Shown here: in pieces, positions 1 through 64,000 of the stretch
Layout of the letters: each line of letters opens with the position of its first letter
Position numbering within the stretch: the first letter of the stretch is position 1
Assembly: GCA_965222075.1 (NCBI GenBank)
Contig: OZ244937.1
Coordinates: forward strand, 4,128,001 to 4,192,000
DNA from: Candidatus Latescibacterota bacterium
Lineage (GTDB): Bacteria; Latescibacterota; UBA2968; GCA-2709665
Reading direction: 5' to 3'
Length of the DNA: 64,000 bases
Notes under the pieces: model-generated
Databases searched by the model: none
Seen by the model: the letters and a program-made list of their open reading frames with translations, nothing else
What the model was told of the DNA's origin: nothing
Translations under genes and position numbers: made by a program

Positions 1-1
1 C

Positions 2-550
2 GACGTTTTCACCCAGGCCATCTTCGGCCTGAAAGGAAAACCCCAGAACGTCTTCGGCAAAACCAAAGCCGCCATCTACAAGAGCGAGGAACTCTACAAC
101 ATTATGATGGCCCTGGGCATCGAAGACGGCATTGAAAACCTCCGGTTCAACCGGGTGGTTATCGCCACGGACGCGGATCACGACGGCTTTCACATCCGCA
201 ACCTGCTTCTTACCTTCTTCCTCAGTTACTTCGAAGACCTGGTCGTTGCAGGCCATGTCTACATCCTCGAAACCCCCCTCTTCCGGGTGCGCAACGGCAA
301 AGCGCTTCACTACTGTTACAGCGCAAAAGAGCGCGATCGGGTGCTCAAAGAGGTCAACAACCCGGAAATCACCCGCTTTAAAGGCCTGGGCGAAATCTCA
401 CCGAATGAATTCGGGCAGTTCATCGGCGATGACATCCGCCTGGTCAAAGTCAACGTCCAGTCCATTGTCCGGGTCCCCAACACCCTCGAATTTTATATGG
501 GCAAAAACACTCCTGACAGACGAGAATACATCATGGAGAACCTGATCTAA
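2..550 (+). CDS. parE: DNA topoisomerase IV subunit B (ParE/GyrB family), 5'-partial
   Basis: Toprim motif ATDADHDG, KGKPQN and RFKGLGE; translationally coupled to a ParC-like gene; frame open from window start. Confidence 0.85.
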   Translation, partial: DVFTQAIFGLKGKPQNVFGKTKAAIYKSEELYNIMMALGIEDGIENLRFNRVVIATDADHDGFHIRNLLLTFFLSYFEDLVVAGHVYILETPLFRVRNGKALHYCYSAKERDRVLKEVNNPEITRFKGLGEISPNEFGQFIGDDIRLVKVNVQSIVRVPNTLEFYMGKNTPDRREYIMENLI

Positions 551-2439
551 TGGCTTACGTAGACGCGCTGTACGACAGAAACTTCCTCGAATACGCCTCC
601 TACGTCATCAAAGACCGGGCCATCCCCGACATCAACGACGGCCTCAAACCGGTTCAGCGCCGCCTCCTCCATGCGCTCTTTGAACTGGACGACGGCAAAT
701 ACCACAAGGTCGCCAATGCCGTGGGCCACACCATGAAATACCACCCCCACGGCGACCTCTCCATCTACGACGCCCTGGTGGTCCTGGCCAACAAGGAGCT
801 GTTCATCGACAAACAGGGGAACTTCGGCAACATCTTCACCGGAGACGAGGCCTCCGCCGCCAGGTACATCGAATGCCGCCTCACCCCCCTGGCTAAAGAG
901 GTGCTTTACAACCCTGAAATCACCGAATACGAAGACTCCTACGACGGCAGGGCCAAAGAGCCTGTCGCCTTCCCGGCCAAAATCCCCGTCCTGCTCGCCC
1001 TGGGTACCGAAGGCATTGCCGTGGGCATGTCCACACGCATATTGCCGCACAACCTGATCGAACTGCTTAAAGCCCAGGTGGCCTGCCTGCGCCGCAGGAA
1101 ATTTCAGGTCTTTCCCGACTTCCCCACGGGCGGCCAGGTTGATGTGGCCGAATACAACGACGGAAACGGCAGGGTCCTGGTCCGGGCCAAACTCGACACC
1201 AAAGACCCCAAACGCATCCTCATCCGCGAACTCCCCTACGGATTGACCACCGAAAGCCTGATCGCCTCCATCGAAGACGCAGCCAAAAAGAACAAACTCA
1301 AAATCGCCGGCATCAGCGACTACACTGCCGAAAACGTCGAAATCGAAGTCCGACTCGCCAGGGGCATCAAATCCAAAGACACGGTTGATGCGCTCTATGC
1401 TTTCACCGACTGCGAATCCTCGATCTCGACCAGCCTGGTGGTCATCAAGGACAACAGGCCGCATATCATGTCGGTCACCGACGTTGTCAAATACAACACC
1501 AACCGCCTGCTCGACATCCTCAAAGCGGAATTGAAAATCGAAGAGGGCCAGCTGCGGGCGAAGCTCCATGCCAAAACCCTCGAACAGATCTTTATCGAAA
1601 ACCGCATCTACAAACAGATCGAAACCGTGTCTTCGCCCGAAAAAGTCTCCAAAGTGGTCCTCGATGGCCTGAAACCGTTCAAAACCAGAATCAAAAAACA
1701 AATTACCCCAGAGAACATCGACACCCTGCTGAAAATCCCCATCCGGCGAATCTCGCTCTACGACATCAACAGAGGAAAAAAAGAGGTGCAGGAAATCTGC
1801 AAACGACTGAGGGAAATCAAGGCCAACCTGTCCAACCTGAAGGCTTACGCGGTCACTTTCCTCCAGAATCTCATCAAAAAGTACCAGAAGGATTATCCCC
1901 GCAAGACAGAACTTGTCTCCATCGAACAGGTCGACGCCCGCGATGCAGCGCAGCGCAACCTCAAGCTGTGCTACGACAAGAGAACCGGCTACCTCGGCCA
2001 CCAGGTCAACGGCGTGGCCCTCTTCGACGTCTCCCCCTACGACCGCGTCCTGGCCATCCGCAAAACCGGCGCCTACTCAGTACATGATGCGCCCGAAAAA
2101 CTCTTCGTGGACAGGGGTATGCTCTTCTGTGGATTCGTTGACGAAGAGCGCGTCTACACCATCGTCTACAGGGAAAACAAGACCGGCCACCCCTATATCA
2201 AACGGTGCTGCATCGACAAATTCATCCTCAACAGGGGCTACAACCTGGTTCCCGACGGCTGCCGGGCCTTGAAACTCACCATCAACTCCGCCCGGAAAAT
2301 CGCCCTTGACTACAAACCCAAACCCAGGCTGCGCGTCCTCCAGGAGGCATTCTCCATAAAGGACTACCCCATTCGAGGCAACAAGGCCAAAGGCATCCGT
2401 CTGTCCACAAGGGAGGTCAAAAGCGCAAGGTTTGCCTGA
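550..2439 (+). CDS. parC: DNA topoisomerase IV subunit A
   Basis: DRAIPDINDGLKPVQRR, YHPHGD and catalytic AARYIE motifs; 629 aa with short C-terminal domain. Confidence 0.85.
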   Translation: MAYVDALYDRNFLEYASYVIKDRAIPDINDGLKPVQRRLLHALFELDDGKYHKVANAVGHTMKYHPHGDLSIYDALVVLANKELFIDKQGNFGNIFTGDEASAARYIECRLTPLAKEVLYNPEITEYEDSYDGRAKEPVAFPAKIPVLLALGTEGIAVGMSTRILPHNLIELLKAQVACLRRRKFQVFPDFPTGGQVDVAEYNDGNGRVLVRAKLDTKDPKRILIRELPYGLTTESLIASIEDAAKKNKLKIAGISDYTAENVEIEVRLARGIKSKDTVDALYAFTDCESSISTSLVVIKDNRPHIMSVTDVVKYNTNRLLDILKAELKIEEGQLRAKLHAKTLEQIFIENRIYKQIETVSSPEKVSKVVLDGLKPFKTRIKKQITPENIDTLLKIPIRRISLYDINRGKKEVQEICKRLREIKANLSNLKAYAVTFLQNLIKKYQKDYPRKTELVSIEQVDARDAAQRNLKLCYDKRTGYLGHQVNGVALFDVSPYDRVLAIRKTGAYSVHDAPEKLFVDRGMLFCGFVDEERVYTIVYRENKTGHPYIKRCCIDKFILNRGYNLVPDGCRALKLTINSARKIALDYKPKPRLRVLQEAFSIKDYPIRGNKAKGIRLSTREVKSARFA

Positions 2440-2440
2440 G

Positions 2441-2550
2441 GGCCCTCATTCCCCACCCACCTGTTGTTGCGCCAGCTCGCAACCCATCGCCCTCACCTGG
2501 TCGCGACCCACCGACCTCCTTCTCCCGCATGGGGGAGAAGGAGAGCCCTG
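2441..2550. repeat. REP-like GC-rich palindrome (CCCTCA...CTTCTCCC...GGGAGAAGG family)
   Basis: Hairpin ctccttctccc/gggagaaggag after the parC stop; similar ccctcaccc...ccttccc...ggg motifs at ~7194, ~55727 and ~63623. Confidence 0.45.
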
Positions 2551-2575
2551 GGAGAGCGTGCATGCTCCACCACTT

Positions 2576-2604
2576 TTGACTTGACGAACCAAATTTGCTA
2601 TATT
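2576..2604 (+). promoter_or_regulatory. sigma70-type promoter
   Basis: TTGACT-17 bp-TATATT with an extended TG, upstream of the MOSC gene. Confidence 0.6.
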
Positions 2605-2684
2605 AGTTGGCGGCAACTCAGGGAAGGGATGTGGGAACAAACCCTGAGCCCCAAGCCCCTGATCTCATATTCAAGGAGCAACCC

Positions 2685-3137
2685 ATGGGAACCCTGCTTG
2701 GAATCGCGATCCGGGACGCATCCCGGGCGCCAATGCAGGTCATCCAGGAAGTCGTTATAACGCCCGAAGATGGCCTGCACGGAGACTACCGGGGCAGCGT
2801 TGCCCACCGGCAGGTCACCGTGCTGGTCCGGGAAAGCTGGGAAGCCGCCTGTGCGCAACTGGGGGTTGACCTGCCCTGGACCCTGCGGCGGGCGAACCTG
2901 CTCATAGAAGGCTTCCCCCTCGCCGACAGCGCGGAGACGCACCTGCGAATCGACAGCGTTATCTTTGAGGTCACCGGAGAAACCGTGCCCTGCTTCCGGA
3001 TGGAGGAGGCCCACCCGGGCCTCCAGAACGCCCTGGCCCCCTCCTGGCGCGGCGGGGTCACCTGCCGCGTCGTGGAAGGGGGCGCGATAAAGGTAGGCGA
3101 TCCGGTCCTGGCCGAACAGGTCGAACGCAGCCGCTGA
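2685..3137 (+). CDS. MOSC domain protein
   Basis: GLHGD, RQVT, RRANLLIEG, PCFRME and WRGGVTCRV motifs; AAGGAG RBS before ATG 2685. Confidence 0.8.
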   Translation: MGTLLGIAIRDASRAPMQVIQEVVITPEDGLHGDYRGSVAHRQVTVLVRESWEAACAQLGVDLPWTLRRANLLIEGFPLADSAETHLRIDSVIFEVTGETVPCFRMEEAHPGLQNALAPSWRGGVTCRVVEGGAIKVGDPVLAEQVERSR

Positions 3138-3160
3138 TCTTTCTGCAAACCGTAAATAAC

Positions 3161-3194
3161 AAAAACCGCCGCGGTTCGTGCGGCGTTTTTATTT
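3161..3194 (+). terminator. Probable intrinsic terminator
   Basis: aaaaaccgccgc...gcggcgttttt hairpin with A/T tracts, after the MOSC stop. Confidence 0.55.
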
Positions 3195-3300
3195 ACGCGT
3201 GAGGGCCGCGTTCCCGGATGATCTTGAGCGCCAGCGCAGGCTCGATGCTGCGGTGGCCGGGCAGGTCGAAACCGGCCACCGCGCTGCGCGCATGCCGGCA
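3193..3300 (-). pseudogene. Possible C-terminal remnant of a RidA/YjgF-family gene
   Basis: Minus-strand reading RHARSAVAGFDLPGHRSIE resembles the Rid HARSAVG..LP motif; no start found. Confidence 0.3.
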
Positions 3301-3437
3301 GGATTGGCTCCGCCTTTTTGGGACCAAGTTGGCTCCGGCTGTGAACTGTGGAGGATAGACACTGAGGCCATTTCGAAGCCTTCTGGTATACCCGGGGCAT
3401 TGTCGCCAGAGCCTTCCACAGGGCCAAATTTAAAATT

Positions 3438-4931
3438 TTGAAAAATTCATACTTCCTCTTTTTGATCTCACTCCGTCTTTTTGTTCCGTGCGTCTCAGCA
3501 GCCCACGCAGAACAGGCTCGGATTCCCGTCATCCGCGACATCGCCATCCGGGGCAACACCCGCACGCGTACGGAGGTCATTCGCCGCGAACTCCTGTTTG
3601 CACCGGGCGACCACCTCGATTCCAGCCTCGTTTCGGAGACGGCCCGCAACCTGCGCCGGTTCCTCTTTCTGGGCAAGGTAGACATCCACATCCGAAAAAA
3701 AGACGGAACCGCCGATATCCTCGTCGAAGTCAACGATCTCTATGCCCGGGCCCTCTCCCCCCTGCTCTCCGGCGAAGCCGGTGAACTCAACTACGGTCTT
3801 GTTGCGCTTGATTACAACTTTTTGGGCCGCGGCCAGGAGGTTCAGCTCACCGTGGAACACGACGCCATCTCCGGCAACAGCGCCTCTGTCTACTATCGGA
3901 TGCCCAGGCTGCTGGGCTCGCGCCATGCCCTCACGACCAGGCTGGGCGGCGGCCAGGAGGGCCACGACGTACAGCTTGCCTTTTCCCGGCCCCTGCACGC
4001 CCTCTCGGCTCGCCGGGCCTATGGGGTCTCCTTCTTCATCCAGGAGCAGGTCCACCGCCTCTACGCAAATCAGGTCCTCTCCGACCGGTACACCCAACAG
4101 GTGGGAGGCGGTGCACTGTGGCTCACCCGCTCTTTCGGGAACCGGATCAAATACCGGCCCAATGTCCACCTTAGCCTGACCGACCGCCGGTTCGCCCCGG
4201 ACCCCGGGTACACGTATGCCCCCCAGAACCGCCGGCGCGTCCTGCCCAGCCTGGGCTTCACCGTCTGGAGGCCCCGCTACGAAAAGGCGCGGTTCATCTA
4301 CGCCCTGGGCCGCACCGAAGACCTGCAGACCGGAAGCTGGCTCTCCGTTCGCGCGGGCCTCTCCCACAAAGGCCTCGGTTCCGACCAGAACTTCCGCACC
4401 TTCCAGGCGCAGCTCTCCCCCCGTTTTAAACCGCACGAAAACGCCTACACCTTCACCACCCTCTTCCTTGGCGCCCGGCGCCGCCAGAGCGGCTATTTTC
4501 ACCTCTTTTCCGTAGCCGAACTGCTTACGTACATACAACTCAGAGGCATCCACACCCTGGCCCTGCGCCTCCGCTGGGACGCTCTTGGCCGGCCCGAAGA
4601 CGCCTCTCAACTCCTCCTGGGCGTAAACCGGGGCCTGCGCGGGTACGCGCCCCGCCGTTTCGACGGCACCCGCCGCGTCCTCCTCAACCTCGAAGCCCGC
4701 CCCACCTTCTACCGCCATCCCGCCTTCGTAATCGCCGGTGCCCTCTTCATTGACGGCGGCGCAGCCTGGACGCCCGGCCTCACCCCCTCTTCACTCAACT
4801 TCGCTTCGGGAATCGGCGCCCGTCTGGGCCTCCCGCAGGTCTACAACACCCTGATTCTGCGCGCCGACCTCTCCTACGCCTTCCAGGACAAAGCCTGGCA
4901 GGTCTCCGTGGGCATCGGCCAGTACTTTTAG
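3438..4931 (+). CDS. BamA/TamA (Omp85) family outer-membrane protein with POTRA domain
   Basis: Signal-like N-terminus, GNTRTRTEVIRREL POTRA, LRGY motif, C-terminal GQYF. Confidence 0.8.
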   Translation: MKNSYFLFLISLRLFVPCVSAAHAEQARIPVIRDIAIRGNTRTRTEVIRRELLFAPGDHLDSSLVSETARNLRRFLFLGKVDIHIRKKDGTADILVEVNDLYARALSPLLSGEAGELNYGLVALDYNFLGRGQEVQLTVEHDAISGNSASVYYRMPRLLGSRHALTTRLGGGQEGHDVQLAFSRPLHALSARRAYGVSFFIQEQVHRLYANQVLSDRYTQQVGGGALWLTRSFGNRIKYRPNVHLSLTDRRFAPDPGYTYAPQNRRRVLPSLGFTVWRPRYEKARFIYALGRTEDLQTGSWLSVRAGLSHKGLGSDQNFRTFQAQLSPRFKPHENAYTFTTLFLGARRRQSGYFHLFSVAELLTYIQLRGIHTLALRLRWDALGRPEDASQLLLGVNRGLRGYAPRRFDGTRRVLLNLEARPTFYRHPAFVIAGALFIDGGAAWTPGLTPSSLNFASGIGARLGLPQVYNTLILRADLSYAFQDKAWQVSVGIGQYF

Positions 4932-4953
4932 GGCATTATATATTTATTCGAAT

Positions 4954-5115
4954 TTGGACCGCGACGTGAATGCTGCACGCAACGTTTTTTTAGGGGATTA
5001 TCTTCCGGTTCCCACCATTCCATTTTTTGGCTTTTGGCCTTTTTCTTGTTCGCCCAAGAAAAAGCCCCTTCCCCCCGCCCCGAAGGCGGTGGAGGCGAGA
5101 GGGGTGAGAGGGCGT
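4954..5115 (+). pseudogene. IS200/IS605 TnpB C-terminal remnant and right-end-like hairpin
   Basis: LDRDVNAARNV matches the TnpB RuvC-III motif; followed by an aagcccc...gggg GC stem; rest of gene absent. Confidence 0.5.
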
Positions 5116-5200
5116 GTAGGGATTACAGCACAAGTCTTCAATGCTCATGATCCTCACCCTCCAGGCAAAAACAACCAAATGACGAAGGAGTAATGTATCT

Positions 5201-6259
5201 ATGCCAGTCTTTACAGCATCTGAGTTAAAGCAAGTCGTGCACGATGTGTTCTCTCGTCTGGGGGCCTCTCCAGAGGAGGTGCGCCGGCTTCAAGATCACC
5301 TGGTCGAAAGCAACCTGCTGGGCCATGACTCCCACGGGGTGTGGATCATACCGCTCTACGTCGACATGATCCGACAGCAGCACATCGTCTTGGGAGCGGA
5401 GCCAGACATCGTGATCGAGAGTTCCAGCCATGCGGTGCTCGATGGCAATTGGGGCCTGGGCCAATTGATGGGCTGGCTGGCGGCGCGCCTGGCCATTGAT
5501 AAGGCCAAGCAAGGTGCCCTGGCGGCTGTGACCCTGCGTAACTGCAGCCATTTGGGCCGTCTGGGCGAGTACAGCCAAATGATCGCCCAGCAGGGGCTCG
5601 TCGGCTTCGTGGCTGTGAACGGACAGGGGGGTGCGCAGGGGGTGGCGCCCTGGGGGGGGCTGGAGCGCCGGCTTTCTGTGAATCCGATGTCGTATGCCAT
5701 CCCCGCACCAGATGGCGTCATTATGTTAGACATATCGCCAACGGTTGTGGCATCGGGCAAGGTAGCGGTCAAAGCCCTGCGTGGCGAGCGCATACCGGAA
5801 GGTTGGATCGTGGATAGCGAGGGGCGATCGACGACGGATCCCGGTGCTTTTGACGGTCCACCGCCGGGTAGTTTGGTCCCCCTGGGTGGGCACAAAGGGT
5901 ATGGGCTGGGACTGATCGTAGACATCCTGGCCGGTGCCCTCAGTGGTGGGGGCTGCAGTCGGCCGGACGCCGAACGTTGGGGTAACGCGACATTCATGCT
6001 GGCCATCAACCCGGCAGCTTTTGGGGAACAGCGAGCATTCGAGACGGAGGTGAAAAACTTTCTGGCTTACGTCAGGTCCAGCCGAGTGGTCCCTGGATTC
6101 GAGGAGATCCTGATCCCTGGTGAACCTGAGGTCCGAGAAAAAGTACGGAGAAGCAAAGAGGGCATCTTTGTGGAGGACAGGACATGGAGCAAAATCACAG
6201 CAATTCTTGGTGAACTCAAGCAGCACAGCGGGGTAGCGGACGAAAATCGGCGCGCATAA
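5201..6259 (+). CDS. Ldh_2-family (malate/L-sulfolactate) dehydrogenase
   Basis: GHDSHG, HLGRLGEY, GGHKGYGL and PGEPE motifs. Confidence 0.85.
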   Translation: MPVFTASELKQVVHDVFSRLGASPEEVRRLQDHLVESNLLGHDSHGVWIIPLYVDMIRQQHIVLGAEPDIVIESSSHAVLDGNWGLGQLMGWLAARLAIDKAKQGALAAVTLRNCSHLGRLGEYSQMIAQQGLVGFVAVNGQGGAQGVAPWGGLERRLSVNPMSYAIPAPDGVIMLDISPTVVASGKVAVKALRGERIPEGWIVDSEGRSTTDPGAFDGPPPGSLVPLGGHKGYGLGLIVDILAGALSGGGCSRPDAERWGNATFMLAINPAAFGEQRAFETEVKNFLAYVRSSRVVPGFEEILIPGEPEVREKVRRSKEGIFVEDRTWSKITAILGELKQHSGVADENRRA

Positions 6260-6347
6260 ATCGATTGTCAACCGGAGCACCCCCGTTAAGGTCTTTCAAA
6301 AGGCCGAATTTCGCATATTTTTTAACTGCATGACAAAGGATTTCTCG

Positions 6348-7193
6348 ATGATCATCGATGTACACTCCCATGTCTGGGAATACCCGAAACACTTCGGCGA
6401 TGACTTCCTCGGTCAGGCACACCGGGCGAGGGTAGACGTGGAAATCGACTTCACCGTCTGCTACGAGGGCTACCTGGCCCAATCCCGGGAAGCGGTCCGC
6501 ACTGTCGTCTTTGGCGGCAAAGCCCGCCTCAGCGGGCTGTGGGTAGACGACCGCTACGTGGCCGACTGCGTGGCCCAACACCCCGATGCCCTCATCGGCT
6601 TCCTCTCTGTCGACCCCACCCAGGACGGCTGGGAGCGGGAACTCCGCGAGGGACACCAGGACCTCGGCCTTCGCGGCATCAAACTCCTGCCCATGTACGC
6701 CGGCTTCAACCCGAACGACCCCTTGCTCGACCCCCTCTGGGAGTATGCCCGGGAACACCGCCTGCCCGTCCTGCTGCACACCGGCACCACCTTCGTCTCC
6801 CAGGCCCCCTTAGCGTGCACCCTCCCCCGCCACATCGACCCCGTGGCGGTTCGCTTCCCCGAAGTCAAAATCGTTATGGCCCACCTCGGCCATCCCTACG
6901 AAGGCGAATGCGTCGTTGTTATCCGCAAACACCCCAACGTCTACGCCGACATCAGCGCCATCCACTACCGTCCCTTCCAGCTCTACCACAGCCTGATGCT
7001 CGTCCAGGAATACGGCGTATGGGACAAAATTCTCTTCGGCACCGACTACCCCTTCACCACCATTGACGCATCCCTCCACGGCCTCCGGAGCCTGAACAAT
7101 ATGCTCGAAGGCACCGCCCTGCCCCGTTTGGATGCCGACCAGATCGAAGCCGTCATCTACCGCGACAGCCTCAAAATCCTGGGGCTGGAATAG
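6348..7193 (+). CDS. Amidohydrolase_2 family metal-dependent hydrolase
   Basis: IDVHSH, LLHTG, MAHLGHP and FGTDYP motifs. Confidence 0.85.
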   Translation: MIIDVHSHVWEYPKHFGDDFLGQAHRARVDVEIDFTVCYEGYLAQSREAVRTVVFGGKARLSGLWVDDRYVADCVAQHPDALIGFLSVDPTQDGWERELREGHQDLGLRGIKLLPMYAGFNPNDPLLDPLWEYAREHRLPVLLHTGTTFVSQAPLACTLPRHIDPVAVRFPEVKIVMAHLGHPYEGECVVVIRKHPNVYADISAIHYRPFQLYHSLMLVQEYGVWDKILFGTDYPFTTIDASLHGLRSLNNMLEGTALPRLDADQIEAVIYRDSLKILGLE

Positions 7194-7255
7194 CCCTCAC
7201 CCCCCGGCCCCTTCCCCCCGTACCGGGCCGGGGCAAGCGGACCATGGTTATTTTT

Positions 7256-8695
7256 ATGACACAGCATGAAATCGCGCTCGGTCTGAAGACCCTCGGGTTG
7301 AAGGCAGGAGACATCGTCCTCCTCCACAGCTCGCTGTCCAGTTTGGGCCACGTGGAAGGTGGAGCCGATGCTGTTATCGATGCGTTCCTGGCCGTTCTGG
7401 GTGCTTCGGGTACGCTTGTGGCACCTACCTTTGGGGCGCTGGGGGTGATTCCGGAGACGCTCAAGCGCCGTCCGAATGCCGTTTCGAGCATTCACCCCAG
7501 AGCGAGCGTGGCCGCGATCGGCGGCGGCGCAGAGGAGATCTGTCGGGATCACTGGAAGGCGGAAACGGCCCACGGAGAAGGGACACCCTACCTCCGGATT
7601 GCCAAGATGGGGGGCTATATCTGTCTGCTGGGGGTGGATCAGGACCGGAATACAACCCTGCATTCGGTGGAGGCCCTGCTCCGTTTGCCCTATTTGGAGC
7701 CTACGGCGGAACTCACGTTCGCCACGCCGGAAGGAGAGGTCACCAGGTCCTGGCCCTTTTTTCCGGGACCGCATCGGGACTTCATCGGTCTGGATCGCAT
7801 GCTTCGAAAGCATCAGGCCATGCGGGTGGGCCGCATTGGCGATTCGGTGGTCCGTCTGATCAAGAGCCGGGATATGGTGGATGTCCTGCTGGAAATCGGC
7901 CGGGAAGACCCGGCTTTTGTTCTCTGCCACAACCCAAATTGCTCCGACTGTACACACCAGCGCGCAGCCATCCGTCGGGACCGGTTTGCCCGCGAAGCAT
8001 TCACGCTTGCCGCTTCGAGTAGCCTGGCCGGACGCTACATCCCGGAAATGGTTGAAACCTGTCAGGCAGCGGGAATCGAGGCGGTCGAACTGGATGTGCT
8101 CCAGGGCCAGCCGGCGCAGAATGTAGACCCGGACCGTCTGATGGGCGCCGTTGCCGAACTGAGGAAAAGCGGATTGGAGGTAACGGCATTGCGTATGTCT
8201 GCGATCTCAGAAGGCGTTGAGGTCTTCCTGGAGACAGCCGCGGCGTGCCGTGTGCAGCGGGTTGTGTTGCCCCTCACCCATAGTGCGGCCGGGTACGCCG
8301 GTGCGGCCAAAAAATCGGGAGTCTCGCTGTCTTTTTACAATACCGGCCTGAGCAGCGTGAAAGTCTTTGAATGGATGGCGGATCTTCGGAAGCGGGGGAT
8401 GAAAGTGGGGCTGACCTTCAATGCGGCCGGCTTTGCCCGGTCCGGAGAGAAGCCCTTTTTGGCCAGCTATCATAACAAACTGAAACGGTTCATCGATCAA
8501 CTCGACGTCGAAGACTGCACCTTTGACGGTACACCTGCGCCGCTGGCGGGCGGAAATGCCGAAATCAAGGAACTCATCTCCATCCTGCGCTGCGCCACCT
8601 TTGGCGGTTACATGGTCCTGGGGGCCGGGAACCGTTTTGGGGGACGCCTCTTGGATGCAGTGGAACGTCTTCTTGAACTCCTGGAAACCATGTAG
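7256..8695 (+). CDS. AAC(3)-family N-acetyltransferase fused to a xylose-isomerase-like TIM-barrel domain
   Basis: LLHSSLSSLGHVEGG, LLGVDQDRNTTLHSVE and a C..CxxC cluster; C-terminal ~230 aa resembles AP_endonuc_2 (LAGGNAEI). Confidence 0.65.
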   Translation: MTQHEIALGLKTLGLKAGDIVLLHSSLSSLGHVEGGADAVIDAFLAVLGASGTLVAPTFGALGVIPETLKRRPNAVSSIHPRASVAAIGGGAEEICRDHWKAETAHGEGTPYLRIAKMGGYICLLGVDQDRNTTLHSVEALLRLPYLEPTAELTFATPEGEVTRSWPFFPGPHRDFIGLDRMLRKHQAMRVGRIGDSVVRLIKSRDMVDVLLEIGREDPAFVLCHNPNCSDCTHQRAAIRRDRFAREAFTLAASSSLAGRYIPEMVETCQAAGIEAVELDVLQGQPAQNVDPDRLMGAVAELRKSGLEVTALRMSAISEGVEVFLETAAACRVQRVVLPLTHSAAGYAGAAKKSGVSLSFYNTGLSSVKVFEWMADLRKRGMKVGLTFNAAGFARSGEKPFLASYHNKLKRFIDQLDVEDCTFDGTPAPLAGGNAEIKELISILRCATFGGYMVLGAGNRFGGRLLDAVERLLELLETM

Positions 8696-8923
8696 CACAT
8701 ACCGAACGGACCCGTAACATGGCCGTATGCGACCCCATGGGAAACGCCCGGATTGTACGCCTGAACGCCAGGCTGATGCCGGTCAACCCGACCGAAATAC
8801 GGTTCGCGAATACGTGGAACAGCCTGACCTTTGGTTGACAGGGTAAGGCAGGCAATCAGACGGATACACCATCGAACGCTTTCAACCGCCCGCAGGCGCC
8901 TGAGACTGGAGAAAACAGTGCCG

Positions 8924-9691
8924 ATGACCACAAAAGACGCGCTTCGTGCATTGGGAGTGCAGGACGAAACATTAGCGCAGGAAGAGGTGGACTTTCTGGA
9001 CCGGAACGGCTACCTCGTTCTGAACAACATCATCACCCGTTCGCAGACCGAGGCGTTTATCGCCCGCCTCCAGGAACTATCGGACTCAGAAGGCGCTCAA
9101 CTCGAACGCGAGTCGGTTCCGGAAGAGGGAATGATCAAACTCTTCGACCTGGTCAACAAAGACGCCATCTTCGACCTCTGTTTTACCCACCCAAGAGTAC
9201 TTGCCGCCATGGCGCACATGCTGGACGATGACGTCAAGCTGCATTCGCTGGGAAGCCGTTCCGCCACGCCGGGACACGGCCTTCAGGGACTCCACGTTGA
9301 CTTCGGCGCAAACCTGGGTTCGGGCACCTGGGTCGGCTGCAACTCGGTGTGGCTCCTGGAAGACTTCACAGAAGAAAGCGGTGCCACGCGCCTCGTGCCG
9401 GGATCGCATCGATTCGGCAAACACCCCAAAGACGTGATGGCCGACTCAAAGCAGGTCCATCCCGACGAAATCCGGATCACCGCTCCGGCGGGAACCGTGG
9501 TGGTCTTCACCGGACACACCTGGCACGGAGGCGCCCAGAACCGCAGCAATCGAATCCGCTGGGCCATGCACGACGCATTCTGTCGGCGCGACTGTCCGCA
9601 GGACCCCGTCCTGCAGCAGATTCTATTACCCGAGGTCCGGGAGCGATTGGGAGATGCGGAGCAGGTCATTCTCGACGTTGAGAAGGGTTGA
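8924..9691 (+). CDS. Phytanoyl-CoA dioxygenase (PhyH) family protein
   Basis: LHVD, GATRLVPGSH and WHGG..N motifs. Confidence 0.85.
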   Translation: MTTKDALRALGVQDETLAQEEVDFLDRNGYLVLNNIITRSQTEAFIARLQELSDSEGAQLERESVPEEGMIKLFDLVNKDAIFDLCFTHPRVLAAMAHMLDDDVKLHSLGSRSATPGHGLQGLHVDFGANLGSGTWVGCNSVWLLEDFTEESGATRLVPGSHRFGKHPKDVMADSKQVHPDEIRITAPAGTVVVFTGHTWHGGAQNRSNRIRWAMHDAFCRRDCPQDPVLQQILLPEVRERLGDAEQVILDVEKG

Positions 9692-9768
9692 CAAACGAAA
9701 ATTCAGAACATCCTCACAAACGCCTCTTTGGAGCGGAACCCATCATGGAACAAAACTAAGGAGACACC

Positions 9769-10620
9769 ATGTCCGAACAACGCTTCATCAGCAAGCCCCT
9801 CACCGAACCCGGCGGCTTCACTTCCGGAATCGAAGGCCCCGGCTGTGATGCGGGCGGCAACCTCTATGTTGTCAACTACGCACGCGAGAGCACCATCGGC
9901 AAAGTCACCCCGGAAGGGGAATGCAGCATCTTTGTGGATCTTCCCAAAGGCAGCACCGGCAACGGCATCCGCTTCAACAGCGCCGGCGATATGCTCATTG
10001 CCGACTACACCGGTCACAATATCCTGAAAGTTGACATGCAGACCCGGGAAATCTCCGTGTATGCCCATGACCCCAACCTGAACCAGCCCAACGACATCGC
10101 CATTGGCGCCAACGACATCGTCTACGCCAGCGACCCGAACTGGCAGGACTCCACAGGCCAGATCTTCCGCGTCGGCGCTGATCGTAAATTCACCCTGCTG
10201 GAAACCGGCATGGGCACCACCAACGGCATCGAAGTCAGCCCCGGCGAAGACATCCTCTACGTTAATGAAACGGTCCAGCGCAACATCTGGGCCTACGACC
10301 TCTCGCCCGACGGCGAAATCAGCAACAAACGCCTGCTTATCCAGTTTCCCGACTTCAGCATGGACGGCATGCGTTGCGACGTGGAAGGCAACATCTACGT
10401 CACACGCCACGGCAAGGGCACCATCGCCAAACTCTCGCCCGGGGGGGACATTCTGGAAGACATCGAACTGGGAGGCAAGAGCTGCACCAACCTCGCTTTC
10501 GGCGGGCCCGACGGCCGTACCTGTTACGTCACCATCGCCGACCGCGGCAACGTGGAATCCTTCCGCACCAACTTGCCAGGCCGGAGCTGGAAGCTCTACA
10601 AAGACCGCGGGCAACGATAA
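9769..10620 (+). CDS. SMP-30/gluconolactonase family protein
   Basis: EGP, QPND, NGI, DGMRCD and TNLAFGG motifs. Confidence 0.85.
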   Translation: MSEQRFISKPLTEPGGFTSGIEGPGCDAGGNLYVVNYARESTIGKVTPEGECSIFVDLPKGSTGNGIRFNSAGDMLIADYTGHNILKVDMQTREISVYAHDPNLNQPNDIAIGANDIVYASDPNWQDSTGQIFRVGADRKFTLLETGMGTTNGIEVSPGEDILYVNETVQRNIWAYDLSPDGEISNKRLLIQFPDFSMDGMRCDVEGNIYVTRHGKGTIAKLSPGGDILEDIELGGKSCTNLAFGGPDGRTCYVTIADRGNVESFRTNLPGRSWKLYKDRGQR

Positions 10621-10670
10621 CGGACGACGGACGATAGCGATACGGTCTATGGTCCGTGGACTTCATACCC

Positions 10671-11122
10671 ATGCAACCGCTAAACTTTCCCTGCGACTAT
10701 GCGTTCGATATCCGGACGTCCGGCGGAAAGTCCACCATCTTCGATCCTCTCCGCCGAAAACACGTGCGGTTGACGCCGGAGGAGTGGGTGCGTCAGAACC
10801 TGGTGCAGTACCTTGTTGATGACCTGAAATTCCCGGTGGGCCGCACCGCTATCGAGACCGGCTTCACATACCAGGGCATCCAGCACCGCGCCGATGTAAT
10901 CGTCTACGACCGCCGGGGAAAACCGGTCCTCATGGCCGAATGCAAAGCGCCCGATGTAAAAATCAAACAGGACGCATTCGACCAGATCGCCCGGTACAAT
11001 ACGTCCGTACAGGCCAATTACCTTGTGGTCACAACGGACTCACCCACTACTGCTACGTTCTCGACCGCGAGGCGCGAACGTACCGTTTTCTGGATCAATT
11101 GCCCCGATACGAGGACCTCTGA
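10671..11122 (+). pseudogene. Type I restriction HsdR N-terminal-domain protein (HSDR_N_2), frameshifted near 11033
   Basis: TPEEWVRQ, RADVIVY, ECKAP and DQIARYN; the C-terminus NGLTHYCY...LPRY lies in another frame (real indel or sequencing error). Confidence 0.7.
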
Positions 11123-11173
11123 CTGTCCCGATGTCTGGATGCTCAGCTGCTCTGACCCTCTCAAGGAGCCAAC

Positions 11174-12178
11174 ATGCAGCGCATCCCCTTTCAAAAGCTA
11201 TACGATGAATGCCACCGCGTCCTCATCACAACCGGCTTCACGCCGGATCGTGCGGACGTGTGCGCCAGGGTCTTTGCCGAAAACACGCGCGACGGCGTCC
11301 ACTCCCACGGCCTGAACCGCTTTCCCCAGTTTATTGAAAGGGCGAAAGAAGGCCGCCACATCGACATCCATGCCATGCCAAAAAAGGCGGACGGCTTCGG
11401 CCTTGTAGAACGGTGGGACGGCTGCCTGGGTCCCGGCATCCCCAACGCCACCTTTTGCATGGACCGCGCAATCTCCCTGGCCCGGGAATACGGCATCGGA
11501 TGTGTCGCCCTCAAAAACACCAACCACTGGATGCGGGCGGGCACCTACGGGCTGCAGGCTGCCGACGCCGGTTGCATCGGCATCTGCTGGACCAACACCA
11601 CCAAGCTCATGCCTCCCTGGGGGTCTGCCGAACGCAAAGTCGGCAACAACCCCCTCGTCATTGCCATCCCCCGGCCCGGCGGCCACATTCTCCTGGACAT
11701 GGCCATCAGTCAGTTCTCCGGCGGCAAAATGGAAATCTACCGCCGCAACGGCGAACCGCTCCCTGTCAAGGGCGGCTACGACACCCACGGCAACCTTACC
11801 TGCGATGCGGTTGCCATCCACGAATCGGGCCGCTCCCTGCCCATCGGCTGCTGGAAAGGCTCCGGCCTCGCCCTTACGCTTGACCTCGTCGTCACCCTCC
11901 TCTCCGGCGGCCGGTCCACCTATCAACTCGCAAAAGAAAAGGACGAATACGGCGTCTCCCAGATCTTCATCGCCATCGACGTCACAACCCTCGTCGGCGA
12001 ACAGGTCCTCCACCAGACCGTTGGTGAGATCATCGACGATTTGCACGATGCCTCTCCCTTAGCGGGACACGAAAAGGTCACCTACCCCGGAGAGCGCATG
12101 CTCCAGACCCGGAAGGAAAACCTCACTCACGGCATCCCCGTGAACACCGACTACTGGCAACAGGTCCTGGACATGTAG
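11174..12178 (+). CDS. yiaK: 3-dehydro-L-gulonate 2-dehydrogenase (Ldh_2 family)
   Basis: GVHSHGLNRFP, NTNHWMRAGTYG, ICWTN and WKGSGL are characteristic of YiaK/DlgD. Confidence 0.8.
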   Translation: MQRIPFQKLYDECHRVLITTGFTPDRADVCARVFAENTRDGVHSHGLNRFPQFIERAKEGRHIDIHAMPKKADGFGLVERWDGCLGPGIPNATFCMDRAISLAREYGIGCVALKNTNHWMRAGTYGLQAADAGCIGICWTNTTKLMPPWGSAERKVGNNPLVIAIPRPGGHILLDMAISQFSGGKMEIYRRNGEPLPVKGGYDTHGNLTCDAVAIHESGRSLPIGCWKGSGLALTLDLVVTLLSGGRSTYQLAKEKDEYGVSQIFIAIDVTTLVGEQVLHQTVGEIIDDLHDASPLAGHEKVTYPGERMLQTRKENLTHGIPVNTDYWQQVLDM

Positions 12179-12196
12179 ATTGTAGATTGTAGATTG
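12174..12196. repeat. Heptamer tandem repeat (TGTAGAT)x3
   Basis: Visible across the yiaK stop codon. Confidence 0.7.
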
Positions 12197-12224
12197 GAAG
12201 AAGATTTTTCAATATTCAATTTCG

Positions 12225-12253
12225 TTGACTGCCTCCTCCCAATCATGTACCAT
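12225..12253 (+). promoter_or_regulatory. sigma70-type promoter
   Basis: TTGACT-17 bp-TACCAT upstream of the cupin gene. Confidence 0.55.
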
Positions 12254-12311
12254 GAATACCCCACACCCTTCCCCGAAGTTCACCCTGTTGTATAAATAAG
12301 GAGGTCGCGCC

Positions 12312-12683
12312 ATGAGCCAGCTCAGCATCCAGACCGCCAGCACGCCGTCCAGTCCCCTGCCCGACATGCCCATTGACCCGGCCTGGATCAAGGAGGGCAA
12401 TCCCACCGCTCGAGGCACGATTCTCATACAGAGCGCAGACAAAACAGTCTCCAGCGGCTTCTGGGAATGCAGCGAGGGCAAATTCGAGTGGCACTTCACC
12501 TGGGATGAGTTCATTCGTGTCATCGAAGGCCAATTCACCATCACCGAAGACGGCGGCCAGACCCATACGCTCGGCCCCGGCGATACCGCGCACTTTCCCC
12601 TGGGTCTCAAAGCCCACTGGCACGTCATCCAGCCGGTCAAGAAATTCTTCGTCATCAACACCTCCGAACCGCTGGAGTTATAA
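12312..12683 (+). CDS. Cupin_3/EutQ-like cupin protein
   Basis: SGFWECSEGKF, DEFIRVIEG and PGDTAHFP; AGGAGG RBS. Confidence 0.85.
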   Translation: MSQLSIQTASTPSSPLPDMPIDPAWIKEGNPTARGTILIQSADKTVSSGFWECSEGKFEWHFTWDEFIRVIEGQFTITEDGGQTHTLGPGDTAHFPLGLKAHWHVIQPVKKFFVINTSEPLEL

Positions 12684-12726
12684 GCACGACGAAAATTTGC
12701 CATGCCCTGTTCAGGAGACAGCCCCG

Positions 12727-13209
12727 ATGCCCCTCAAAACCTGCCACCACCACGGCTTTACCGTATCCGACATGGACGAATCGGTCCATTTCTACTGCGA
12801 CCTGCTGGGCCTGGAACTCATCCAGGACGCGTTGCGCGAAAATATCCCGTCCTACGACCGGATCCTCGGCTACAAAGACGTGAAACTGCGGGTGGTGATT
12901 CTCAAAGATACATACGAATCCGTCCTGGTGGAATTGATCCATTACCTCAATCCCCCCTCGCAAAAACGGCAGATGCAGAACCACTTTGTCGGCTCATCCC
13001 ACCTGGCCTTCGAAGTCGATGACATCGACGGCATCTACCGGCGCCTGCACGACAGCGGCTGCCGCTTCATCAGCGATGGGGTCGTAGACGTGGTCCGCGA
13101 CGGAAAGTTGGTCGCCCGCAGCGTCTACGCGCTCGACCCCGACGGCATCAGTCTGGAGATGTTCGAGCAGGTCGGCGGCGAGATCGACAAAGCGCTGGCC
13201 GGGAATTAG
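12727..13209 (+). CDS. VOC/glyoxalase family protein
   Basis: HHGFTVSD..S..FY, HLAFEVDD and DPDGISLE motifs. Confidence 0.85.
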   Translation: MPLKTCHHHGFTVSDMDESVHFYCDLLGLELIQDALRENIPSYDRILGYKDVKLRVVILKDTYESVLVELIHYLNPPSQKRQMQNHFVGSSHLAFEVDDIDGIYRRLHDSGCRFISDGVVDVVRDGKLVARSVYALDPDGISLEMFEQVGGEIDKALAGN

Positions 13210-13341
13210 CTGAATGAAAGGATGGGGGGTTGAAAAAAATCGCGAATCCGGCCCTGTGGCAGTCCCCGGCCCTGTGCTCCGGGTGCCTGCGGTGCAGGGC
13301 CTGAACGCATGGTGCCCCCAAGATAACGGTTGTGGACATGG
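13208..13341 (+). repeat. 134-bp dispersed repeat, copy 1
   Basis: 131/134 identical to 22322-22455 by manual alignment. Confidence 0.9.
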
Positions 13342-13354
13342 AGGAACGTAACCT

Positions 13355-14137
13355 ATGAGTGAATCCCCCTCCCTGGCGCTCGTAACCGGAGCGGCCCAGG
13401 GCATTGGCAGGGCGATCACCCAGCGGTTGCTGCACAACGGCAGGCGCGTTATCGCCCTGGATATGGCCGCGGACAACCTGGCAAAACTCGCCGACGAACA
13501 GGCCAGCCAAGACCTGATCACCTGCCCGTTCGACCTGGCGCGAGCGGGCGAAATTCCCCGGCTGATCCGCGAGCGGGTTGACCGGCACGGCCCGATTACC
13601 GCCCTGGTCAACAACGCCGGTATCTGGCCGGGCGGCGCTATCGTCGACCTGACCGATGAAACCTGGAACCGGGCCCTGACGGTCAATCTGACCGCGCCTT
13701 TTGCACTGATGCGTGCGCTGGCCCCGGTCATGGCCGGCGCCGGGGGCGGCGCCATTGTCAATATCGCCAGTCGAAACGCCTTTCGCTCCAGCACCAACTT
13801 CGCCGCATACGACGCCTCCAAGGCCGGTCTGGTGGCCCTCACGCGCACCGCCGCAGGGGAGTTCGCCAAGTACCGCATCCGTGTCAACGCGGTCTGTCCC
13901 GGCGTTATCTCCACGCCCGGCGACACCTCGATCGAAGCACAGCCCTTCAAGGCCGCCTACCTCAAGCAGATCCCGATGGGCCGCTACGGCCAGTCGGAAG
14001 AGGTCGCCGGCGTGGTCTGCTTCCTGCTTTCAGACGACGCCTCGTACATCACCGGTGAGTCGATCACGGTCGACGGCGGCCAGATCGCCTGTCAGGACAA
14101 CAAGCGCTTCATGGAGATCCCCGGCCTCAAGGCCTGA
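13355..14137 (+). CDS. SDR family oxidoreductase
   Basis: TGAAQGIG, NNAG and YDASK motifs. Confidence 0.9.
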   Translation: MSESPSLALVTGAAQGIGRAITQRLLHNGRRVIALDMAADNLAKLADEQASQDLITCPFDLARAGEIPRLIRERVDRHGPITALVNNAGIWPGGAIVDLTDETWNRALTVNLTAPFALMRALAPVMAGAGGGAIVNIASRNAFRSSTNFAAYDASKAGLVALTRTAAGEFAKYRIRVNAVCPGVISTPGDTSIEAQPFKAAYLKQIPMGRYGQSEEVAGVVCFLLSDDASYITGESITVDGGQIACQDNKRFMEIPGLKA

Positions 14138-14244
14138 TCGCAGAAAGCGCACACCGGCGCCAGGTAAAATGGAAAACCGCACCAAAAAAGGTGCGGTTTC
14201 TTGTTTGTACAAGACAAAGGGGGCTGGATCGGAGACACCGACCC

Positions 14245-17200
14245 TTAACCGATGGAAGTGTCCCGCCCCTTCAGATAAGCGATCAGAGGCAGCGCCAGGG
14301 GGGCGAGCCCGAGCAGAAGTATCGCGGCCCCATTGGCCTGATAGAAAGTGTTCTCCACTTTCAGAAGGGACAGCCCCGGCTCAATCAGCGAGGGGGCCCA
14401 TAGCGCTATCATATAGGCCAGCAGGTTAAAGCGCACCACCCATCCCACCAGAAAGATCAAACTCCCCCATGAAATCAGGTTCAACCCGGCCAGGATGGCG
14501 AAGTGATACAGGTCTTTGGCCGGCCCCACAGCGCCCACCATCACCCCGACGACGATCAGTCCCAGCCCCAGCAGCCAGGTCCGCTTCAGCGCCTGCTGCC
14601 AGACCAGAAAGACCGCCAGCGTCAGTAAGAGGATCAGCAGGATACCTCCAACAGCATCGGTCAATTCATTCAGGACCGGAAGGTAGGTGTTCAGCCCCGG
14701 GGGCGAAAACCCGCCCGGCTTGAGGTAATCCGTCAGCCAGTGGTAGTTCACAAAAAGCCCGACCTGTTCGATTCCTTTCCTGATCAGCGCCAGTGTGCCC
14801 CCCAGCAGGAGAGCATCCAGCCAGAAGCGAGCCCCGCCCTCGCGCAGCCGCAGCAGCCCGAACCAGCCGGCAGGCGCCATCTCGTGGGGATAGAGCGCCC
14901 GGAACAGCGCTACGGCTAAGGCCACGACCAGAGTCATCATCAGGCTCGTAAAAGCGGGAGTCAGCAGGAAGCCGATTGCATTTCCCCAGAGAAAGGTCGC
15001 CAGGGCCTGGCTCGTATCGTACTGCTGAAAGAATGTCGGCAGATCATTGAGCCTGTCAACCAGCATCAGCGCCGCTGCCAAAACGCCGATCCATACCGCG
15101 AAACGCCATCTCACCTGCCTTTCCCGGAAGGCCCGCAGGAAATAGCGTCCGGCCAGGACCACCGTTGCAAGGACCAGCACAACGCTCACCACCTGCGGAA
15201 TCACATCCTTCGCCTTCTGCTCGCGCAGTTCCCGCAGAAACGCCTCCGGCGCCTTGTAGTGCAGGCCGAAGCTTCCGACCCGGTCCCCCTGAACGCGTGT
15301 GCTCATCCGGAATTCCCCGTCCTCCACCTTCCGGTCAATCCGCTCCCAGATGAAATAGTGGTCCATCCGGGCTTCCTCTTTCTCCGATCGGGATTCCAGA
15401 AGTTTGTAACGAACCGTATCCGTAACCGACCGTCCGAAATGTCTTTCCACAAACGGCCGGGCAATAGTCCGGGCGGAATCCGCATCCAGGGTGGCCCCGG
15501 CCCGGGCCTCCGGAATGATGTGATTAAAAAACACGACCTGTCCTGCGCCATCCACCCCAACCTGCACCTCTTCCTTCTCCAGCGGCCTGAACCAGCGCAC
15601 CCGCCACGTCCAGGGGGCCGTCTCCTCGGAGGCCAGCGTATCCGCCCGGGCCACTCCCGCATGTCGAACAAGGTGTACAAAGTGGGACGACCCCACGTTG
15701 CTTCGAAACTGTGCGCTCCTGCGATAGCCCGTGATATCCAGTCCAACCTTATCACAAAACGCCTCCGCCTTCCCAATCGCTTCTGCCCGGTTCACCGAAA
15801 GCGAAAGCGTCCTCGCGCCGAACTGTTCCACGCCCAGGCCCGCCATCAGGGCAATGCCCACAGCCGCAAATACGCCCGCGGTCACCCGTCCCCGTCTGTC
15901 AAGTAAATAGGCCTCCGGCCCCTTCTGTGGCAGCGCGTCCTCCTGAGGCGCCTTCTCCGGTTGGGGAGGGGGCGCCTCAACAGCCGGTTCAAGAGTCTCC
16001 TCTTCGGCCGTCTCCTCAACCTCGCGCGAGTACCCGGTCAGGAAGGCAATCAGGGCCGGGATTGCGGGCAGGAGCAGAATCCCGGTCACCGCAATCCCCG
16101 AAACCTGGAAATACAGGCTCGCAGACTTCATCATCGGCAGCGCAGTCAGGAAAGCATTGTAAGCGTAATGGGCGATAATCGGCGCCCAGATCCCGAAACG
16201 GAGGAAAGCCGCGCCGAACATCACACCCACCACAGTCAGCTCAATCCCGCGCGTATAGATCGGCTCCACCGGATAGTTGGAATGCAGAAACGCCCAGACC
16301 ACAGCCGGCAGCAGCACCGCAAGCCACCGCCGCTTCAACCACCGGATCAGCAGCGGAATGGCCAGCAGCCGGAAGAAAAACTCCTCCATTGTAGAGGCCG
16401 CCAGCCCTACCAGCAACGGGTAGATCCAGGGGATCAGCGTGCTGAACGCATTGTCGTATTCGCTCACATCCGCTGGGAACCAGATCCCGAAATAGCGCGA
16501 TCCCACCAGGTAGAACAGGGTTACATAGCCCACCATAACCCCTGCGATTCCGTAGCCTACAAGCGTTGATCGTAAAAACCCCTTTGAAAGCATTCCACCC
16601 GGCGAAAAGCGCCCCAGTGGATCCCGCCTGCCCCCAAAGAGCACCTCTCGCCCCAGCGCGCCCCCGGCCGTACCGGTCATACAGATAATCCCGCCTGACA
16701 AAACCGAGCCGATGATCGCTCCAAGCAGAAGAACCATCAGAAAGGCGCTGTACGACTGCGTCGTATTATAGTCATAAGAAATCAGAGGCAATCCGTTCAT
16801 CTGTGCGGCCACCGTCGCCACTGCAACCAGCACGCCCACAACCAGGCCGGCCTGCCACCGGAGCGTCCCTTTTCGGTAAGCTTTCACCAGCACTACCAGC
16901 ATCGCCACGGCCAGGGCGAGCCAGAACACGGCAAACGCCTGGCTCAGCAGGTTCGCCCGGGAGCGAACCTCTGTGTACTTCCGGGTAAAGGTCTCGGGAA
17001 CTTTCAGATACTCCCCGAATTGCCCGACCCGGTCTCCCTGCACAACAACCCCCAGCCGGTAGTGCCCGTCTTCCCCAACCGTAAACCCGGCTTTGCGGTA
17101 CGTAAACGTGTGGTCGGTCCGCGCTTTGCGCTCCACACTCGACCGGTCGATCAGCGTATAATCGTTCAGATCGAACCCCTGGACCTCCTTCACAAACCGC

Positions 17201-17649
17201 TCGGCAATCGGCAGCGCGGCCTCCTGCGCCAGGCTCGCGCCCTCGTCCGACTCCAGAACCCGGTGTGAAAAGCTCACAATCCGGCCCCCGGGATCGAGCC
17301 GGACTCGAAACTCCTCCTTCTGCAGGGGTTTGAACCACCGCACGTTCCAGGTCCAGATCGAGACCCATTCCCGCGCCAGCCGGTTCGTCTCCTCCAACCC
17401 CAGCGTCTTCTCCAGAAAAATCTGCTCCATCTGATTCCGGGAAAACACCTGGGCGCTCTCGTATCCCTCCATGTCGTATCCCAGATTCCCCAGATAGTCC
17501 TCAGCCTTTTGAAACACCTCTTCCCGGCTCAGTTTAAAATCCAGCGACGCAGCTGGAAACGCCTCGGTATAAAAATGCAGAAAAACCCACAGCCCGACCG
17601 CTCCCAGAGCCAGAAGCAGCACAATCCACACACCCTCGCGGCGATCCAT
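14245..17649 (-). CDS. Large multi-pass membrane protein with a CPBP (CAAX/Abi) metalloprotease domain
   Basis: EEFFFR, WAFLH and AHYAYN motifs; duplicated W.VRWF.PL.KEE extracellular/TM modules. Confidence 0.75.
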   Translation of the reverse strand: MDRREGVWIVLLLALGAVGLWVFLHFYTEAFPAASLDFKLSREEVFQKAEDYLGNLGYDMEGYESAQVFSRNQMEQIFLEKTLGLEETNRLAREWVSIWTWNVRWFKPLQKEEFRVRLDPGGRIVSFSHRVLESDEGASLAQEAALPIAERFVKEVQGFDLNDYTLIDRSSVERKARTDHTFTYRKAGFTVGEDGHYRLGVVVQGDRVGQFGEYLKVPETFTRKYTEVRSRANLLSQAFAVFWLALAVAMLVVLVKAYRKGTLRWQAGLVVGVLVAVATVAAQMNGLPLISYDYNTTQSYSAFLMVLLLGAIIGSVLSGGIICMTGTAGGALGREVLFGGRRDPLGRFSPGGMLSKGFLRSTLVGYGIAGVMVGYVTLFYLVGSRYFGIWFPADVSEYDNAFSTLIPWIYPLLVGLAASTMEEFFFRLLAIPLLIRWLKRRWLAVLLPAVVWAFLHSNYPVEPIYTRGIELTVVGVMFGAAFLRFGIWAPIIAHYAYNAFLTALPMMKSASLYFQVSGIAVTGILLLPAIPALIAFLTGYSREVEETAEEETLEPAVEAPPPQPEKAPQEDALPQKGPEAYLLDRRGRVTAGVFAAVGIALMAGLGVEQFGARTLSLSVNRAEAIGKAEAFCDKVGLDITGYRRSAQFRSNVGSSHFVHLVRHAGVARADTLASEETAPWTWRVRWFRPLEKEEVQVGVDGAGQVVFFNHIIPEARAGATLDADSARTIARPFVERHFGRSVTDTVRYKLLESRSEKEEARMDHYFIWERIDRKVEDGEFRMSTRVQGDRVGSFGLHYKAPEAFLRELREQKAKDVIPQVVSVVLVLATVVLAGRYFLRAFRERQVRWRFAVWIGVLAAALMLVDRLNDLPTFFQQYDTSQALATFLWGNAIGFLLTPAFTSLMMTLVVALAVALFRALYPHEMAPAGWFGLLRLREGGARFWLDALLLGGTLALIRKGIEQVGLFVNYHWLTDYLKPGGFSPPGLNTYLPVLNELTDAVGGILLILLLTLAVFLVWQQALKRTWLLGLGLIVVGVMVGAVGPAKDLYHFAILAGLNLISWGSLIFLVGWVVRFNLLAYMIALWAPSLIEPGLSLLKVENTFYQANGAAILLLGLAPLALPLIAYLKGRDTSIG

Positions 17650-18106
17650 CGATTCCTCCTTTTCAAGCGTAAGATGCGTACACAAATCCCTCCCGTACCG
17701 CAGTCCCTATTTTAAATGTAAGTGTATCCGAAGGGCGGAGGCAAGCGAAAAAAGACGCACCCCAGGAAAGGATCTCATACGAAAGTTTCATCTCAGCACC
17801 AAGCAAAATTGGAGCATCCGGGAGGAGATGCGCAGGATCGGGAAGGAACTTTGTTGGAAGAGATGATAAACAAAATGACTGGCCGGAGGCCGCCTCCAGC
17901 CCTCTTGAAAAGGCCACTTGCCAAACCCGGCCTCTCTGTTGTATTTTGTAGGCGCGCTCGAGCCCCGTCACCGGGAGGAGATCGTGTCCAAACGTCCAGT
18001 GGCCCGTCGGCGGGCTGGATCAGGACCGCGATGTCGACCGACTGGCTGCCAATCCAGGGGCCGACCACCACATCAAGAATAAGCCAGGCAGGAGGTTGAT
18101 TCTGAA

Positions 18107-19360
18107 ATGGCCGATTTAATTCCGGCCCACGGAGGGGTGGACGAGCCGGTTTGCCTCATGGCACCGGCGGACGAGGCGGACGCGTTTCGTGAAGCGGCCG
18201 GGCGGCTGGTCCGGGTTGCTCTGAGCGATGCGGATCTTTCAACGGTTTACCGGTTTGGGGACGGCGCGCTGAGCCCTTTAACCGGGCCGATGGACGCGGA
18301 GACCTACCACCGGGTGCTGGAGGAGGGGGTGATTGAGTCCAATGGGCAGCGCTATGCCTGGACCATTCCACTGGGTCTGCCGGTTGAGGCGGGGCTGGTT
18401 GCGCAGCTTGAGGTCGGCCAGCGTGTTGCCCTGGTGAATACGGCCGATGAGGTCGTGGGCACGCTGGATGTGAGCGATATTTACCCCTGGGACAAACCCA
18501 AGTACCTCAAGAGCGTGTACCTGACCGAGCGCACGGACCACCCCGGGGCCGATATGGTTCTGAAGGGAGATGCGGACAGGTCGCACCTGCTGGGGGGAAC
18601 GGTTCGGGTGTTGCCCCAGCCAGAACACCCGGGGTTCGGGCAGTATGTACACACGCCGCGTGAGGTGCGCCGCCTGCTAAGAGAAACAGGCTGGGAGCGC
18701 GTGGTGGCTTTTCAGACCCGCAACCCGCTGCACCGGGCGCACGAGTACGCGCTGGTTTACGGTCTGGAGACGCTGGTCCGACGGGGGTACAGGGCCGGGG
18801 CCTGTTTAAATCCGCTGGTGGGGGAGACCAAGGCAGACGATGTGAGCGCCGAGGTCCGCATGCAGACCTACCAGGCCCTGATCGAGGCCCGCACACTGGG
18901 AGAGGGCGACAGCGATTCCGGGCTGTGGGAACGCGAGTCAGTGCCGGACCGGGTGATGCTGCTGGGGTTGGATATCAGGATGTTTTATGCGGGTCCCAAG
19001 GAGGCGGTGATGCACGCGATCTATCGCCAGAACTTCGGGTTTACCGATATTATTATCGGGCGAAAACACGCCGATGCGCCCTATCACGACGGGAGCGCCA
19101 TCTGGGGGGATTTCGACGCGCAGGAGATTTTCGAGCGTTTGAAAGGGGATCTGAAAATCCGCCCGCTGAAGGTGGGGTTCGCGGCCTTTTACGAGTCGCT
19201 GGGAAGGGTGGACCTGATGGAGAACCATACCGATGAACAGCCGGTTTTTATCTCCGGCAAGCAGGTTCGCGAGATGCTGATGCGGGGAGAGGAGGTTGAT
19301 CCACGCATTATGCGGCCCACAACCTCGAAAATTCTGAGCGAGGCAATGGCGGAGAGATAA
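18107..19360 (+). CDS. sat: Sulfate adenylyltransferase
   Basis: [21 protein letters not shown] and IIGRKHA motifs. Confidence 0.9.
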
Positions 19361-19510
19361 TCAAAATTCGGCTTAACGCAACTGCGCAATGTCGGTTGTG
19401 AGGTTCACGGTTCCTATCTTTATGAATTATCGGCAGGTTGTGGCGATTCCGCAACCGAAAAATGAGGACGCCCCCGGCAGGCGCTTGAGGCTTATCTTTT
19501 GGGGAACCAC

Positions 19511-19539
19511 TTGACTTTCACCGGAGGATAAGATAAATT
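19511..19539 (+). promoter_or_regulatory. sigma70-type promoter for clpP
   Basis: TTGACT-17 bp-TAAATT. Confidence 0.5.
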
Positions 19540-19583
19540 GAGCCAGATTTTGATATTTCGGATTTTGGATTGAAGGTTTTTCT

Positions 19584-19618
19584 TCCGCAATCCGCAATCC
19601 GCAATCCGCGATCCGCAA
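19584..19618. repeat. Heptamer tandem repeat (TCCGCAA)x5
   Basis: Five units, one with a mismatch; degenerate inverted units at ~19546-19571. Confidence 0.8.
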
Positions 19619-19641
19619 TTCAACAGGGGGAAGATGGCGAG

Positions 19642-20265
19642 ATGATGGAATATGAGGAAGATTGGGTTCGGTTAAAAGAGGAGGAGGAGGAAGAAGAGGT
19701 GCGGGGGGAAGGGGACGGCGCTTTTCTGGGCCGAAATCTGCTCAAGGCCCGGACCATTTTGATTTCCGATCCGGTTGACCACAAGCTAACTACCCGGGTG
19801 ATTGCCCAGTTGCTGCTGGTGGACGGCGAAGACCCGGAGAAGCCGGTCAAGATTTTCATCAATTCTCCGGGGGGTAGCGCGGACGACGGGTTTGCGATTT
19901 ACGATATGATCCGCTTCATCCGCCCGCCGGTGAAGGTGATCAGCGCCGGGCTTTCGGCCAGCGCTGCGACGGTGATTATGCTGGCGGCCGAGAAAGAGAA
20001 CCGATATGCGCTGCCCAATGCCCGGATTATGATCCACCAGCCGTCGATGCGGTATTTCGGCGCAGCCGAAGATATCCGGCGGACGGCAGAACAGATCCTG
20101 AAATTGAGGGCGCGGATCAACAAGCTCTACGCTGAGGAGACCGGGCAGCCGATTGAAAAGGTGGAGGAAGATACGGACCGGGACTACTGGATGTCAGCGC
20201 AGGAGGCGCTGGACTACGGACTGATCAGCAGGGTGGTCGGCAGCTATGCCGAACTGGAAGCATAA
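19642..20265 (+). CDS. clpP: ATP-dependent Clp protease proteolytic subunit
   Basis: INSPGG, SASAA (catalytic Ser), MIHQP and DRDYW motifs. Confidence 0.9.
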   Translation: MMEYEEDWVRLKEEEEEEEVRGEGDGAFLGRNLLKARTILISDPVDHKLTTRVIAQLLLVDGEDPEKPVKIFINSPGGSADDGFAIYDMIRFIRPPVKVISAGLSASAATVIMLAAEKENRYALPNARIMIHQPSMRYFGAAEDIRRTAEQILKLRARINKLYAEETGQPIEKVEEDTDRDYWMSAQEALDYGLISRVVGSYAELEA

Positions 20266-20372
20266 GCGGAACGCAGGCGGAGAGGCCCCCGGCTTTCACC
20301 GTCACATTTGTTAACGTCGCAGGGGCGGGGTTTTCCCGCCCCTTAAATTTGTCGTTCCCTGGAAGGCACACA

Positions 20373-21425
20373 ATGTCTCAAGCCGACCGTTTTCTCCGCG
20401 CCTGCCGCCGGGAACCGGTAGACAGGACGCCGGTATGGCTGATGCGCCAGGCCGGCCGGTATATGCCGGAATACCGGGCGCTGCGAGAGAAGTACAGTAT
20501 TCTGGAGATGATCAAAACGCCGGATCTGGCGATGCAGGTTACGCTGCAGCCCATCCGGGCTTTCAATCTGGATGCTGCGATTATTTTTGCCGATATTTTG
20601 CCGGTGCTGGAACCGATGGGGCTTCAGCTTGAGTTTGTAAAGGGAGAGGGGCCCGTGATCCACAATCCAGTGCGCACCCCCGCCGATGTGGACGCGCTTG
20701 CCACGCCTCCGGCGGCGGAGGGCCTGCACTTTACCCTCCAGGCGATCCGGCAGGTCCGGGAGGCCCTGGCGGGAACGGCGCCCCTGATCGGTTTTTCCGG
20801 GGCGCCGTTTACCCTGGTCAGCTATGCGATGGAGGGAGGCGCTTCGCGAAATTATACAGTGGCCAAAGGGTTTATGTACGAGCAGCCGTCGGCCTGGCAC
20901 GGTCTGATGGAGAAGATGTCGCGGGTTGTGGGAAACTATTTGCAGGCGCAGGCGAGGGCCGGGGCGCAGGCCCTGCAGCTGTTCGACAGCTGGGTGGGGG
21001 CGCTGAGTCCTGCGGATTACCGGGAATACGTGCTGCCGCATTCCAAACGGGCGATTGAGATTGCGAAACAGGAGACGGATGCGCCCCTGATCCACTTCGG
21101 CACCGGCACTTCGGGCATGCTGCCCCTGATCAAAGAGGCGGGGGGCGATGTGATCGGGGTGGACTGGCGGATCGATCTGGCCGAGGCCCGGTCGCGGCTG
21201 GGGGAAGATGTGGCGGTTCAGGGCAATCTGGACCCGGTGGTGCTTTTCGCCCCTGTGCCGGAGATAAGGCAGCAGGCCGCGCGTATTTTAGACGGTGTTG
21301 CAGGGAAGCCGGGCCACATTTTCAACCTGGGGCACGGGATTCTTCAGCATACCCCTGTCGCGCATGTTGCGGCTCTGGTCGATTTTGTCCACGAATACAC
21401 AGGATCGGATTCGAATGGCGAGTAG
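20373..21425 (+). CDS. hemE: Uroporphyrinogen decarboxylase
   Basis: PVWLMRQAGRYMPEY, QGNLDP and IFNLGHG motifs. Confidence 0.95.
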   Translation: MSQADRFLRACRREPVDRTPVWLMRQAGRYMPEYRALREKYSILEMIKTPDLAMQVTLQPIRAFNLDAAIIFADILPVLEPMGLQLEFVKGEGPVIHNPVRTPADVDALATPPAAEGLHFTLQAIRQVREALAGTAPLIGFSGAPFTLVSYAMEGGASRNYTVAKGFMYEQPSAWHGLMEKMSRVVGNYLQAQARAGAQALQLFDSWVGALSPADYREYVLPHSKRAIEIAKQETDAPLIHFGTGTSGMLPLIKEAGGDVIGVDWRIDLAEARSRLGEDVAVQGNLDPVVLFAPVPEIRQQAARILDGVAGKPGHIFNLGHGILQHTPVAHVAALVDFVHEYTGSDSNGE

Positions 21426-22347
21426 AGCGGTTCTGATGCTTGCGTACGGCAGTCCGGACGCTTTGGACGATATGGAAGCCTATCTGAACGATATCCGGGG
21501 CGGGCGCCCGATGTCCGAGGAATTCGTGGCAGAGTTCCGGGGGCGGTACGCGCAGATTGGGGGCCGGTCTCCGTTGAGTGAACGTACGGTTGAGCAGGCG
21601 AAGGCTACGGAGGCGGTGTTGCGCGCTCGCGGCCACGATCTGCCCGTTTACGTGGGGATGCGGCACTGGACGCCCTGGATCAAAGATGTGGTTGCTCAGA
21701 TGCACGCAGACGGCGTTGAAGAAGTGGTTGCGATTGTGATGGCGCCGCATTATTCTAAGATGAGCATCGGGCGGTACTGGGAAAAGGTGGGTGAAGCCCG
21801 GCAGGCCGCCGGCAGCAGCATCCGGTTTGCTTTTGTGGATTCCTGGTGCTGGCAGCCCAAATTGCTAAAGGTCCAGGAGGCGTTCGTTCGGGCCGGGCTG
21901 GAGAAATTTTCAGGTGAGGCGCGCAAGAAGGTGAAGGTCGTGTTTTCCGCGCACAGCCTGCCCGCCCGGCTTTTGAAGGTGGGCGATCCATACGACGATG
22001 AACTCAAGGGCAATGCAAAGACGCTGGCCAAGCGGCTGGGGGATGTGGACTGGACCTTTTCCTACCAGAGCGCGGCCCATACCGGAGAGCCCTGGCTGGG
22101 GCCTCAGATCGAAGATGTGATCGTGGACCTGGCCGGTGAGGGATACCGGAACGTGCTGGTGGCGCCGATCGGATTTGTGTGCGACCATGTGGAGATTCTG
22201 TACGATATCGATATCGGCGTTCAGAAGATTGCAAAAAAACAGGGCGTTCGAGTGGAACGAATCGAGTCGATGAACAGCAATCCGGTGTTTGTTGAGGCGG
22301 TGGCGGATGCGGTGGAAGAGAAGCTGAATGAAGGGATGGGGGGTTGA
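21415..22347 (+). CDS. hemH: Ferrochelatase
   Basis: AYGSP, FSAHSLP, WLGP and [14 protein letters not shown] motifs; last codons come from the 134-bp repeat. Confidence 0.9.
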
Positions 22348-22455
22348 AAAAAATCGCGAATCCGGCCCTGTGGCAGTCCCCGGCCCTGTGCTCCGGGTGC
22401 CTGCGGTGCAGGGCCTGAACGCATGGTGCCCCCGAGATAACGGTTGTAGACATGG
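22322..22455 (+). repeat. 134-bp dispersed repeat, copy 2
   Basis: Near-identical to 13208-13341. Confidence 0.9.
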
Positions 22456-22468
22456 CGGATTTTTTCAG

Positions 22469-23872
22469 ATGCACGTGACGATTGTCGGCGGCGGGATCGC
22501 CGGGCTGGCGACGGCTTATTATCTGCAGGAGAAGAGTCGGGAAGCGGGCGAGGCGGTTGCATATACGTTGATTGAAAGCGATCCAGGGTTCGGGGGAAAG
22601 ATCGTGACCGAATCTGTGGAGGGGTTTACAATTGAGGGCGGGCCGGACCTGATTCTGACGCAAAAACCCTGGGGGGTTCAGCTGTGTCGCGATCTGGGGC
22701 TGGGCGATCGGTTGATTTCCACCAACCACGACCGCCAGAAGACCTTTCTGGTGCAGGGTGGGCGACTGGTCGCTTTTCCCAGCGATTTTACACTGATTCC
22801 CACGCGGTTCATGCCCTTTGCCCGGTCGCCGCTGTTTTCCCTGCGGGGCAAGCTGAGGGTGGGAATGGACTGGTTCATTCCCGCCCGGAGGGAGACCAGC
22901 GACGAGAGCCTGGCGGATTTTATCCGCCGCCGGCTGGGACGGGAAGCGCTGGATAAGATCGGCGGGCCGATGCTGGCGGGGATTCACAGCGCAGATCCGG
23001 AACGGTTGAGCCTGTTGAGCACGTTCCCGAGATTCGCGGATATGGAACAGCAGCACGGGAGCCTGATCCGGGCGATGCGGGCGGCGAGAAAGGCCCGCTC
23101 GCCTTTGGGAGGGAATGCGAGACCCCCGGTGATGTTTATCAGTTTGGTGGGGGGGTTGGGGGAACTGGTGGATGCGATTACCGAACGGCTGGGCAGCGAT
23201 CTGCGCACGGGGCACCGGGTGACTGGCCTGCGGTTTCTGGATCCCGGGTTCGAGGTGGGGCTGGATGGAGAGGAGGGACAGACGCTGGGGACCGATGCGG
23301 TGGTGCTGGCTGTGCCGGCCTTTGCTGCCGCAGATCTGGTGGAACCGGTTTTACCCGATCTGGCGGTCCGGCTCAGGCAGATCCGGTACGTTTCGACCGG
23401 GACTGTTGCGCTGGCGTATCGGAAGGCAGACGTAGACCAGCAGCACGATCTGGACGGGTTCGGATTTCTGGTGCCCAAATCCGAGGGACGCCGGATTACG
23501 GGGTGTACCTGGATGTCTTCAAAGCTGAACCACCGGGCACCGGACGACGGCGTTCTGATCCGGGGATTTGTGGGCGGGGATGCCCAGGAGGAGGCGGTCG
23601 ATTTGCCCGACAGTGCGCTGTTGGACCTGGTTCGGAAGGAGATTGCCGAGTTGATGGGGATTACGGCCGAGCCGATTTTTCACCGGATTCACCGCTGGCG
23701 GCGAGGGCGCCCCCAGTACGATGTGGGGCACCTGGACCGGGTGGCGGAGATGGAGGCGCTTGCGGCAAAGACGCCTGGACTCTACCTGACCGGAAGCGCT
23801 TACCGGGGGGCGGGGATTCCAGACTGTGTGAAGCAGGCAATGGATACGGTGGACCGGATTCTGGAGGGATAA
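22469..23872 (+). CDS. hemG: Protoporphyrinogen/coproporphyrinogen oxidase (HemY type)
   Basis: GGGIAGL FAD motif, [19 protein letters not shown] and GIPDC. Confidence 0.9.
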
Positions 23873-23938
23873 AGCAGGGCGAACACGTACAGGAGGCAGG
23901 ACAGGAGATGATGAGCGCGGAGGCGTGATCTTCGCGCT

Positions 23939-25225
23939 TTATTTTTTGGGTTCGAGGATTTCGCAGCCGGCCATGTACGGGCGAAGCGCTTCGGGGACGA
24001 TCACGCTGCTGTCGGCCTGCTGACCCTGTTCAACGATGGCGGGGATCAGGCGGCTGGTTGCCAGCCCCGAGGCGTTGAGGGTGTGCACGAACTCGTTTTT
24101 GCCGGTCTCTGTGCGCTTGAAGCGGATGCTGCCCCTGCGCGCCTGGTAGCTGTGCGCGTTTGAGGCCGAGCTGACTTCCTTGTATTCGCCCATGCTGGGT
24201 ATCCAGACCTCGATGTCATAGGTCTTGGCCATGGAAGCGCTTACGTCTCTCGCGGCGAGTTTTGAGACCCGGTGGTGCAGGCCCAGGCCCCGGACCAGCC
24301 GTTCGGCTTTTGCGATGAGTTCCTCCAGCGCCACCTCGGAGTCTTCGGGACGGGTAAACTGAAAGATTTCGACCTTGTTGAACTGGTGGCCCCGGATCAT
24401 CCCACGCTCCTGGGTCCGGTAGCTGCCGGCTTCCTTTCGGTAACAGGGCGTATAGGCAAAGTATTTCTTGGGCAACTCCTCTTCGGGGATGATCTCGTCT
24501 CGGTGGAAGTTGATCAGCGCCGTTTCCGCAGTTGGAAGGAGGAACTGAAAGTCCTTTTCGTGCTCGGCCTTCAGGTGAAAGACGTCGTCCCCGAATTTTG
24601 GAAATTGTCCGGCCGCGTAGCCGCACTGGTAGGTCAGGATATGCGGCGGAAGGATGAACTCGTAGCCGTCTTTGAGGTGGTCTTCGATAAAATAGTTCAG
24701 GAGCGCCCATTCGAGACGGGCGCCGCTTCCCCGGTAGAGCCAGAAGCCGTTTCCGCCCATTTTCACGCCCCGCTCGTAGTCGATCAGTCTCAGCGATGTG
24801 ACGAGTTCAACGTGGTCTTTTGCCCAATCGCCCAGGTTGGGCTTTTCGTCCCAGACGCGGATGACTTCGTTGTTTTCTTTGTCGCCGGGGGGAATGTCGT
24901 CGGCAGGAATATTGGGCAGCTCTTCGAGGAAGGTTCTGATTTTCCGTTCGACTTCCAACAGGTCTGTTTCAAGGGTTTTGATGGTGCCGGAGACGGACTT
25001 CATCTCGTTTTGCACCTGGGTGGTGTCCCGACCGGCCTTTTTCATCTGCGGGATTTGTGCAGAGACTTTGTTCCGCTTTTCCCGAAGCCTTCCAATTTCG
25101 GCGATGCGTTCCCGCCGTTTCCGGTCCCACTGGAGCAGTGCGTCGAAGTCTACGGTATCCATACGTTTGAGCAACGCCTGCTTGACGCCTTCAGGATTTT
25201 TTCGAATCAGGTTCAGGTCTAGCAT
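23939..25225 (-). CDS. serS: Serine--tRNA ligase
   Basis: PTAET, YRKEAGS, RGHQFNKVE, EVSSAS and HTLNASGLA motifs. Confidence 0.95.
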   Translation of the reverse strand: MLDLNLIRKNPEGVKQALLKRMDTVDFDALLQWDRKRRERIAEIGRLREKRNKVSAQIPQMKKAGRDTTQVQNEMKSVSGTIKTLETDLLEVERKIRTFLEELPNIPADDIPPGDKENNEVIRVWDEKPNLGDWAKDHVELVTSLRLIDYERGVKMGGNGFWLYRGSGARLEWALLNYFIEDHLKDGYEFILPPHILTYQCGYAAGQFPKFGDDVFHLKAEHEKDFQFLLPTAETALINFHRDEIIPEEELPKKYFAYTPCYRKEAGSYRTQERGMIRGHQFNKVEIFQFTRPEDSEVALEELIAKAERLVRGLGLHHRVSKLAARDVSASMAKTYDIEVWIPSMGEYKEVSSASNAHSYQARRGSIRFKRTETGKNEFVHTLNASGLATSRLIPAIVEQGQQADSSVIVPEALRPYMAGCEILEPKK

Positions 25226-25425
25226 AAAAATACAGTCTCCTGTTTGAGGCGTTTCTCAATTCCGGCCCTGAGGAGGGCCATCTCCTTGCGCTCTTACCGA
25301 TTTCAAGCCGTTAAGAACGTACCAAAAAGAGTTCACAGTATTGTAAAAAATACTTCCACCTGTTACGAGAATCAAGATAAATTGTCCACCGAACCTGTAC
25401 AACAATCCGCATCGGCCCTGGGCCT

Positions 25426-27138
25426 TCAACGATAGGTGGCTTCTATCTCGCAGGCCTCCTTGCCTTCCCCGGGCGCCACCGGCGTCACCGTCTTTCCATA
25501 GCGCGTGACGGGCTTACACGAAATCGGCTCACCGTCCACCCTGACCTCTGCCAGCCTCCGATCTGCAAACTGGCCCGGGATAAGCCAGCGAAGATTTCCG
25601 TCGTCCGGTGCGCCCCCGGCCGTGAACCTCAGCGTATGATCTTTCCACGACATATTCTCCAAACGCCACCGGTCGCGCAGCAGCCAGAAATCGCACCACT
25701 GATCGTAGGACCAGATCGGAATGTCCCGTTCCACGGCCTTTTTCAACAGGACCAGACCCTGCTCCCTTGAGTATTTCACCCAGTTGCCCGGGTGCATGAT
25801 CACCCCATAGGGCATGTGGAAGCGCGTGGCGTTGTCGTCTAAGATGCGGTCCACCAGAACGCCGTACTGCGCCGGCGAATACCGGAACGATTTGGGAGCT
25901 GTCGGGTGGAACCACACATCGTCGGACAGGTGGGTGTGCTGCTGGATAACGTCGACCAGGCGCCCGTCGGGGTGGCAGAACCGCATCGGCATGGCCGCCC
26001 CTCTCAGGTGGTAGGGGCCGCTGCAGCGGTCCTGCATGTATGCCGAACACAGAAAGTTCGCATCCATCCGGATGCCCAGCCGCGCCTCCACTTCAACCAG
26101 GTCGAGGTATCCCGCCCAGGACAGACAGTGGTTGCGGACGCTCTTCGGCCTGAACCCGTACATTTCTTCAAAAAGCAGGAGCTGCCGCTCGAATTCCGCA
26201 ACCCGTTCCGGAATCGGCCGGCCGTCGAACGGCCGCAGATTCGGATGCGGGCCCACGTCGTGATCCTGGCGATAGCGCTGCACATCCCCGGCCGTCGAAT
26301 GGGTGTGGATAGGGATAATGTAGAGACTCATCCTCGCACCGGCCGCCGTCACCTCTCCAAACTCCTCTTCAACCCACGAAACCTCCGCCCCGTCCTCATC
26401 ACCGGAGTAGAGCACGATGGCCGAGGCCTCTCCGGGCAGGTGCCAGAGCATGGGCACCGGTGCGGGCACAAAGCGGCATACCAAGTCCACCAGCCACCGC
26501 GCCAGCAGGTCGGCAAAGGGCAGCAGGCCGCTGTCTGCCGGGCCCAGGTCAACCCCTATGGAATCCGCCCGGACATTGCCCCCCACCGCCCGCTCGGTCT
26601 GGTCGGGGTCGCCCTGGCGGAGGGTGAGCACGCAGCGGGGCAGATCGAACGCGAAGGCCACAACGCGCCCTTCTCCCACAGGGGTTTCAATTGCGCCCAC
26701 GGTCTCCCCCTCGAACGTGTCGGGGTGGTACAGGTAGGCCAGGCCCAACCCCGCTTCGGTCTGCACACCGTAGGCCCCCGCCTCCCCCACAACCGGAAGG
26801 TCCTCGCCTGAAAGCCCCGCCGCGGGGTACGCCGAAATGCGCAGACGCTGAGGCGTGGACTTCGGCCCCGCATAGACCAGGCCCGCTGCCTCCGCCAGCG
26901 CGCCGGTGGGCAGGAACGCGATCAGCGTACCGCCCCGCCGGGCAAAGCCGATCAGTGACTCGTTCGCCTCTGCATTCTGTTCCGACGCCGGACAGACCAG
27001 CACGGGAGTCGATGCCGGATCCAGCTCCTCCACCCGGTCCTGCCGGACCAGATCAAAGTGAGCAAGTCCCCACGTTTTGAAGACCTCAGCCACATAATCG
27101 GAGAGATCGGACGGATGTGTAAGAATACCGATTCTCAT
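25426..27138 (-). CDS. Hypothetical protein with a polysaccharide-deacetylase-like domain
   Basis: SGDED, GPHP and SVRNH motifs; ATGA overlap with the upstream gene. Confidence 0.5.
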   Translation of the reverse strand: MRIGILTHPSDLSDYVAEVFKTWGLAHFDLVRQDRVEELDPASTPVLVCPASEQNAEANESLIGFARRGGTLIAFLPTGALAEAAGLVYAGPKSTPQRLRISAYPAAGLSGEDLPVVGEAGAYGVQTEAGLGLAYLYHPDTFEGETVGAIETPVGEGRVVAFAFDLPRCVLTLRQGDPDQTERAVGGNVRADSIGVDLGPADSGLLPFADLLARWLVDLVCRFVPAPVPMLWHLPGEASAIVLYSGDEDGAEVSWVEEEFGEVTAAGARMSLYIIPIHTHSTAGDVQRYRQDHDVGPHPNLRPFDGRPIPERVAEFERQLLLFEEMYGFRPKSVRNHCLSWAGYLDLVEVEARLGIRMDANFLCSAYMQDRCSGPYHLRGAAMPMRFCHPDGRLVDVIQQHTHLSDDVWFHPTAPKSFRYSPAQYGVLVDRILDDNATRFHMPYGVIMHPGNWVKYSREQGLVLLKKAVERDIPIWSYDQWCDFWLLRDRWRLENMSWKDHTLRFTAGGAPDDGNLRWLIPGQFADRRLAEVRVDGEPISCKPVTRYGKTVTPVAPGEGKEACEIEATYR

Positions 27139-29078
27139 GGTAAACCCCTGTGCTGGAGGGTTAGGAAGGACCCCAGGCCGCCGGCCACGGTGAACCACCA
27201 CACACCATCGGGTGTCTGGGTCAGGCACGCCTTCGCTTGCCCCCGGGTGGTGCCAAGCTCAAAGACCCTCCCGGCAGCCGGATCGATCCGCACGAGCGTG
27301 GCGCCGGATATCGCCCACAGGCTGCCGTCTCTGCCGGCCCGCAGACTGTGCCTTGGCACACCCTGAAGCCCCACGCCCGGCACCGTGTCGAAGGCCCGTG
27401 TGCCCGCATCAAACCGCACGAGACCGTCTCCATCGGCCATATAGAGCTTGTCTCCGGCGAACGCCATCGGCCCGCCCGGCATTCGCTTACGAAACACGAT
27501 CTCCTCGACGTCCGGATCAAACACCAAGAACTCCCCGCCCCCGTACCCAAACAGGACATCGCCGTCGGTGGCGAACTCATTCACCGTCCCGCCGGGCACC
27601 CGGTTGCGGTAGACGCGCATCTGTTCGGTCTCCGGATCGATCAGGGTAAACGCCCCGCCGGACATGCCGTAGTTTGGCACCGTGCCAACAGCGAGCAGGC
27701 CTCGTGGCCCGGGATGAATGCCGCCCACGGGCCTGTATTGCCCGTGGCCGATCCGCCCGATCGTTCTCGGGTTACTGTCCGCTTCTTCTCCCGGGCTCCA
27801 CGGCCTTGCAGGGTCGAACACGGTGATTACCGCCCACGTGTAGCTCGCGGTGTAGAGCTTTCCCCCAAAGCTGCAGATGCCATAGACCTCGCCGCTTGTG
27901 TCGGTGACCTGCCCTGTGTTTACGCTTTCGCCGGATCGGGGATCGTACCAGAAGATGGTATTGCCGACTTCTGCGCTGCCGTAGACGAGACCGTCCTCAC
28001 CTCCGTACAGCGAGAAAATCCTGTGTGGCAGCGGCTCCGTAGCAGGCCGACGCCACCCGATGCGCCCGCCGTCCGCTGCGGCCACACCGTACTCCTGGCC
28101 CCAACCGGCGGCCAGCCTACCGCCATCGCTTGTGGCCAGGACCGTCATCTGATCGTGAGCTGCCTCAAGCTGGAAGCCGCCCGAAAGCGCCATTGAGGGA
28201 AGACTCACCTCCTGGAACCGTCCTCTTGCTACTTTCACAAACACGCGGCCGTCGGGCATCTCCACGAGATTGCTGGTGTCGCCGGAGTAGTCGGTGTACT
28301 CGGGCAAATTGAGCGCCTGTACGAATTTCCGGTGCTCCCCGTCGTACAGATGCACCTGGACTTCCTCTTTCTCGTGATCAAACCAGGAGAGCAGAACCCA
28401 CTTTCCACACGCCACCGGCCGGTTCCACAGCCCCGGCGCCTGGTACTGCTCCGGCGTCATGTTCACCAGGCTGCCATCTCCGGGGTCGTAGCACCACAGT
28501 CGGTCGAGGTCGCACGCCATAGCGATGAAGATCCGTCCACCGTATCCCGTCGTCAGGCAGTAGGGATACGCGTTTTCTGGATCAATCCGCTCTACCAGGA
28601 GCTCATGCTCACCGGTCTCCGGATCGTACCGCCACAGCTGCGCGCTGGTCGCCGAGGCGTAGTAAATGCACCCATCCTCACCCTCGGTCACGTCGCAGAT
28701 GATTTTAGCTCCATCCGAGGGCCGGGCCGCCACCGGCAGGTAGTCCCGTTGCGTGACATCAAACCGGACCAGTTCTGAACTGGCGAATCCGAGGCCAATC
28801 CACAAAGTGCCGTCGCGGGCGCGCCTGGCATGCCAGGCGCTTCCCGAAACCGGCAGGGGATACGGCGTCGTTTCGCCCGTCTCCAAGTCTATGACCATCA
28901 GCCGCCCGGCATTGTCCACCACAAGCAGAACCTCTCGCCCCAGGTTCCTGTCGGCGCAAAGCTGGGCTGTGGGCCAGTAGAACCGGAAGTTGCGACACAC
29001 GGGACCGTGGTCCCTGAAGACCCCATCCTCAACGGCTGTCACGTGAGCCTGTCCAGATGAACCTTCAGCAGCGCTCAA
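27135..29078 (-). CDS. Beta-propeller repeat protein
   Basis: Repeated W/F-x-Y-D-P blades; GAGGAGG RBS before a TTG start. Confidence 0.55.
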   Translation of the reverse strand: MSAAEGSSGQAHVTAVEDGVFRDHGPVCRNFRFYWPTAQLCADRNLGREVLLVVDNAGRLMVIDLETGETTPYPLPVSGSAWHARRARDGTLWIGLGFASSELVRFDVTQRDYLPVAARPSDGAKIICDVTEGEDGCIYYASATSAQLWRYDPETGEHELLVERIDPENAYPYCLTTGYGGRIFIAMACDLDRLWCYDPGDGSLVNMTPEQYQAPGLWNRPVACGKWVLLSWFDHEKEEVQVHLYDGEHRKFVQALNLPEYTDYSGDTSNLVEMPDGRVFVKVARGRFQEVSLPSMALSGGFQLEAAHDQMTVLATSDGGRLAAGWGQEYGVAAADGGRIGWRRPATEPLPHRIFSLYGGEDGLVYGSAEVGNTIFWYDPRSGESVNTGQVTDTSGEVYGICSFGGKLYTASYTWAVITVFDPARPWSPGEEADSNPRTIGRIGHGQYRPVGGIHPGPRGLLAVGTVPNYGMSGGAFTLIDPETEQMRVYRNRVPGGTVNEFATDGDVLFGYGGGEFLVFDPDVEEIVFRKRMPGGPMAFAGDKLYMADGDGLVRFDAGTRAFDTVPGVGLQGVPRHSLRAGRDGSLWAISGATLVRIDPAAGRVFELGTTRGQAKACLTQTPDGVWWFTVAGGLGSFLTLQHRGLP

Positions 29079-29099
29079 GTCAAATTCCTCCTCACCCCG

Positions 29100-30095
29100 T
29101 TAACTTTTGGTAACGGAGCCTACCCAGTTCAGCAGCTGCTCGACCATCTCCCGGGTCAACCCAACAGCTGGCTTGACGTCAACAAGCAGAGTCGGCACGG
29201 TCCTTCTACCTGCCCAGTCGAACGCCTCTTTGGTCATCGCGTCCTCTACCCAAGCGCAGATCCTGTCACCCACAAATAAGTCGATTGCTGGCACTTTCTC
29301 GGCAGGTTCGAACGGAGTCGGCGGAAAGGGAATCGTTGGCCACTCGGGAAGACCAAATAGTGGGGCGATCAAGCGGTTTGCCTCCCCCATCCATCCACTT
29401 GCCCATACCATGTCGAACTGGTCGCTCAACTCGTGCAACCACCGGCCGTGAGTGTCAGACAAGTAAACAGGATAGTCGTCTTCTGGGAACAACCAGTATG
29501 GATTGAAACCACTGGGAGGCCGAGCGAAACCGTAAGGATTGAGGACTCCATCAACATCGACCAGGAGCACCGGTCTTGTGGTCGCAGGCGATATCGGCAT
29601 TCGAAAGGTAGACAAGTCACGCCGGAAACGAATTTGTTGCCCTTCATCTCGAACCCCGCCATCACGGCTCCACCCCATGGCCTCGTAGAAAGTGATCCCT
29701 CGCTGGTAGCCTTCAACTGTCCACACTATCGCCTCATCGTAGCCGTCCACAACCAGATAACGTAAAGCGACCGACGCCAATGCCTTGCCAATACCTGACC
29801 GCCAGTACGACGGATCTACAGCGATAGTATCAAGTTCGCCGAGGTGAGCATCCACCGGGTCTCGGCTGGGTCCGATGCCGACAAACCCGACAATTGAACC
29901 CATACCCTCCGCAACCCACCAACGATGTGGGACAGGCTGAGCAAGATCATGTCGCCAGCGTTCAGTAAGGGCTGGCGTCACAGTTCTATCGGCCTGCGAT
30001 AGCAGTGCGCCAAATCCAGCATTCCACGAATCGACATAAATCCGCGCTACAATCTCGGCGTCAGCGGCCGTAGCTGATCGGATCGTTGGTGGTAA
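29100..30095 (-). CDS. GNAT acetyltransferase fused to a HAD domain; start missing or uncertain
   Basis: IRSAT..D and WRSGIGKAL in the GNAT part; LLVDVDGVL and WVED in the HAD part from ATG 29600. Confidence 0.6.
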   Translation of the reverse strand, partial: LPPTIRSATAADAEIVARIYVDSWNAGFGALLSQADRTVTPALTERWRHDLAQPVPHRWWVAEGMGSIVGFVGIGPSRDPVDAHLGELDTIAVDPSYWRSGIGKALASVALRYLVVDGYDEAIVWTVEGYQRGITFYEAMGWSRDGGVRDEGQQIRFRRDLSTFRMPISPATTRPVLLVDVDGVLNPYGFARPPSGFNPYWLFPEDDYPVYLSDTHGRWLHELSDQFDMVWASGWMGEANRLIAPLFGLPEWPTIPFPPTPFEPAEKVPAIDLFVGDRICAWVEDAMTKEAFDWAGRRTVPTLLVDVKPAVGLTREMVEQLLNWVGSVTKS

Positions 30096-30508
30096 TTCTC
30101 GTGTCCGGAGTAGATCCACATCGGTTCCGTTTTGCCGGCCCTGGCGAACCCGCACTTCTTGTAGAAGTCGATTGCCCTGCCGTCTGCAACAAGCATATGC
30201 TGATGGAAGCCTTCATAGTTTGACATCAGCCTCTTCATCAATTCCGATCCTATTCCTTGCCCCTGATATTCGGGATGCACCAGCAAGTGTGGATAATACA
30301 CAACAAGATGGCCATCAGAGATGGCATTACCCAGTCCGATCAGACGGTCTCCATCCCAAGCCGTCAGCAAAGAATGTGAGTTCAGTAACGCATTGCGAAG
30401 CTCAGTCGGCTTCCTTGCGGAAGACCAATCATTAGCTGAATAGAGTCTCAGTATGGCATCAAGTGGAATATCCCGTGTTTCACTGTATGTAATTGAGGAG
30501 CCACGCAT
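30047..30508 (-). CDS. GNAT family N-acetyltransferase
   Basis: LLVHPEYQGQGIG and FYKKCGF motifs. Confidence 0.85.
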   Translation of the reverse strand: MRGSSITYSETRDIPLDAILRLYSANDWSSARKPTELRNALLNSHSLLTAWDGDRLIGLGNAISDGHLVVYYPHLLVHPEYQGQGIGSELMKRLMSNYEGFHQHMLVADGRAIDFYKKCGFARAGKTEPMWIYSGHENYHQRSDQLRPLTPRL

Positions 30509-30607
30509 AATTTTCCCTGTTCCGCGATTGCGTTCTAAGGAAAGCCATTCTGCTCGCCCGAAAGGCGTTTCCACCACCTGCTCTTGGGGATTTTAGGCTG
30601 GCATTTC

Positions 30608-30681
30608 CTATAACGTTTTCGTGCCCCCGAACCGTGAAGCGGTTGGGCGAAGGGCCGCAGCCGCAGTCCGTCGTGTTATAC
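30608..30681 (-). repeat. attC site 1
   Basis: ctataac...gttatac; contains the stop codon of the upstream GNAT. Confidence 0.8.
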
Positions 30682-31257
30682 GGCGTTGGCCTCGTTCTGT
30701 GAATCTGTTTGTTGATTCCGGTATTCCGTTGCCAGGATTCCATACTCGTGAAAGTCTGGGAAGGTATCCCACTTCTTGTAATGCTCCCTCCGGAGGCCTT
30801 CATGGCTCATCCCGATCTTCGCCAGGACTCGTCCTGAGGCAGGATTGGTGTCCATATGCCTCGCGTGTATCTTGTGCAATCCAAGGACGTCAAAACCGTA
30901 GGTCAAGACGGACTTCGCCGCCTCGGTACAGTAGCCGTTTCCCCAGTAGGCTGTTCCAATCCAGTAACCCATTTCCCCTCTCTCATGTCGGCGGTTGAGC
31001 ACCAGTCCAATCGCCCCGATAAGTAGACTCTCAGCCTGTAGGTCTATGGCGAATGTCACGCCGGTTCCGGAATCAAAGGCTTCTGGAAGAGTTGAGATCC
31101 ACTTCTCCGCATCTCCATCCTTGTAAGGATGGGGGACGTTGAGAGTGGTGGCCGCGATCTGCTTGTCCCCAGCGAGTTCATGGACTCGCGTTGCATCTTT
31201 CTCCACAAATGGTCGAAGCAGAAGTCTTTCGGTTTCTAGGTTGGGTTGATTAACCAT
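30676..31257 (-). CDS. RimJ/RimL-type GNAT acetyltransferase (cassette)
   Basis: LETERLLLRP, GYWIG...WGNGY and NPASGRVL motifs. Confidence 0.85.
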   Translation of the reverse strand: MVNQPNLETERLLLRPFVEKDATRVHELAGDKQIAATTLNVPHPYKDGDAEKWISTLPEAFDSGTGVTFAIDLQAESLLIGAIGLVLNRRHERGEMGYWIGTAYWGNGYCTEAAKSVLTYGFDVLGLHKIHARHMDTNPASGRVLAKIGMSHEGLRREHYKKWDTFPDFHEYGILATEYRNQQTDSQNEANAV

Positions 31258-31291
31258 TTTTGATTTCTGGGTTCCGTTTCTGGTCAATGCC

Positions 31292-31382
31292 GTATAACGT
31301 TACGCCGGTTTGCGAACCCGCGCAGCGGGTTGCCGAAGGCCAAGGCGCCACCGGCGCCGCAGCGCAAACCGCTGTGTTGGGC
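31292..31382 (-). repeat. attC site 2
   Basis: gtataac...gttgggc; gccgtataac is the complement of gttatacggc at 30675. Confidence 0.85.
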
Positions 31383-31431
31383 GAAGAATGACTTACAATC
31401 GTTTGTTCGGAACGTAGCACGGACAGATTCT

Positions 31432-32199
31432 TCAAGACGGCAAATCTTTGTGTGCTTCAATCAAGTACTTTCTCGCTGTGAACGCTAATTCATCGTCGCT
31501 ATCAAGTCGATGTTGAAGGGAGAACAATTGCTTCAAGTGTGTTTCTACTGAAAACCCTGGCACCAGCCAAGGAACGGCCTTCAAATAGTAGACTATGGCG
31601 CCCACATCCGTAAAGGACAGCTGGCCAGACCATTCTTCGGTATTGAAAATAGTTAGTCCCGCCGCCTTCAATTGAGGTACGTACTTTTCAAGGGTAGCTT
31701 CCGGCCATTGCGGTTCGGCGCCAAATACTGCTAATAAATCATAGACCCAGAATCCGTGAACTTGCTGTGTTAGGAAGGTACCGTCCGGTGCGAGAATACG
31801 GGCCACTTCATGGGGATTAAATGCAGAATGACGATTCAGAACAAGATCAAATTCGTAATCGGCAAAGGGCATTGGGTCACAATCGGTTAATCGAACATCC
31901 ACAACGTTCGCCCCCATGGGAGATAGACGGTCTGTTGCCAACTTGAGGTTAGGTAGATATTCCTCCGTAGCCACGACTTTCTTGGACCAAAATTCTTGTA
32001 GCTTTAAGAATCGCTCACCACCTCCCGTGCCCAAGTCAATAACGGATGAAGATCGACGCATAAGCTCAGCAGCCCGCGAAGAATAAGACCAGGGAGCTTG
32101 CTCTTCTACCATTCTGCCATCCAGATAGGAGAAATCCCACCCCGAGAGGAACTGTTCCTCTTCGCCTTTCCATATGTCAACAAGATTATCTGGATTCAT
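31432..32199 (-). CDS. Class I SAM-dependent methyltransferase (cassette)
   Basis: DLGTGGGE, FDLVLNRH and GTFLTQQV motifs. Confidence 0.85.
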   Translation of the reverse strand: MNPDNLVDIWKGEEEQFLSGWDFSYLDGRMVEEQAPWSYSSRAAELMRRSSSVIDLGTGGGERFLKLQEFWSKKVVATEEYLPNLKLATDRLSPMGANVVDVRLTDCDPMPFADYEFDLVLNRHSAFNPHEVARILAPDGTFLTQQVHGFWVYDLLAVFGAEPQWPEATLEKYVPQLKAAGLTIFNTEEWSGQLSFTDVGAIVYYLKAVPWLVPGFSVETHLKQLFSLQHRLDSDDELAFTARKYLIEAHKDLPS

Positions 32200-32269
32200 A
32201 CTGGATGCTATCTATACCTTCACCAACCTGGTAATTGACTAGTGGTCGATTTCATAAGTTCGCATGAGT

Positions 32270-33404
32270 TTATGCAGCCAGCCGGATTCGCTGCATTCGT
32301 TCTTCCAAGTCCTGCCTTGTAAAGCGCCAGTTGAAAGGTTCGGCAGTGAGATTATAGTATTTCTCAAAGCCCAAGATCCTAACTTCCATCGCCTGTCGAT
32401 CTGCCAAGTCATTGGGCGTGAGTGCTTTTCTTTGCAGGATCGAGAAATAGATCTCAATCTGGTTGAGCCAACTGGCATGGATGGGCAGATGAACAGCGAT
32501 GGCATTTTTATAGGCATCGGCAAGCCGTTTAGGGAACGTAGTGGTGTAATGAGAGGATCCATTATCCACAATCCAGAAGACCCGGTCTGCCGAAGCATAA
32601 GGCTCCTGTTCCATCACCAAGTCCACCAGCTTTTGAAAAGGCACGATGCCGGTTTTTTCATCCACACGCCCAAAGATGTGCCCTGAGAACACATCCAGTG
32701 CAGATAGATAGGCCACTGTGCCCATCCGTTTGTAGTCATTTTCCATACGAATGGGTTTGCCACAATCAGGTGGCAATGTGGCAAACTCTCGGGCTAAGAT
32801 CTGGAGTTGGGATTTTTCATCGGCACAGATGACGAAGTCTTTCTTGCCCAGGGGAACACCCTCCCATATGCCTTGATACAGGTCCAGAATGCGACTGGCT
32901 TTCTCTAAAAAGTTGGGATCTTTGATATGAAGCCAGGAACGATGATACCAGGGACGAAGGGCATCCCTGTTGAGAATACGCCAAATCGTTGTGGGTGAGA
33001 TTGAAGTGATCAACGCACACCTCAACACTTCCTGTTGAATCTCAAACAGGCTGAATCGAGACAGAGGCAGACCCCGCTGTGCAGGCAGTTGACAAGCGAT
33101 GGCTTTGACCTCACTGACTTGCACAGGGGGAAAAAGTGGGCGGTCGCCCACTGCGGGGAAGATCGTCCAAAGTGAAGCATTGTTCTACCCACCTTTTTCG
33201 CCACTTCTGCGCTGTGGGGGAACTCACCCCCCCACGGTCGGCTAACTTCTGGTTGCCTATGGCTGGACCCTCTGCTAAAGCGACCACCATCTTTGCCCGT
33301 TGCACCTGACTTTGAGGTGCGTTACGCTGACGGATGATTCTTTGGGCTTGGGCAACTTGAGCTTTTGTGAAGCGGGGTTGATATTGGGGAAGCGGACCTG
33401 ACAT
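32270..33404 (-). CDS. IS630 transposase, orfA (33111-33404) plus orfB (32270-33151), probable programmed -1 frameshift
   Basis: HTH and RSGRP in orfA; ADEK, VDNGSSH and SWLNQIE in orfB; slippery TTTTTCCCCC at 33126-33135. Confidence 0.85.
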
Positions 33405-33489
33405 TATACACCTCCTTTACCCATTAGATGATCCGAAGAATAAAAAATTAGACGGTCTCTGCCTTCGATTCTATTTTCCTTATCGTTTA

Positions 33490-33514
33490 CCTGTCTGCCA
33501 TCTGCACAGGCAGG
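33490..33514. repeat. 25-bp palindromic mini-insertion CCTGTCTGCCATCTGCACAGGCAGG
   Basis: Inserted at TA^TC, immediately before the transposase stop codon. Confidence 0.85.
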
Positions 33515-33663
33515 TCCGAGGATTCGGTCCAGTTGCACCAAGCCTACAACGGCTCCTGCAATCATCGGGAACAGCCCCGCTCCCAGGCGATAATCTTCGC
33601 GAAGGATGCGCCATCCTTTGATGCGACGGATGCTGTGTTCCACATAAATACGCTGTTGGGCTA

Positions 33664-33690
33664 CCTGTCTGCGTGCGACGCACAGGCAGG
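33664..33690. repeat. 27-bp palindromic mini-insertion CCTGTCTGCGTGCGACGCACAGGCAGG
   Basis: Inserted at TA^TC, in frame; removal gives ENRQIAQQRIYVEH. Confidence 0.85.
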
Positions 33691-33803
33691 TCTGCCTGTT
33701 CTCCAGACGTTGTTCTGAGGTGAGTTCACCCCCCTTTGGCTTTTTATGGGGTGAGATGATCTGGGGATGGGCTTGACTCTGATAGCCTTTATCTCCCAGT
33801 TTA

Positions 33804-33828
33804 CCTGTCTGCCATCTGCACAGGCAGG
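33804..33828. repeat. 25-bp palindromic mini-insertion, identical to 33490-33514
   Basis: Inserted at TA^TC, frameshifting; removal gives FPNADKLGDKGY. Confidence 0.85.
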
Positions 33829-34653
33829 TCGGCATTGGGAAATTGGGAGTCCACGCCACTTTCTTCGTAAACTCGAATATCAGCTTTGGGTCCACGATGG
33901 CCTGCATCCACGCTGAGGATCTCTCCCTTTTTATCTGTGGCCACTTGGGTCTTGATCGTGTGGCGCTTGCGCTTACCCGAGTAGACCTGCCTTTGTCTGT
34001 GGTCCACAGAAGGCCTGCAAATGGGCGTTTCAAAGCTGTCAATTAGAACCCGATCCACCTCATCGGGATGCCAGGAAGGGTCGCTTTTCTTCCACTTCTT
34101 CTCCCCATCAAAGCGCTGAGTGGGGCAGACCGCTTGCAGAATCGGCACCACTTCGTGAAAGGTGTTTTCGGAGGTGTCCGCACTCACACCAAACAGTTGC
34201 CCCACCAACGCGTGGGATACGTTGTGACGCAAATAGAGCAAACTCATCAACACCTCTTGATAGGGCCTTAACCGTCGCTTGCGTCCTCCCCCTACCCTAC
34301 GCTTGCGATCAGGACGTGATGCTTGGGCTTGCTGGCGACGTTCTATCATCACCGGCAACACAGCCTCCAGCAGTTGGGACAAAGCCACTGGCGTAAGACC
34401 AAACAGAGCACGGATCTTTCCCGGATGGGTCGTATCAAGGGTGTGCAGATTCATCATCGCTGGCTCCTTGCGTAAATAGTCAAACAACCTACTCCTGAAG
34501 TAGCAGTGAGACAGTATTACGCAAATGGCTTGCCAAAGTCCAGCACTATTTCTCGGATCATCTATTGGAGTGAGGTGTATAACATAACTCTATTTCTCTT
34601 TCTACACAACCTCATGTGTATTTGCGAAATTGACCACTAGGGGTTCATTTTTC

Positions 34654-34735
34654 GCGTAACGTCTCAGTGCCCCCGAACCGCGAAGCGGTTGGGTGAAGGC
34701 GTGCATGCGCCGGAACCGGGGGCACGGTGTTAGGC
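34654..34735 (-). repeat. attC site 3
   Basis: gcgtaac...gttaggc with a gtgccccc/gggggcac stem. Confidence 0.85.
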
Positions 34736-34852
34736 GTTCGTTGGCGTTTCAAGGTCGCGACAGACTTTCAGCAAAGCCTCTTGAATGTTTAGGAACTCAA
34801 GGTACCCGGGTGGCAGTGGATACTTGGCGCTGTTGAACGGCTGAAATGGATT

Positions 34853-36572
34853 GAGTGTGTAGGAAATCGCGGGGGTATCAACTGACTGTAAAATCGATAG
34901 TTTTTGAAGTATGAAAATTTGATAGGACGCCTATATTGGCAAACATCCAGAACACTATCTCATGTTTGATCAAAAAGGAGCCCTATCATGATGACAATGT
35001 ACGAAAAGGAAGCCTTGTTTGAAAGCCTAGATGACACATTTTCTGAGATCAAGGCATATCTTATAGGAGCTATAGACCGAGAAGAACTCCATGGGGTTGA
35101 GCACCATCTGTTTCGCCAGATGCAGCGCTTGGGTCGTGGTTTTCTGGAGGCCTTTGTTGCTCTGTCGGGCACGGGATATGAAGCTGGCAATCCAGTGCTG
35201 AGTGAAGAAGGGCATAAAATGGAGTATAAGGGAACCGAGGCGGAGGGTTCGCCCTATATGTCCATCTTTGGAGAAATCAGGATCTACCGTGCAGCCTATG
35301 CCCATCCTGCTGGTGGGAGGGTATATCCCATCGATGCGCAACTGAATCTGCCAGCACATAAATACTCTTACTTGCTTTTGAAGTGGCTACAAGCTTCAAG
35401 CACACAACAGGATTTTCGCAGCGCGGTCAACCGATTCAACGAGATCTTCGATTTTTCCTTTTTCCCGGATCTGCCTCAGCGTCAGGGCCTACCCATTGCG
35501 GAGTATATCGAGCCTTTCTATGAGCAGGTTGAAGCGCCACCCCTACAATCAGAAAGCAGTCATATAGCCATCAGCGCCGATTGTAAGGGCGTACGTATCC
35601 TGAAAAGTAAACGGGAAGAGACAAAGGAAGAACCGCCTGCCAAACCCCGTCGGGGCAAAGGAGAAAAGCCCGGCATCAAGAAAGATGCGGTGGTCGTCAC
35701 AGACTTTTCATTCGACCCACACGCACGCGATTCTGAAGAAATCGTCAAAGGCTTGCTTTCCCAGTTCACAAAAGAAGAACAAGAACAGAAAAAACAGGAT
35801 CGGAAATGTCGCCGAGAAGAAGGTCTGCCTGAGCCTCGGGTACCACACAATAAGCACATCTTTGCGACTCTCCAGGGCAAAAAAGCCGCCTTCGACCATA
35901 TGCTTGAGCACGTCCAGAAGCGAGATCCCCAGGGCCAAAAACTACTGATCGCGCTACTGGATGGCGATCCTTATCTGGAGGATCGGTTGCTCAAAGACCT
36001 GAACATCCACGGCATGGAGGATCAACTCGATGCGCTGATCCTGGATATCATCCATGCCAGTGAATACCTCTGGGATGTGGGCACAGCGCTCTATGGCGAA
36101 AAAGGACCTGAACGAATCAAGTGGATCGAAGAAAAGCTCTATGCCCTCCTGGAGGGTAAAGTCGGCTACCTCATCGGGGGACTACGCCAGATGCTGACCA
36201 AAAACCAAGACCGGCTCACCCAGCCTCAAAAGAAGGCTCTAAAAAAAACCATCATCTACTTCGATAACCACCAACATATGATGCACTACGACGTCTACCT
36301 CAAGAAAGGTTACCCGATTGCTACAGGCGTAGTCGAAGGCACCTGCGGCTCTCTCGTCAAAGACCGGATGGAGCAATCAGGCATGCGATGGTCCATCAAC
36401 GGTGCTCAGGCTGTCTTGGCTCAGCGCGCCGTTGTGAAAAATGGCGACTGGAATGACTTCTTTACATACTACATTGACTCCGAACGTGACCGACTCTACC
36501 CAACTGTATATGAGAGAGTCGCACCTTACCAAAAAGCTGCTTAAACCTGCTCCCGTGAACTCCTACACACTC
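34853..36572 (+). mobile_element. ISKra4-family insertion sequence
   Basis: TIRs GAGTGTGTAGGA...CGGG; 9-bp TSD AAATGGATT at 34844-52 and 36573-81. Confidence 0.9.
34988..36544 (+). CDS. ISKra4-family transposase
   Basis: SADCKGV, LLDGD, LDIIHASEYLW and GYPIATGVVEGTC...RM..SGMRW motifs. Confidence 0.9.
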   Translation: MMTMYEKEALFESLDDTFSEIKAYLIGAIDREELHGVEHHLFRQMQRLGRGFLEAFVALSGTGYEAGNPVLSEEGHKMEYKGTEAEGSPYMSIFGEIRIYRAAYAHPAGGRVYPIDAQLNLPAHKYSYLLLKWLQASSTQQDFRSAVNRFNEIFDFSFFPDLPQRQGLPIAEYIEPFYEQVEAPPLQSESSHIAISADCKGVRILKSKREETKEEPPAKPRRGKGEKPGIKKDAVVVTDFSFDPHARDSEEIVKGLLSQFTKEEQEQKKQDRKCRREEGLPEPRVPHNKHIFATLQGKKAAFDHMLEHVQKRDPQGQKLLIALLDGDPYLEDRLLKDLNIHGMEDQLDALILDIIHASEYLWDVGTALYGEKGPERIKWIEEKLYALLEGKVGYLIGGLRQMLTKNQDRLTQPQKKALKKTIIYFDNHQHMMHYDVYLKKGYPIATGVVEGTCGSLVKDRMEQSGMRWSINGAQAVLAQRAVVKNGDWNDFFTYYIDSERDRLYPTVYERVAPYQKAA

Positions 36573-37392
36573 AAATGGATTGTTGATCTTCTGCCTTGCA
36601 AAGGAGTAGAGAGCCTTCTGGTGCTCTGTCGCCTCAGATACTTGGTCAAACGGGATCCTACAATCATTTCGCCAAAGTTGAGGATCAACGGCATCAACTA
36701 TCGCCTGGATTCGTGAGACTCGGTTTTCAAACTTCGAGTTCAGGAACCCGGACAATCTCTCGGCCTGCACACGTGGTTTTCGCATGATATCTTCGTACCC
36801 AAGAAAGAGACGGTGCGCTGCATCTTCTGTGTGCTGCAGTATCAGCGTCATCATGTGCTGCCAACGCAGCAAATTCATCGCAACAAACGAGATCCGGACT
36901 TTCACATTGGACGGAATAGTGAACTTCTGCCACGACACTGCCGCGTCGAGAGGGTTGCGAACCGTGATTACATAAATCGCATCTTCCCATATCTGTTTCC
37001 AAAACGGCAAAAAGTGGCTGAGAGCAGGATCCTTCCAGAACCAGGGGCCACCTTTGTACATTTCTGACACCAGTTCAGTGGCTTTAATTCTATACACTGG
37101 GTCAGAGGCTTTGTCTTCTATTCGCTGTTGGAAGTCAGGGTCCCACCAAGTCGCCCCAGAAGCAAAATCCCCTAACTCGGCCAGCAAATCCCATAAGGGC
37201 AGAAATTCCCAATAACCTCTGGGCGCATGTGCATCAGCTTCGTGTAGCTTGTCGGAAGCGCCAGCATACGCACCCCATCTGTGTACCATCTCAGCAACGA
37301 CAGAGGTCCCACTGCGCTCTACGCCAAGCACAATAATTGGATGGCTTTCAGAGCTGATCATCCAAACGCCTCTCAAGGCTTTAGCCAATGAC

Positions 37393-37495
37393 GCCTAACG
37401 TTCTGGCCACTTGCGAACCCGCCGAAGCACAGCGTAGGCGGGTTGCCGTCAGGCCAAGGAGCGCAAGCGACGCAGCGCAAGTGGACCTGTTATGC
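37393..37495 (-). repeat. attC site 4
   Basis: gcctaac...gttatgc; acgcctaac is complementary to gttaggcgt at 34729. Confidence 0.85.
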
Positions 37496-37523
37496 GTTGG
37501 TGCAACTCTCTGGAAGCAAAACG

Positions 37524-38357
37524 TCAGGGCTGTCGACCGTCGACGTCTTTAAATCCGTACTCTCGCGCTAAGTCCGGGACTTCAAGATATGGTTTCGTTC
37601 CGGCCTTGCTCATCACCTCTGGATCACCTGCCAAAGCTGCGATCGCTCGACCTGAGTACACCGGCGTAAAGGTCTTCTTCAGATCTTCGGGTTTCGTGTC
37701 CTCATCCGGTCCCCACGTTCGCATGTAGAGGTGTTCGTCGCCAAGTGATAGCAGGATGATTGCTATTCCTTTCTCTCTGCATTCCTCTGCCATTCCATGC
37801 GTCATTCGATATATCGCGGCCTTGAAAGTGTCATAGAACAGATTCGGGTGGAACTTGCTGTCCGGAGTGATCCCAGTCGTGGTGTTGACGATCAAGCCGT
37901 GGCCCTGTTCCAGCATCATCGAAATGGCGCCCCGAGCACCAGTCATATGGGATCTCAACCCAGCTCCATACATGAGTTCCCATTGTCGCATTGGTAGTTC
38001 CCAGAATGGTTTCTTTTCCCAGAATCCATCGGGCATCTCGTAGCCACCCCAGGCGTTGTTGACGAGCACATCCAGCCGTCCATGTTCTTCCCTGACTCGA
38101 CTGAAGAGTTCTTCAACTTGCTCGTCCTTTGTGTGATCTACCTGGACAGGAATCCCGACGCCTCCTCGTTCGGTCACCGTCTCCGCCGTGTCATCTATCG
38201 TTTCGTTGGGGATGTCTGTGGTCTGGTTTCCGCGGATGCTCCGTCCCGTTACGTATACGGTCGCACCGGCCTCGCCGAGCGCAGTGGCGATGCCCATCCC
38301 CCCTCCACGACTTGATCCAGTCACCACGACTACTTTGTTCGCCAGGGTTTTCATCAT
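37524..38357 (-). CDS. SDR oxidoreductase, DHRS1-like (cassette)
   Basis: TGSSRGGG, LVNNAWGG and YDTFK motifs. Confidence 0.85.
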   Translation of the reverse strand: MMKTLANKVVVVTGSSRGGGMGIATALGEAGATVYVTGRSIRGNQTTDIPNETIDDTAETVTERGGVGIPVQVDHTKDEQVEELFSRVREEHGRLDVLVNNAWGGYEMPDGFWEKKPFWELPMRQWELMYGAGLRSHMTGARGAISMMLEQGHGLIVNTTTGITPDSKFHPNLFYDTFKAAIYRMTHGMAEECREKGIAIILLSLGDEHLYMRTWGPDEDTKPEDLKKTFTPVYSGRAIAALAGDPEVMSKAGTKPYLEVPDLAREYGFKDVDGRQP

Positions 38358-38388
38358 CTGGGTTTCCTATTCCTCGAGTTGCACTGAC

Positions 38389-38477
38389 GCATAACGTCTC
38401 ACGGTTTGCGAACCCGCGAAGTGGGTTGCCGAAGGCCAGGGCGGCACATCCGCCGCAGCGCAAACGATGTGTTATCT
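38389..38477 (-). repeat. attC site 5
   Basis: gcataac...gttatct; extended complementarity to 37489-37506. Confidence 0.85.
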
Positions 38478-38607
38478 GACGTGCAATTTGGTGAGTTTCA
38501 GGTCGAATAGATGCCCTCCCTCGGGGCGGGAATACAGCACACGACATCAGTTTTTCAGTTTTTCTCTGTCTTTGTTTTTGTGTCTCTTCCTGTCATCAAA
38601 CTTGACC

Positions 38608-39438
38608 TCACGAAGATGTGCTCTCCATCATTGTTCCCGCTTGAAATTGGCCTCCAAGGATGTTATACCCACCATCCACATGGATCACCTCACCGGTGAT
38701 CCCGCTTGATAGATCGCTTAATAAGAACATTGCCGTTTTCCCAACTTCCTTCTGAGTAATCATCCGGCGGAGAGGCGTGTGCTCTTGATAAGTCTGACGA
38801 AAATCCCCAAACCCTTTCACGCCGCGTGCAGATTTTGTACTGACGATTCCAGGCGAAATGGCATTGACTCTGATATTTCTTGAGCTCAACTCGTAGGCTA
38901 ACTGCTTTACCGAATGCTCAAGCGCTGCCTTGGCCGTGCCCATTACATTGTAAGAAGGGAATACTTTCTTTGAAGCCATAAACGTTAAAGCAATTACTGA
39001 TCCTCCCTCAGACATCAGCTCTGAGGCAGCCCGAGTCATGGATACGAAAGAAAACGCGCTAATATCAAGGGCAACATTAAAAGCTTCTCTTGAGGTTTCT
39101 CTGAACTCGCCCTGAAGCGTATCGGGAGGGGCAAAGGCGATACAATGTGCGAAACAATTGAGATATCCGATCTCTTTCTTCACAAAATCGAATAGACCTT
39201 GAACCTGAATATCGTCCCCAGCATTGCATGGTTGAGGAGGAATGAACACGTCCTTCCACCCTTCAGCGGCTACCATTTTCTCAATCCCTTTTTTCCTTCG
39301 CTCCCTTGAATAAGGCAGAATAAGCTGCATCCCTGCTTCGTGAAGAATTTGTGCAATTGCCCAGGCGATACTCCATTTATTGGCTACACCAGCCACTACA
39401 CCGGCTTTTCCACTTAGATCGATTGTATACATTAGCAT
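38608..39438 (-). CDS. fabI: Enoyl-ACP reductase FabI (cassette)
   Basis: GVANKWSIAWAIA, YNVMGTAKAALE and GITGEVIHVDGG motifs. Confidence 0.85.
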   Translation of the reverse strand: MLMYTIDLSGKAGVVAGVANKWSIAWAIAQILHEAGMQLILPYSRERRKKGIEKMVAAEGWKDVFIPPQPCNAGDDIQVQGLFDFVKKEIGYLNCFAHCIAFAPPDTLQGEFRETSREAFNVALDISAFSFVSMTRAASELMSEGGSVIALTFMASKKVFPSYNVMGTAKAALEHSVKQLAYELSSRNIRVNAISPGIVSTKSARGVKGFGDFRQTYQEHTPLRRMITQKEVGKTAMFLLSDLSSGITGEVIHVDGGYNILGGQFQAGTMMESTSS

Positions 39439-39562
39439 CTATCTTTCAAAAAAAATGAAAACGACAGGAAAATGAGCGCTGAATGTAGGATTTTGGTTTT
39501 GTGTGCTATCACCGCTTTTGGGGGTGGTGGTGGCGCTTTTGACTTGACAGCTATACTCAGAT

Positions 39563-39652
39563 ATCTAACGTCCTCCGGTTTGCGAACTTGGCGCAGCCAG
39601 ATTGCCGGAGGCCAAGGAGCGTAGCGACGCAGCGCAAACCGCGTTGTTACAC
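39563..39652 (-). repeat. attC site 6
   Basis: atctaac...gttacac with a cggtttgcg/cgcaaaccg stem. Confidence 0.8.
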
Positions 39653-39703
39653 GATGTGGGATATGACCTCCGCTCAAGCACTGTTCGGTTTCCCCCTCGA
39701 CGC

Positions 39704-40348
39704 TTAGGTTTGTTCAGAAAGACCCTCCACACGAGAATCAGGCCTAAAGGGCGTCACTCCATTGGCGCGCGAAAATGCCTCAACTTCGGCCGATGACCCA
39801 AGACGCAAGAACTGTATGTGTTGCCAACGGGGCTCCGACATGTAGGCTCGCATGTTGCGACGTTTACGCCTATGCTGCGTGACAATCCACGACACGAGAG
39901 AGTCCTCCTTGTTCCAAACCATCAGTTGGGGCCAAAACCGCTCATAGTTGGTGCCCCAAAGCAGTTCCTTTGACCGCCAGCGTGTCCATGATCGCGAGAG
40001 CACGCGCCAGATGAGCTGACACATGGGTAGATCCAGCCAAACAACCGTCTCCAAACGCGGCCAAAAGACACGCTGTGAAAAACCGGTATATGAGCCAGTG
40101 ACAACCCATCCATCACCATCGGTTGCCCTTGCTATGAGACGCTCAAGCTCCTCAGGATTCGTCTCGTTTAGACCCACCCAGCCAGGTCGCCAATTGAGTG
40201 CGTCCAACTCCACAAAGAGGACCTGAAGAGCAGTTGCCAACTGTTTGCCCAGGGTGCTTTTCCCAGAGCAACAATTGCCAATTATATGGATTCGCCGGCC
40301 GATCTGTGCGCCGCGATAGTAGTTAACCGTGTTGCCACGCACACTCAT
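39704..40348 (-). CDS. Adenylate-kinase-like P-loop protein, FlaR-like (cassette)
   Basis: GNCCSGKST, LDALNWRPGW and VWLDLP motifs; start uncertain. Confidence 0.75.
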   Translation of the reverse strand: MSVRGNTVNYYRGAQIGRRIHIIGNCCSGKSTLGKQLATALQVLFVELDALNWRPGWVGLNETNPEELERLIARATDGDGWVVTGSYTGFSQRVFWPRLETVVWLDLPMCQLIWRVLSRSWTRWRSKELLWGTNYERFWPQLMVWNKEDSLVSWIVTQHRRKRRNMRAYMSEPRWQHIQFLRLGSSAEVEAFSRANGVTPFRPDSRVEGLSEQT

Positions 40349-40412
40349 TCTGCACACCTCAATGCATTACAGGTCCCGAGTCTGGCTCAGATGGCCCATC
40401 TGGTCCCATGTC

Positions 40413-40503
40413 GTGTAACGTCTCACGGTTTGCGAACCCGCGTAGCGGGTTGCCGAAGGCCAAGGCGCGATCAGCGCCGCAGCGCAACACCGCTGTGTTA
40501 CAC
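40413..40503 (-). repeat. attC site 7
   Basis: gtgtaac...gttacac. Confidence 0.85.
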
Positions 40504-40524
40504 GATGGCGGCACCCCATCAAGC

Positions 40525-41271
40525 TCAGGACTCCTCACCTGGTACGAAAGCCAGCAGGATCGTGTCGGCAAACATTCGCCAGACGATAGCAACTTCATCG
40601 AACCCAGCCTCGGTCATCGCGCTGATCATGTTCTCCGCGCCATGTTCGTACTCAACATCCTTCCCAGTAGCCTTCATCTCTCGCTTGTACTCCAGCCTGG
40701 CATCAATCTCTTGCTGAGTAGCTACGCCTGAAGCAACTGCACTTTGGAGATGACGCTGGCGGAAGCGCGACGACTCCACCCGAACCCTTGCCCCCCAGTG
40801 GGGACCGACCGACATCGCGTCGTAAAGGACGAAGCAACCGCCTGGCCGGAGTGCACCCTCAATGCCTGCAAAAAGCGAGGGTAGATCGGCCCGAGGCACA
40901 TGATGAATGGCCTTTGCCGAGAAAACCACATCACACGGCGGAATGTCACAACTGGTCATGTCCGCTTCCCGTACCTCGATCCGACCTGAATATGACGTCA
41001 GTTTCCGCCTGGCGAGGGAAAGCATCTCCGGTTCGCTGTCCATGCAGGTGCCGGTGGCGTGACGGAAGTGTTCCAATACTCGCGCAGTCGGCTCCGCTGT
41101 GCCACAGCCGAGCTCCACAAACTCAAATATATCATCGGGATCGAAGGGAATCAGATCCACAATCATGTCCAAGCCCTTGCTGTAGGGTGGACTTAGGATT
41201 GGCTGGAGCCGATCATACGAATCTGCGACAGTTGCGAAATAACTGCAACATTCAAATGATGAGGAATCCAT
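40525..41271 (-). CDS. Class I SAM-dependent methyltransferase (cassette)
   Basis: ELGCGT, AIHH and LRPGG motifs. Confidence 0.85.
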   Translation of the reverse strand: MDSSSFECCSYFATVADSYDRLQPILSPPYSKGLDMIVDLIPFDPDDIFEFVELGCGTAEPTARVLEHFRHATGTCMDSEPEMLSLARRKLTSYSGRIEVREADMTSCDIPPCDVVFSAKAIHHVPRADLPSLFAGIEGALRPGGCFVLYDAMSVGPHWGARVRVESSRFRQRHLQSAVASGVATQQEIDARLEYKREMKATGKDVEYEHGAENMISAMTEAGFDEVAIVWRMFADTILLAFVPGEES

Positions 41272-41383
41272 GGTTTACCCTCGACTTGACCAAACATTTT
41301 TTTAGATGTATGGCTTGCGCATTGTTTGCGCGATTTCATTTTTCGGAATGCGGAGATCGAGTTTTGGCCTCTACACCGCTTTC

Positions 41384-41469
41384 GTGTAACGTTTCAGTGC
41401 CCCCGAACCGCGAATGCGGTTGGGCGCAGGGCCGAACGGTCCGAAGCCGGGGGCACGGTCGTGTTATGC
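41384..41469 (-). repeat. attC site 8
   Basis: gtgtaac...gttatgc with a gtgccccc/gggggcac stem. Confidence 0.85.
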
Positions 41470-41483
41470 GGCGTGTCTTGGTT

Positions 41484-42281
41484 TCACACTGGCTTTTGAA
41501 CAGCCACCGTGAGCCAAACAGGAAGTGCTGTCCTGGGGTTCTTCTTCCAGTCCAGTAGACTCTCGTCCGTCCCCGGTTGATAGGAGGAATCCTGCCAGTG
41601 CCTCGAGTCTTCCGCAGGACTCTCCAGAATACGGCGAAGAGAGAAGCCAGTACCTACCAACGGATTGAGCACGTCAGCCAGCGTCCAGTTCCACGTAAAC
41701 GTGCCATTTTTTTCATCACAAATCGGTCCAGTCTCCCAGTATGGTTTCTCCACTTCGATAGGATAAACTTGCTCTTTCCACGGACGCTGGAAAGGATGGA
41801 TGTCATAGAAGACGTAGTGACCCCCTGGCCGCAGGATCCGAAAGACTTCGCCAAACACCGACTTCAACTCGGCAATCCAAACGAAGAAGCCGTTGGAAGA
41901 GCACACGAGGTCGAACGAAGCAGCTTCAACAGAGTCCAGGCTTGCTGCATCGGCTCCAATGAACTCTATGCTCAAGCCTAGCTGCTGGGCTCGCTTGGAG
42001 GCTACGTCGAGTTGTCGCTCCGAGATGTCGATCGATGTGACCTTTGCCCCAAGTCCACATAAGGCAAATGCAGCGTAATTATCACCGCTGCCTATCACGC
42101 ACACATCCTTCCCTTTTGGCTCGCCCGAAACCTGACGGACCAACCCAAGGGCATCACCTTGAAACCCGAGGTCAGGCTCGCGCGGACACCGTTGCCAAAG
42201 GTCGTCCTCATCTCGAAGTCGCTCCCACCCGTCAGCTGCGTTGTTCCAGTGACGTCGGTTAGCGCTGTGCATGCTGTTCAT
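41484..42281 (-). CDS. Class I SAM-dependent methyltransferase (cassette)
   Basis: DISERQL, FDLV and LRPGG..VFYDIHP motifs. Confidence 0.85.
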   Translation of the reverse strand: MNSMHSANRRHWNNAADGWERLRDEDDLWQRCPREPDLGFQGDALGLVRQVSGEPKGKDVCVIGSGDNYAAFALCGLGAKVTSIDISERQLDVASKRAQQLGLSIEFIGADAASLDSVEAASFDLVCSSNGFFVWIAELKSVFGEVFRILRPGGHYVFYDIHPFQRPWKEQVYPIEVEKPYWETGPICDEKNGTFTWNWTLADVLNPLVGTGFSLRRILESPAEDSRHWQDSSYQPGTDESLLDWKKNPRTALPVWLTVAVQKPV

Positions 42282-42309
42282 AGCTCAGTACCGGACCTCA
42301 GGGCATGCC

Positions 42310-42387
42310 GCATAACGTTCAAGAATTCTCGAATCTGCGGAGCAGGTTTCTCCGGAGCAAAGCGAAGGCGAGAATTCTGTGTTATGT
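42310..42387 (-). repeat. attC site 9
   Basis: gcataac...gttatgt with an agaattctcg/cgagaattct stem. Confidence 0.85.
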
Positions 42388-42499
42388 GCTGGGCTGTTTT
42401 TGTCATCATAAGGAAAGAAATAGAGAGACACCCATCACATTTTCTGCTTTTTTGAAAGCATCTGTCTGGAAGCTACCCTACACCCGATAGAGAAGACTT

Positions 42500-43285
42500 T
42501 TATCTTCTTTTTTCACCAATTTCACCGATGGTATCGCCGGTTATTTTGATGGTGTGGGTGTCTACTCGCTCAACGTCCTCACGGGCAGCTCTGGCCTCGG
42601 CACTGGCAGCGGACTGATATTCGGTCACGAAAATATACGGGGATGGGATTGTATAAGGTGTGATTTCCCCGATCCGCCCCATGGCTTTGCGAGCGCCCTC
42701 CCGGATCAAATCCCGAGCTTTGGTGGGAGAGAGGGTGAGAGCACCCGTGCGGCTGAGCCCCTCTTTCACGACAACGCCTTCAATGGCAGGAACGTAACGT
42801 CGGGCCTCGTCCACAGCAGCCCGATCCCCGCTGACGAAAACCGTGGGCACGCCAACCTCACCGGCATAAGCCATGTTGAAACCAATTTCACCGATCAGTT
42901 CATCGTTCAACCAGCAGTTGGCAATGCTTCGGGAGCTCCAGCTGTGACACAGCACACCATCAGGTGTGTTGTCCATCGCGTGATGGCCATACAAAAACTG
43001 CGCCTCAAATGTCAATCCCATCTCCCACACAGATCCCCTGGGGCGGCCGAATATCACCCGGGCTTCACGGTGGATATGTTCGATATTGATTCCACCACTG
43101 CCGTGTCCGTCCAGCACGATAGGATCTGTGGCGCCTCCTTCCATAGCACCGTCTATGAGGGCGTTGATCTCCAGAGTGGCCAGATATTTGGCCTGTTCGT
43201 TGTCGCGACCCCCATCGTAAGTCTGAGTTTTGAAATCTACGATGCCGGCAGTGCCCTCCAAATCGCACAAGATAAGAATTCTCAT
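42500..43285 (-). CDS. M55-family D-aminopeptidase, DppA-like (cassette)
   Basis: DLEG, DGHG, HAM...HS, IGE and VSGD motifs. Confidence 0.85.
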   Translation of the reverse strand: MRILILCDLEGTAGIVDFKTQTYDGGRDNEQAKYLATLEINALIDGAMEGGATDPIVLDGHGSGGINIEHIHREARVIFGRPRGSVWEMGLTFEAQFLYGHHAMDNTPDGVLCHSWSSRSIANCWLNDELIGEIGFNMAYAGEVGVPTVFVSGDRAAVDEARRYVPAIEGVVVKEGLSRTGALTLSPTKARDLIREGARKAMGRIGEITPYTIPSPYIFVTEYQSAASAEARAAREDVERVDTHTIKITGDTIGEIGEKRR

Positions 43286-43392
43286 GGAAAGCCTCCTGAT
43301 GAACTTGACGGGAAGATATTATCAAATTGTGTTCACGTCTGAACGTATCTTCACCGATTTCTATTTACTCATTCACACAAAAACAGCCTTGC

Positions 43393-43486
43393 ACATAACG
43401 TTTTCGCCGTGCCCGAACCGGCGCAGCCGGTTGCGCGAAGGCCCATCAGCGCCGAACGGCGCGCAGCGTGAATTGCTGTGATATAT
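43393..43486 (-). repeat. attC site 10, non-canonical R'' (ATATATC)
   Basis: acataac...gatatat; same internal hairpin family. Confidence 0.75.
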
Positions 43487-43527
43487 GAAGTGGAATACTC
43501 TGCATCTGATGGAACATATGTGTGGGT

Positions 43528-44094
43528 TCATTTGTACTCAGCCATTCGGTCGAATGCGGTGGGGCGACGTCGGGATTTTCAAGCATCAATTAGAGCGTCC
43601 ACATTGTCCTGGTTCGGTTGCGTCGAATCAATTTCCAGATCGTACTCCGTGAAACCGTGGACTACTTGATAGTCCATTCGAGCTTCCCCAACTCGTCGAT
43701 TTCCCCTCTCGCGCTCCCTTCGCTCCAGCTCAGAAAGCGGACAGTGTATACCAACGAAGAACACGTCAAACCCAGCGAGAAGCCTCACCAGATCCGACAT
43801 CCACTTCTCACTCTCCACGATGTGATCAACGATGAGATTGTTGCCTGCTTCAGCCAATACCGGCAGACAGCGATGAAACCCATCGAAAACGGCGGGACGC
43901 ATGGCCGACCAATCGATTTCCCCACTGTGAATACGGGCCATTGGCAGGGCGTTGGAATCCCGAAGATGGTCAAAAGAAAAATGCCAGAACGGTATTGGTA
44001 GTTTCTGCTGCAAAAGGCGGGCAAGCGTAGACTTTCCGGCGCTCGACGGTCCGTTGAGGAGTATAATCTTTCCTGGTTCGCGATTGGCGTTCAT
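43528..44094 (-). CDS. Chloramphenicol-phosphotransferase-like kinase (cassette); premature TGA at 43579
   Basis: LNGPSSAGKST, GNNLIVD, ERRERERGNR and YDLEIDS; 16 more in-frame codons follow the stop. Confidence 0.75.
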
Positions 44095-44157
44095 GGATTT
44101 CAATTGCCCAAGAAATATTCTGAAGATGCCATGGGTAAGCCTCTGCTTATCCATTTC

Positions 44158-44242
44158 ATATATCGTTTCCGCCGTGCGCGAACTGCCGCAGGCAGTTGAA
44201 CAAAGGTGCGGATACACCGAGCCGCACACGGACGTGTTAAGC
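44158..44242 (-). repeat. attC site 11, non-canonical R' (GATATAT)
   Basis: atatatc...gttaagc; ccatttcatatatc pairs 13/14 with gatatatgaagtgg at 43480. Confidence 0.75.
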
Positions 44243-45299
44243 GCCGGTGCGACTCTGCCAATCCCAACTCACAACCTTACGAAGCAACTCCATCCTCTCC
44301 GAGATGTGGTAGTTCAAGAGCAATCGGCGTAGCACGACTACTGTCAGAAACCACCGCAGGACGCCGTCCTCCCAAATGGGTTCAGGCTTGTCCGTCGCCG
44401 CCGTGTACGCCTCGACAAATTGCCTGCCCAAATCCAGCGACACTTCAGGGAAAAGACCTTCTCGACCTCCGTACTGGAGTGACGCGAATGCCACATCATA
44501 GAGCGAGTAGTCAATGACAGCCATGTCGAAGTCCCAAACGTTAGCGATCTTCGACTCCCATATCCGCAAGTTACAGGGGCGGTAATCTTGGTGGGTAATC
44601 GATAGCACTTCCCACTCGTCGCATAATGACTAAACCGAGGAGGCATTGGATTGTACGAAGCGGAGTTGGGATCTAAGGAATACTGTGTCATCCTCACTTA
44701 GCTCGTTCCACCGGAAACCTCCAGAAATTTGCTCCGACGACTCAGCCCACCTGGTCGAAGGTAGGTAGTACCAACCCAAGTCCTCTCTATCTGACTCGGC
44801 TCGGAGTTCGTCCCTGTATTTACGACCCGCCGAGTGAAGCTCCGCCAGAGTCTGGGCTGCGTCAGTAATCAGATCGTGTGAGTCCCAAGGCGGATTCGCA
44901 TCGGATGGCATGTAAGGGTTCAGCACCCACCAGTCTTCACCTCCCCAGTAGCAGTAACTTCCATCCAGTGTCTGAACCGGCAATGAAACTCGGTCAAAAC
45001 CGTTGTACTTGAGGACCTCCATCAGCCGGAACTGGTAGCTTTTTACTGTCTGCCTGGAATTCTGTCTGCAGGAAGAAGTGGCTGAAATTCAGCCAACCGC
45101 AGACCAACCGAGAAGCAGCAGGTTTCTCCGGAAACTCGGTGTTACTGTGGCAGTTTGGGAATTCGCCTTCTTTGGTTTTTCTCTTCCCCTGGGATGACTC
45201 CAGGAAGAAGTGGCTACTGAAATGAGCTCGAAATTCAGCCAACCGCAGACCAGTGAGACCGTAGGCGGCGGTGGCTATGTCCTTCCAGCGATTGTCCAT
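44237..45299 (-). pseudogene. APH/homoserine-kinase-like phosphotransferase cassette, broken
   Basis: AQTLAELH, HQDYRPCN, WDFD and YDVA; in-frame TAG at 44630 and a scrambled frameshifting segment at ~45040-45190. Confidence 0.7.
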
Positions 45300-45327
45300 G
45301 GTCGACTTGGAGAGTTGCAGCACTGGC

Positions 45328-45416
45328 GCTTAACGTTCCCGCGGGCTGCGAACCTGCCGCAGGCAGGTTGGATTGTAGGCCCGAAAGGGCCGGAGCCGCA
45401 GCCCGGCGTGTTATGT
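45328..45416 (-). repeat. attC site 12
   Basis: gcttaac...gttatgt; pairs with gttaagcgccggtgc at 44236. Confidence 0.85.
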
Positions 45417-45497
45417 GAAGTGCAAGCCTTGGACGTGGTAAACAATACAGCGTGCGACATAGCCTAATTTCTCTTCGTCAAAAATGCAAGCACCCAG

Positions 45498-46653
45498 CTA
45501 CGACCCAATCAATGCAGCCTGGAATTCAGGATCATCTTGAACGTCTTCGAACTCCTCGGCTCTACCATGTTTCCCAAAGCGAGAGTATACAACGCCCTGC
45601 TTGAGGAGTGATAATACTTGAGTTCGATCCCTTTTCGGTCGCCCAAATTGATGCAGCAAGCCACAGGTAAGAGTGACTCGAAGGAATTCCCAATTCAATT
45701 GCTCGACGGAAAAGCGGTATCGCCAAATCGTATTGCCGAGCGCGGTAAATAGGTGCCGCAGTATTATGATACAAACCCCACAAAACGCTTACTTCCTCCC
45801 GTTTCAATTCTGCACGGTGCTCATACTGCTGTTCCAAACGAGAAGTGACGATCTGTGCGACCCGCCGTAAATTGGGAATATCATCTAGAATTCGATATGC
45901 CTCAATCTCAACAGCCCTTGCATCAAACTCAGTTTCTGCGGCCTCCTCCCAAAATTTCTCCTCCCGACTGAGTCGATCCAATGCCTCTGCTTCCTTGAGT
46001 GCTTCGGTCGGTCTACCTGAGTAATTCAAAACAACGCATGCAGTGCGGATGTAGTAACGCCTCTCCACCTGGTTGTGGGTGGTCGGAGGGACTTCACGGG
46101 TTAGTTCTCGGTAAATATGAAGCCATTCGTCCGATCTGGCTACCTCTATCCAGCATCGGGCTTGAGTTCCATCATACATAATTCTAAAGAGCAAACATTC
46201 GTCTGCGGGCACTTCTTTTCTGTACGGTCTCCAATCGTGCCCAAAATCGAAAGGCCATTCAGCCGGAAGCCACCAATCCGGAGAAGGAAGAATTTGACGG
46301 CCCCAATCAAGATACTCCTTTTGAGTTTTGACTGCCTCTTCACATCGGCGCAACATAGCCAGATTGTCTATCAGATTCCACCTTGTCCAATTTTCTTCGG
46401 ATATTCCCAGTGATGGAATACCAAGATATCGATCTAAGAGATCAACAATTGCTTCTTTGTCGCCCAGTCGAGAAAATAGCTCAAAACCTTTGTGAACGAT
46501 CTCCGAATTCCAGGATGTTTCTTCAAGTTCATCATACAGTAAGGTTCTACTATTTTCCAGAAGTGCGCGGTCTGCTTTGGTGGCATCCTTTTCGAACTGT
46601 CGTCTGTAATCTTGGACGATCTCCACAATTGATGGATTTGGTTTTACTTGCAT
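45498..46653 (-). pseudogene. TPR-like helical protein cassette, frameshifted near 45630
   Basis: TPR-like YRARQYDLAIPLFRRAIEL; the natural C-terminus FEDVQDDPEFQAAL lies in another frame. Confidence 0.55.
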
Positions 46654-46807
46654 GTGAAACTCCTCTATTATTAGAGTTAGATTGATCAGGGATCTACTTT
46701 ATTTGACACCATACAAGGTGGGGAAGTTCATTGCATCAGAAATCATATAGATTGGGCAGGGCAGATTGCCGATGTTTCTGCATGCTATCGAGATTTTTGA
46801 CGTTGGC

Positions 46808-46893
46808 GGGTAACGTTTTCCGGTTTGCAAACCCGCGAAGCGGGTTGGTGCGCAGGCGCGAATGCGCCGGAGCCGTGGGTGCTCGTGTTACAA
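46808..46893 (-). repeat. attC site 13
   Basis: gggtaac...gttacaa with the family hairpin aacccgcgaagcgggtt; weaker outer stem. Confidence 0.7.
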
Positions 46894-46931
46894 GTTGCTC
46901 GCAGCGCTCAGCAGAGAAGTGGATTACCGTT

Positions 46932-47462
46932 CTACAGACGTCTGGAATTGATGGTTAGCTGAGTCAGAAGCAGGGTCGAGGTGAGCATAACCAGAACAAG
47001 CAATACCAATACAAGCCCCAGGGGTGATATGGCAAGGGACTTCGTGGCATGCAGCACCTGTCTTGTCACAATGGGAATCGTCACGGCAGCGCTCAGGAAG
47101 GCTTCCCCCACTCCGCGCAAGGCCCCGATCATTCCGCGGAGTTCCTGGTAGCCCAGGGTGGCTGAAACACCCCCAGCCAGAAGAAAGACACTAGCGACAT
47201 AGGCCACAATAGCAGCAGTGGCCCCATTGCTTTTCGTTGTGCGCTGCCGAGCAGCAGATGCAACAATGAGCGTTGTGAAACCGGCGGGTGGCACGCTCAG
47301 CGTCTGCCCCTGAAGTGCTCTCTCCAGCCGCCTTGCTGCCTCAAAGTGCATTTGGCAAGTCTTACATTCACGTATGTGGCCCTCTACATCGGCCTTCTCT
47401 CCAGGCGAGAGCGAATCCTCAAGGTAGTCCTGCAGGTCGGATTGGATGTGCTCACAGTTCAT
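46932..47462 (-). CDS. zf-HC2 (ZAS) anti-sigma factor, membrane-bound
   Basis: C...HIRECKTC zinc motif plus TM helices; ATGA overlap with the sigma gene. Confidence 0.85.
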   Translation of the reverse strand: MNCEHIQSDLQDYLEDSLSPGEKADVEGHIRECKTCQMHFEAARRLERALQGQTLSVPPAGFTTLIVASAARQRTTKSNGATAAIVAYVASVFLLAGGVSATLGYQELRGMIGALRGVGEAFLSAAVTIPIVTRQVLHATKSLAISPLGLVLVLLVLVMLTSTLLLTQLTINSRRL

Positions 47463-48025
47463 TCAGTAGCCGTCCCTTCTTCCAATGCCCACTTCCGCAG
47501 TAGCTCCCTTGCGCGGAACAGGTAAGTCTTCACCGTCCCGATCGGTATGCTCATCACGTCCGCAACCTGCTGGTAGCTTCGATCCTGTAAGTAGAAGAGT
47601 GTCACTACCAGCCTGTAATTAGGCTGTAATCTGCCCAGCCACCGGTTCAGATCCTTTGACACATCTACTCGATGGAAGGCGGGATCAGACTGAGATGCCA
47701 GGTCCTTGTCGATGGCATTCTCAGCGGGATCCTCGTCCAGGCTCACGTGTTGCCTTGATTGATGCGGACGTCTTAGTTCCTCTAGACAGACACGGGTAGT
47801 GATGCCGTAGATCCACGTTGATAGCTTCGCCTGTCGTCTGAACCGAGGCAAGCCCCGAAAAACCCTCAAAAAGACCTCCTGGGCAAGGTCTTCCGTAGCT
47901 GTTGGATTCTGCACTACACGATCAATGATGCTGAACACCAATGCTTTGTGCTGATCCACAAGTTCAGCATAAGCATCTTGTAATCCTCTGAGACACCTGT
48001 CAATGAGGTCGTTCTCATCGGCCAT
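47459..48025 (-). CDS. ECF RNA polymerase sigma factor
   Basis: AEDLAQEVFLRVF, STWIY and GTVKTYLFRAR motifs. Confidence 0.9.
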   Translation of the reverse strand: MADENDLIDRCLRGLQDAYAELVDQHKALVFSIIDRVVQNPTATEDLAQEVFLRVFRGLPRFRRQAKLSTWIYGITTRVCLEELRRPHQSRQHVSLDEDPAENAIDKDLASQSDPAFHRVDVSKDLNRWLGRLQPNYRLVVTLFYLQDRSYQQVADVMSIPIGTVKTYLFRARELLRKWALEEGTATE

Positions 48026-48058
48026 TTCGCGCCCTTGATCAAGACTGCGCTCCGACTG

Positions 48059-48102
48059 CTTTCACAACAAGAGTGAGTACCTTTCACAACATGAGTGAGC
48101 AC
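48059..48102. repeat. 22-bp tandem duplication upstream of the ECF sigma gene
   Basis: ctttcacaacaagagtgagtac / ctttcacaacatgagtgagcac. Confidence 0.8.
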
Positions 48103-48160
48103 TCGAAGTCAGGATGTTTCAAGAAAGTTGAAACAAATACCATTGCTACCATCACACATG
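48090..48160. promoter_or_regulatory. Divergent ECF-type promoters TGAAAC-N17-TCACWCATG
   Basis: Same motif and spacing on - (48121-48090) and + (48129-48160). Confidence 0.6.
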
Positions 48161-48209
48161 ACACAAGAGCCCACGAGTGCCTATCAAAATCTATCGAGGA
48201 GGCTATCTG

Positions 48210-48644
48210 ATGAAGCCGCGATCCGGTCTTTGTTTGCTTGTCGTCACCATCCTGGCTTTTGTCGCCAGCCCTGCGGAAGCTGTAGACGAATCAACAATGG
48301 AGATGGTTGTGGGAGGGATTCTATTCTTGCCACTTCCCATAATTGCAGCAGGAATCATCCTCTATCCCATCCTCAAGCAGTACAATCGAAGGAAAGTGTT
48401 CATTGCCGCGATCGAAAAGGGAGCATCCCTCGTTGACATCCCTCAAGAGGCAGAAGGCGACCTTCGCAAGCCATCGCTTGTGCTGATCGCTATCGGATTG
48501 GGGTTCTCGATTGCTACGTTTGTGACACTCTCCTATGTCGATGTTTCTGAGGCCCCTCCGCTGATGGTAAGCATTTGGGGTATTGTGCCCATTCTCGTCG
48601 GTATAGCACTCATGATTTACAGGCGGCTAGCTGATAGTGATTGA
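48210..48644 (+). CDS. DUF6249-like membrane protein
   Basis: TM helices, AAIEKG, LIAIGLG and GIVPILVGIAL; GAGGAGG RBS; divergent from the ECF sigma gene. Confidence 0.6.
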   Translation: MKPRSGLCLLVVTILAFVASPAEAVDESTMEMVVGGILFLPLPIIAAGIILYPILKQYNRRKVFIAAIEKGASLVDIPQEAEGDLRKPSLVLIAIGLGFSIATFVTLSYVDVSEAPPLMVSIWGIVPILVGIALMIYRRLADSD

Positions 48645-48677
48645 TTGAAGGCGTTGGTAGAGAATCAAGTTTTCAGC

Positions 48678-48729
48678 AACTTGCATTGCACATAACGAAG
48701 CGGCGTGAACTATCTTCCTGAGGTTATTA
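48678..48729 (-). other. Array-proximal recombination junction (GTTATGT core; possible attI or truncated attC)
   Basis: acataac at 48690-48696 lacks the family hairpin; composition returns to host-like just beyond it. Confidence 0.45.
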
Positions 48730-48790
48730 TCAATCTCAACGCCCCGAGTGGGCACAGGAAGGAGCATGAAGAAGATAGCAAAACAGTGAA

Positions 48791-50128
48791 GTGGCCGATT
48801 GTAGAAAGGAGTATACCCACGTGAGCCCATCCCCCAGAGACGACGGCTACCGGGGCATCTGGTTTACGCTCGGCCAGATGTGCGACTACGGCGACAAGTA
48901 TTCCGGCGGTCTGGGCACCTACACGGCCAAGCACGTTCCCTTAGCCGTGTACGCGCCTCAAGCCAACAAAACCTTCTTTGTCTACGGCGGTGCCAGAGGG
49001 GGACGGCGCCACCTGCTGGCTATGGCCTCCTATTACGACCACGACCGCCACCGCGTGCCCCGTCCCACCATCGTCCATGACAAAGGGGGTGTGGACGACC
49101 CCCACGACAACCCCAGCATCGCCTTGGACGAACAGGGCCACGTCTGGGTCTTTGTCAGCGGCAGGGGCCGCAAACGGCCCGGCTTCAAATACCGCAGCCT
49201 GGAACCCTGCAGCATCGACGCCTTCGAGCAGATTAGCGAAGAGGAAATGACCTACCCCCAGCCCTGGTGGATCGAAGGGCAGGGATTTCTTCACCTCTTC
49301 ACAAAATACACCGGCGTGCGCGAACTCTACTGGAACACCAGCCCCGACGGCAGGGCCTGGTCTCCGCATCGTAAACTCGCGGGCATGGACGGCCACTACC
49401 AGACCAGCCGGCAGCAGGGCACACGTGTCATCACCGCATTCAACATGCACCCCGAAGGCAAGCCGGACAAGCGCACCAACCTCTATTTTGTGCAGACCGA
49501 CGACATGGGCCAGACCTGGCGCACCGCCGACGGCTCACCCGTCGACACCCCCCTGATTGACATCGACTGTCCTGCGCTCGTGCGCGACTTCAGGTCCGAG
49601 GCCCGGCTGGTCTACATAAAAGACATCACCTTCGACCCCGAAGGCCGACCCGTCATCCTGGTCGTAGCCAGCCGGGACTATGCCCCCGGACCGGGCGGGC
49701 ATCCCCGTATCTGGACCCTCTGTCAGTGGACGGGGGAAAGCTGGCAGTTCAACGAGGTCACCACCTCCACCCACAACTACGACATGGGATCGCTCTACAT
49801 CGAAGAGGACGGACAGTACCGAATCATCGCCCCCACCGGTCCCGGGCCGCAGCGTCATGGAACGGGGGGCGAAATGGCGCTCTGGACAAGCGCCGACCGG
49901 GGCAGAACGTGGCGGAAAGAACGCGACATCACCCACAGCAGCCCCTTAAACCACGCCTACGCCCGGAACCCCGTCAACGCGCACCCCGGCTTCTATGCCT
50001 TCTGGGCGGACGGCAACCCGGATGAAATGTCGGAATCACAGCTCTATTTCACGAACAGAACGGGCGATCAGGTATGGGCGTTGCCCTACACCATGGCCGG
50101 TGATTTCGCCGAGCCTGAACCGGTTTAG
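48791..50128 (+). CDS. BNR-4 repeat-containing protein
   Basis: DKYSGGLGTYT, DPHDNPS and Asp-boxes SPDGRAW, TDDMGQTW, SADRGRTW. Confidence 0.75.
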   Translation: MADCRKEYTHVSPSPRDDGYRGIWFTLGQMCDYGDKYSGGLGTYTAKHVPLAVYAPQANKTFFVYGGARGGRRHLLAMASYYDHDRHRVPRPTIVHDKGGVDDPHDNPSIALDEQGHVWVFVSGRGRKRPGFKYRSLEPCSIDAFEQISEEEMTYPQPWWIEGQGFLHLFTKYTGVRELYWNTSPDGRAWSPHRKLAGMDGHYQTSRQQGTRVITAFNMHPEGKPDKRTNLYFVQTDDMGQTWRTADGSPVDTPLIDIDCPALVRDFRSEARLVYIKDITFDPEGRPVILVVASRDYAPGPGGHPRIWTLCQWTGESWQFNEVTTSTHNYDMGSLYIEEDGQYRIIAPTGPGPQRHGTGGEMALWTSADRGRTWRKERDITHSSPLNHAYARNPVNAHPGFYAFWADGNPDEMSESQLYFTNRTGDQVWALPYTMAGDFAEPEPV

Positions 50129-50179
50129 GCTCTCACGAAATATTTCACAGCCCCTGAAATCGCTTCAAGTCCAAACCTT

Positions 50180-53100
50180 CTACCCCAATCCCGAGAACCG
50201 CCAGCCCTCCGCCGTGTGTCCGAACATCAGGCGATCCCGCTCCCCATCTGGACGCACCACGGTAAGCTGCGATCCGTCCCACTCGCAATCCGGCGCCTCT
50301 GCTTTCCCTTTCGCCGGCCAGATCACCGTCACCAGTTCGATCCGCCGGTCCGGATCGGTCGTCGCGTGGAGCGCCCGTTCGGTAAGCTGCTGCATCACGC
50401 ACACAGGGGGATCGACACAGGCCTGTTCGACCGCCGGCGATACGAATGTGAGCGACAGGGCCGTCCCTACACCGGCGATCTCACAGCGGCCGTCGAACAG
50501 ATCGGGCTGTCCGGCCGTATGCGCCATAAACGTCACGCGCACCGGTTTGTCCGCCTTGACCTCGTCCACAATGACAAGATATCGGCCGTCCACCATCACC
50601 ACGTGCCGGCGCACACGGCGGACCTCTGGCCCGAACGACCGGTCGGCCTCGGCCGCGATTGCCCGGTAGCGCTCCGTCTCCTGCCAGTAGATAAACGTGC
50701 CGGTTCCGGGGCCCTGGGCCTGGCCGTCGATCAACACCGTACTGTAGCCATCGGGCGGGGTGCGGTAGTTGTGGCTCCGGCGGACCAGCGGCTCTCCTCC
50801 TGCAACCACCTGGATGGCATTCAGGTCCAGGCTCGTGTGTCCAAACCCCTGGACCGCATATCCGCTCTTAAACGACACGTAAAGGTCCGGATCGGGCCAG
50901 CCGGACGCCATCGCGGCCCACCGGATCTCCTCGTAGACCTGAAGGGTCTTCAACTTCAACCGGGAAGCTAAGGCAGGCGGCGCTGGGAGGTCCCCGACCT
51001 TCGTCCGTTCAACCGACCTGGGGTACTCGATGTCGGGAGAACGCCACAGCACGGTATACCAGTCTGAAGACGCACCCGTATAAGCGTCTGCATAAAGCGA
51101 GAACAGGGACTCGCCGTACCTGCGCGCCAGGAGGTGGAGAAACGGACACGCCCCTGTATTCATGCCGTCGTTGAACCCCGCCGGTACCCCACGCGGCGTG
51201 AAATACATCGGGAAGTACCCCGCCTGTCTCATCCCCGGGTGCGAGAACACCCCGTCGTCTGTCCCCAGCCCCGATTCCAGAACCGCGCCGTAGAAAACCA
51301 TGCCACTCAGAAACACCCCCCAGTAATTGATCGATTCCGGCCAGGAGCCTTCCGGCGGGAAGGCCCGCATCGGCGTCTGGACGTCCTCCCGGGCCATTGC
51401 CAGCACCGCCTCGGCGTCCAGAACCTCATCGCGCACAACCAGCGCCAGTGCGGCCGCCACACCGTCGGAAATCGGCGTCAGATTTTCAATACGTCCCTTC
51501 CAGGGCGCCGCGTCGTTCTCCATGGACCACAGATAGACCATCATCCCGTTTTCCACAAGGCTGTCTCGAAGCGCCCGCCGCTCGTCCGGGTCGAACAGCT
51601 CGTCCAGCCAGTCCAGAACGAGCGTGCAGAACATCGCCTTCCACATCAGATCCGGGTCCGCCCCGTACACCCTTGGGTCTCCCCACAGCACGTGGTCTAC
51701 CAGCACCCGCACCATATGCTTGGCCAGCAAGCCGTATTTCTCGTCACCCTCTATCAGGTAAACCAGGGCCGTGGCCATCATCAGGTGCGGGTTCCGCTGG
51801 GGAAGGGTAGCCTTCCCCAGGCCCTGCAGCAGCAACTCGTCGCTCGCCAAAATCTCCTCAATCCCAAACTCTCGCAGCTCGGTCCCGGTCGGAGTCCAGG
51901 TCGTCTCAAAAATGCTGCCGCACGCGAGCACCTCGTCCACCTCCTGCAACATCCGTTCGTAGTGAGGTCTCAACCCGCCCCGCCGCACATCTTCACGCAG
52001 CCGCACCACATCCTCGGGCCGCAGCAACACGGAAGGACAGGGCCTTTCGCCCATCACATTGCAGGGACATTCCACGCAACACGCCGCGTCCACCCCCGCC
52101 GGTGTCAGCCTCAGCCGGTACCTGCCCCTTGGCACCTCGCCGATCTCCACCTCAAAAACCTCCTCGTCGGAACCCGCAACAACCCGCCCTCGGTCCAGCA
52201 TCTTTCCCGCATCGTTCACCAGCGCAATACGCCATTCCGAACCGGCCAGGTCCGGCCCGGCCAGCCGGAACCGCCCTGTGCCCCGCTGTTCGTGGCCCCG
52301 TTCCAGGGGATCGAGCCGGACCCGTGGGGAAGGCAGAAACCGACACGTCCGTGTGGCCAGTGGGGCGCCGGTATCCGGATCGGAAAGCAGGATCTCGATG
52401 CGGTACGAATACAGAAATCCCCGGTAAGCCCCGAACAGGTAGGACAGCTCAATCACTGACCGACCCTCGCTCGGTATCCTCTCTGCAAACGGCATACGGC
52501 GGTCAAACGGGTCAACCAGCGTGACCAGCGCGTCGATCCGCTCCGTAAGTTCACCGGCGGGCTTGAGGGAGAGGTTCAACTCCTTTCGGGTCAGCCCCCG
52601 GTCCGACAGTCTCACCTCCTCGATAACCAGAGCGGGACTCAGCACCAGGCTGCCCAGCCGGTCCGCCTGCAGCGGGTCATTCACGACCGGGTATCGAACC
52701 GCCCGGCTGAGTGTGCTGACTTCCAGACCCGGCGTCACCCGGGCCTGCCCGTTGACCAGGTACCCGTCGGGGAGCATATCGGGCGGGTCCACGTCCGTCC
52801 AGTCCACCATCCGAACCACATTAAACGGCAGGTCCAGCCCGGGCCGTGGATGCACCCCCAGCATCGACCACGGCACGGTCAACACCACCGACCACCCATC
52901 CTCTCGCCCCGTCACTTCACAGCGTGCCGGTTCGCCCGACCCGGAATCCGCCCCCCGTGACAGGCTCAGTGTACCATCCGGCGAACAATCGAACCTCCAG
53001 GGTGTCTTTCCGTGCGGCACCACCGCCACGATCACCCGGTCGTCTCCCTCGTCTCGCCCCTCGCAGTCGACCGCGACCACCAGGTTTTCGGGCGTCCAAC

Positions 53101-53329
53101 GCGCCAAAACACGGGTCCGCCCCCTGGGTGTTTCAAGCGTCGGGCGCACCGGATTCATCATGTTCCGGGTGCCGCGCTTTTTGGCGTATTCAAACCCCGT
53201 CATCTTCGAGCTGTGCCGGCTGTCCCAGATGTGCTTGGCGATTTCCATACCGGCGAGCTCACCCAGAGCCGTCATCTCCTGTGTGGCCACCCAGACGTCA
53301 TTGCCGGCGAGTTCGATATCTGTTTTCAT
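50180..53329 (-). CDS. Heparinase II/III-like lyase-domain protein with an N-terminal CBM9-like domain
   Basis: EGSWPESINYW, GHTSLDLN and RHVVMV motifs; WSV.L.VPWS in the N-terminal part. Confidence 0.6.
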   Translation of the reverse strand: MKTDIELAGNDVWVATQEMTALGELAGMEIAKHIWDSRHSSKMTGFEYAKKRGTRNMMNPVRPTLETPRGRTRVLARWTPENLVVAVDCEGRDEGDDRVIVAVVPHGKTPWRFDCSPDGTLSLSRGADSGSGEPARCEVTGREDGWSVVLTVPWSMLGVHPRPGLDLPFNVVRMVDWTDVDPPDMLPDGYLVNGQARVTPGLEVSTLSRAVRYPVVNDPLQADRLGSLVLSPALVIEEVRLSDRGLTRKELNLSLKPAGELTERIDALVTLVDPFDRRMPFAERIPSEGRSVIELSYLFGAYRGFLYSYRIEILLSDPDTGAPLATRTCRFLPSPRVRLDPLERGHEQRGTGRFRLAGPDLAGSEWRIALVNDAGKMLDRGRVVAGSDEEVFEVEIGEVPRGRYRLRLTPAGVDAACCVECPCNVMGERPCPSVLLRPEDVVRLREDVRRGGLRPHYERMLQEVDEVLACGSIFETTWTPTGTELREFGIEEILASDELLLQGLGKATLPQRNPHLMMATALVYLIEGDEKYGLLAKHMVRVLVDHVLWGDPRVYGADPDLMWKAMFCTLVLDWLDELFDPDERRALRDSLVENGMMVYLWSMENDAAPWKGRIENLTPISDGVAAALALVVRDEVLDAEAVLAMAREDVQTPMRAFPPEGSWPESINYWGVFLSGMVFYGAVLESGLGTDDGVFSHPGMRQAGYFPMYFTPRGVPAGFNDGMNTGACPFLHLLARRYGESLFSLYADAYTGASSDWYTVLWRSPDIEYPRSVERTKVGDLPAPPALASRLKLKTLQVYEEIRWAAMASGWPDPDLYVSFKSGYAVQGFGHTSLDLNAIQVVAGGEPLVRRSHNYRTPPDGYSTVLIDGQAQGPGTGTFIYWQETERYRAIAAEADRSFGPEVRRVRRHVVMVDGRYLVIVDEVKADKPVRVTFMAHTAGQPDLFDGRCEIAGVGTALSLTFVSPAVEQACVDPPVCVMQQLTERALHATTDPDRRIELVTVIWPAKGKAEAPDCEWDGSQLTVVRPDGERDRLMFGHTAEGWRFSGLG

Positions 53330-53364
53330 GCTGTCGATCTCCTAAAATTACTGAACGACCCCTT

Positions 53365-54171
53365 TCAGGACGTAACCCTATTCTCATGCGGCCGGACATA
53401 ACTGAAATACCGGGTAATTTCGACAAAGCCCATCCGGCGGTAAAGCGGCTCCCCCATCTTCGACGCCTGGAGTGAGGCCATCCTCGCCCCCAGGTCGAAC
53501 CCGGCATTGGTCGCCGTCCGGGTAACCGCCTCTCCCAGGCCCCTTCCCCTTACCGCCTCCTTTGTCACCACCCAGCCCACCCACGCAACACCGTGACTCA
53601 CAAGGGTCAACGCGGCCGAAACAGGAGCGCCTTCGAGGTAGGCCACAAAGCCGGCGATGTGGGGCGCAACCAGGCTTCGAACATCGGCAAACAGGGTATG
53701 GACAAACCCTTTCATCCCCGCATCGTCGCCTTCGAAGACCTCGGCGTTCACCCCTGCGAAATCGCGTGCCTCCGGCTCGCCGCTCACCCGCCGAATCTCA
53801 ATGCCGGGCGGCGTCTCATAGTCCTCAAAACGGTGCTCTAAAATCATACCCGCGTTATCGTACATACGGGTAAAACCCGCCTCCAGCAGCCGCTTTTCAA
53901 GGTCGGAATCGGCGTGAGCGCGGACCATAACGGTATAGTCGTGTCCCCGGGCGCCAAAAAACGCATCGGCCTGCGCAAGCACCTCCTCCGCCGGCATCAA
54001 CACATCGGTCCGCTTGGCCCCGTTGACAAATGCACGGGTCGGATGGGCCCCGGCATGGAGCAACAGCCCGTCTCCCTCCTGGATCACGCCTCCTCGGGAC
54101 CGGCGGATATGTTCGCGGTAGGCCTCCCACAAACTGATATCCGACAGCCGCACCAGTTCATCCTGTTCCAC
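53365..54171 (-). CDS. GNAT family acetyltransferase
   Basis: RGRGLGEAVT and LQASKMGEPLYRRMGF motifs. Confidence 0.8.
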   Translation of the reverse strand: MEQDELVRLSDISLWEAYREHIRRSRGGVIQEGDGLLLHAGAHPTRAFVNGAKRTDVLMPAEEVLAQADAFFGARGHDYTVMVRAHADSDLEKRLLEAGFTRMYDNAGMILEHRFEDYETPPGIEIRRVSGEPEARDFAGVNAEVFEGDDAGMKGFVHTLFADVRSLVAPHIAGFVAYLEGAPVSAALTLVSHGVAWVGWVVTKEAVRGRGLGEAVTRTATNAGFDLGARMASLQASKMGEPLYRRMGFVEITRYFSYVRPHENRVTS

Positions 54172-54193
54172 GGTCCCTCCTTTCCGGCACGCG

Positions 54194-55642
54194 CTATACA
54201 AACGGATACATCCGATCCGGATCGTATCCCGGCATCAGATTCCTGTGCGCCTGTCCCACGATCAGCTTCTCCCCGTCGGTAAACCCTTCGGGCCGCTCCT
54301 TGAGAAAATCGATCAGTTTCTCCCGCCAGGGCCCAAGCCCGGCCTCGGCGTCGGCTTCCAGTGCCAGGTCGTGCATCTCGTTCGGATCTTCATCCAAGTT
54401 GAACAGGTGCTCCGTGCCCGTCTGCGTATACCAGATATACTTGTGATGACCGTCGGTAATATACTGGTTGCCCTGCTTATACTCGTAACACCCCGCGTGC
54501 TCCCCGTGCAGCAGGTCCCGCACCCGCTCTGCCTCTCCCCGCATCATCGGCAGCAGGCTCTTGCCCGTGCAGGTCTCCGGAATCTCCAGACCGGCCGCAT
54601 CCAGCACCGTCGGCATAATATCCTGAAGCCCCACGGGACTGTCGCAGACGGCCTCCTCCGGATACCCCCAGCTCCTGGGCGCGCGCACGATGAACGGGAT
54701 GCGGGCAGACGCCTCGTACGGCCAGGTCTTGCGAAACAGATTGTGGTCGCCCAGCATCTCCCCGTGGTCGGACGTAAAAATAATCAAACAATCCTCAAGA
54801 ACGCCCCTGGCGTGCTGGTACAACCGGCCGATTTGCTCGTCGATAAAATTCACCATCCCGTAATAGGCCGCGCGAGAACATCGCATATCGTTTTCGTCCA
54901 GGCAGATCCGGGATGCGTTCGGGTCCAGCCCTTTTTGCGGCCCGTCGAACGCGGGCGCCCAGTCTCCCACCACCGGCTCGGGCAGATCCCTTCGGATGTA
55001 GCGATCGTAATAGAACCTCGGCGGTGTGAACGGCGGGTGAGGATCGATCATAGAAATCTTCAAAAAAAACGGCGCCGTCGGGTCGTGCTTCTTCAGAAAC
55101 GTCATCGCCTGGTCTATACACCAGAACGTGTGCATCTGTTCCTCGGGCAGATGGTGGGGCCGGCCCACCCACCCGTTGGACGAAAGCCCGTGCGCCATCC
55201 CCGGGTCGACCTCCATCCGTCCGTGTTGATCCCGCAGCCAGTCCACATAATCGTTCTCCCTGCCCCGGGTCGCATCGGCCAGGAGCATGTGGTCGAACCC
55301 GTAGCGTTTTCTAACCGGATGCAGGTGGAGCTTGCCGATCAGCTGCGTCTGGTACCCGGCCTTAGACAGCTCTCCCGGCAGCGTGTGCGCCGTATGCCAT
55401 TCCACCCCCTGAAACCCCACCACCCCGTTGGCCGCCGGCGCCGTGCCCGTCATCAGGCTCCGCCGGGCCGGAATACAACTGGGACATTCCGAATACCCGC
55501 GCCGGAAGTGCGTCCCCGTCCTGCCGATCCAGTCTAAGTTGGGCGTCTGAAGCGCCCCTGGCGCGCACGGATCGATCCCTACACAGTCCCCCCGCTGCTG
55601 ATCGGTGATAAACAGGATAATATTCGGACGAGATTGGGGCAT
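54194..55642 (-). CDS. Arylsulfatase/sulfatase
   Basis: PNILFIITDQQR, CIPARRSLMTG, GKLH and SDHG motifs. Confidence 0.9.
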   Translation of the reverse strand: MPQSRPNIILFITDQQRGDCVGIDPCAPGALQTPNLDWIGRTGTHFRRGYSECPSCIPARRSLMTGTAPAANGVVGFQGVEWHTAHTLPGELSKAGYQTQLIGKLHLHPVRKRYGFDHMLLADATRGRENDYVDWLRDQHGRMEVDPGMAHGLSSNGWVGRPHHLPEEQMHTFWCIDQAMTFLKKHDPTAPFFLKISMIDPHPPFTPPRFYYDRYIRRDLPEPVVGDWAPAFDGPQKGLDPNASRICLDENDMRCSRAAYYGMVNFIDEQIGRLYQHARGVLEDCLIIFTSDHGEMLGDHNLFRKTWPYEASARIPFIVRAPRSWGYPEEAVCDSPVGLQDIMPTVLDAAGLEIPETCTGKSLLPMMRGEAERVRDLLHGEHAGCYEYKQGNQYITDGHHKYIWYTQTGTEHLFNLDEDPNEMHDLALEADAEAGLGPWREKLIDFLKERPEGFTDGEKLIVGQAHRNLMPGYDPDRMYPFV

Positions 55643-55858
55643 GGTCGTCGGACTCCTTTTGGGTGGAAATATGGAAAGGGGGGCGAATAACAGTTGTGTT
55701 TTCTACTTCAATTGCGCAGTATAAGAGGCCCTCACCCTCGCATACGGGAAAGGAGGAGATCGGGTCTGCAGAAAATCAATCCTTTTAAGAAGCTGCTACT
55801 ACTTTGGAAAGTAACCTTTCGGTACTCAGGTCCAACTGTCTTAACAGGAGCAAATATC

Positions 55859-56593
55859 ATGATCACGAACAAAATCCTCGAAAGAATCCGGAACGGTGAA
55901 AAGGCTCTGGGGGTAAGCATGAGCCAACCCTCCACCGAGATTGTGGAACTGGCCGGCCGCATGGGCCTCGATTTCGTCGGCCTCGACGCCCAGCACTCGC
56001 CGGTTTCGCCGGAAATGGTCCAGGAGATCTGCCGCATCGCCGACGGCTTCGGCGTTACCGTCACCATGCGCATCCCGGACGGCCGGGAAAGCACGATCCT
56101 CAGCTATCTGGACCGGGGCGTGAGGGAGATCCAGATCCCCAACCTCCAGACCAGGGAAGAGGCCAAAGCCCTGGTCAAATACGCCTACTTTGCGCCCGAA
56201 GGGCTGAGAAGCGCCACCAGTGTCCGCACCGCCTTCAACCAGAAAACCGGGGACTACACGCAGCTGTATGCCAAAATCAACGCCAATACCGTCCTGGTCC
56301 CCCAGCTTGAAAGCATCACCGTCCTGGAGAACCTGGACGACATCCTCACCGTTGACGGTATCGACTATTTCGCCCGGGGGCCGGAGGACATGGCCCAGTC
56401 CCTGGGGTTGACGGGGCAGGCCACGCACCCCAAAGTCCAGGAAGCGTATGCCAGAATCGACGAAAAACTCCACGCAGCCGGAAAACACTGGATCAACGAG
56501 TTCACCGAAAGCGTCTCCGTCTTATTCCTGGTGAATGAGGCGGCCGAAGCCCTGCTGAAAAAACACGGCCGCGAGTCTCAGCTGAGGTGGTAA
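55859..56593 (+). CDS. HpcH/HpaI aldolase family protein
   Basis: DFVGLDAQH, PEGLRS, QLES and GPEDM motifs. Confidence 0.8.
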   Translation: MITNKILERIRNGEKALGVSMSQPSTEIVELAGRMGLDFVGLDAQHSPVSPEMVQEICRIADGFGVTVTMRIPDGRESTILSYLDRGVREIQIPNLQTREEAKALVKYAYFAPEGLRSATSVRTAFNQKTGDYTQLYAKINANTVLVPQLESITVLENLDDILTVDGIDYFARGPEDMAQSLGLTGQATHPKVQEAYARIDEKLHAAGKHWINEFTESVSVLFLVNEAAEALLKKHGRESQLRW

Positions 56594-56652
56594 CACACCA
56601 GATCCGGAATGAGGTTTAAAAGAATAAAACGTACTAATGTATCCCTCTCTTT

Positions 56653-57711
56653 TCAGTACCGATAAGCCTCAAGCGTCAACCCTGCAATCGATTCCCAGGA
56701 CAGAGACTCGGCCTGGCGATATGCAGCCCTCCCGCAGGCCGCCAGGTCGCGCTCCTGAACGGTCACCATCGCCTCCTTCAGCGCATCCGGTTGACCCGGA
56801 TCGTAGACAACCCCCATGCGCTTATCCACCAGCTCCGGCAGGCAGCCGATGCCGGGCACGATCACTGGTCGGGCAAACGACATCGCCGTAATGGCCGACC
56901 CGGATGTCAAAACGTCCACGAACGGCAGAACCACAACGTCTGCGGCGTTGAGGTAAAGCTGAAAATCCTCACTGGGAAAAAAGCTCGACGTGCGGACAAC
57001 AATGCGCGGGTCGGCCTCCTGGGCCCCCTCGACCAGCTTCTCGCCATAGTCGTTGTACACCTTGGCCGCCATAAGCAGGGCCAGGTCGTCGCCGGGCAAA
57101 CCGGAAAAAACCTTCAGGAGCTGTTCCAGTCCTTTGTACGGCCGTACATTGCCAAAGAAAAGGTAAACGAACCGCCCCCCGGCCAGGCCCAGTTTCCGGC
57201 GGGCCTCTTCGCGGGAGATCGTATTCGGATACGCGTCGATAAAATGGCCGTGTGGGATCGTAAACACCCCTCCGCTGCGGTAGAAATGCTCCTGCACGCG
57301 TTCTCGGGCGTACTCGCAGTGCACGATAAGCGCCGTTGCCAGCTGGGTAATCGCAAGACGGGCCAGGCGGTGCAGCTCGAAATGGGCACGCTCGTGGGGA
57401 TAGAGATTGTGCACCGTCCAGACCACCTTATACCCCAGCGAACGCGCCCGGACCAGGTGTCCGATCAGTTCCGTACATCGGGAAACGCAGTCGTCCAGAT
57501 CAGGCGCGTCGTACATGTAATGCGGCCAGTTGAGATGAAGCACATCCACCTGGCCCTGGTTCTCCAGAAGCCAGGCCTCGTTGAGGTCTTCGTCATAACC
57601 GGCAATCAGTTCGGCGCCCAGTCCGGCCATCGCCCGGGCGAGCAGCCCGCCGTAAGGATTGGACCGCACCAGCGAAAGGCCCCCAGACCCCCAGTAGAAA
57701 ACGGATCGCAT
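56653..57711 (-). CDS. GT4-type glycosyltransferase
   Basis: WTVHN, FFGNVRPYKG and ADVVVLPF...SG motifs. Confidence 0.85.
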   Translation of the reverse strand: MRSVFYWGSGGLSLVRSNPYGGLLARAMAGLGAELIAGYDEDLNEAWLLENQGQVDVLHLNWPHYMYDAPDLDDCVSRCTELIGHLVRARSLGYKVVWTVHNLYPHERAHFELHRLARLAITQLATALIVHCEYARERVQEHFYRSGGVFTIPHGHFIDAYPNTISREEARRKLGLAGGRFVYLFFGNVRPYKGLEQLLKVFSGLPGDDLALLMAAKVYNDYGEKLVEGAQEADPRIVVRTSSFFPSEDFQLYLNAADVVVLPFVDVLTSGSAITAMSFARPVIVPGIGCLPELVDKRMGVVYDPGQPDALKEAMVTVQERDLAACGRAAYRQAESLSWESIAGLTLEAYRY

Positions 57712-57744
57712 CTGTATGGTTTCTCCTGTAGATCGAAACAATAT

Positions 57745-59142
57745 TCATTCTGCAATCACATGTTTCTTGAACACGAAAGCACCCAGCTCATAGCTCAGCA
57801 CACGGCCGTCCTCGCCAAACGTGAACACCGCCCGTTCGCCCGAAGCCCGGCCCCCGCGAACGACCCATTCATCCTCTCTATCCGTAGGTTGCAGCTCCGC
57901 CGGGGCGTGCAGAGAATACGCCGATCTCCCGTGCCCTGCAAGCCGCAGCCTGCCGTCGCGATACTCGATGTCCACATCGATCCCCGGTTCGGCGCAGTAG
58001 TGACCCAGAAACCGCTTGAGCGCCTCCGGCGTGGGATCGAGCCTCGGCCGCTCGGGTGGGGAACCCTCGGCTTCCTCTTCTTCCAGGACCATCTCCAGCA
58101 CCTCCTGCGCAAGCTCAAGCCCCCCGTGCGGCGGCCACATATTGATCAGCAGAACCGCACCGGTCCTGCTCGGCGCGTTGAACCACACCTGCGTGCCGAA
58201 CCCGTGAATCCCGCCCCCGTGATTGTGGTAAACGTGATCCTCGACCCGCGTCGCCCGCCAGCCCAAGCACTGCCCTGCCGACCAGTCCGGCTCGACGTAC
58301 TGCGGCCGCTGGATCTCCGCAAGCGTGGACCCGTTCAGCACCTGCGCGCCGCCCCGGTTCCCGCCCTCCGTGCGAAACTGGAACGATACCCACTTTGCTA
58401 AGTCGCTCACCGTCGAATGCAGCTGACCCGCCGCCGAGATCCCATCCAGATGCGCGTAAGGCGCCCGTTCCGGCCGATCCTGGTAGGGCGTCGGGTTGTA
58501 GCCCACAAAAAAGTGGGGTCTCAGCTCGTCGGTCAGGTCGAAAACCGTAGACGTCAAACCGAGCGGCTCGATAATATGCTCGCGGACATACTCGGTATAC
58601 GGCTGTTCGGAGAGCCGGTACACCACCTCCCCCAGCAGCCCGAATCCCAGGTTCGAATACTTCCACGCCGAATCCGATGGAATCACGACCTCCGTCTCCG
58701 GCAGCTTCTCCAGGACCTCTTCCCGACTCGGAAACCGCAGCACCCCCCAGCCCTGTGTTGGCGACTCCGTAACCAGGCCGGAGCGATGGGTCAGCAACCG
58801 CCGGATCGTCACCCCTTCAACACTGCCGCACCTCGCCCGGACCTCCGCGAACTCGGGCACATGCTGCACCAGCGGATCGTCCAGCCTCAGCTTCCCCTCG
58901 TCCCGCAGTTGCATAATCGCCGTCGTCGTAAATGTCTTCGTCACCGAAGCCACCCGCGCAATCGTATACGCATCCGGCCTTCGGTCAGAATCCAGGTCCA
59001 CAGACCCGAACCCCCCGAACCAGGCCAACTCCTGGTCGCGAACAATTCCCAGCGCCAGACCCGGAATACGGTACTCTGCAACCCTCGCCTCGGCCAGACC
59101 TTCGATCTCCGGAATCAGCTCCCTTAGAACACAATCTGCCAC
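57745..59142 (-). CDS. Serine hydrolase (beta-lactamase family)
   Basis: ASVTK, YSN and HGGG motifs. Confidence 0.85.
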   Translation of the reverse strand: MADCVLRELIPEIEGLAEARVAEYRIPGLALGIVRDQELAWFGGFGSVDLDSDRRPDAYTIARVASVTKTFTTTAIMQLRDEGKLRLDDPLVQHVPEFAEVRARCGSVEGVTIRRLLTHRSGLVTESPTQGWGVLRFPSREEVLEKLPETEVVIPSDSAWKYSNLGFGLLGEVVYRLSEQPYTEYVREHIIEPLGLTSTVFDLTDELRPHFFVGYNPTPYQDRPERAPYAHLDGISAAGQLHSTVSDLAKWVSFQFRTEGGNRGGAQVLNGSTLAEIQRPQYVEPDWSAGQCLGWRATRVEDHVYHNHGGGIHGFGTQVWFNAPSRTGAVLLINMWPPHGGLELAQEVLEMVLEEEEAEGSPPERPRLDPTPEALKRFLGHYCAEPGIDVDIEYRDGRLRLAGHGRSAYSLHAPAELQPTDREDEWVVRGGRASGERAVFTFGEDGRVLSYELGAFVFKKHVIAE

Positions 59143-59339
59143 CGGCGGCCTCCTCTTGGAACAGACAATGGACGGCAGACAAAGCGATCAACTACCAAAC
59201 CGAACACCCGCCGATTTCGATGCTGTCTCTGACTTCGCCATCCCGCAGACCCTCTCGACTGTATCGGACACCGCTCCAAGTGCAATTTCCCCTTGAAATA
59301 TGAACAAGCGTGCGTATATTACGCCTGTCACGCCCAGGA

Positions 59340-59546
59340 ATGCCTGATAACCCCGATGCCATCGATATCCACTGCTGCCCGTTGAAGTACTGCCGGCAGC
59401 ACCCGGAAGTCCTTCGCCGGATTGGCGATGCAGACCTGATATCGCTTGCCAGGGAGAGCCCCGCCCACCTCCTGGACAGCACGCCCGAAGTCCTCATGAA
59501 AACCTGTCTGAAGGTCCTCAAAGCCGTCACAGGAGAATCACCATGA
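59340..59546 (+). CDS. Small hypothetical protein
   Basis: ATGA overlap with the PhyH gene; follows a TTGAAA-16-TATATT promoter-like site at 59293-59320. Confidence 0.35.
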   Translation: MPDNPDAIDIHCCPLKYCRQHPEVLRRIGDADLISLARESPAHLLDSTPEVLMKTCLKVLKAVTGESP

Positions 59547-60316
59547 CACCCGCAGAACAGATCGTCCACTACCACACCTTCGGCTTTCTGGCCCTTCGTC
59601 AGGCGTTCGGCCCCGACGAAATCGCCGAGATCAGCCGGACCTACGACGACCTGCTCGAGCAGGACCGCCAGGGAGAGGCCTTTTCGGGCGAAAAACGGCA
59701 GACCCTCTTCGGCATCGCCGAAAAGCATCCCCTCCTGATCCGTCTTGTTGAAGACGACCGCATCTACGAAACCGTCGAACGCCTGCTGGGCCCCGGCTTC
59801 ATCTGGCTCTGCTCCGAGGGCAACCTCTACGTCGGCGACACCGAGTGGCATCCAGACGGCGGCAGCATCCTCGACTATTCATTTATGAAAGTCTCGCTGT
59901 ATCTGGATCCCCTCACCCGGGACACCGGCTGCCTGCGCGTGCTCCCGGGCTCCCACCGCCTGCCCTTCCACGGCGACCTCAAGCCCTTCGACAAATTCGG
60001 GTTCTCCGGGCCCGACGTTCCATGCTTCTTCCTGGAATCGCGTCCCGGAGACGTCTTTTTCCTGAACATGAACATGTGGCACGCCTCTTTCGGCGGCAGC
60101 CCCGGTCGGCGTCACCTCGCCCTCAACTTTTCTCCCGAACCGACGCAAGAGGAACACATCGCCATGTTGAAGCGGGACTATCAGGGCATCTTCAGGCTGA
60201 TGGAACGGTTTCAATACAGTCGTCCCGACCGTGTGTACACAGACGCCTTCCTCCACAGCGACAGCCCGCGTATCCAGCATCTGACCTCAACGTGGGTGGA
60301 ACTGGGGTTAAAGTAG
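59543..60316 (+). CDS. PhyH-family dioxygenase
   Basis: WHPD, GCLRVLPGSH and WHAS motifs. Confidence 0.85.
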   Translation: MTPAEQIVHYHTFGFLALRQAFGPDEIAEISRTYDDLLEQDRQGEAFSGEKRQTLFGIAEKHPLLIRLVEDDRIYETVERLLGPGFIWLCSEGNLYVGDTEWHPDGGSILDYSFMKVSLYLDPLTRDTGCLRVLPGSHRLPFHGDLKPFDKFGFSGPDVPCFFLESRPGDVFFLNMNMWHASFGGSPGRRHLALNFSPEPTQEEHIAMLKRDYQGIFRLMERFQYSRPDRVYTDAFLHSDSPRIQHLTSTWVELGLK

Positions 60317-60397
60317 ACACGACATTGGTAATTAAGGTTGTAATGCGACCGGTACCACCTCCCTCAGGCGTCTGACACTCCTGCCCCGATTAAAGCC

Positions 60398-61213
60398 CTA
60401 CCGGTATGCCGCTACCGCCTGCATCGCCCCCTCCCGGATCAGGGTCAGCTCGTCGACCAACTCGAAAAACCCGCACCCCCTGGCGATCCACCTCGTCCCC
60501 GCCTTCGGCCCCGAGGGCGTCGTGCCGAACGGCACCCCGTGCTTCACACATAGCTTCAGGATCTCATCCATCGCCTTCCGCACGCGGGGGTGGTCGTAGT
60601 CCCCGGGGTGTCCCATCGAAATCGAAAAATCGTACGGCCCCACGTAGATCATATCTAAGTGCGGCGTCGTAATAATCTCCTCCGCATTCTCATACCCCAG
60701 CCCCGTCTCGATGTGCGCCACGATCAGCGTCGACTGGTTGGCCTTCCGCAGCCACGCCCGGTCGTCTTCGGGCAAGACACAGTCCGTATTCCCAAAACCG
60801 GGCGCCCCTGCCCGCGTCCCCACCGGGGGGAACTTCACGAAATCGGCCAGCGTCAGCAGGTCCTCGCGCGACTCCGTGCGCGGAAGCTGGATGCCCACCA
60901 CGCCCGCCTCAAGAAGCCGTGCCACCTCAGGCCGGTTCAGCTCGCCCACCTTGGAAATCACCGGCATCCGGTTGTCCCGAGCGCACAACACAAAATCCGA
61001 CATCTCGGCACCGTCGCAGAAGATATGCTCCTTATCCACGAAAATAAAGTCGAACCCCGCATCGCAAAACATCTTAACCAGTGAAGGCCGCAGGTACTCG
61101 GACGCCATCGCGCCTAAAACCACATCCCCCGATTTCAGACGCCGTTTGAAATCGCGTCCCAGGGCGGTGGGATCCTGCCTGCGACTGCGCCGGGCCGTTC
61201 TCGTTTTGGCCAT
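60398..61213 (-). CDS. HpcH/HpaI aldolase family protein
   Basis: DFIFVDKEH, PPVGTR, HIET and VGPYDFS motifs. Confidence 0.85.
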   Translation of the reverse strand: MAKTRTARRSRRQDPTALGRDFKRRLKSGDVVLGAMASEYLRPSLVKMFCDAGFDFIFVDKEHIFCDGAEMSDFVLCARDNRMPVISKVGELNRPEVARLLEAGVVGIQLPRTESREDLLTLADFVKFPPVGTRAGAPGFGNTDCVLPEDDRAWLRKANQSTLIVAHIETGLGYENAEEIITTPHLDMIYVGPYDFSISMGHPGDYDHPRVRKAMDEILKLCVKHGVPFGTTPSGPKAGTRWIARGCGFFELVDELTLIREGAMQAVAAYR

Positions 61214-61284
61214 GCGTATCCTCCGAAAAAAATGTTAACTCAAGCAACTTATGATATATCTGGGACCTGCAACTCGTTTCACGC

Positions 61285-62247
61285 TCAGAACTTCAGTACA
61301 ATCTTAACCGCACGCTCCCTTTCGGGGTGGTCAAACGCCAGTTCGAACGCCTCCTGGATCTCCCCGAAGGGCCGCACGTGGGTCAGCATCGGGCGCACAT
61401 CCAGCCGTCCCTGCGTAATCCAGTCTAAGGCAATCGTGTAGTCCACCTCCGGGTTGGGTCCCACAGATGTCACAATACGCAGCTCCTTGCTGAACATCTC
61501 CTTAAAGCGCAGGGTCATAATCCCTTCGGGGTTCTCCTTGTTTGGAACCCCGAAATAAACCAGCGTCCCGTTGCGGCACGTCAGCCTCCCGCACAGGTTA
61601 AACGTCTCCTCCCTGCCCACCGCCTCCACAACGAGGTCCGCCATCTGTCCCCCCGTGATATCCGACACCGCCTCTACCGCATCGCGCTCAGCCGGGTTGA
61701 CCGTGTGCGTCGCCCCCATCGTCTGCGCAGCCTCCAGCCGGTGGACCAGCGGATCGACTCCGACAATATACTTCGCCCCCAGGTTGCGCAGCGTCGCATT
61801 GAAAAGCTGTCCAACAGGACCCTGGCCCACCACCACCGCCTTCTGGTTGATCACGTTCCCCAGCTTGTAGAAACAGTGAATCACCGTACCCAGCAACTGG
61901 CTCATCAGCACGACCTCAGGCTCGAAATTCTCCGGCAGCTTTATGCACCCCCGGGGATCGGCCAGTACGTACTCCTGAAAAAGCCCCCGATCGAACCCCC
62001 ACAGAAGCACCCGGTCCCCCTCCCGGAAGGCTCCCGAAGGGCAGGCCTCCACAATTCCCAGACCTTCGTGTCCCGTGCTTCCGGGGGAAAGCAAGTAGGA
62101 GGGACTGATCCCGCAAAACGCCGGCTTATCCGTCCCGCAGATTCCCACTCGCTCCAGGCGCACGAGCATCAGATCGTCCGTAGCCTCCGGTTTCTCCACC
62201 TCGACAATCTCCCACTTCCGCGGCGCAACCAGTTGAGCTGCTCTCAT
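61285..62247 (-). CDS. Zinc-binding (MDR) dehydrogenase
   Basis: GICGTD, GHEG and GQGPVG motifs. Confidence 0.85.
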   Translation of the reverse strand: MRAAQLVAPRKWEIVEVEKPEATDDLMLVRLERVGICGTDKPAFCGISPSYLLSPGSTGHEGLGIVEACPSGAFREGDRVLLWGFDRGLFQEYVLADPRGCIKLPENFEPEVVLMSQLLGTVIHCFYKLGNVINQKAVVVGQGPVGQLFNATLRNLGAKYIVGVDPLVHRLEAAQTMGATHTVNPAERDAVEAVSDITGGQMADLVVEAVGREETFNLCGRLTCRNGTLVYFGVPNKENPEGIMTLRFKEMFSKELRIVTSVGPNPEVDYTIALDWITQGRLDVRPMLTHVRPFGEIQEAFELAFDHPERERAVKIVLKF

Positions 62248-62286
62248 CGGCACCTGCCTTTCTCTGCGTCTTTAATCTGTGATTCG

Positions 62287-63549
62287 CTATTCCCACACCG
62301 GCCAATCCGTCTGCTGCAGCCGTGTCCATATCCTGTCGAATTTCTCGCTCCCGTCGTCTTCCCACTCGTCCAGCCGCACGTCCGGCGCGAACGACTCGTC
62401 CACCCCCTGCTTCATCAGCCGCTCGGCCTGCTGTAAATTCCGGTAATAGTGTTTGATCCCGCCCGGCAGGCTCACCACCGAAACATGCCGGAGCCAGTCC
62501 ACCGCAGGTGTTCGGGCATACCGCGCCACTGCATCCTCGTCCAGTTCCACCCCCAGCCCCGGTTCCTCCGGCACCTTCATAAACCCCCGCTGCACCGCGT
62601 GCGCCTCCACAATCAGATCGTCCTGGTACGTGTGGGAAGCCGTCACTCCCGGCAGCGTCGCCGTGGGCATCACCGCCCCCATCTGGCAGGCGAACGCCGT
62701 CGTAATCCCCGTGCCCACGTACTGCAGCAGAATCGGCGTGTTCGCCGCTGCGAACACCCAGCCCGCAGCCAGCGCGTTTCCAATCTGCTCGTGGCTGCAA
62801 AGCGCCCCCTCAAAATCCCCGGCCCGCAGCCCGGTCCACGGCCCCGAAGGCTGCCGCGACGCCGGCTCGCACAGCACCCCTACCCCGTGCAGGTAAAACG
62901 GAATCCGCACCTCCCTGTGCAGCCGCCGCCACCCCTCGATATCGTAGGCAAAAATCGGCTCCTCCACCCCCTTCACCACCGGAAACCGCTCAAGCTGCCG
63001 CAGCACCGGCAGCGCCTTCTCCACGCAGATCAGCGCCCCGTTAAAATCGAACTCCACCCGAAAATCCGGGGGCGCGACCTCCTGGATCGCCTGCGCACAT
63101 TCCACCACATCGTAAAACGCCCGCGCCTTGCACTTCAGCCCCCGGTAGCCCCGTTCTGCGGCCACCTCGACCTCCACCGCCGTATCCTCCGGAGACATCG
63201 AAGGCATCCACCAGCCCATCGCTACCCACTGCCTTGCCTGCTGTCCCATCAGCTTCCATGCCGGCAGCCTGAGGTGTTTGCCCATCAGATCGTAGCAGGC
63301 CATATCCAGATTGAACGACCCCTGCCCCATTACATGGTCGAACGGATCGGTGCCCAGATAGGCGTCCAGCGCCTCCTGTCCGTAAGGCGGCCCCACCTTT
63401 TCCCCCAGACCGACCAGACCGGTATCGGTATGAAACTTATAAACCGTCACCTCTTCCGTCATCGCAAAATGGTAAAACCGTTTCCGAATCCGTTCCTCGT
63501 AGGGCACGCGCAGGGCGATCGGTTCGATCTCGGTGATTTTCATCATCAT
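62287..63549 (-). CDS. Mandelate racemase/muconate-lactonizing enzyme family protein
   Basis: GLGE, DLMGK, KCK, DFN, EEP and PGLGVELD motifs. Confidence 0.85.
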   Translation of the reverse strand: MMMKITEIEPIALRVPYEERIRKRFYHFAMTEEVTVYKFHTDTGLVGLGEKVGPPYGQEALDAYLGTDPFDHVMGQGSFNLDMACYDLMGKHLRLPAWKLMGQQARQWVAMGWWMPSMSPEDTAVEVEVAAERGYRGLKCKARAFYDVVECAQAIQEVAPPDFRVEFDFNGALICVEKALPVLRQLERFPVVKGVEEPIFAYDIEGWRRLHREVRIPFYLHGVGVLCEPASRQPSGPWTGLRAGDFEGALCSHEQIGNALAAGWVFAAANTPILLQYVGTGITTAFACQMGAVMPTATLPGVTASHTYQDDLIVEAHAVQRGFMKVPEEPGLGVELDEDAVARYARTPAVDWLRHVSVVSLPGGIKHYYRNLQQAERLMKQGVDESFAPDVRLDEWEDDGSEKFDRIWTRLQQTDWPVWE

Positions 63550-63592
63550 GCTCCTTTGAAATGGCGGGCGGGCGCAACGTCGTGGAAAATTT

Positions 63593-63620
63593 TTGACATC
63601 GCATGCTTCTTGTGTATATT
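63593..63620 (+). promoter_or_regulatory. sigma70-type promoter
   Basis: TTGACA-16 bp-TATATT with an extended TG. Confidence 0.5.
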
Positions 63621-63813
63621 GGGCCTAACCCCCTGTCTCCCTTCCCGAAAGGGAGAGCCTCCTAACAGACATCTGTGACGGACAACTTACGTTCTTCCTT
63701 CCACAAACGGTTCTCAATGCCCGTAAGCATTGGGGTCCTGCACCGATCGTACCCGAAGCACGGCGTTCCGGTCTTCCACAAGGCCAAACGAAAATTTTTC
63801 AAAGAGGTCCTCC

Positions 63814-64000
63814 ATGGCAAACCGACCCAATATCCTGATGTTTCTGCCCGACGGCATGCAGGCGCAGGTCGTCCGGCCCGGCCACGACTGTCAGACCCCC
63901 AGCTTCGACCGCCTGGCCGAACGCGGCATCCGCTTCAACCGCGCCCACACGCCCTTGCCCACCTGCTCTCCTGCCCGCGCCAGCCTCATGACCGGCCTGC
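63814..64000 (+). CDS. Sulfatase, 3'-partial
   Basis: MANRPNILMF and CSPARASLMTG; GAGG RBS. Confidence 0.85.
   Translation, partial: MANRPNILMFLPDGMQAQVVRPGHDCQTPSFDRLAERGIRFNRAHTPLPTCSPARASLMTGL

What the first reader, a model, noticed from the sequence alone, without database searches (positions are those of the whole stretch)
33487..33830. A 25-27 bp palindromic mini-element inserted three times at TA^TCNG in one transposase, with no target duplication
Seen in sequence: CCTGTCTGC-[CATCT or GTGCGAC]-GCACAGGCAGG occurs at 33490-33514, 33664-33690 and 33804-33828. All three share orientation and sit between TA and TC, at targets TATCCG, TATCTG and TATCGG. Removing them precisely restores FPNADKLGDKGY, ENRQIAQQRIYVEH and the GGA-TAA stop, so they are insertions without TSD. 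The arms are constant and the loop varies. One insert frameshifts the gene and another displaces its stop. I saw no copy elsewhere in the 64 kb. Established knowledge: DDE transposases normally leave TSDs and need longer ends; cyanobacterial small dispersed repeats and RAYT/REP elements are the closest analogues. Inference: an unknown sequence-specific writer (HUH-type, recombinase or RT-based) acted in this or a previous host, possibly as a way of inactivating mobile DNA.
Basis: partly seen in the sequence, partly recalled or inferred. Interest (0 to 1): 0.85.

Follow-up and report, generated by a model that had tools for sequence, protein, structure and literature searches.

The report
Tiny hairpin elements inserted in genes
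Three 25-27-base hairpin-forming DNA snippets were spliced, with no duplication scar, into the transposase gene of a jumping gene; they belong to a family of about two hundred such mini-insertions in this genome, many sitting in frame inside ordinary genes, and the enzyme that inserts them is still unknown.

Summary
Three same-strand copies of CCTGTCTGC-loop-GCACAGGCAGG lie at 33490-33514, 33664-33690 and 33804-33828 (0 expected by shuffling). Uninterrupted copies of the same IS5-type element (DDE_Tnp_4) in a related genome lack exactly these 25, 27 and 25 bases. The junctions are TA^TCCG, TA^TCTG and TA^TCGG, with no target duplication.

They are not a local oddity. The genome holds about 225 such hairpins (19-39 nt), with constant outer arms and an inner stem that covaries, often nested in one another. 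80% have lengths that are multiples of three, and 204 of 225 lack a stop in all six frames. Several sit in frame in UvrA-like and PurL genes. All four judgeable sites are empty in a 91-96% identical relative. Copy number among relatives runs from 0 to 198. The exact motif also occurs in other phyla and in viral contigs.

Best reading: a non-autonomous REP/SDR-like mini mobile element, moved in trans, probably as a single-stranded hairpin. No writer was found: Y1, Y2 and IS110 genes do not track it. It is 2.6-fold enriched in repeated DNA, but a role in silencing mobile DNA is not shown. I class it as a new variant of a known kind.

The parts
33490..33514 (+). 25-nt hairpin mini-element (T-type: CCTGTCTG..CAGGCAGG). 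It lies between GGA and the TAA stop of the transposase gene, at junction TTTA^TCCG.
   Evidence: gap of 25 columns against uninterrupted IS copies (A1)
33664..33690 (+). 27-nt hairpin mini-element (T-type), in frame in the transposase gene, at junction GCTA^TCTG. It is the commonest T-type sequence in the genome.
33804..33828 (+). 25-nt hairpin mini-element, identical to the copy at 33490. It shifts the frame of the transposase gene after residue 228, at junction TTTA^TCGG.
   Evidence: bridged by a 392-nt contig of an independent run
33425..34568 (-). Host insertion sequence, IS5-type (HTH_Tnp_4 + DDE_Tnp_4), 1144 bp as shared with its second copy at G000:1604153-1605296. About 1064-1067 bp remain without the three hairpins. 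Contigs in other runs join 33422 to 34564 (the IS-free site, with 3 letters shared).
33801..34487 (-). N-terminal transposase ORF (228 aa), cut short by the frameshifting 25-mer.
   Evidence: DDE_Tnp_4 positions 1-69 of 158 only
33487..33803 (-). Remainder of the transposase coding region (interrupted), ending in the displaced TAA at 33487-33489.
   Evidence: alignment A1
32270..33404 (-). Context: two-ORF IS630-like transposase (DDE_3) of the older element into which the IS5-type element is inserted.

Best explanation
The three inserts are copies of a non-autonomous, ultra-small mobile element (19-39 nt). The whole element is one imperfect hairpin: a constant 8-9-bp basal stem (CCTG[C/T]CTG(C) / (G)CAG[G/A]CAGG), a 2-nt bulge on one side, and a variable inner stem-loop kept paired by compensating changes.

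Shown:
- It enters DNA between two adjacent bases without duplicating or deleting any target base.
- It prefers the step just 5' of TC(C/G/T)G, best TA^TCGG, and often the loops of other hairpins.
- It lands in either orientation.
- Identical copies with different flanks lie close together, as local reinsertion would give.
- It was active since this genome split from a 91-96% identical relative.
- Copies that keep the reading frame and carry no stop survive inside genes. This is the likely reason the family's lengths step by three (27, 30, 33, 36, 39).

Inferred: it is moved in trans by an enzyme encoded elsewhere. That enzyme would cut at the foot of the folded single-stranded hairpin and join it into a nicked or single-stranded target, a cut-and-join chemistry like that of HUH (IS200/IS605, RAYT, Helitron-type) enzymes. 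The IS in the window was hit three times, twice by the same 25-mer, because it is dispensable DNA with good target sites and perhaps unusually exposed. The hits broke its transposase gene.
For: - Empty sites. There are three in the IS against G004 copies. Of 22 element sites in four 20-kb regions compared with G001, 4 could be judged and all 4 are empty there: TGTA^TCGG and GGCG^TCCC in a UvrA-like ORF, CCCA^TCGG in an ABC-membrane ORF, and CCCT^TCGG. One more pair is G021 filled against G009 empty.
- Family size. 102 sites with 0 in the reversed control; 225 with a wider loop range.
- Covariation in 41 distinct 33-mers. Pair 10-22 reads CG 25, AT 7, GC 2, GT 3. Pair 12-20 reads CG 15, AT 10, TA 4, GC 2. 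The four inner pairs are 32-39 of 41 paired, against 2-21 of 41 when the partner is slid by one.
- Target. ^TC[CGT]G flanks 62 of 225 copies against 3.3% of random junctions. In 80 non-redundant T-type copies, -1 is A 45 / G 30, +1 is T 44 / C 31, and +4 is G in 63 of 80. 3 of the 4 TATC[CGT]G sites in the IS are filled, against 11 filled and 7653 free genome-wide.
- Nesting.
- Nearby identical copies: the two identical 25-mers 314 bp apart in the IS; identical pairs at 4022890/4023022 and 3450109/3450179 with different flanks.
- Frame neutrality. 180 of 225 lengths are multiples of 3, and 204 of 225 have no stop in any frame. The multiple-of-3 share is 93 of 107 in long open frames against 87 of 118 elsewhere (p 0.019). 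Copies sit in frame in UvrA-like and PurL genes.
- Patchy copy number, 0 to 198, among 53 genomes of the order.
- The same motif occurs in other phyla (52 and 24 copies in two MAGs) and in 54 stretches of viral contigs.
Against: - No writer was identified.
- Y1_Tnp (PF01797) does not track copy number: G019 has 105 copies and no hit in a 97%-complete MAG.
- The RAYT-like genes of this genome and its relatives are flanked by other hairpin families. 11 RAYT-like loci of the two foreign-phylum MAGs carry no copy nearby.
- Y2_Tnp gives only fragments and is not found in G009 or G024. IS110 is not found in G000, G024 or G172.
- No gene family recurs beside the element in 80 bacterial loci or 54 viral loci.
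- Orientation relative to replication is only weakly skewed. T-type copies are 28+/37- on one replichore and 21+/12- on the other, and C-type copies show no skew. This is weaker than the strong lagging-strand bias I recall for IS200/IS605 elements (recalled, not tested).
- 163 of 225 copies lack the target motif.
- Some copies hitch-hike in larger repeats: 12 of the 22 copies of the commonest 33-mer.
- Single-copy fold energies are unremarkable.
Confidence: 0.55

Rival explanations
1. This is an ordinary REP/RAYT system. One of the RAYT-like tyrosine transposases present in these genomes mobilises the CCTG hairpins in addition to, or instead of, the hairpins that flank its own gene.
For: Size, copy number and palindromy fit REPs. 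REPs inside genes and REP families without a dedicated transposase are on record (PMC3733652, passages read). G000 has two RAYT-like genes and one IS200-type TnpA. In G021 both RAYT-like genes have a CCTG hairpin within about 40 bp. Within genus g2, four of the five richest genomes have a RAYT-like hit.
Against: There is no GTAG or CGTC tag. Each RAYT-like gene is bracketed by a different hairpin family. The two adjacent copies in G021 are insertions into or beside those other hairpins, and one site is empty in G009. Strict-pattern copies are absent next to the orthologous genes in G003, G009, G018 and G020. G019 has 105 copies and no Y1 hit.
Confidence: 0.2
2. A host-encoded writer preferentially marks or breaks foreign and mobile DNA (IS elements, phages), i.e. 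a defence-like activity. Copies in host genes would be collateral.
For: 64 of 225 copies lie in multi-copy DNA, against 108 of 1000 random positions. Three IS families are riddled: 3 copies in 1.07 kb, 7 in 1.7 kb and 5 in 0.8 kb. 3 of 4 best target sites in the window IS are filled, against 11 filled and 7653 free genome-wide. The motif is present in 54 stretches of viral contigs.
Against: 72% of copies are in single-copy DNA, including in-frame copies in repair and purine genes. Neutral accumulation in dispensable DNA plus reinsertion nearby explains the clusters. Copies in duplicated IS elements are counted more than once. The twice-copied IS carries all three hairpins in both copies, so it was still copied after being hit. 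No candidate gene is known.
Confidence: 0.07
3. The hairpins are copied through RNA: a transcribed hairpin is reverse-transcribed and ligated or reverse-spliced into DNA.
For: The covarying stem with G-T pairs on one strand is compatible with RNA folding. Copies lie in transcribed genes. An RNA-library contig carries insert 3, although DNA carry-over is not excluded.
Against: The two T-type mismatches are symmetric, one wobble and one mismatch on either strand (read from the sequences), so they do not single out one strand. There is no poly-A, no primer-like tail and no duplication. Rfam has no match. No RT gene was tested.
Confidence: 0.05
4. The hairpins are footprints left by excision of a larger transposon whose terminal inverted repeats begin CCTGCCTG.
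For: The constant outer arms with a variable middle resemble two joined termini.
Against: Arms outside hairpins (276 CCTGCCTG and 135 CCTGTCTG) are near composition expectation (151 and 102) plus longer or nested copies. The inner parts are themselves paired and covary. Identical full sequences recur at many unrelated sites and in other phyla. No pair of arms bracketing a gene-sized segment with a transposase was found. The clusters lie inside other IS elements.
Confidence: 0.03
5. Assembly, adapter or chimera artefact.
For: Short palindromes can arise in library preparation.
Against: The same inserts occur in contigs from runs of four studies, and none skips them. Both IS copies in a single-contig genome carry them. 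Hundreds of copies show a target preference and covariation across many independently assembled genomes.
Confidence: 0.01

Closest known systems
REP / REPIN elements with RAYT transposases (GTAG- and CGTC-tagged palindromes; Di Nocera et al. 2013, PMC3733652, passages read; Bertels and Rainey 2011, PMC3116915, passages read)
   Same: Imperfect palindromes of 20-40 nt, tens to hundreds of copies, patchy among relatives and thought to be mobile. Some copies lie inside genes, repair genes among them. One super-family (CGTC) has no known transposase.
   Different: There is no GTAG or CGTC tag, and no cognate RAYT flanked by the element. About half the copies or more lie in long open frames rather than between genes. 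Copies are mostly single and nested rather than inverted doublets. The identical sequence occurs in several phyla and in viral contigs.
Small dispersed repeats (SDR) of Nostocaceae (Elhai et al. 2008, Genome Res 18:1484; not held here, recalled, and as cited in PMC5861425 and PMC3116915)
   Same: Very small (21-27 nt) dispersed repeats with a shared hairpin supported by compensating changes. They are nested in one another, tied to a specific short target (SDR5 in the HIP1 octamer), recently mobile, and have no known enzyme.
   Different: The sequence and the phylum differ (relatives are labelled Latescibacterota). HIP1 is not enriched here: 111 sites against about 150 that I estimated by hand from base composition (count). 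PMC5861425 states that SDRs were found only in Nostocaceae. The in-frame length quantisation and the cross-phylum and viral spread are, as far as I recall, not part of the SDR description.
IS200/IS605-family elements and their hairpin-ended miniature derivatives
   Same: Insertion without target duplication next to a short specific sequence, hairpins as the recognised structure, and single-strand chemistry.
   Different: Those elements have two different subterminal hairpins plus flanking guide and cleavage sequences, and insert with strong strand bias. Here the whole element is one hairpin, the strand bias is weak, and TnpA does not co-occur.
Rickettsia palindromic elements (recalled; the search listing returned a Rickettsia genome paper, PMC1779305, which I did not read)
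   Same: [quoted passage not shown]
   Different: RPEs are roughly 100-150 bp and confined to Rickettsia (recalled). These are 19-39 nt and found across phyla.
Helitrons / IS91 (recalled)
   Same: Insertion between a host A and T, or beside a tetranucleotide, without duplication; a hairpin near one end; HUH enzyme.
   Different: Those are kilobase elements encoding Rep/helicase or a Y2 transposase. Only broken Y2 fragments were found here, and none in G009 or G024.

Membership tests
REP/REPIN-RAYT | Short (20-40 bp) imperfect palindrome in high copy number | tested here: met
   225 copies of 19-39 nt. Covariation supports the stem.
REP/REPIN-RAYT | Conserved GTAG (or CGTC) tetranucleotide at one end (PMC3733652) | tested here: not met
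   The element ends are CCTG and CAGG. The flank logo shows R^Y-S-N-G and no such tag.
REP/REPIN-RAYT | Cognate RAYT gene flanked by the repeat | tested here: not met
   The RAYT-like genes of G000 (2) and of six relatives are flanked by other hairpin families. No element lies within the 11 RAYT-like loci fetched from G171 and G172.
REP/REPIN-RAYT | Predominantly extragenic | tested here: not met
   64% of copies lie in open frames of 200 aa or more that stay open across them (random positions 92%). They sit in frame in UvrA-like and PurL genes.
SDR (Elhai 2008) | 21-27-nt dispersed repeat with a hairpin kept by compensating changes, nested in other copies | tested here: met
   The feature list itself is recalled because the paper is not held.
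SDR (Elhai 2008) | Sequence identity to SDR1-8; confined to Nostocaceae | not testable with these tools
The taxon differs (relatives labelled Latescibacterota). PMC5861425 says SDRs occur only in Nostocaceae.
IS200/IS605-derived miniature element | No target duplication | tested here: met
   8 filled/empty site pairs
IS200/IS605-derived miniature element | Insertion always next to one fixed tetra- or pentanucleotide | tested here: inconclusive
   ^TC[CGT]G flanks 62 of 225 copies against 3.3% by chance. It is present at 6 of the 8 verified sites, and the other two are ^TCCC and ^TCCT.
IS200/IS605-derived miniature element | Distinct left- and right-end hairpins; strong lagging-strand orientation bias; TnpA present | tested here: not met
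   The element is a single hairpin. Orientation is 28/37 against 21/12. No Y1 hit in G019, which has 105 copies.
IS5 family (host element of the window) | HTH_Tnp_4 + DDE_Tnp_4 transposase, terminal inverted repeats, short target duplication | tested here: met
   Pfam. The ends read TAGATGATCCGA..TCGGATCATCTA. The IS-free joint has 3 shared letters.

The most novel reading that the evidence does not exclude
The CCTG hairpin is the substrate of an undescribed kind of DNA 'writer', unrelated to Y1/Y2 HUH and IS110 enzymes. This writer would insert a bare 19-39-nt hairpin scarlessly at N^TCSG. It would have spread, perhaps on phages, through many bacterial phyla, and would act with special intensity on IS and other mobile DNA. 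The element family would itself have been shaped by selection to be invisible to the reading frame.
Probability: 0.25. Interest if true: 0.85.

Novelty: new variant of a known kind. Interest (0 to 1): 0.62.

Why it matters
Mobile DNA this small, a single hairpin with no gene of its own, sits at the lower size limit of what can transpose. After four decades, the enzymology of REP-like and SDR-like repeats is still largely open. This family offers unusually clean material:
- base-exact empty and filled sites, in an IS and in housekeeping genes;
- a readable target preference;
- reinsertion nearby and nesting;
- length classes stepping by three, which points to selection for frame neutrality;
- the same sequence in unrelated phyla and in viral contigs.

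The writer should therefore be findable by gene presence/absence across rich and poor genomes, and testable with oligonucleotides. A scarless, sequence-guided inserter of short DNA would also be of practical interest.

For annotation, these inserts break or lengthen genes: here a transposase is broken, and elsewhere UvrA-like and PurL genes are lengthened. They also fragment short-read assemblies.

Tried and rejected
- Writer by neighbourhood. All-against-all clustering of ORFs in 80 loci from other phyla and in 54 viral loci gave no family recurring beside the element. The top clusters were response-regulator-like proteins and ordinary phage genes.
- Writer by family. PF01797 was searched across 53 genomes of the order and in five rich genomes. 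PF04986 and PF01548 were searched in five rich genomes. None tracks the element.
- A home-made profile of RAYT-like and IS200 proteins, run against all six-frame ORFs of G000, found only the genes already known.
- A weak Y1 hit (E 0.11) beside a copy at G000:611351 was judged chance.
- Pairs of elements bracketing a gene were sought. The clusters turned out to be other IS elements or ordinary genes.
- Replication-strand bias is weak.
- Rfam gave only chance hits far below threshold.
- Single-sequence folding has unremarkable z-scores.
- Literature. Searches for the arm sequences returned primers only; the two 13-letter strings occur in no held paper, and 'CCTGCCTG' plus 'repeat' gave human repeat papers. 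Searches on small dispersed repeats, in-frame palindromic elements and RAYT gave the analogues cited but nothing on this sequence. A 2026 preprint on mining of non-coding elements was checked by term search and has nothing on it. Elhai et al. 2008 is not held, so what I say of SDRs is recalled or taken from citing papers. Supplementary tables of PMC3733652, which list REPs inside ORFs, were not seen and may bear on how unusual in-frame copies are.
- Comparison with G001. Of 22 element sites in four 20-kb regions, 18 could not be judged because G001 has no aligned sequence on both sides.
- Contigs laid on the window do not bridge inserts 1 and 2 with 31 letters on both sides; they end at the hairpins. 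Only insert 3 is bridged.
- CRISPR repeat, attC, dif and terminator readings were considered and dropped, because the copies are single, dispersed, inside ORFs and have empty orthologous sites.
- RT, Cas1, serine-recombinase and methyltransferase families were not tested.
- The tools for structure, complexes, homologous proteins and the protein atlas were not used, because no candidate protein emerged.
Full report
WHAT IS THERE. The window holds exactly three matches to CCTGTCTGC-N(3-9)-GCACAGGCAGG, all on the + strand, at 33490-33514, 33664-33690 and 33804-33828. None of 100 shuffles gave a match. The arms do not recur elsewhere in the 64 kb.

The matches lie in a 1144-bp insertion sequence (33425-34568, gene on the - strand). 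Its product carries HTH_Tnp_4 and DDE_Tnp_4, so it is IS5-type. That IS is itself inserted into an IS630-like (DDE_3) element.

THEY ARE INSERTIONS WITHOUT TARGET DUPLICATION. Genome G004 belongs to the same family but another genus. It has at least 8 listed copies of this IS at 76% identity, each 1071-1075 bp. Aligned with two of them, the window copy shows three clean extra blocks of 25, 27 and 25 bases (A1).

- In gene sense the empty sites read CCGA^TAAA, CAGA^TAGC (ATC in G004) and CGGA^TAAA. On the + strand these are TTTA^TCGG, GCTA^TCTG and TTTA^TCCG.
- No base is repeated or lost, and the neighbouring bases rule out any shift of the boundaries.
- The first insert in gene order shifts the frame. 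Pfam sees DDE_Tnp_4 positions 1-69 of 158 here, against 1-157 in the G004 protein.
- The 27-mer is in frame. The last insert separates GGA from TAA.
- Contigs from runs of four different studies contain the inserts, and none skips them. A 392-nt contig from an RNA library bridges insert 3. This is not an artefact.

A SECOND COPY. The only other copy of the IS in the genome is at 1604153-1605296. It has different flanks and the same three hairpins. The single difference between the copies lies at the edge. The IS was therefore copied after being hit three times, although its transposase gene is broken and no intact copy remains. This is unexplained. It may have been mobilised by a copy since lost, or the copies may have been homogenised by gene conversion.

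THE FAMILY. The 5.36-Mb, 59% G+C, single-contig genome has 102 sites for CCTGYCTG-N(5-15)-CAGRCAGG, against 0 for the reversed control. With a loop range of 3-24 there are 225 sites.

- Two arm types occur. The C-type is CCTGCCTGC..GCAGGCAGG. The T-type is CCTGTCTGC..GCACAGGCAGG (89 of 207 copies). The window copies are T-type.
- The inner stem-loop varies and covaries. In 41 distinct 33-mers, pair 10-22 reads CG 25, AT 7, GC 2, GT 3, and pair 12-20 reads CG 15, AT 10, TA 4, GC 2. The four inner pairs are 32-39 of 41 paired, against 2-21 of 41 with the partner slid by one. I chose the orientation by best pairing, which favours the structure a little.
- Copies are nested in the loops of other copies and of related hairpins.
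- Not all copies are independent events. 12 of the 22 copies of the commonest 33-mer sit at one fixed place in a larger repeat of about 150 bp.

TARGET. In 80 non-redundant T-type copies, position -1 is A 45 / G 30 and +1 is T 44 / C 31, so the two are usually complementary. Position +2 is C 39 / G 29 / T 0, and +4 is G in 63 of 80.

- ^TC[CGT]G lies on at least one side of 62 of 225 copies, against 3.3% of random junctions.
- It is a preference, not a rule, and the element can face either way relative to it.
- The unbroken IS has only four TATC[CGT]G sites and three of them are filled. Genome-wide, 11 such sites are filled and 7653 are free.

RECENT MOBILITY. G001 (same genus) is 91-96% identical in syntenic DNA. 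Four 20-kb regions hold 22 element sites. Four of these could be judged, and all four are empty in G001 (the other 18 lack aligned sequence on both sides):

- a 36-mer at TGTA^TCGG, in a 1952-aa UvrA-like ORF;
- a 27-mer carrying a 33-mer in its loop at GGCG^TCCC, in the same ORF;
- a 39-mer at CCCA^TCGG, in an ABC-transporter membrane ORF;
- a 33-mer at CCCT^TCGG.

A fifth pair is filled in G021 and empty in G009. Identical copies lie close together with different flanks, for example the two 25-mers of the IS, 4022890/4023022 and 3450109/3450179. This suggests reinsertion nearby.

RELATION TO GENES. 180 of 225 copies have lengths that are multiples of three, as do 82 of 109 distinct sequences: 33 nt x93, 27 nt x50, 30 nt x19, 36 nt x13.

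- 204 of 225 copies have no stop in any of the six frames.
- 64% lie in open frames of at least 200 aa that stay open through them, against 92% for random positions.
- In open frames of 300 aa or more, 93 of 107 copies are multiples of three, against 87 of 118 elsewhere (p 0.019).
- Pfam confirms in-frame hosts: a double UvrA-like protein and PurL.
- A stem grows in steps of two bases, so length classes stepping by three point to selection for frame neutrality. This is inference.

RELATION TO MOBILE DNA. 64 of 225 copies have a flank in multi-copy DNA, against 108 of 1000 random positions. Copies inside duplicated elements are counted more than once.

Besides the window IS, a DDE_Tnp_1 element holds 7 copies in 1.7 kb, and a UPF0236-type transposase gene holds 5 in 0.8 kb. 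The enrichment is real. However, it is what neutral accumulation plus reinsertion nearby would give, so a dedicated anti-mobile-DNA role is not shown.

DISTRIBUTION. Copy number among the 53 genomes of the order runs from 0 to 198 and is patchy within genera. In g2 the counts are 0, 1, 2, 2, 3, 6, 13, 19, 21, 29, 66, 89, 105, 182 and 184. In the rest of the phylum (168 genomes searched) counts are 0-6.

These records are labelled as many phyla, with Latescibacterota for the window's relatives.
- Two such MAGs hold 52 and 24 copies, and two complete chromosomes hold 8 and 3. Mis-binning cannot be excluded for single MAG contigs.
- 54 stretches of IMG/VR viral contigs also carry the pattern. By my rough hand estimate, chance would give a few at most.

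THE WRITER WAS NOT FOUND.

- Y1_Tnp is present in 34 of 53 genomes, without relation to copy number. G019 has 105 copies and no hit.
- G000 has one IS200-type TnpA, one broken one, and two RAYT-like genes. Both RAYT-like genes are bracketed by other, GTAG-tagged hairpins.
- The RAYT-like genes of relatives are bracketed by CGAGGGCA..TGCCCTCG or GCGGGCG..CGCCCGC hairpins. The two CCTG copies beside them in G021 are secondary insertions.
- Y2_Tnp and IS110 domains are missing from several rich genomes.
- No gene recurs next to the element.
- Strand bias relative to replication is weak.

MECHANISM.

- Shown: scarless insertion of a complete hairpin between two bases; a target preference; both orientations; nesting in hairpin loops; recent activity.
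- Inferred: action in trans by an enzyme that recognises the folded single strand and cuts and rejoins at its foot. HUH-type chemistry is the only well-studied chemistry known to me that gives such products. This knowledge of IS200/IS605, RAYT and Helitron biology is recalled, with REP cleavage by RAYT as described in PMC3733652.
- I put 0.9 on 'mobile mini-element, true insertions' and about 0.45 on the single-strand HUH-like step. That gives 0.55 for the whole statement.

COMPARISON AND NOVELTY. It works like a REP or SDR element. It fails the REP membership tests for tag, cognate RAYT and extragenic location. SDR membership cannot be tested here.

REPs inside genes, and REP families lacking a transposase, are in print (PMC3733652). 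The kind is therefore known. As far as my searches reach, the following are not in print:

- this sequence family;
- its base-exact empty sites;
- the three-base length quantisation;
- the saturation of target sites in an IS;
- its occurrence across phyla and in viral contigs.

My verdict is a new variant of a known kind, with interest 0.62.

Noticed in passing
window 32270-33404 and 34564-34640: An IS630-like element (DDE_3, two overlapping ORFs) is split by the IS5-type element. Contigs of four runs also hold the uninterrupted junction 33422/34564, and a matching uninterrupted stretch lies at G000:5344790-5344991.
   Followed up: partly
G000:C1:3241500-3242970: A RAYT-like gene (255 aa, missed by PF01797 at E <= 0.001 but found by tblastn) lies with two small upstream ORFs. 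They are bracketed by direct repeats of about 130 bp made of GTAG-tagged hairpins, i.e. a classical REP-RAYT unit of another family.
   Followed up: partly
G000:C1:1857897-1859469: A RAYT-like 203-aa ORF is preceded by two truncated copies of itself. Each carries an in-frame pair of GTAGGGGC..GCCCCTAC hairpins inside the coding sequence.
   Followed up: no
L029 / L063 (G021), L059 (G002), L060 (G020), L061 (G003): A RAYT-like ORF lies in frame inside open frames of 1203-1441 aa that begin like a DUF1156-type DNA methylase (family name recalled from the N-terminal sequence, not tested). G003 has two such domains in one open frame. This is either a recurrent insertion site or a conserved fusion.
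   Followed up: no
L059-L064 (six relatives): A second RAYT-like type (about 175 aa, 43-47% identical to the first) is surrounded by many CGAGGGCA-GGA-TGCCCTCG hairpins. It occurs in six genomes that hold 29-184 copies of the CCTG element, but the CCTG element is not its flanking repeat.
   Followed up: partly
G000:C1:80100, 90325, 319697, 553056: Tandem 16-nt units CCTGTCTGCCTGCTTG lie directly upstream of some T-type copies. A related hairpin family with TTGCCTGC..GCAGGCAA arms serves as a frequent landing site.
   Followed up: no
G000, 12 places (e.g. 1155662, 2396314, 4342541): A larger repeat of about 150 bp, with a terminator-like GGCCTTTTTCTTG..CAAGAAAAAGGCC hairpin, carries the commonest 33-mer at a fixed position.
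   Followed up: partly
G117, G061, G062 (same phylum): The reversed control pattern, meant to give nothing, has 54 hits in G117 and 9 each in G061 and G062. Those genomes must hold another hairpin repeat family with GGACRGAC..GTCYGTCC arms.
   Followed up: no
G172:C35:10831-11664: A broken IS91-type (Y2_Tnp) gene lies about 500 bp from a nested pair of T-type hairpins in a MAG of another phylum. This is a single case and may be chance.
   Followed up: no
window 34988-36544: A 518-aa ORF right next to the IS may be another transposase. By eye only, it resembles the hairpin-riddled UPF0236-type ORF at G000:3463690-3465237. It was not compared or searched.
   Followed up: no
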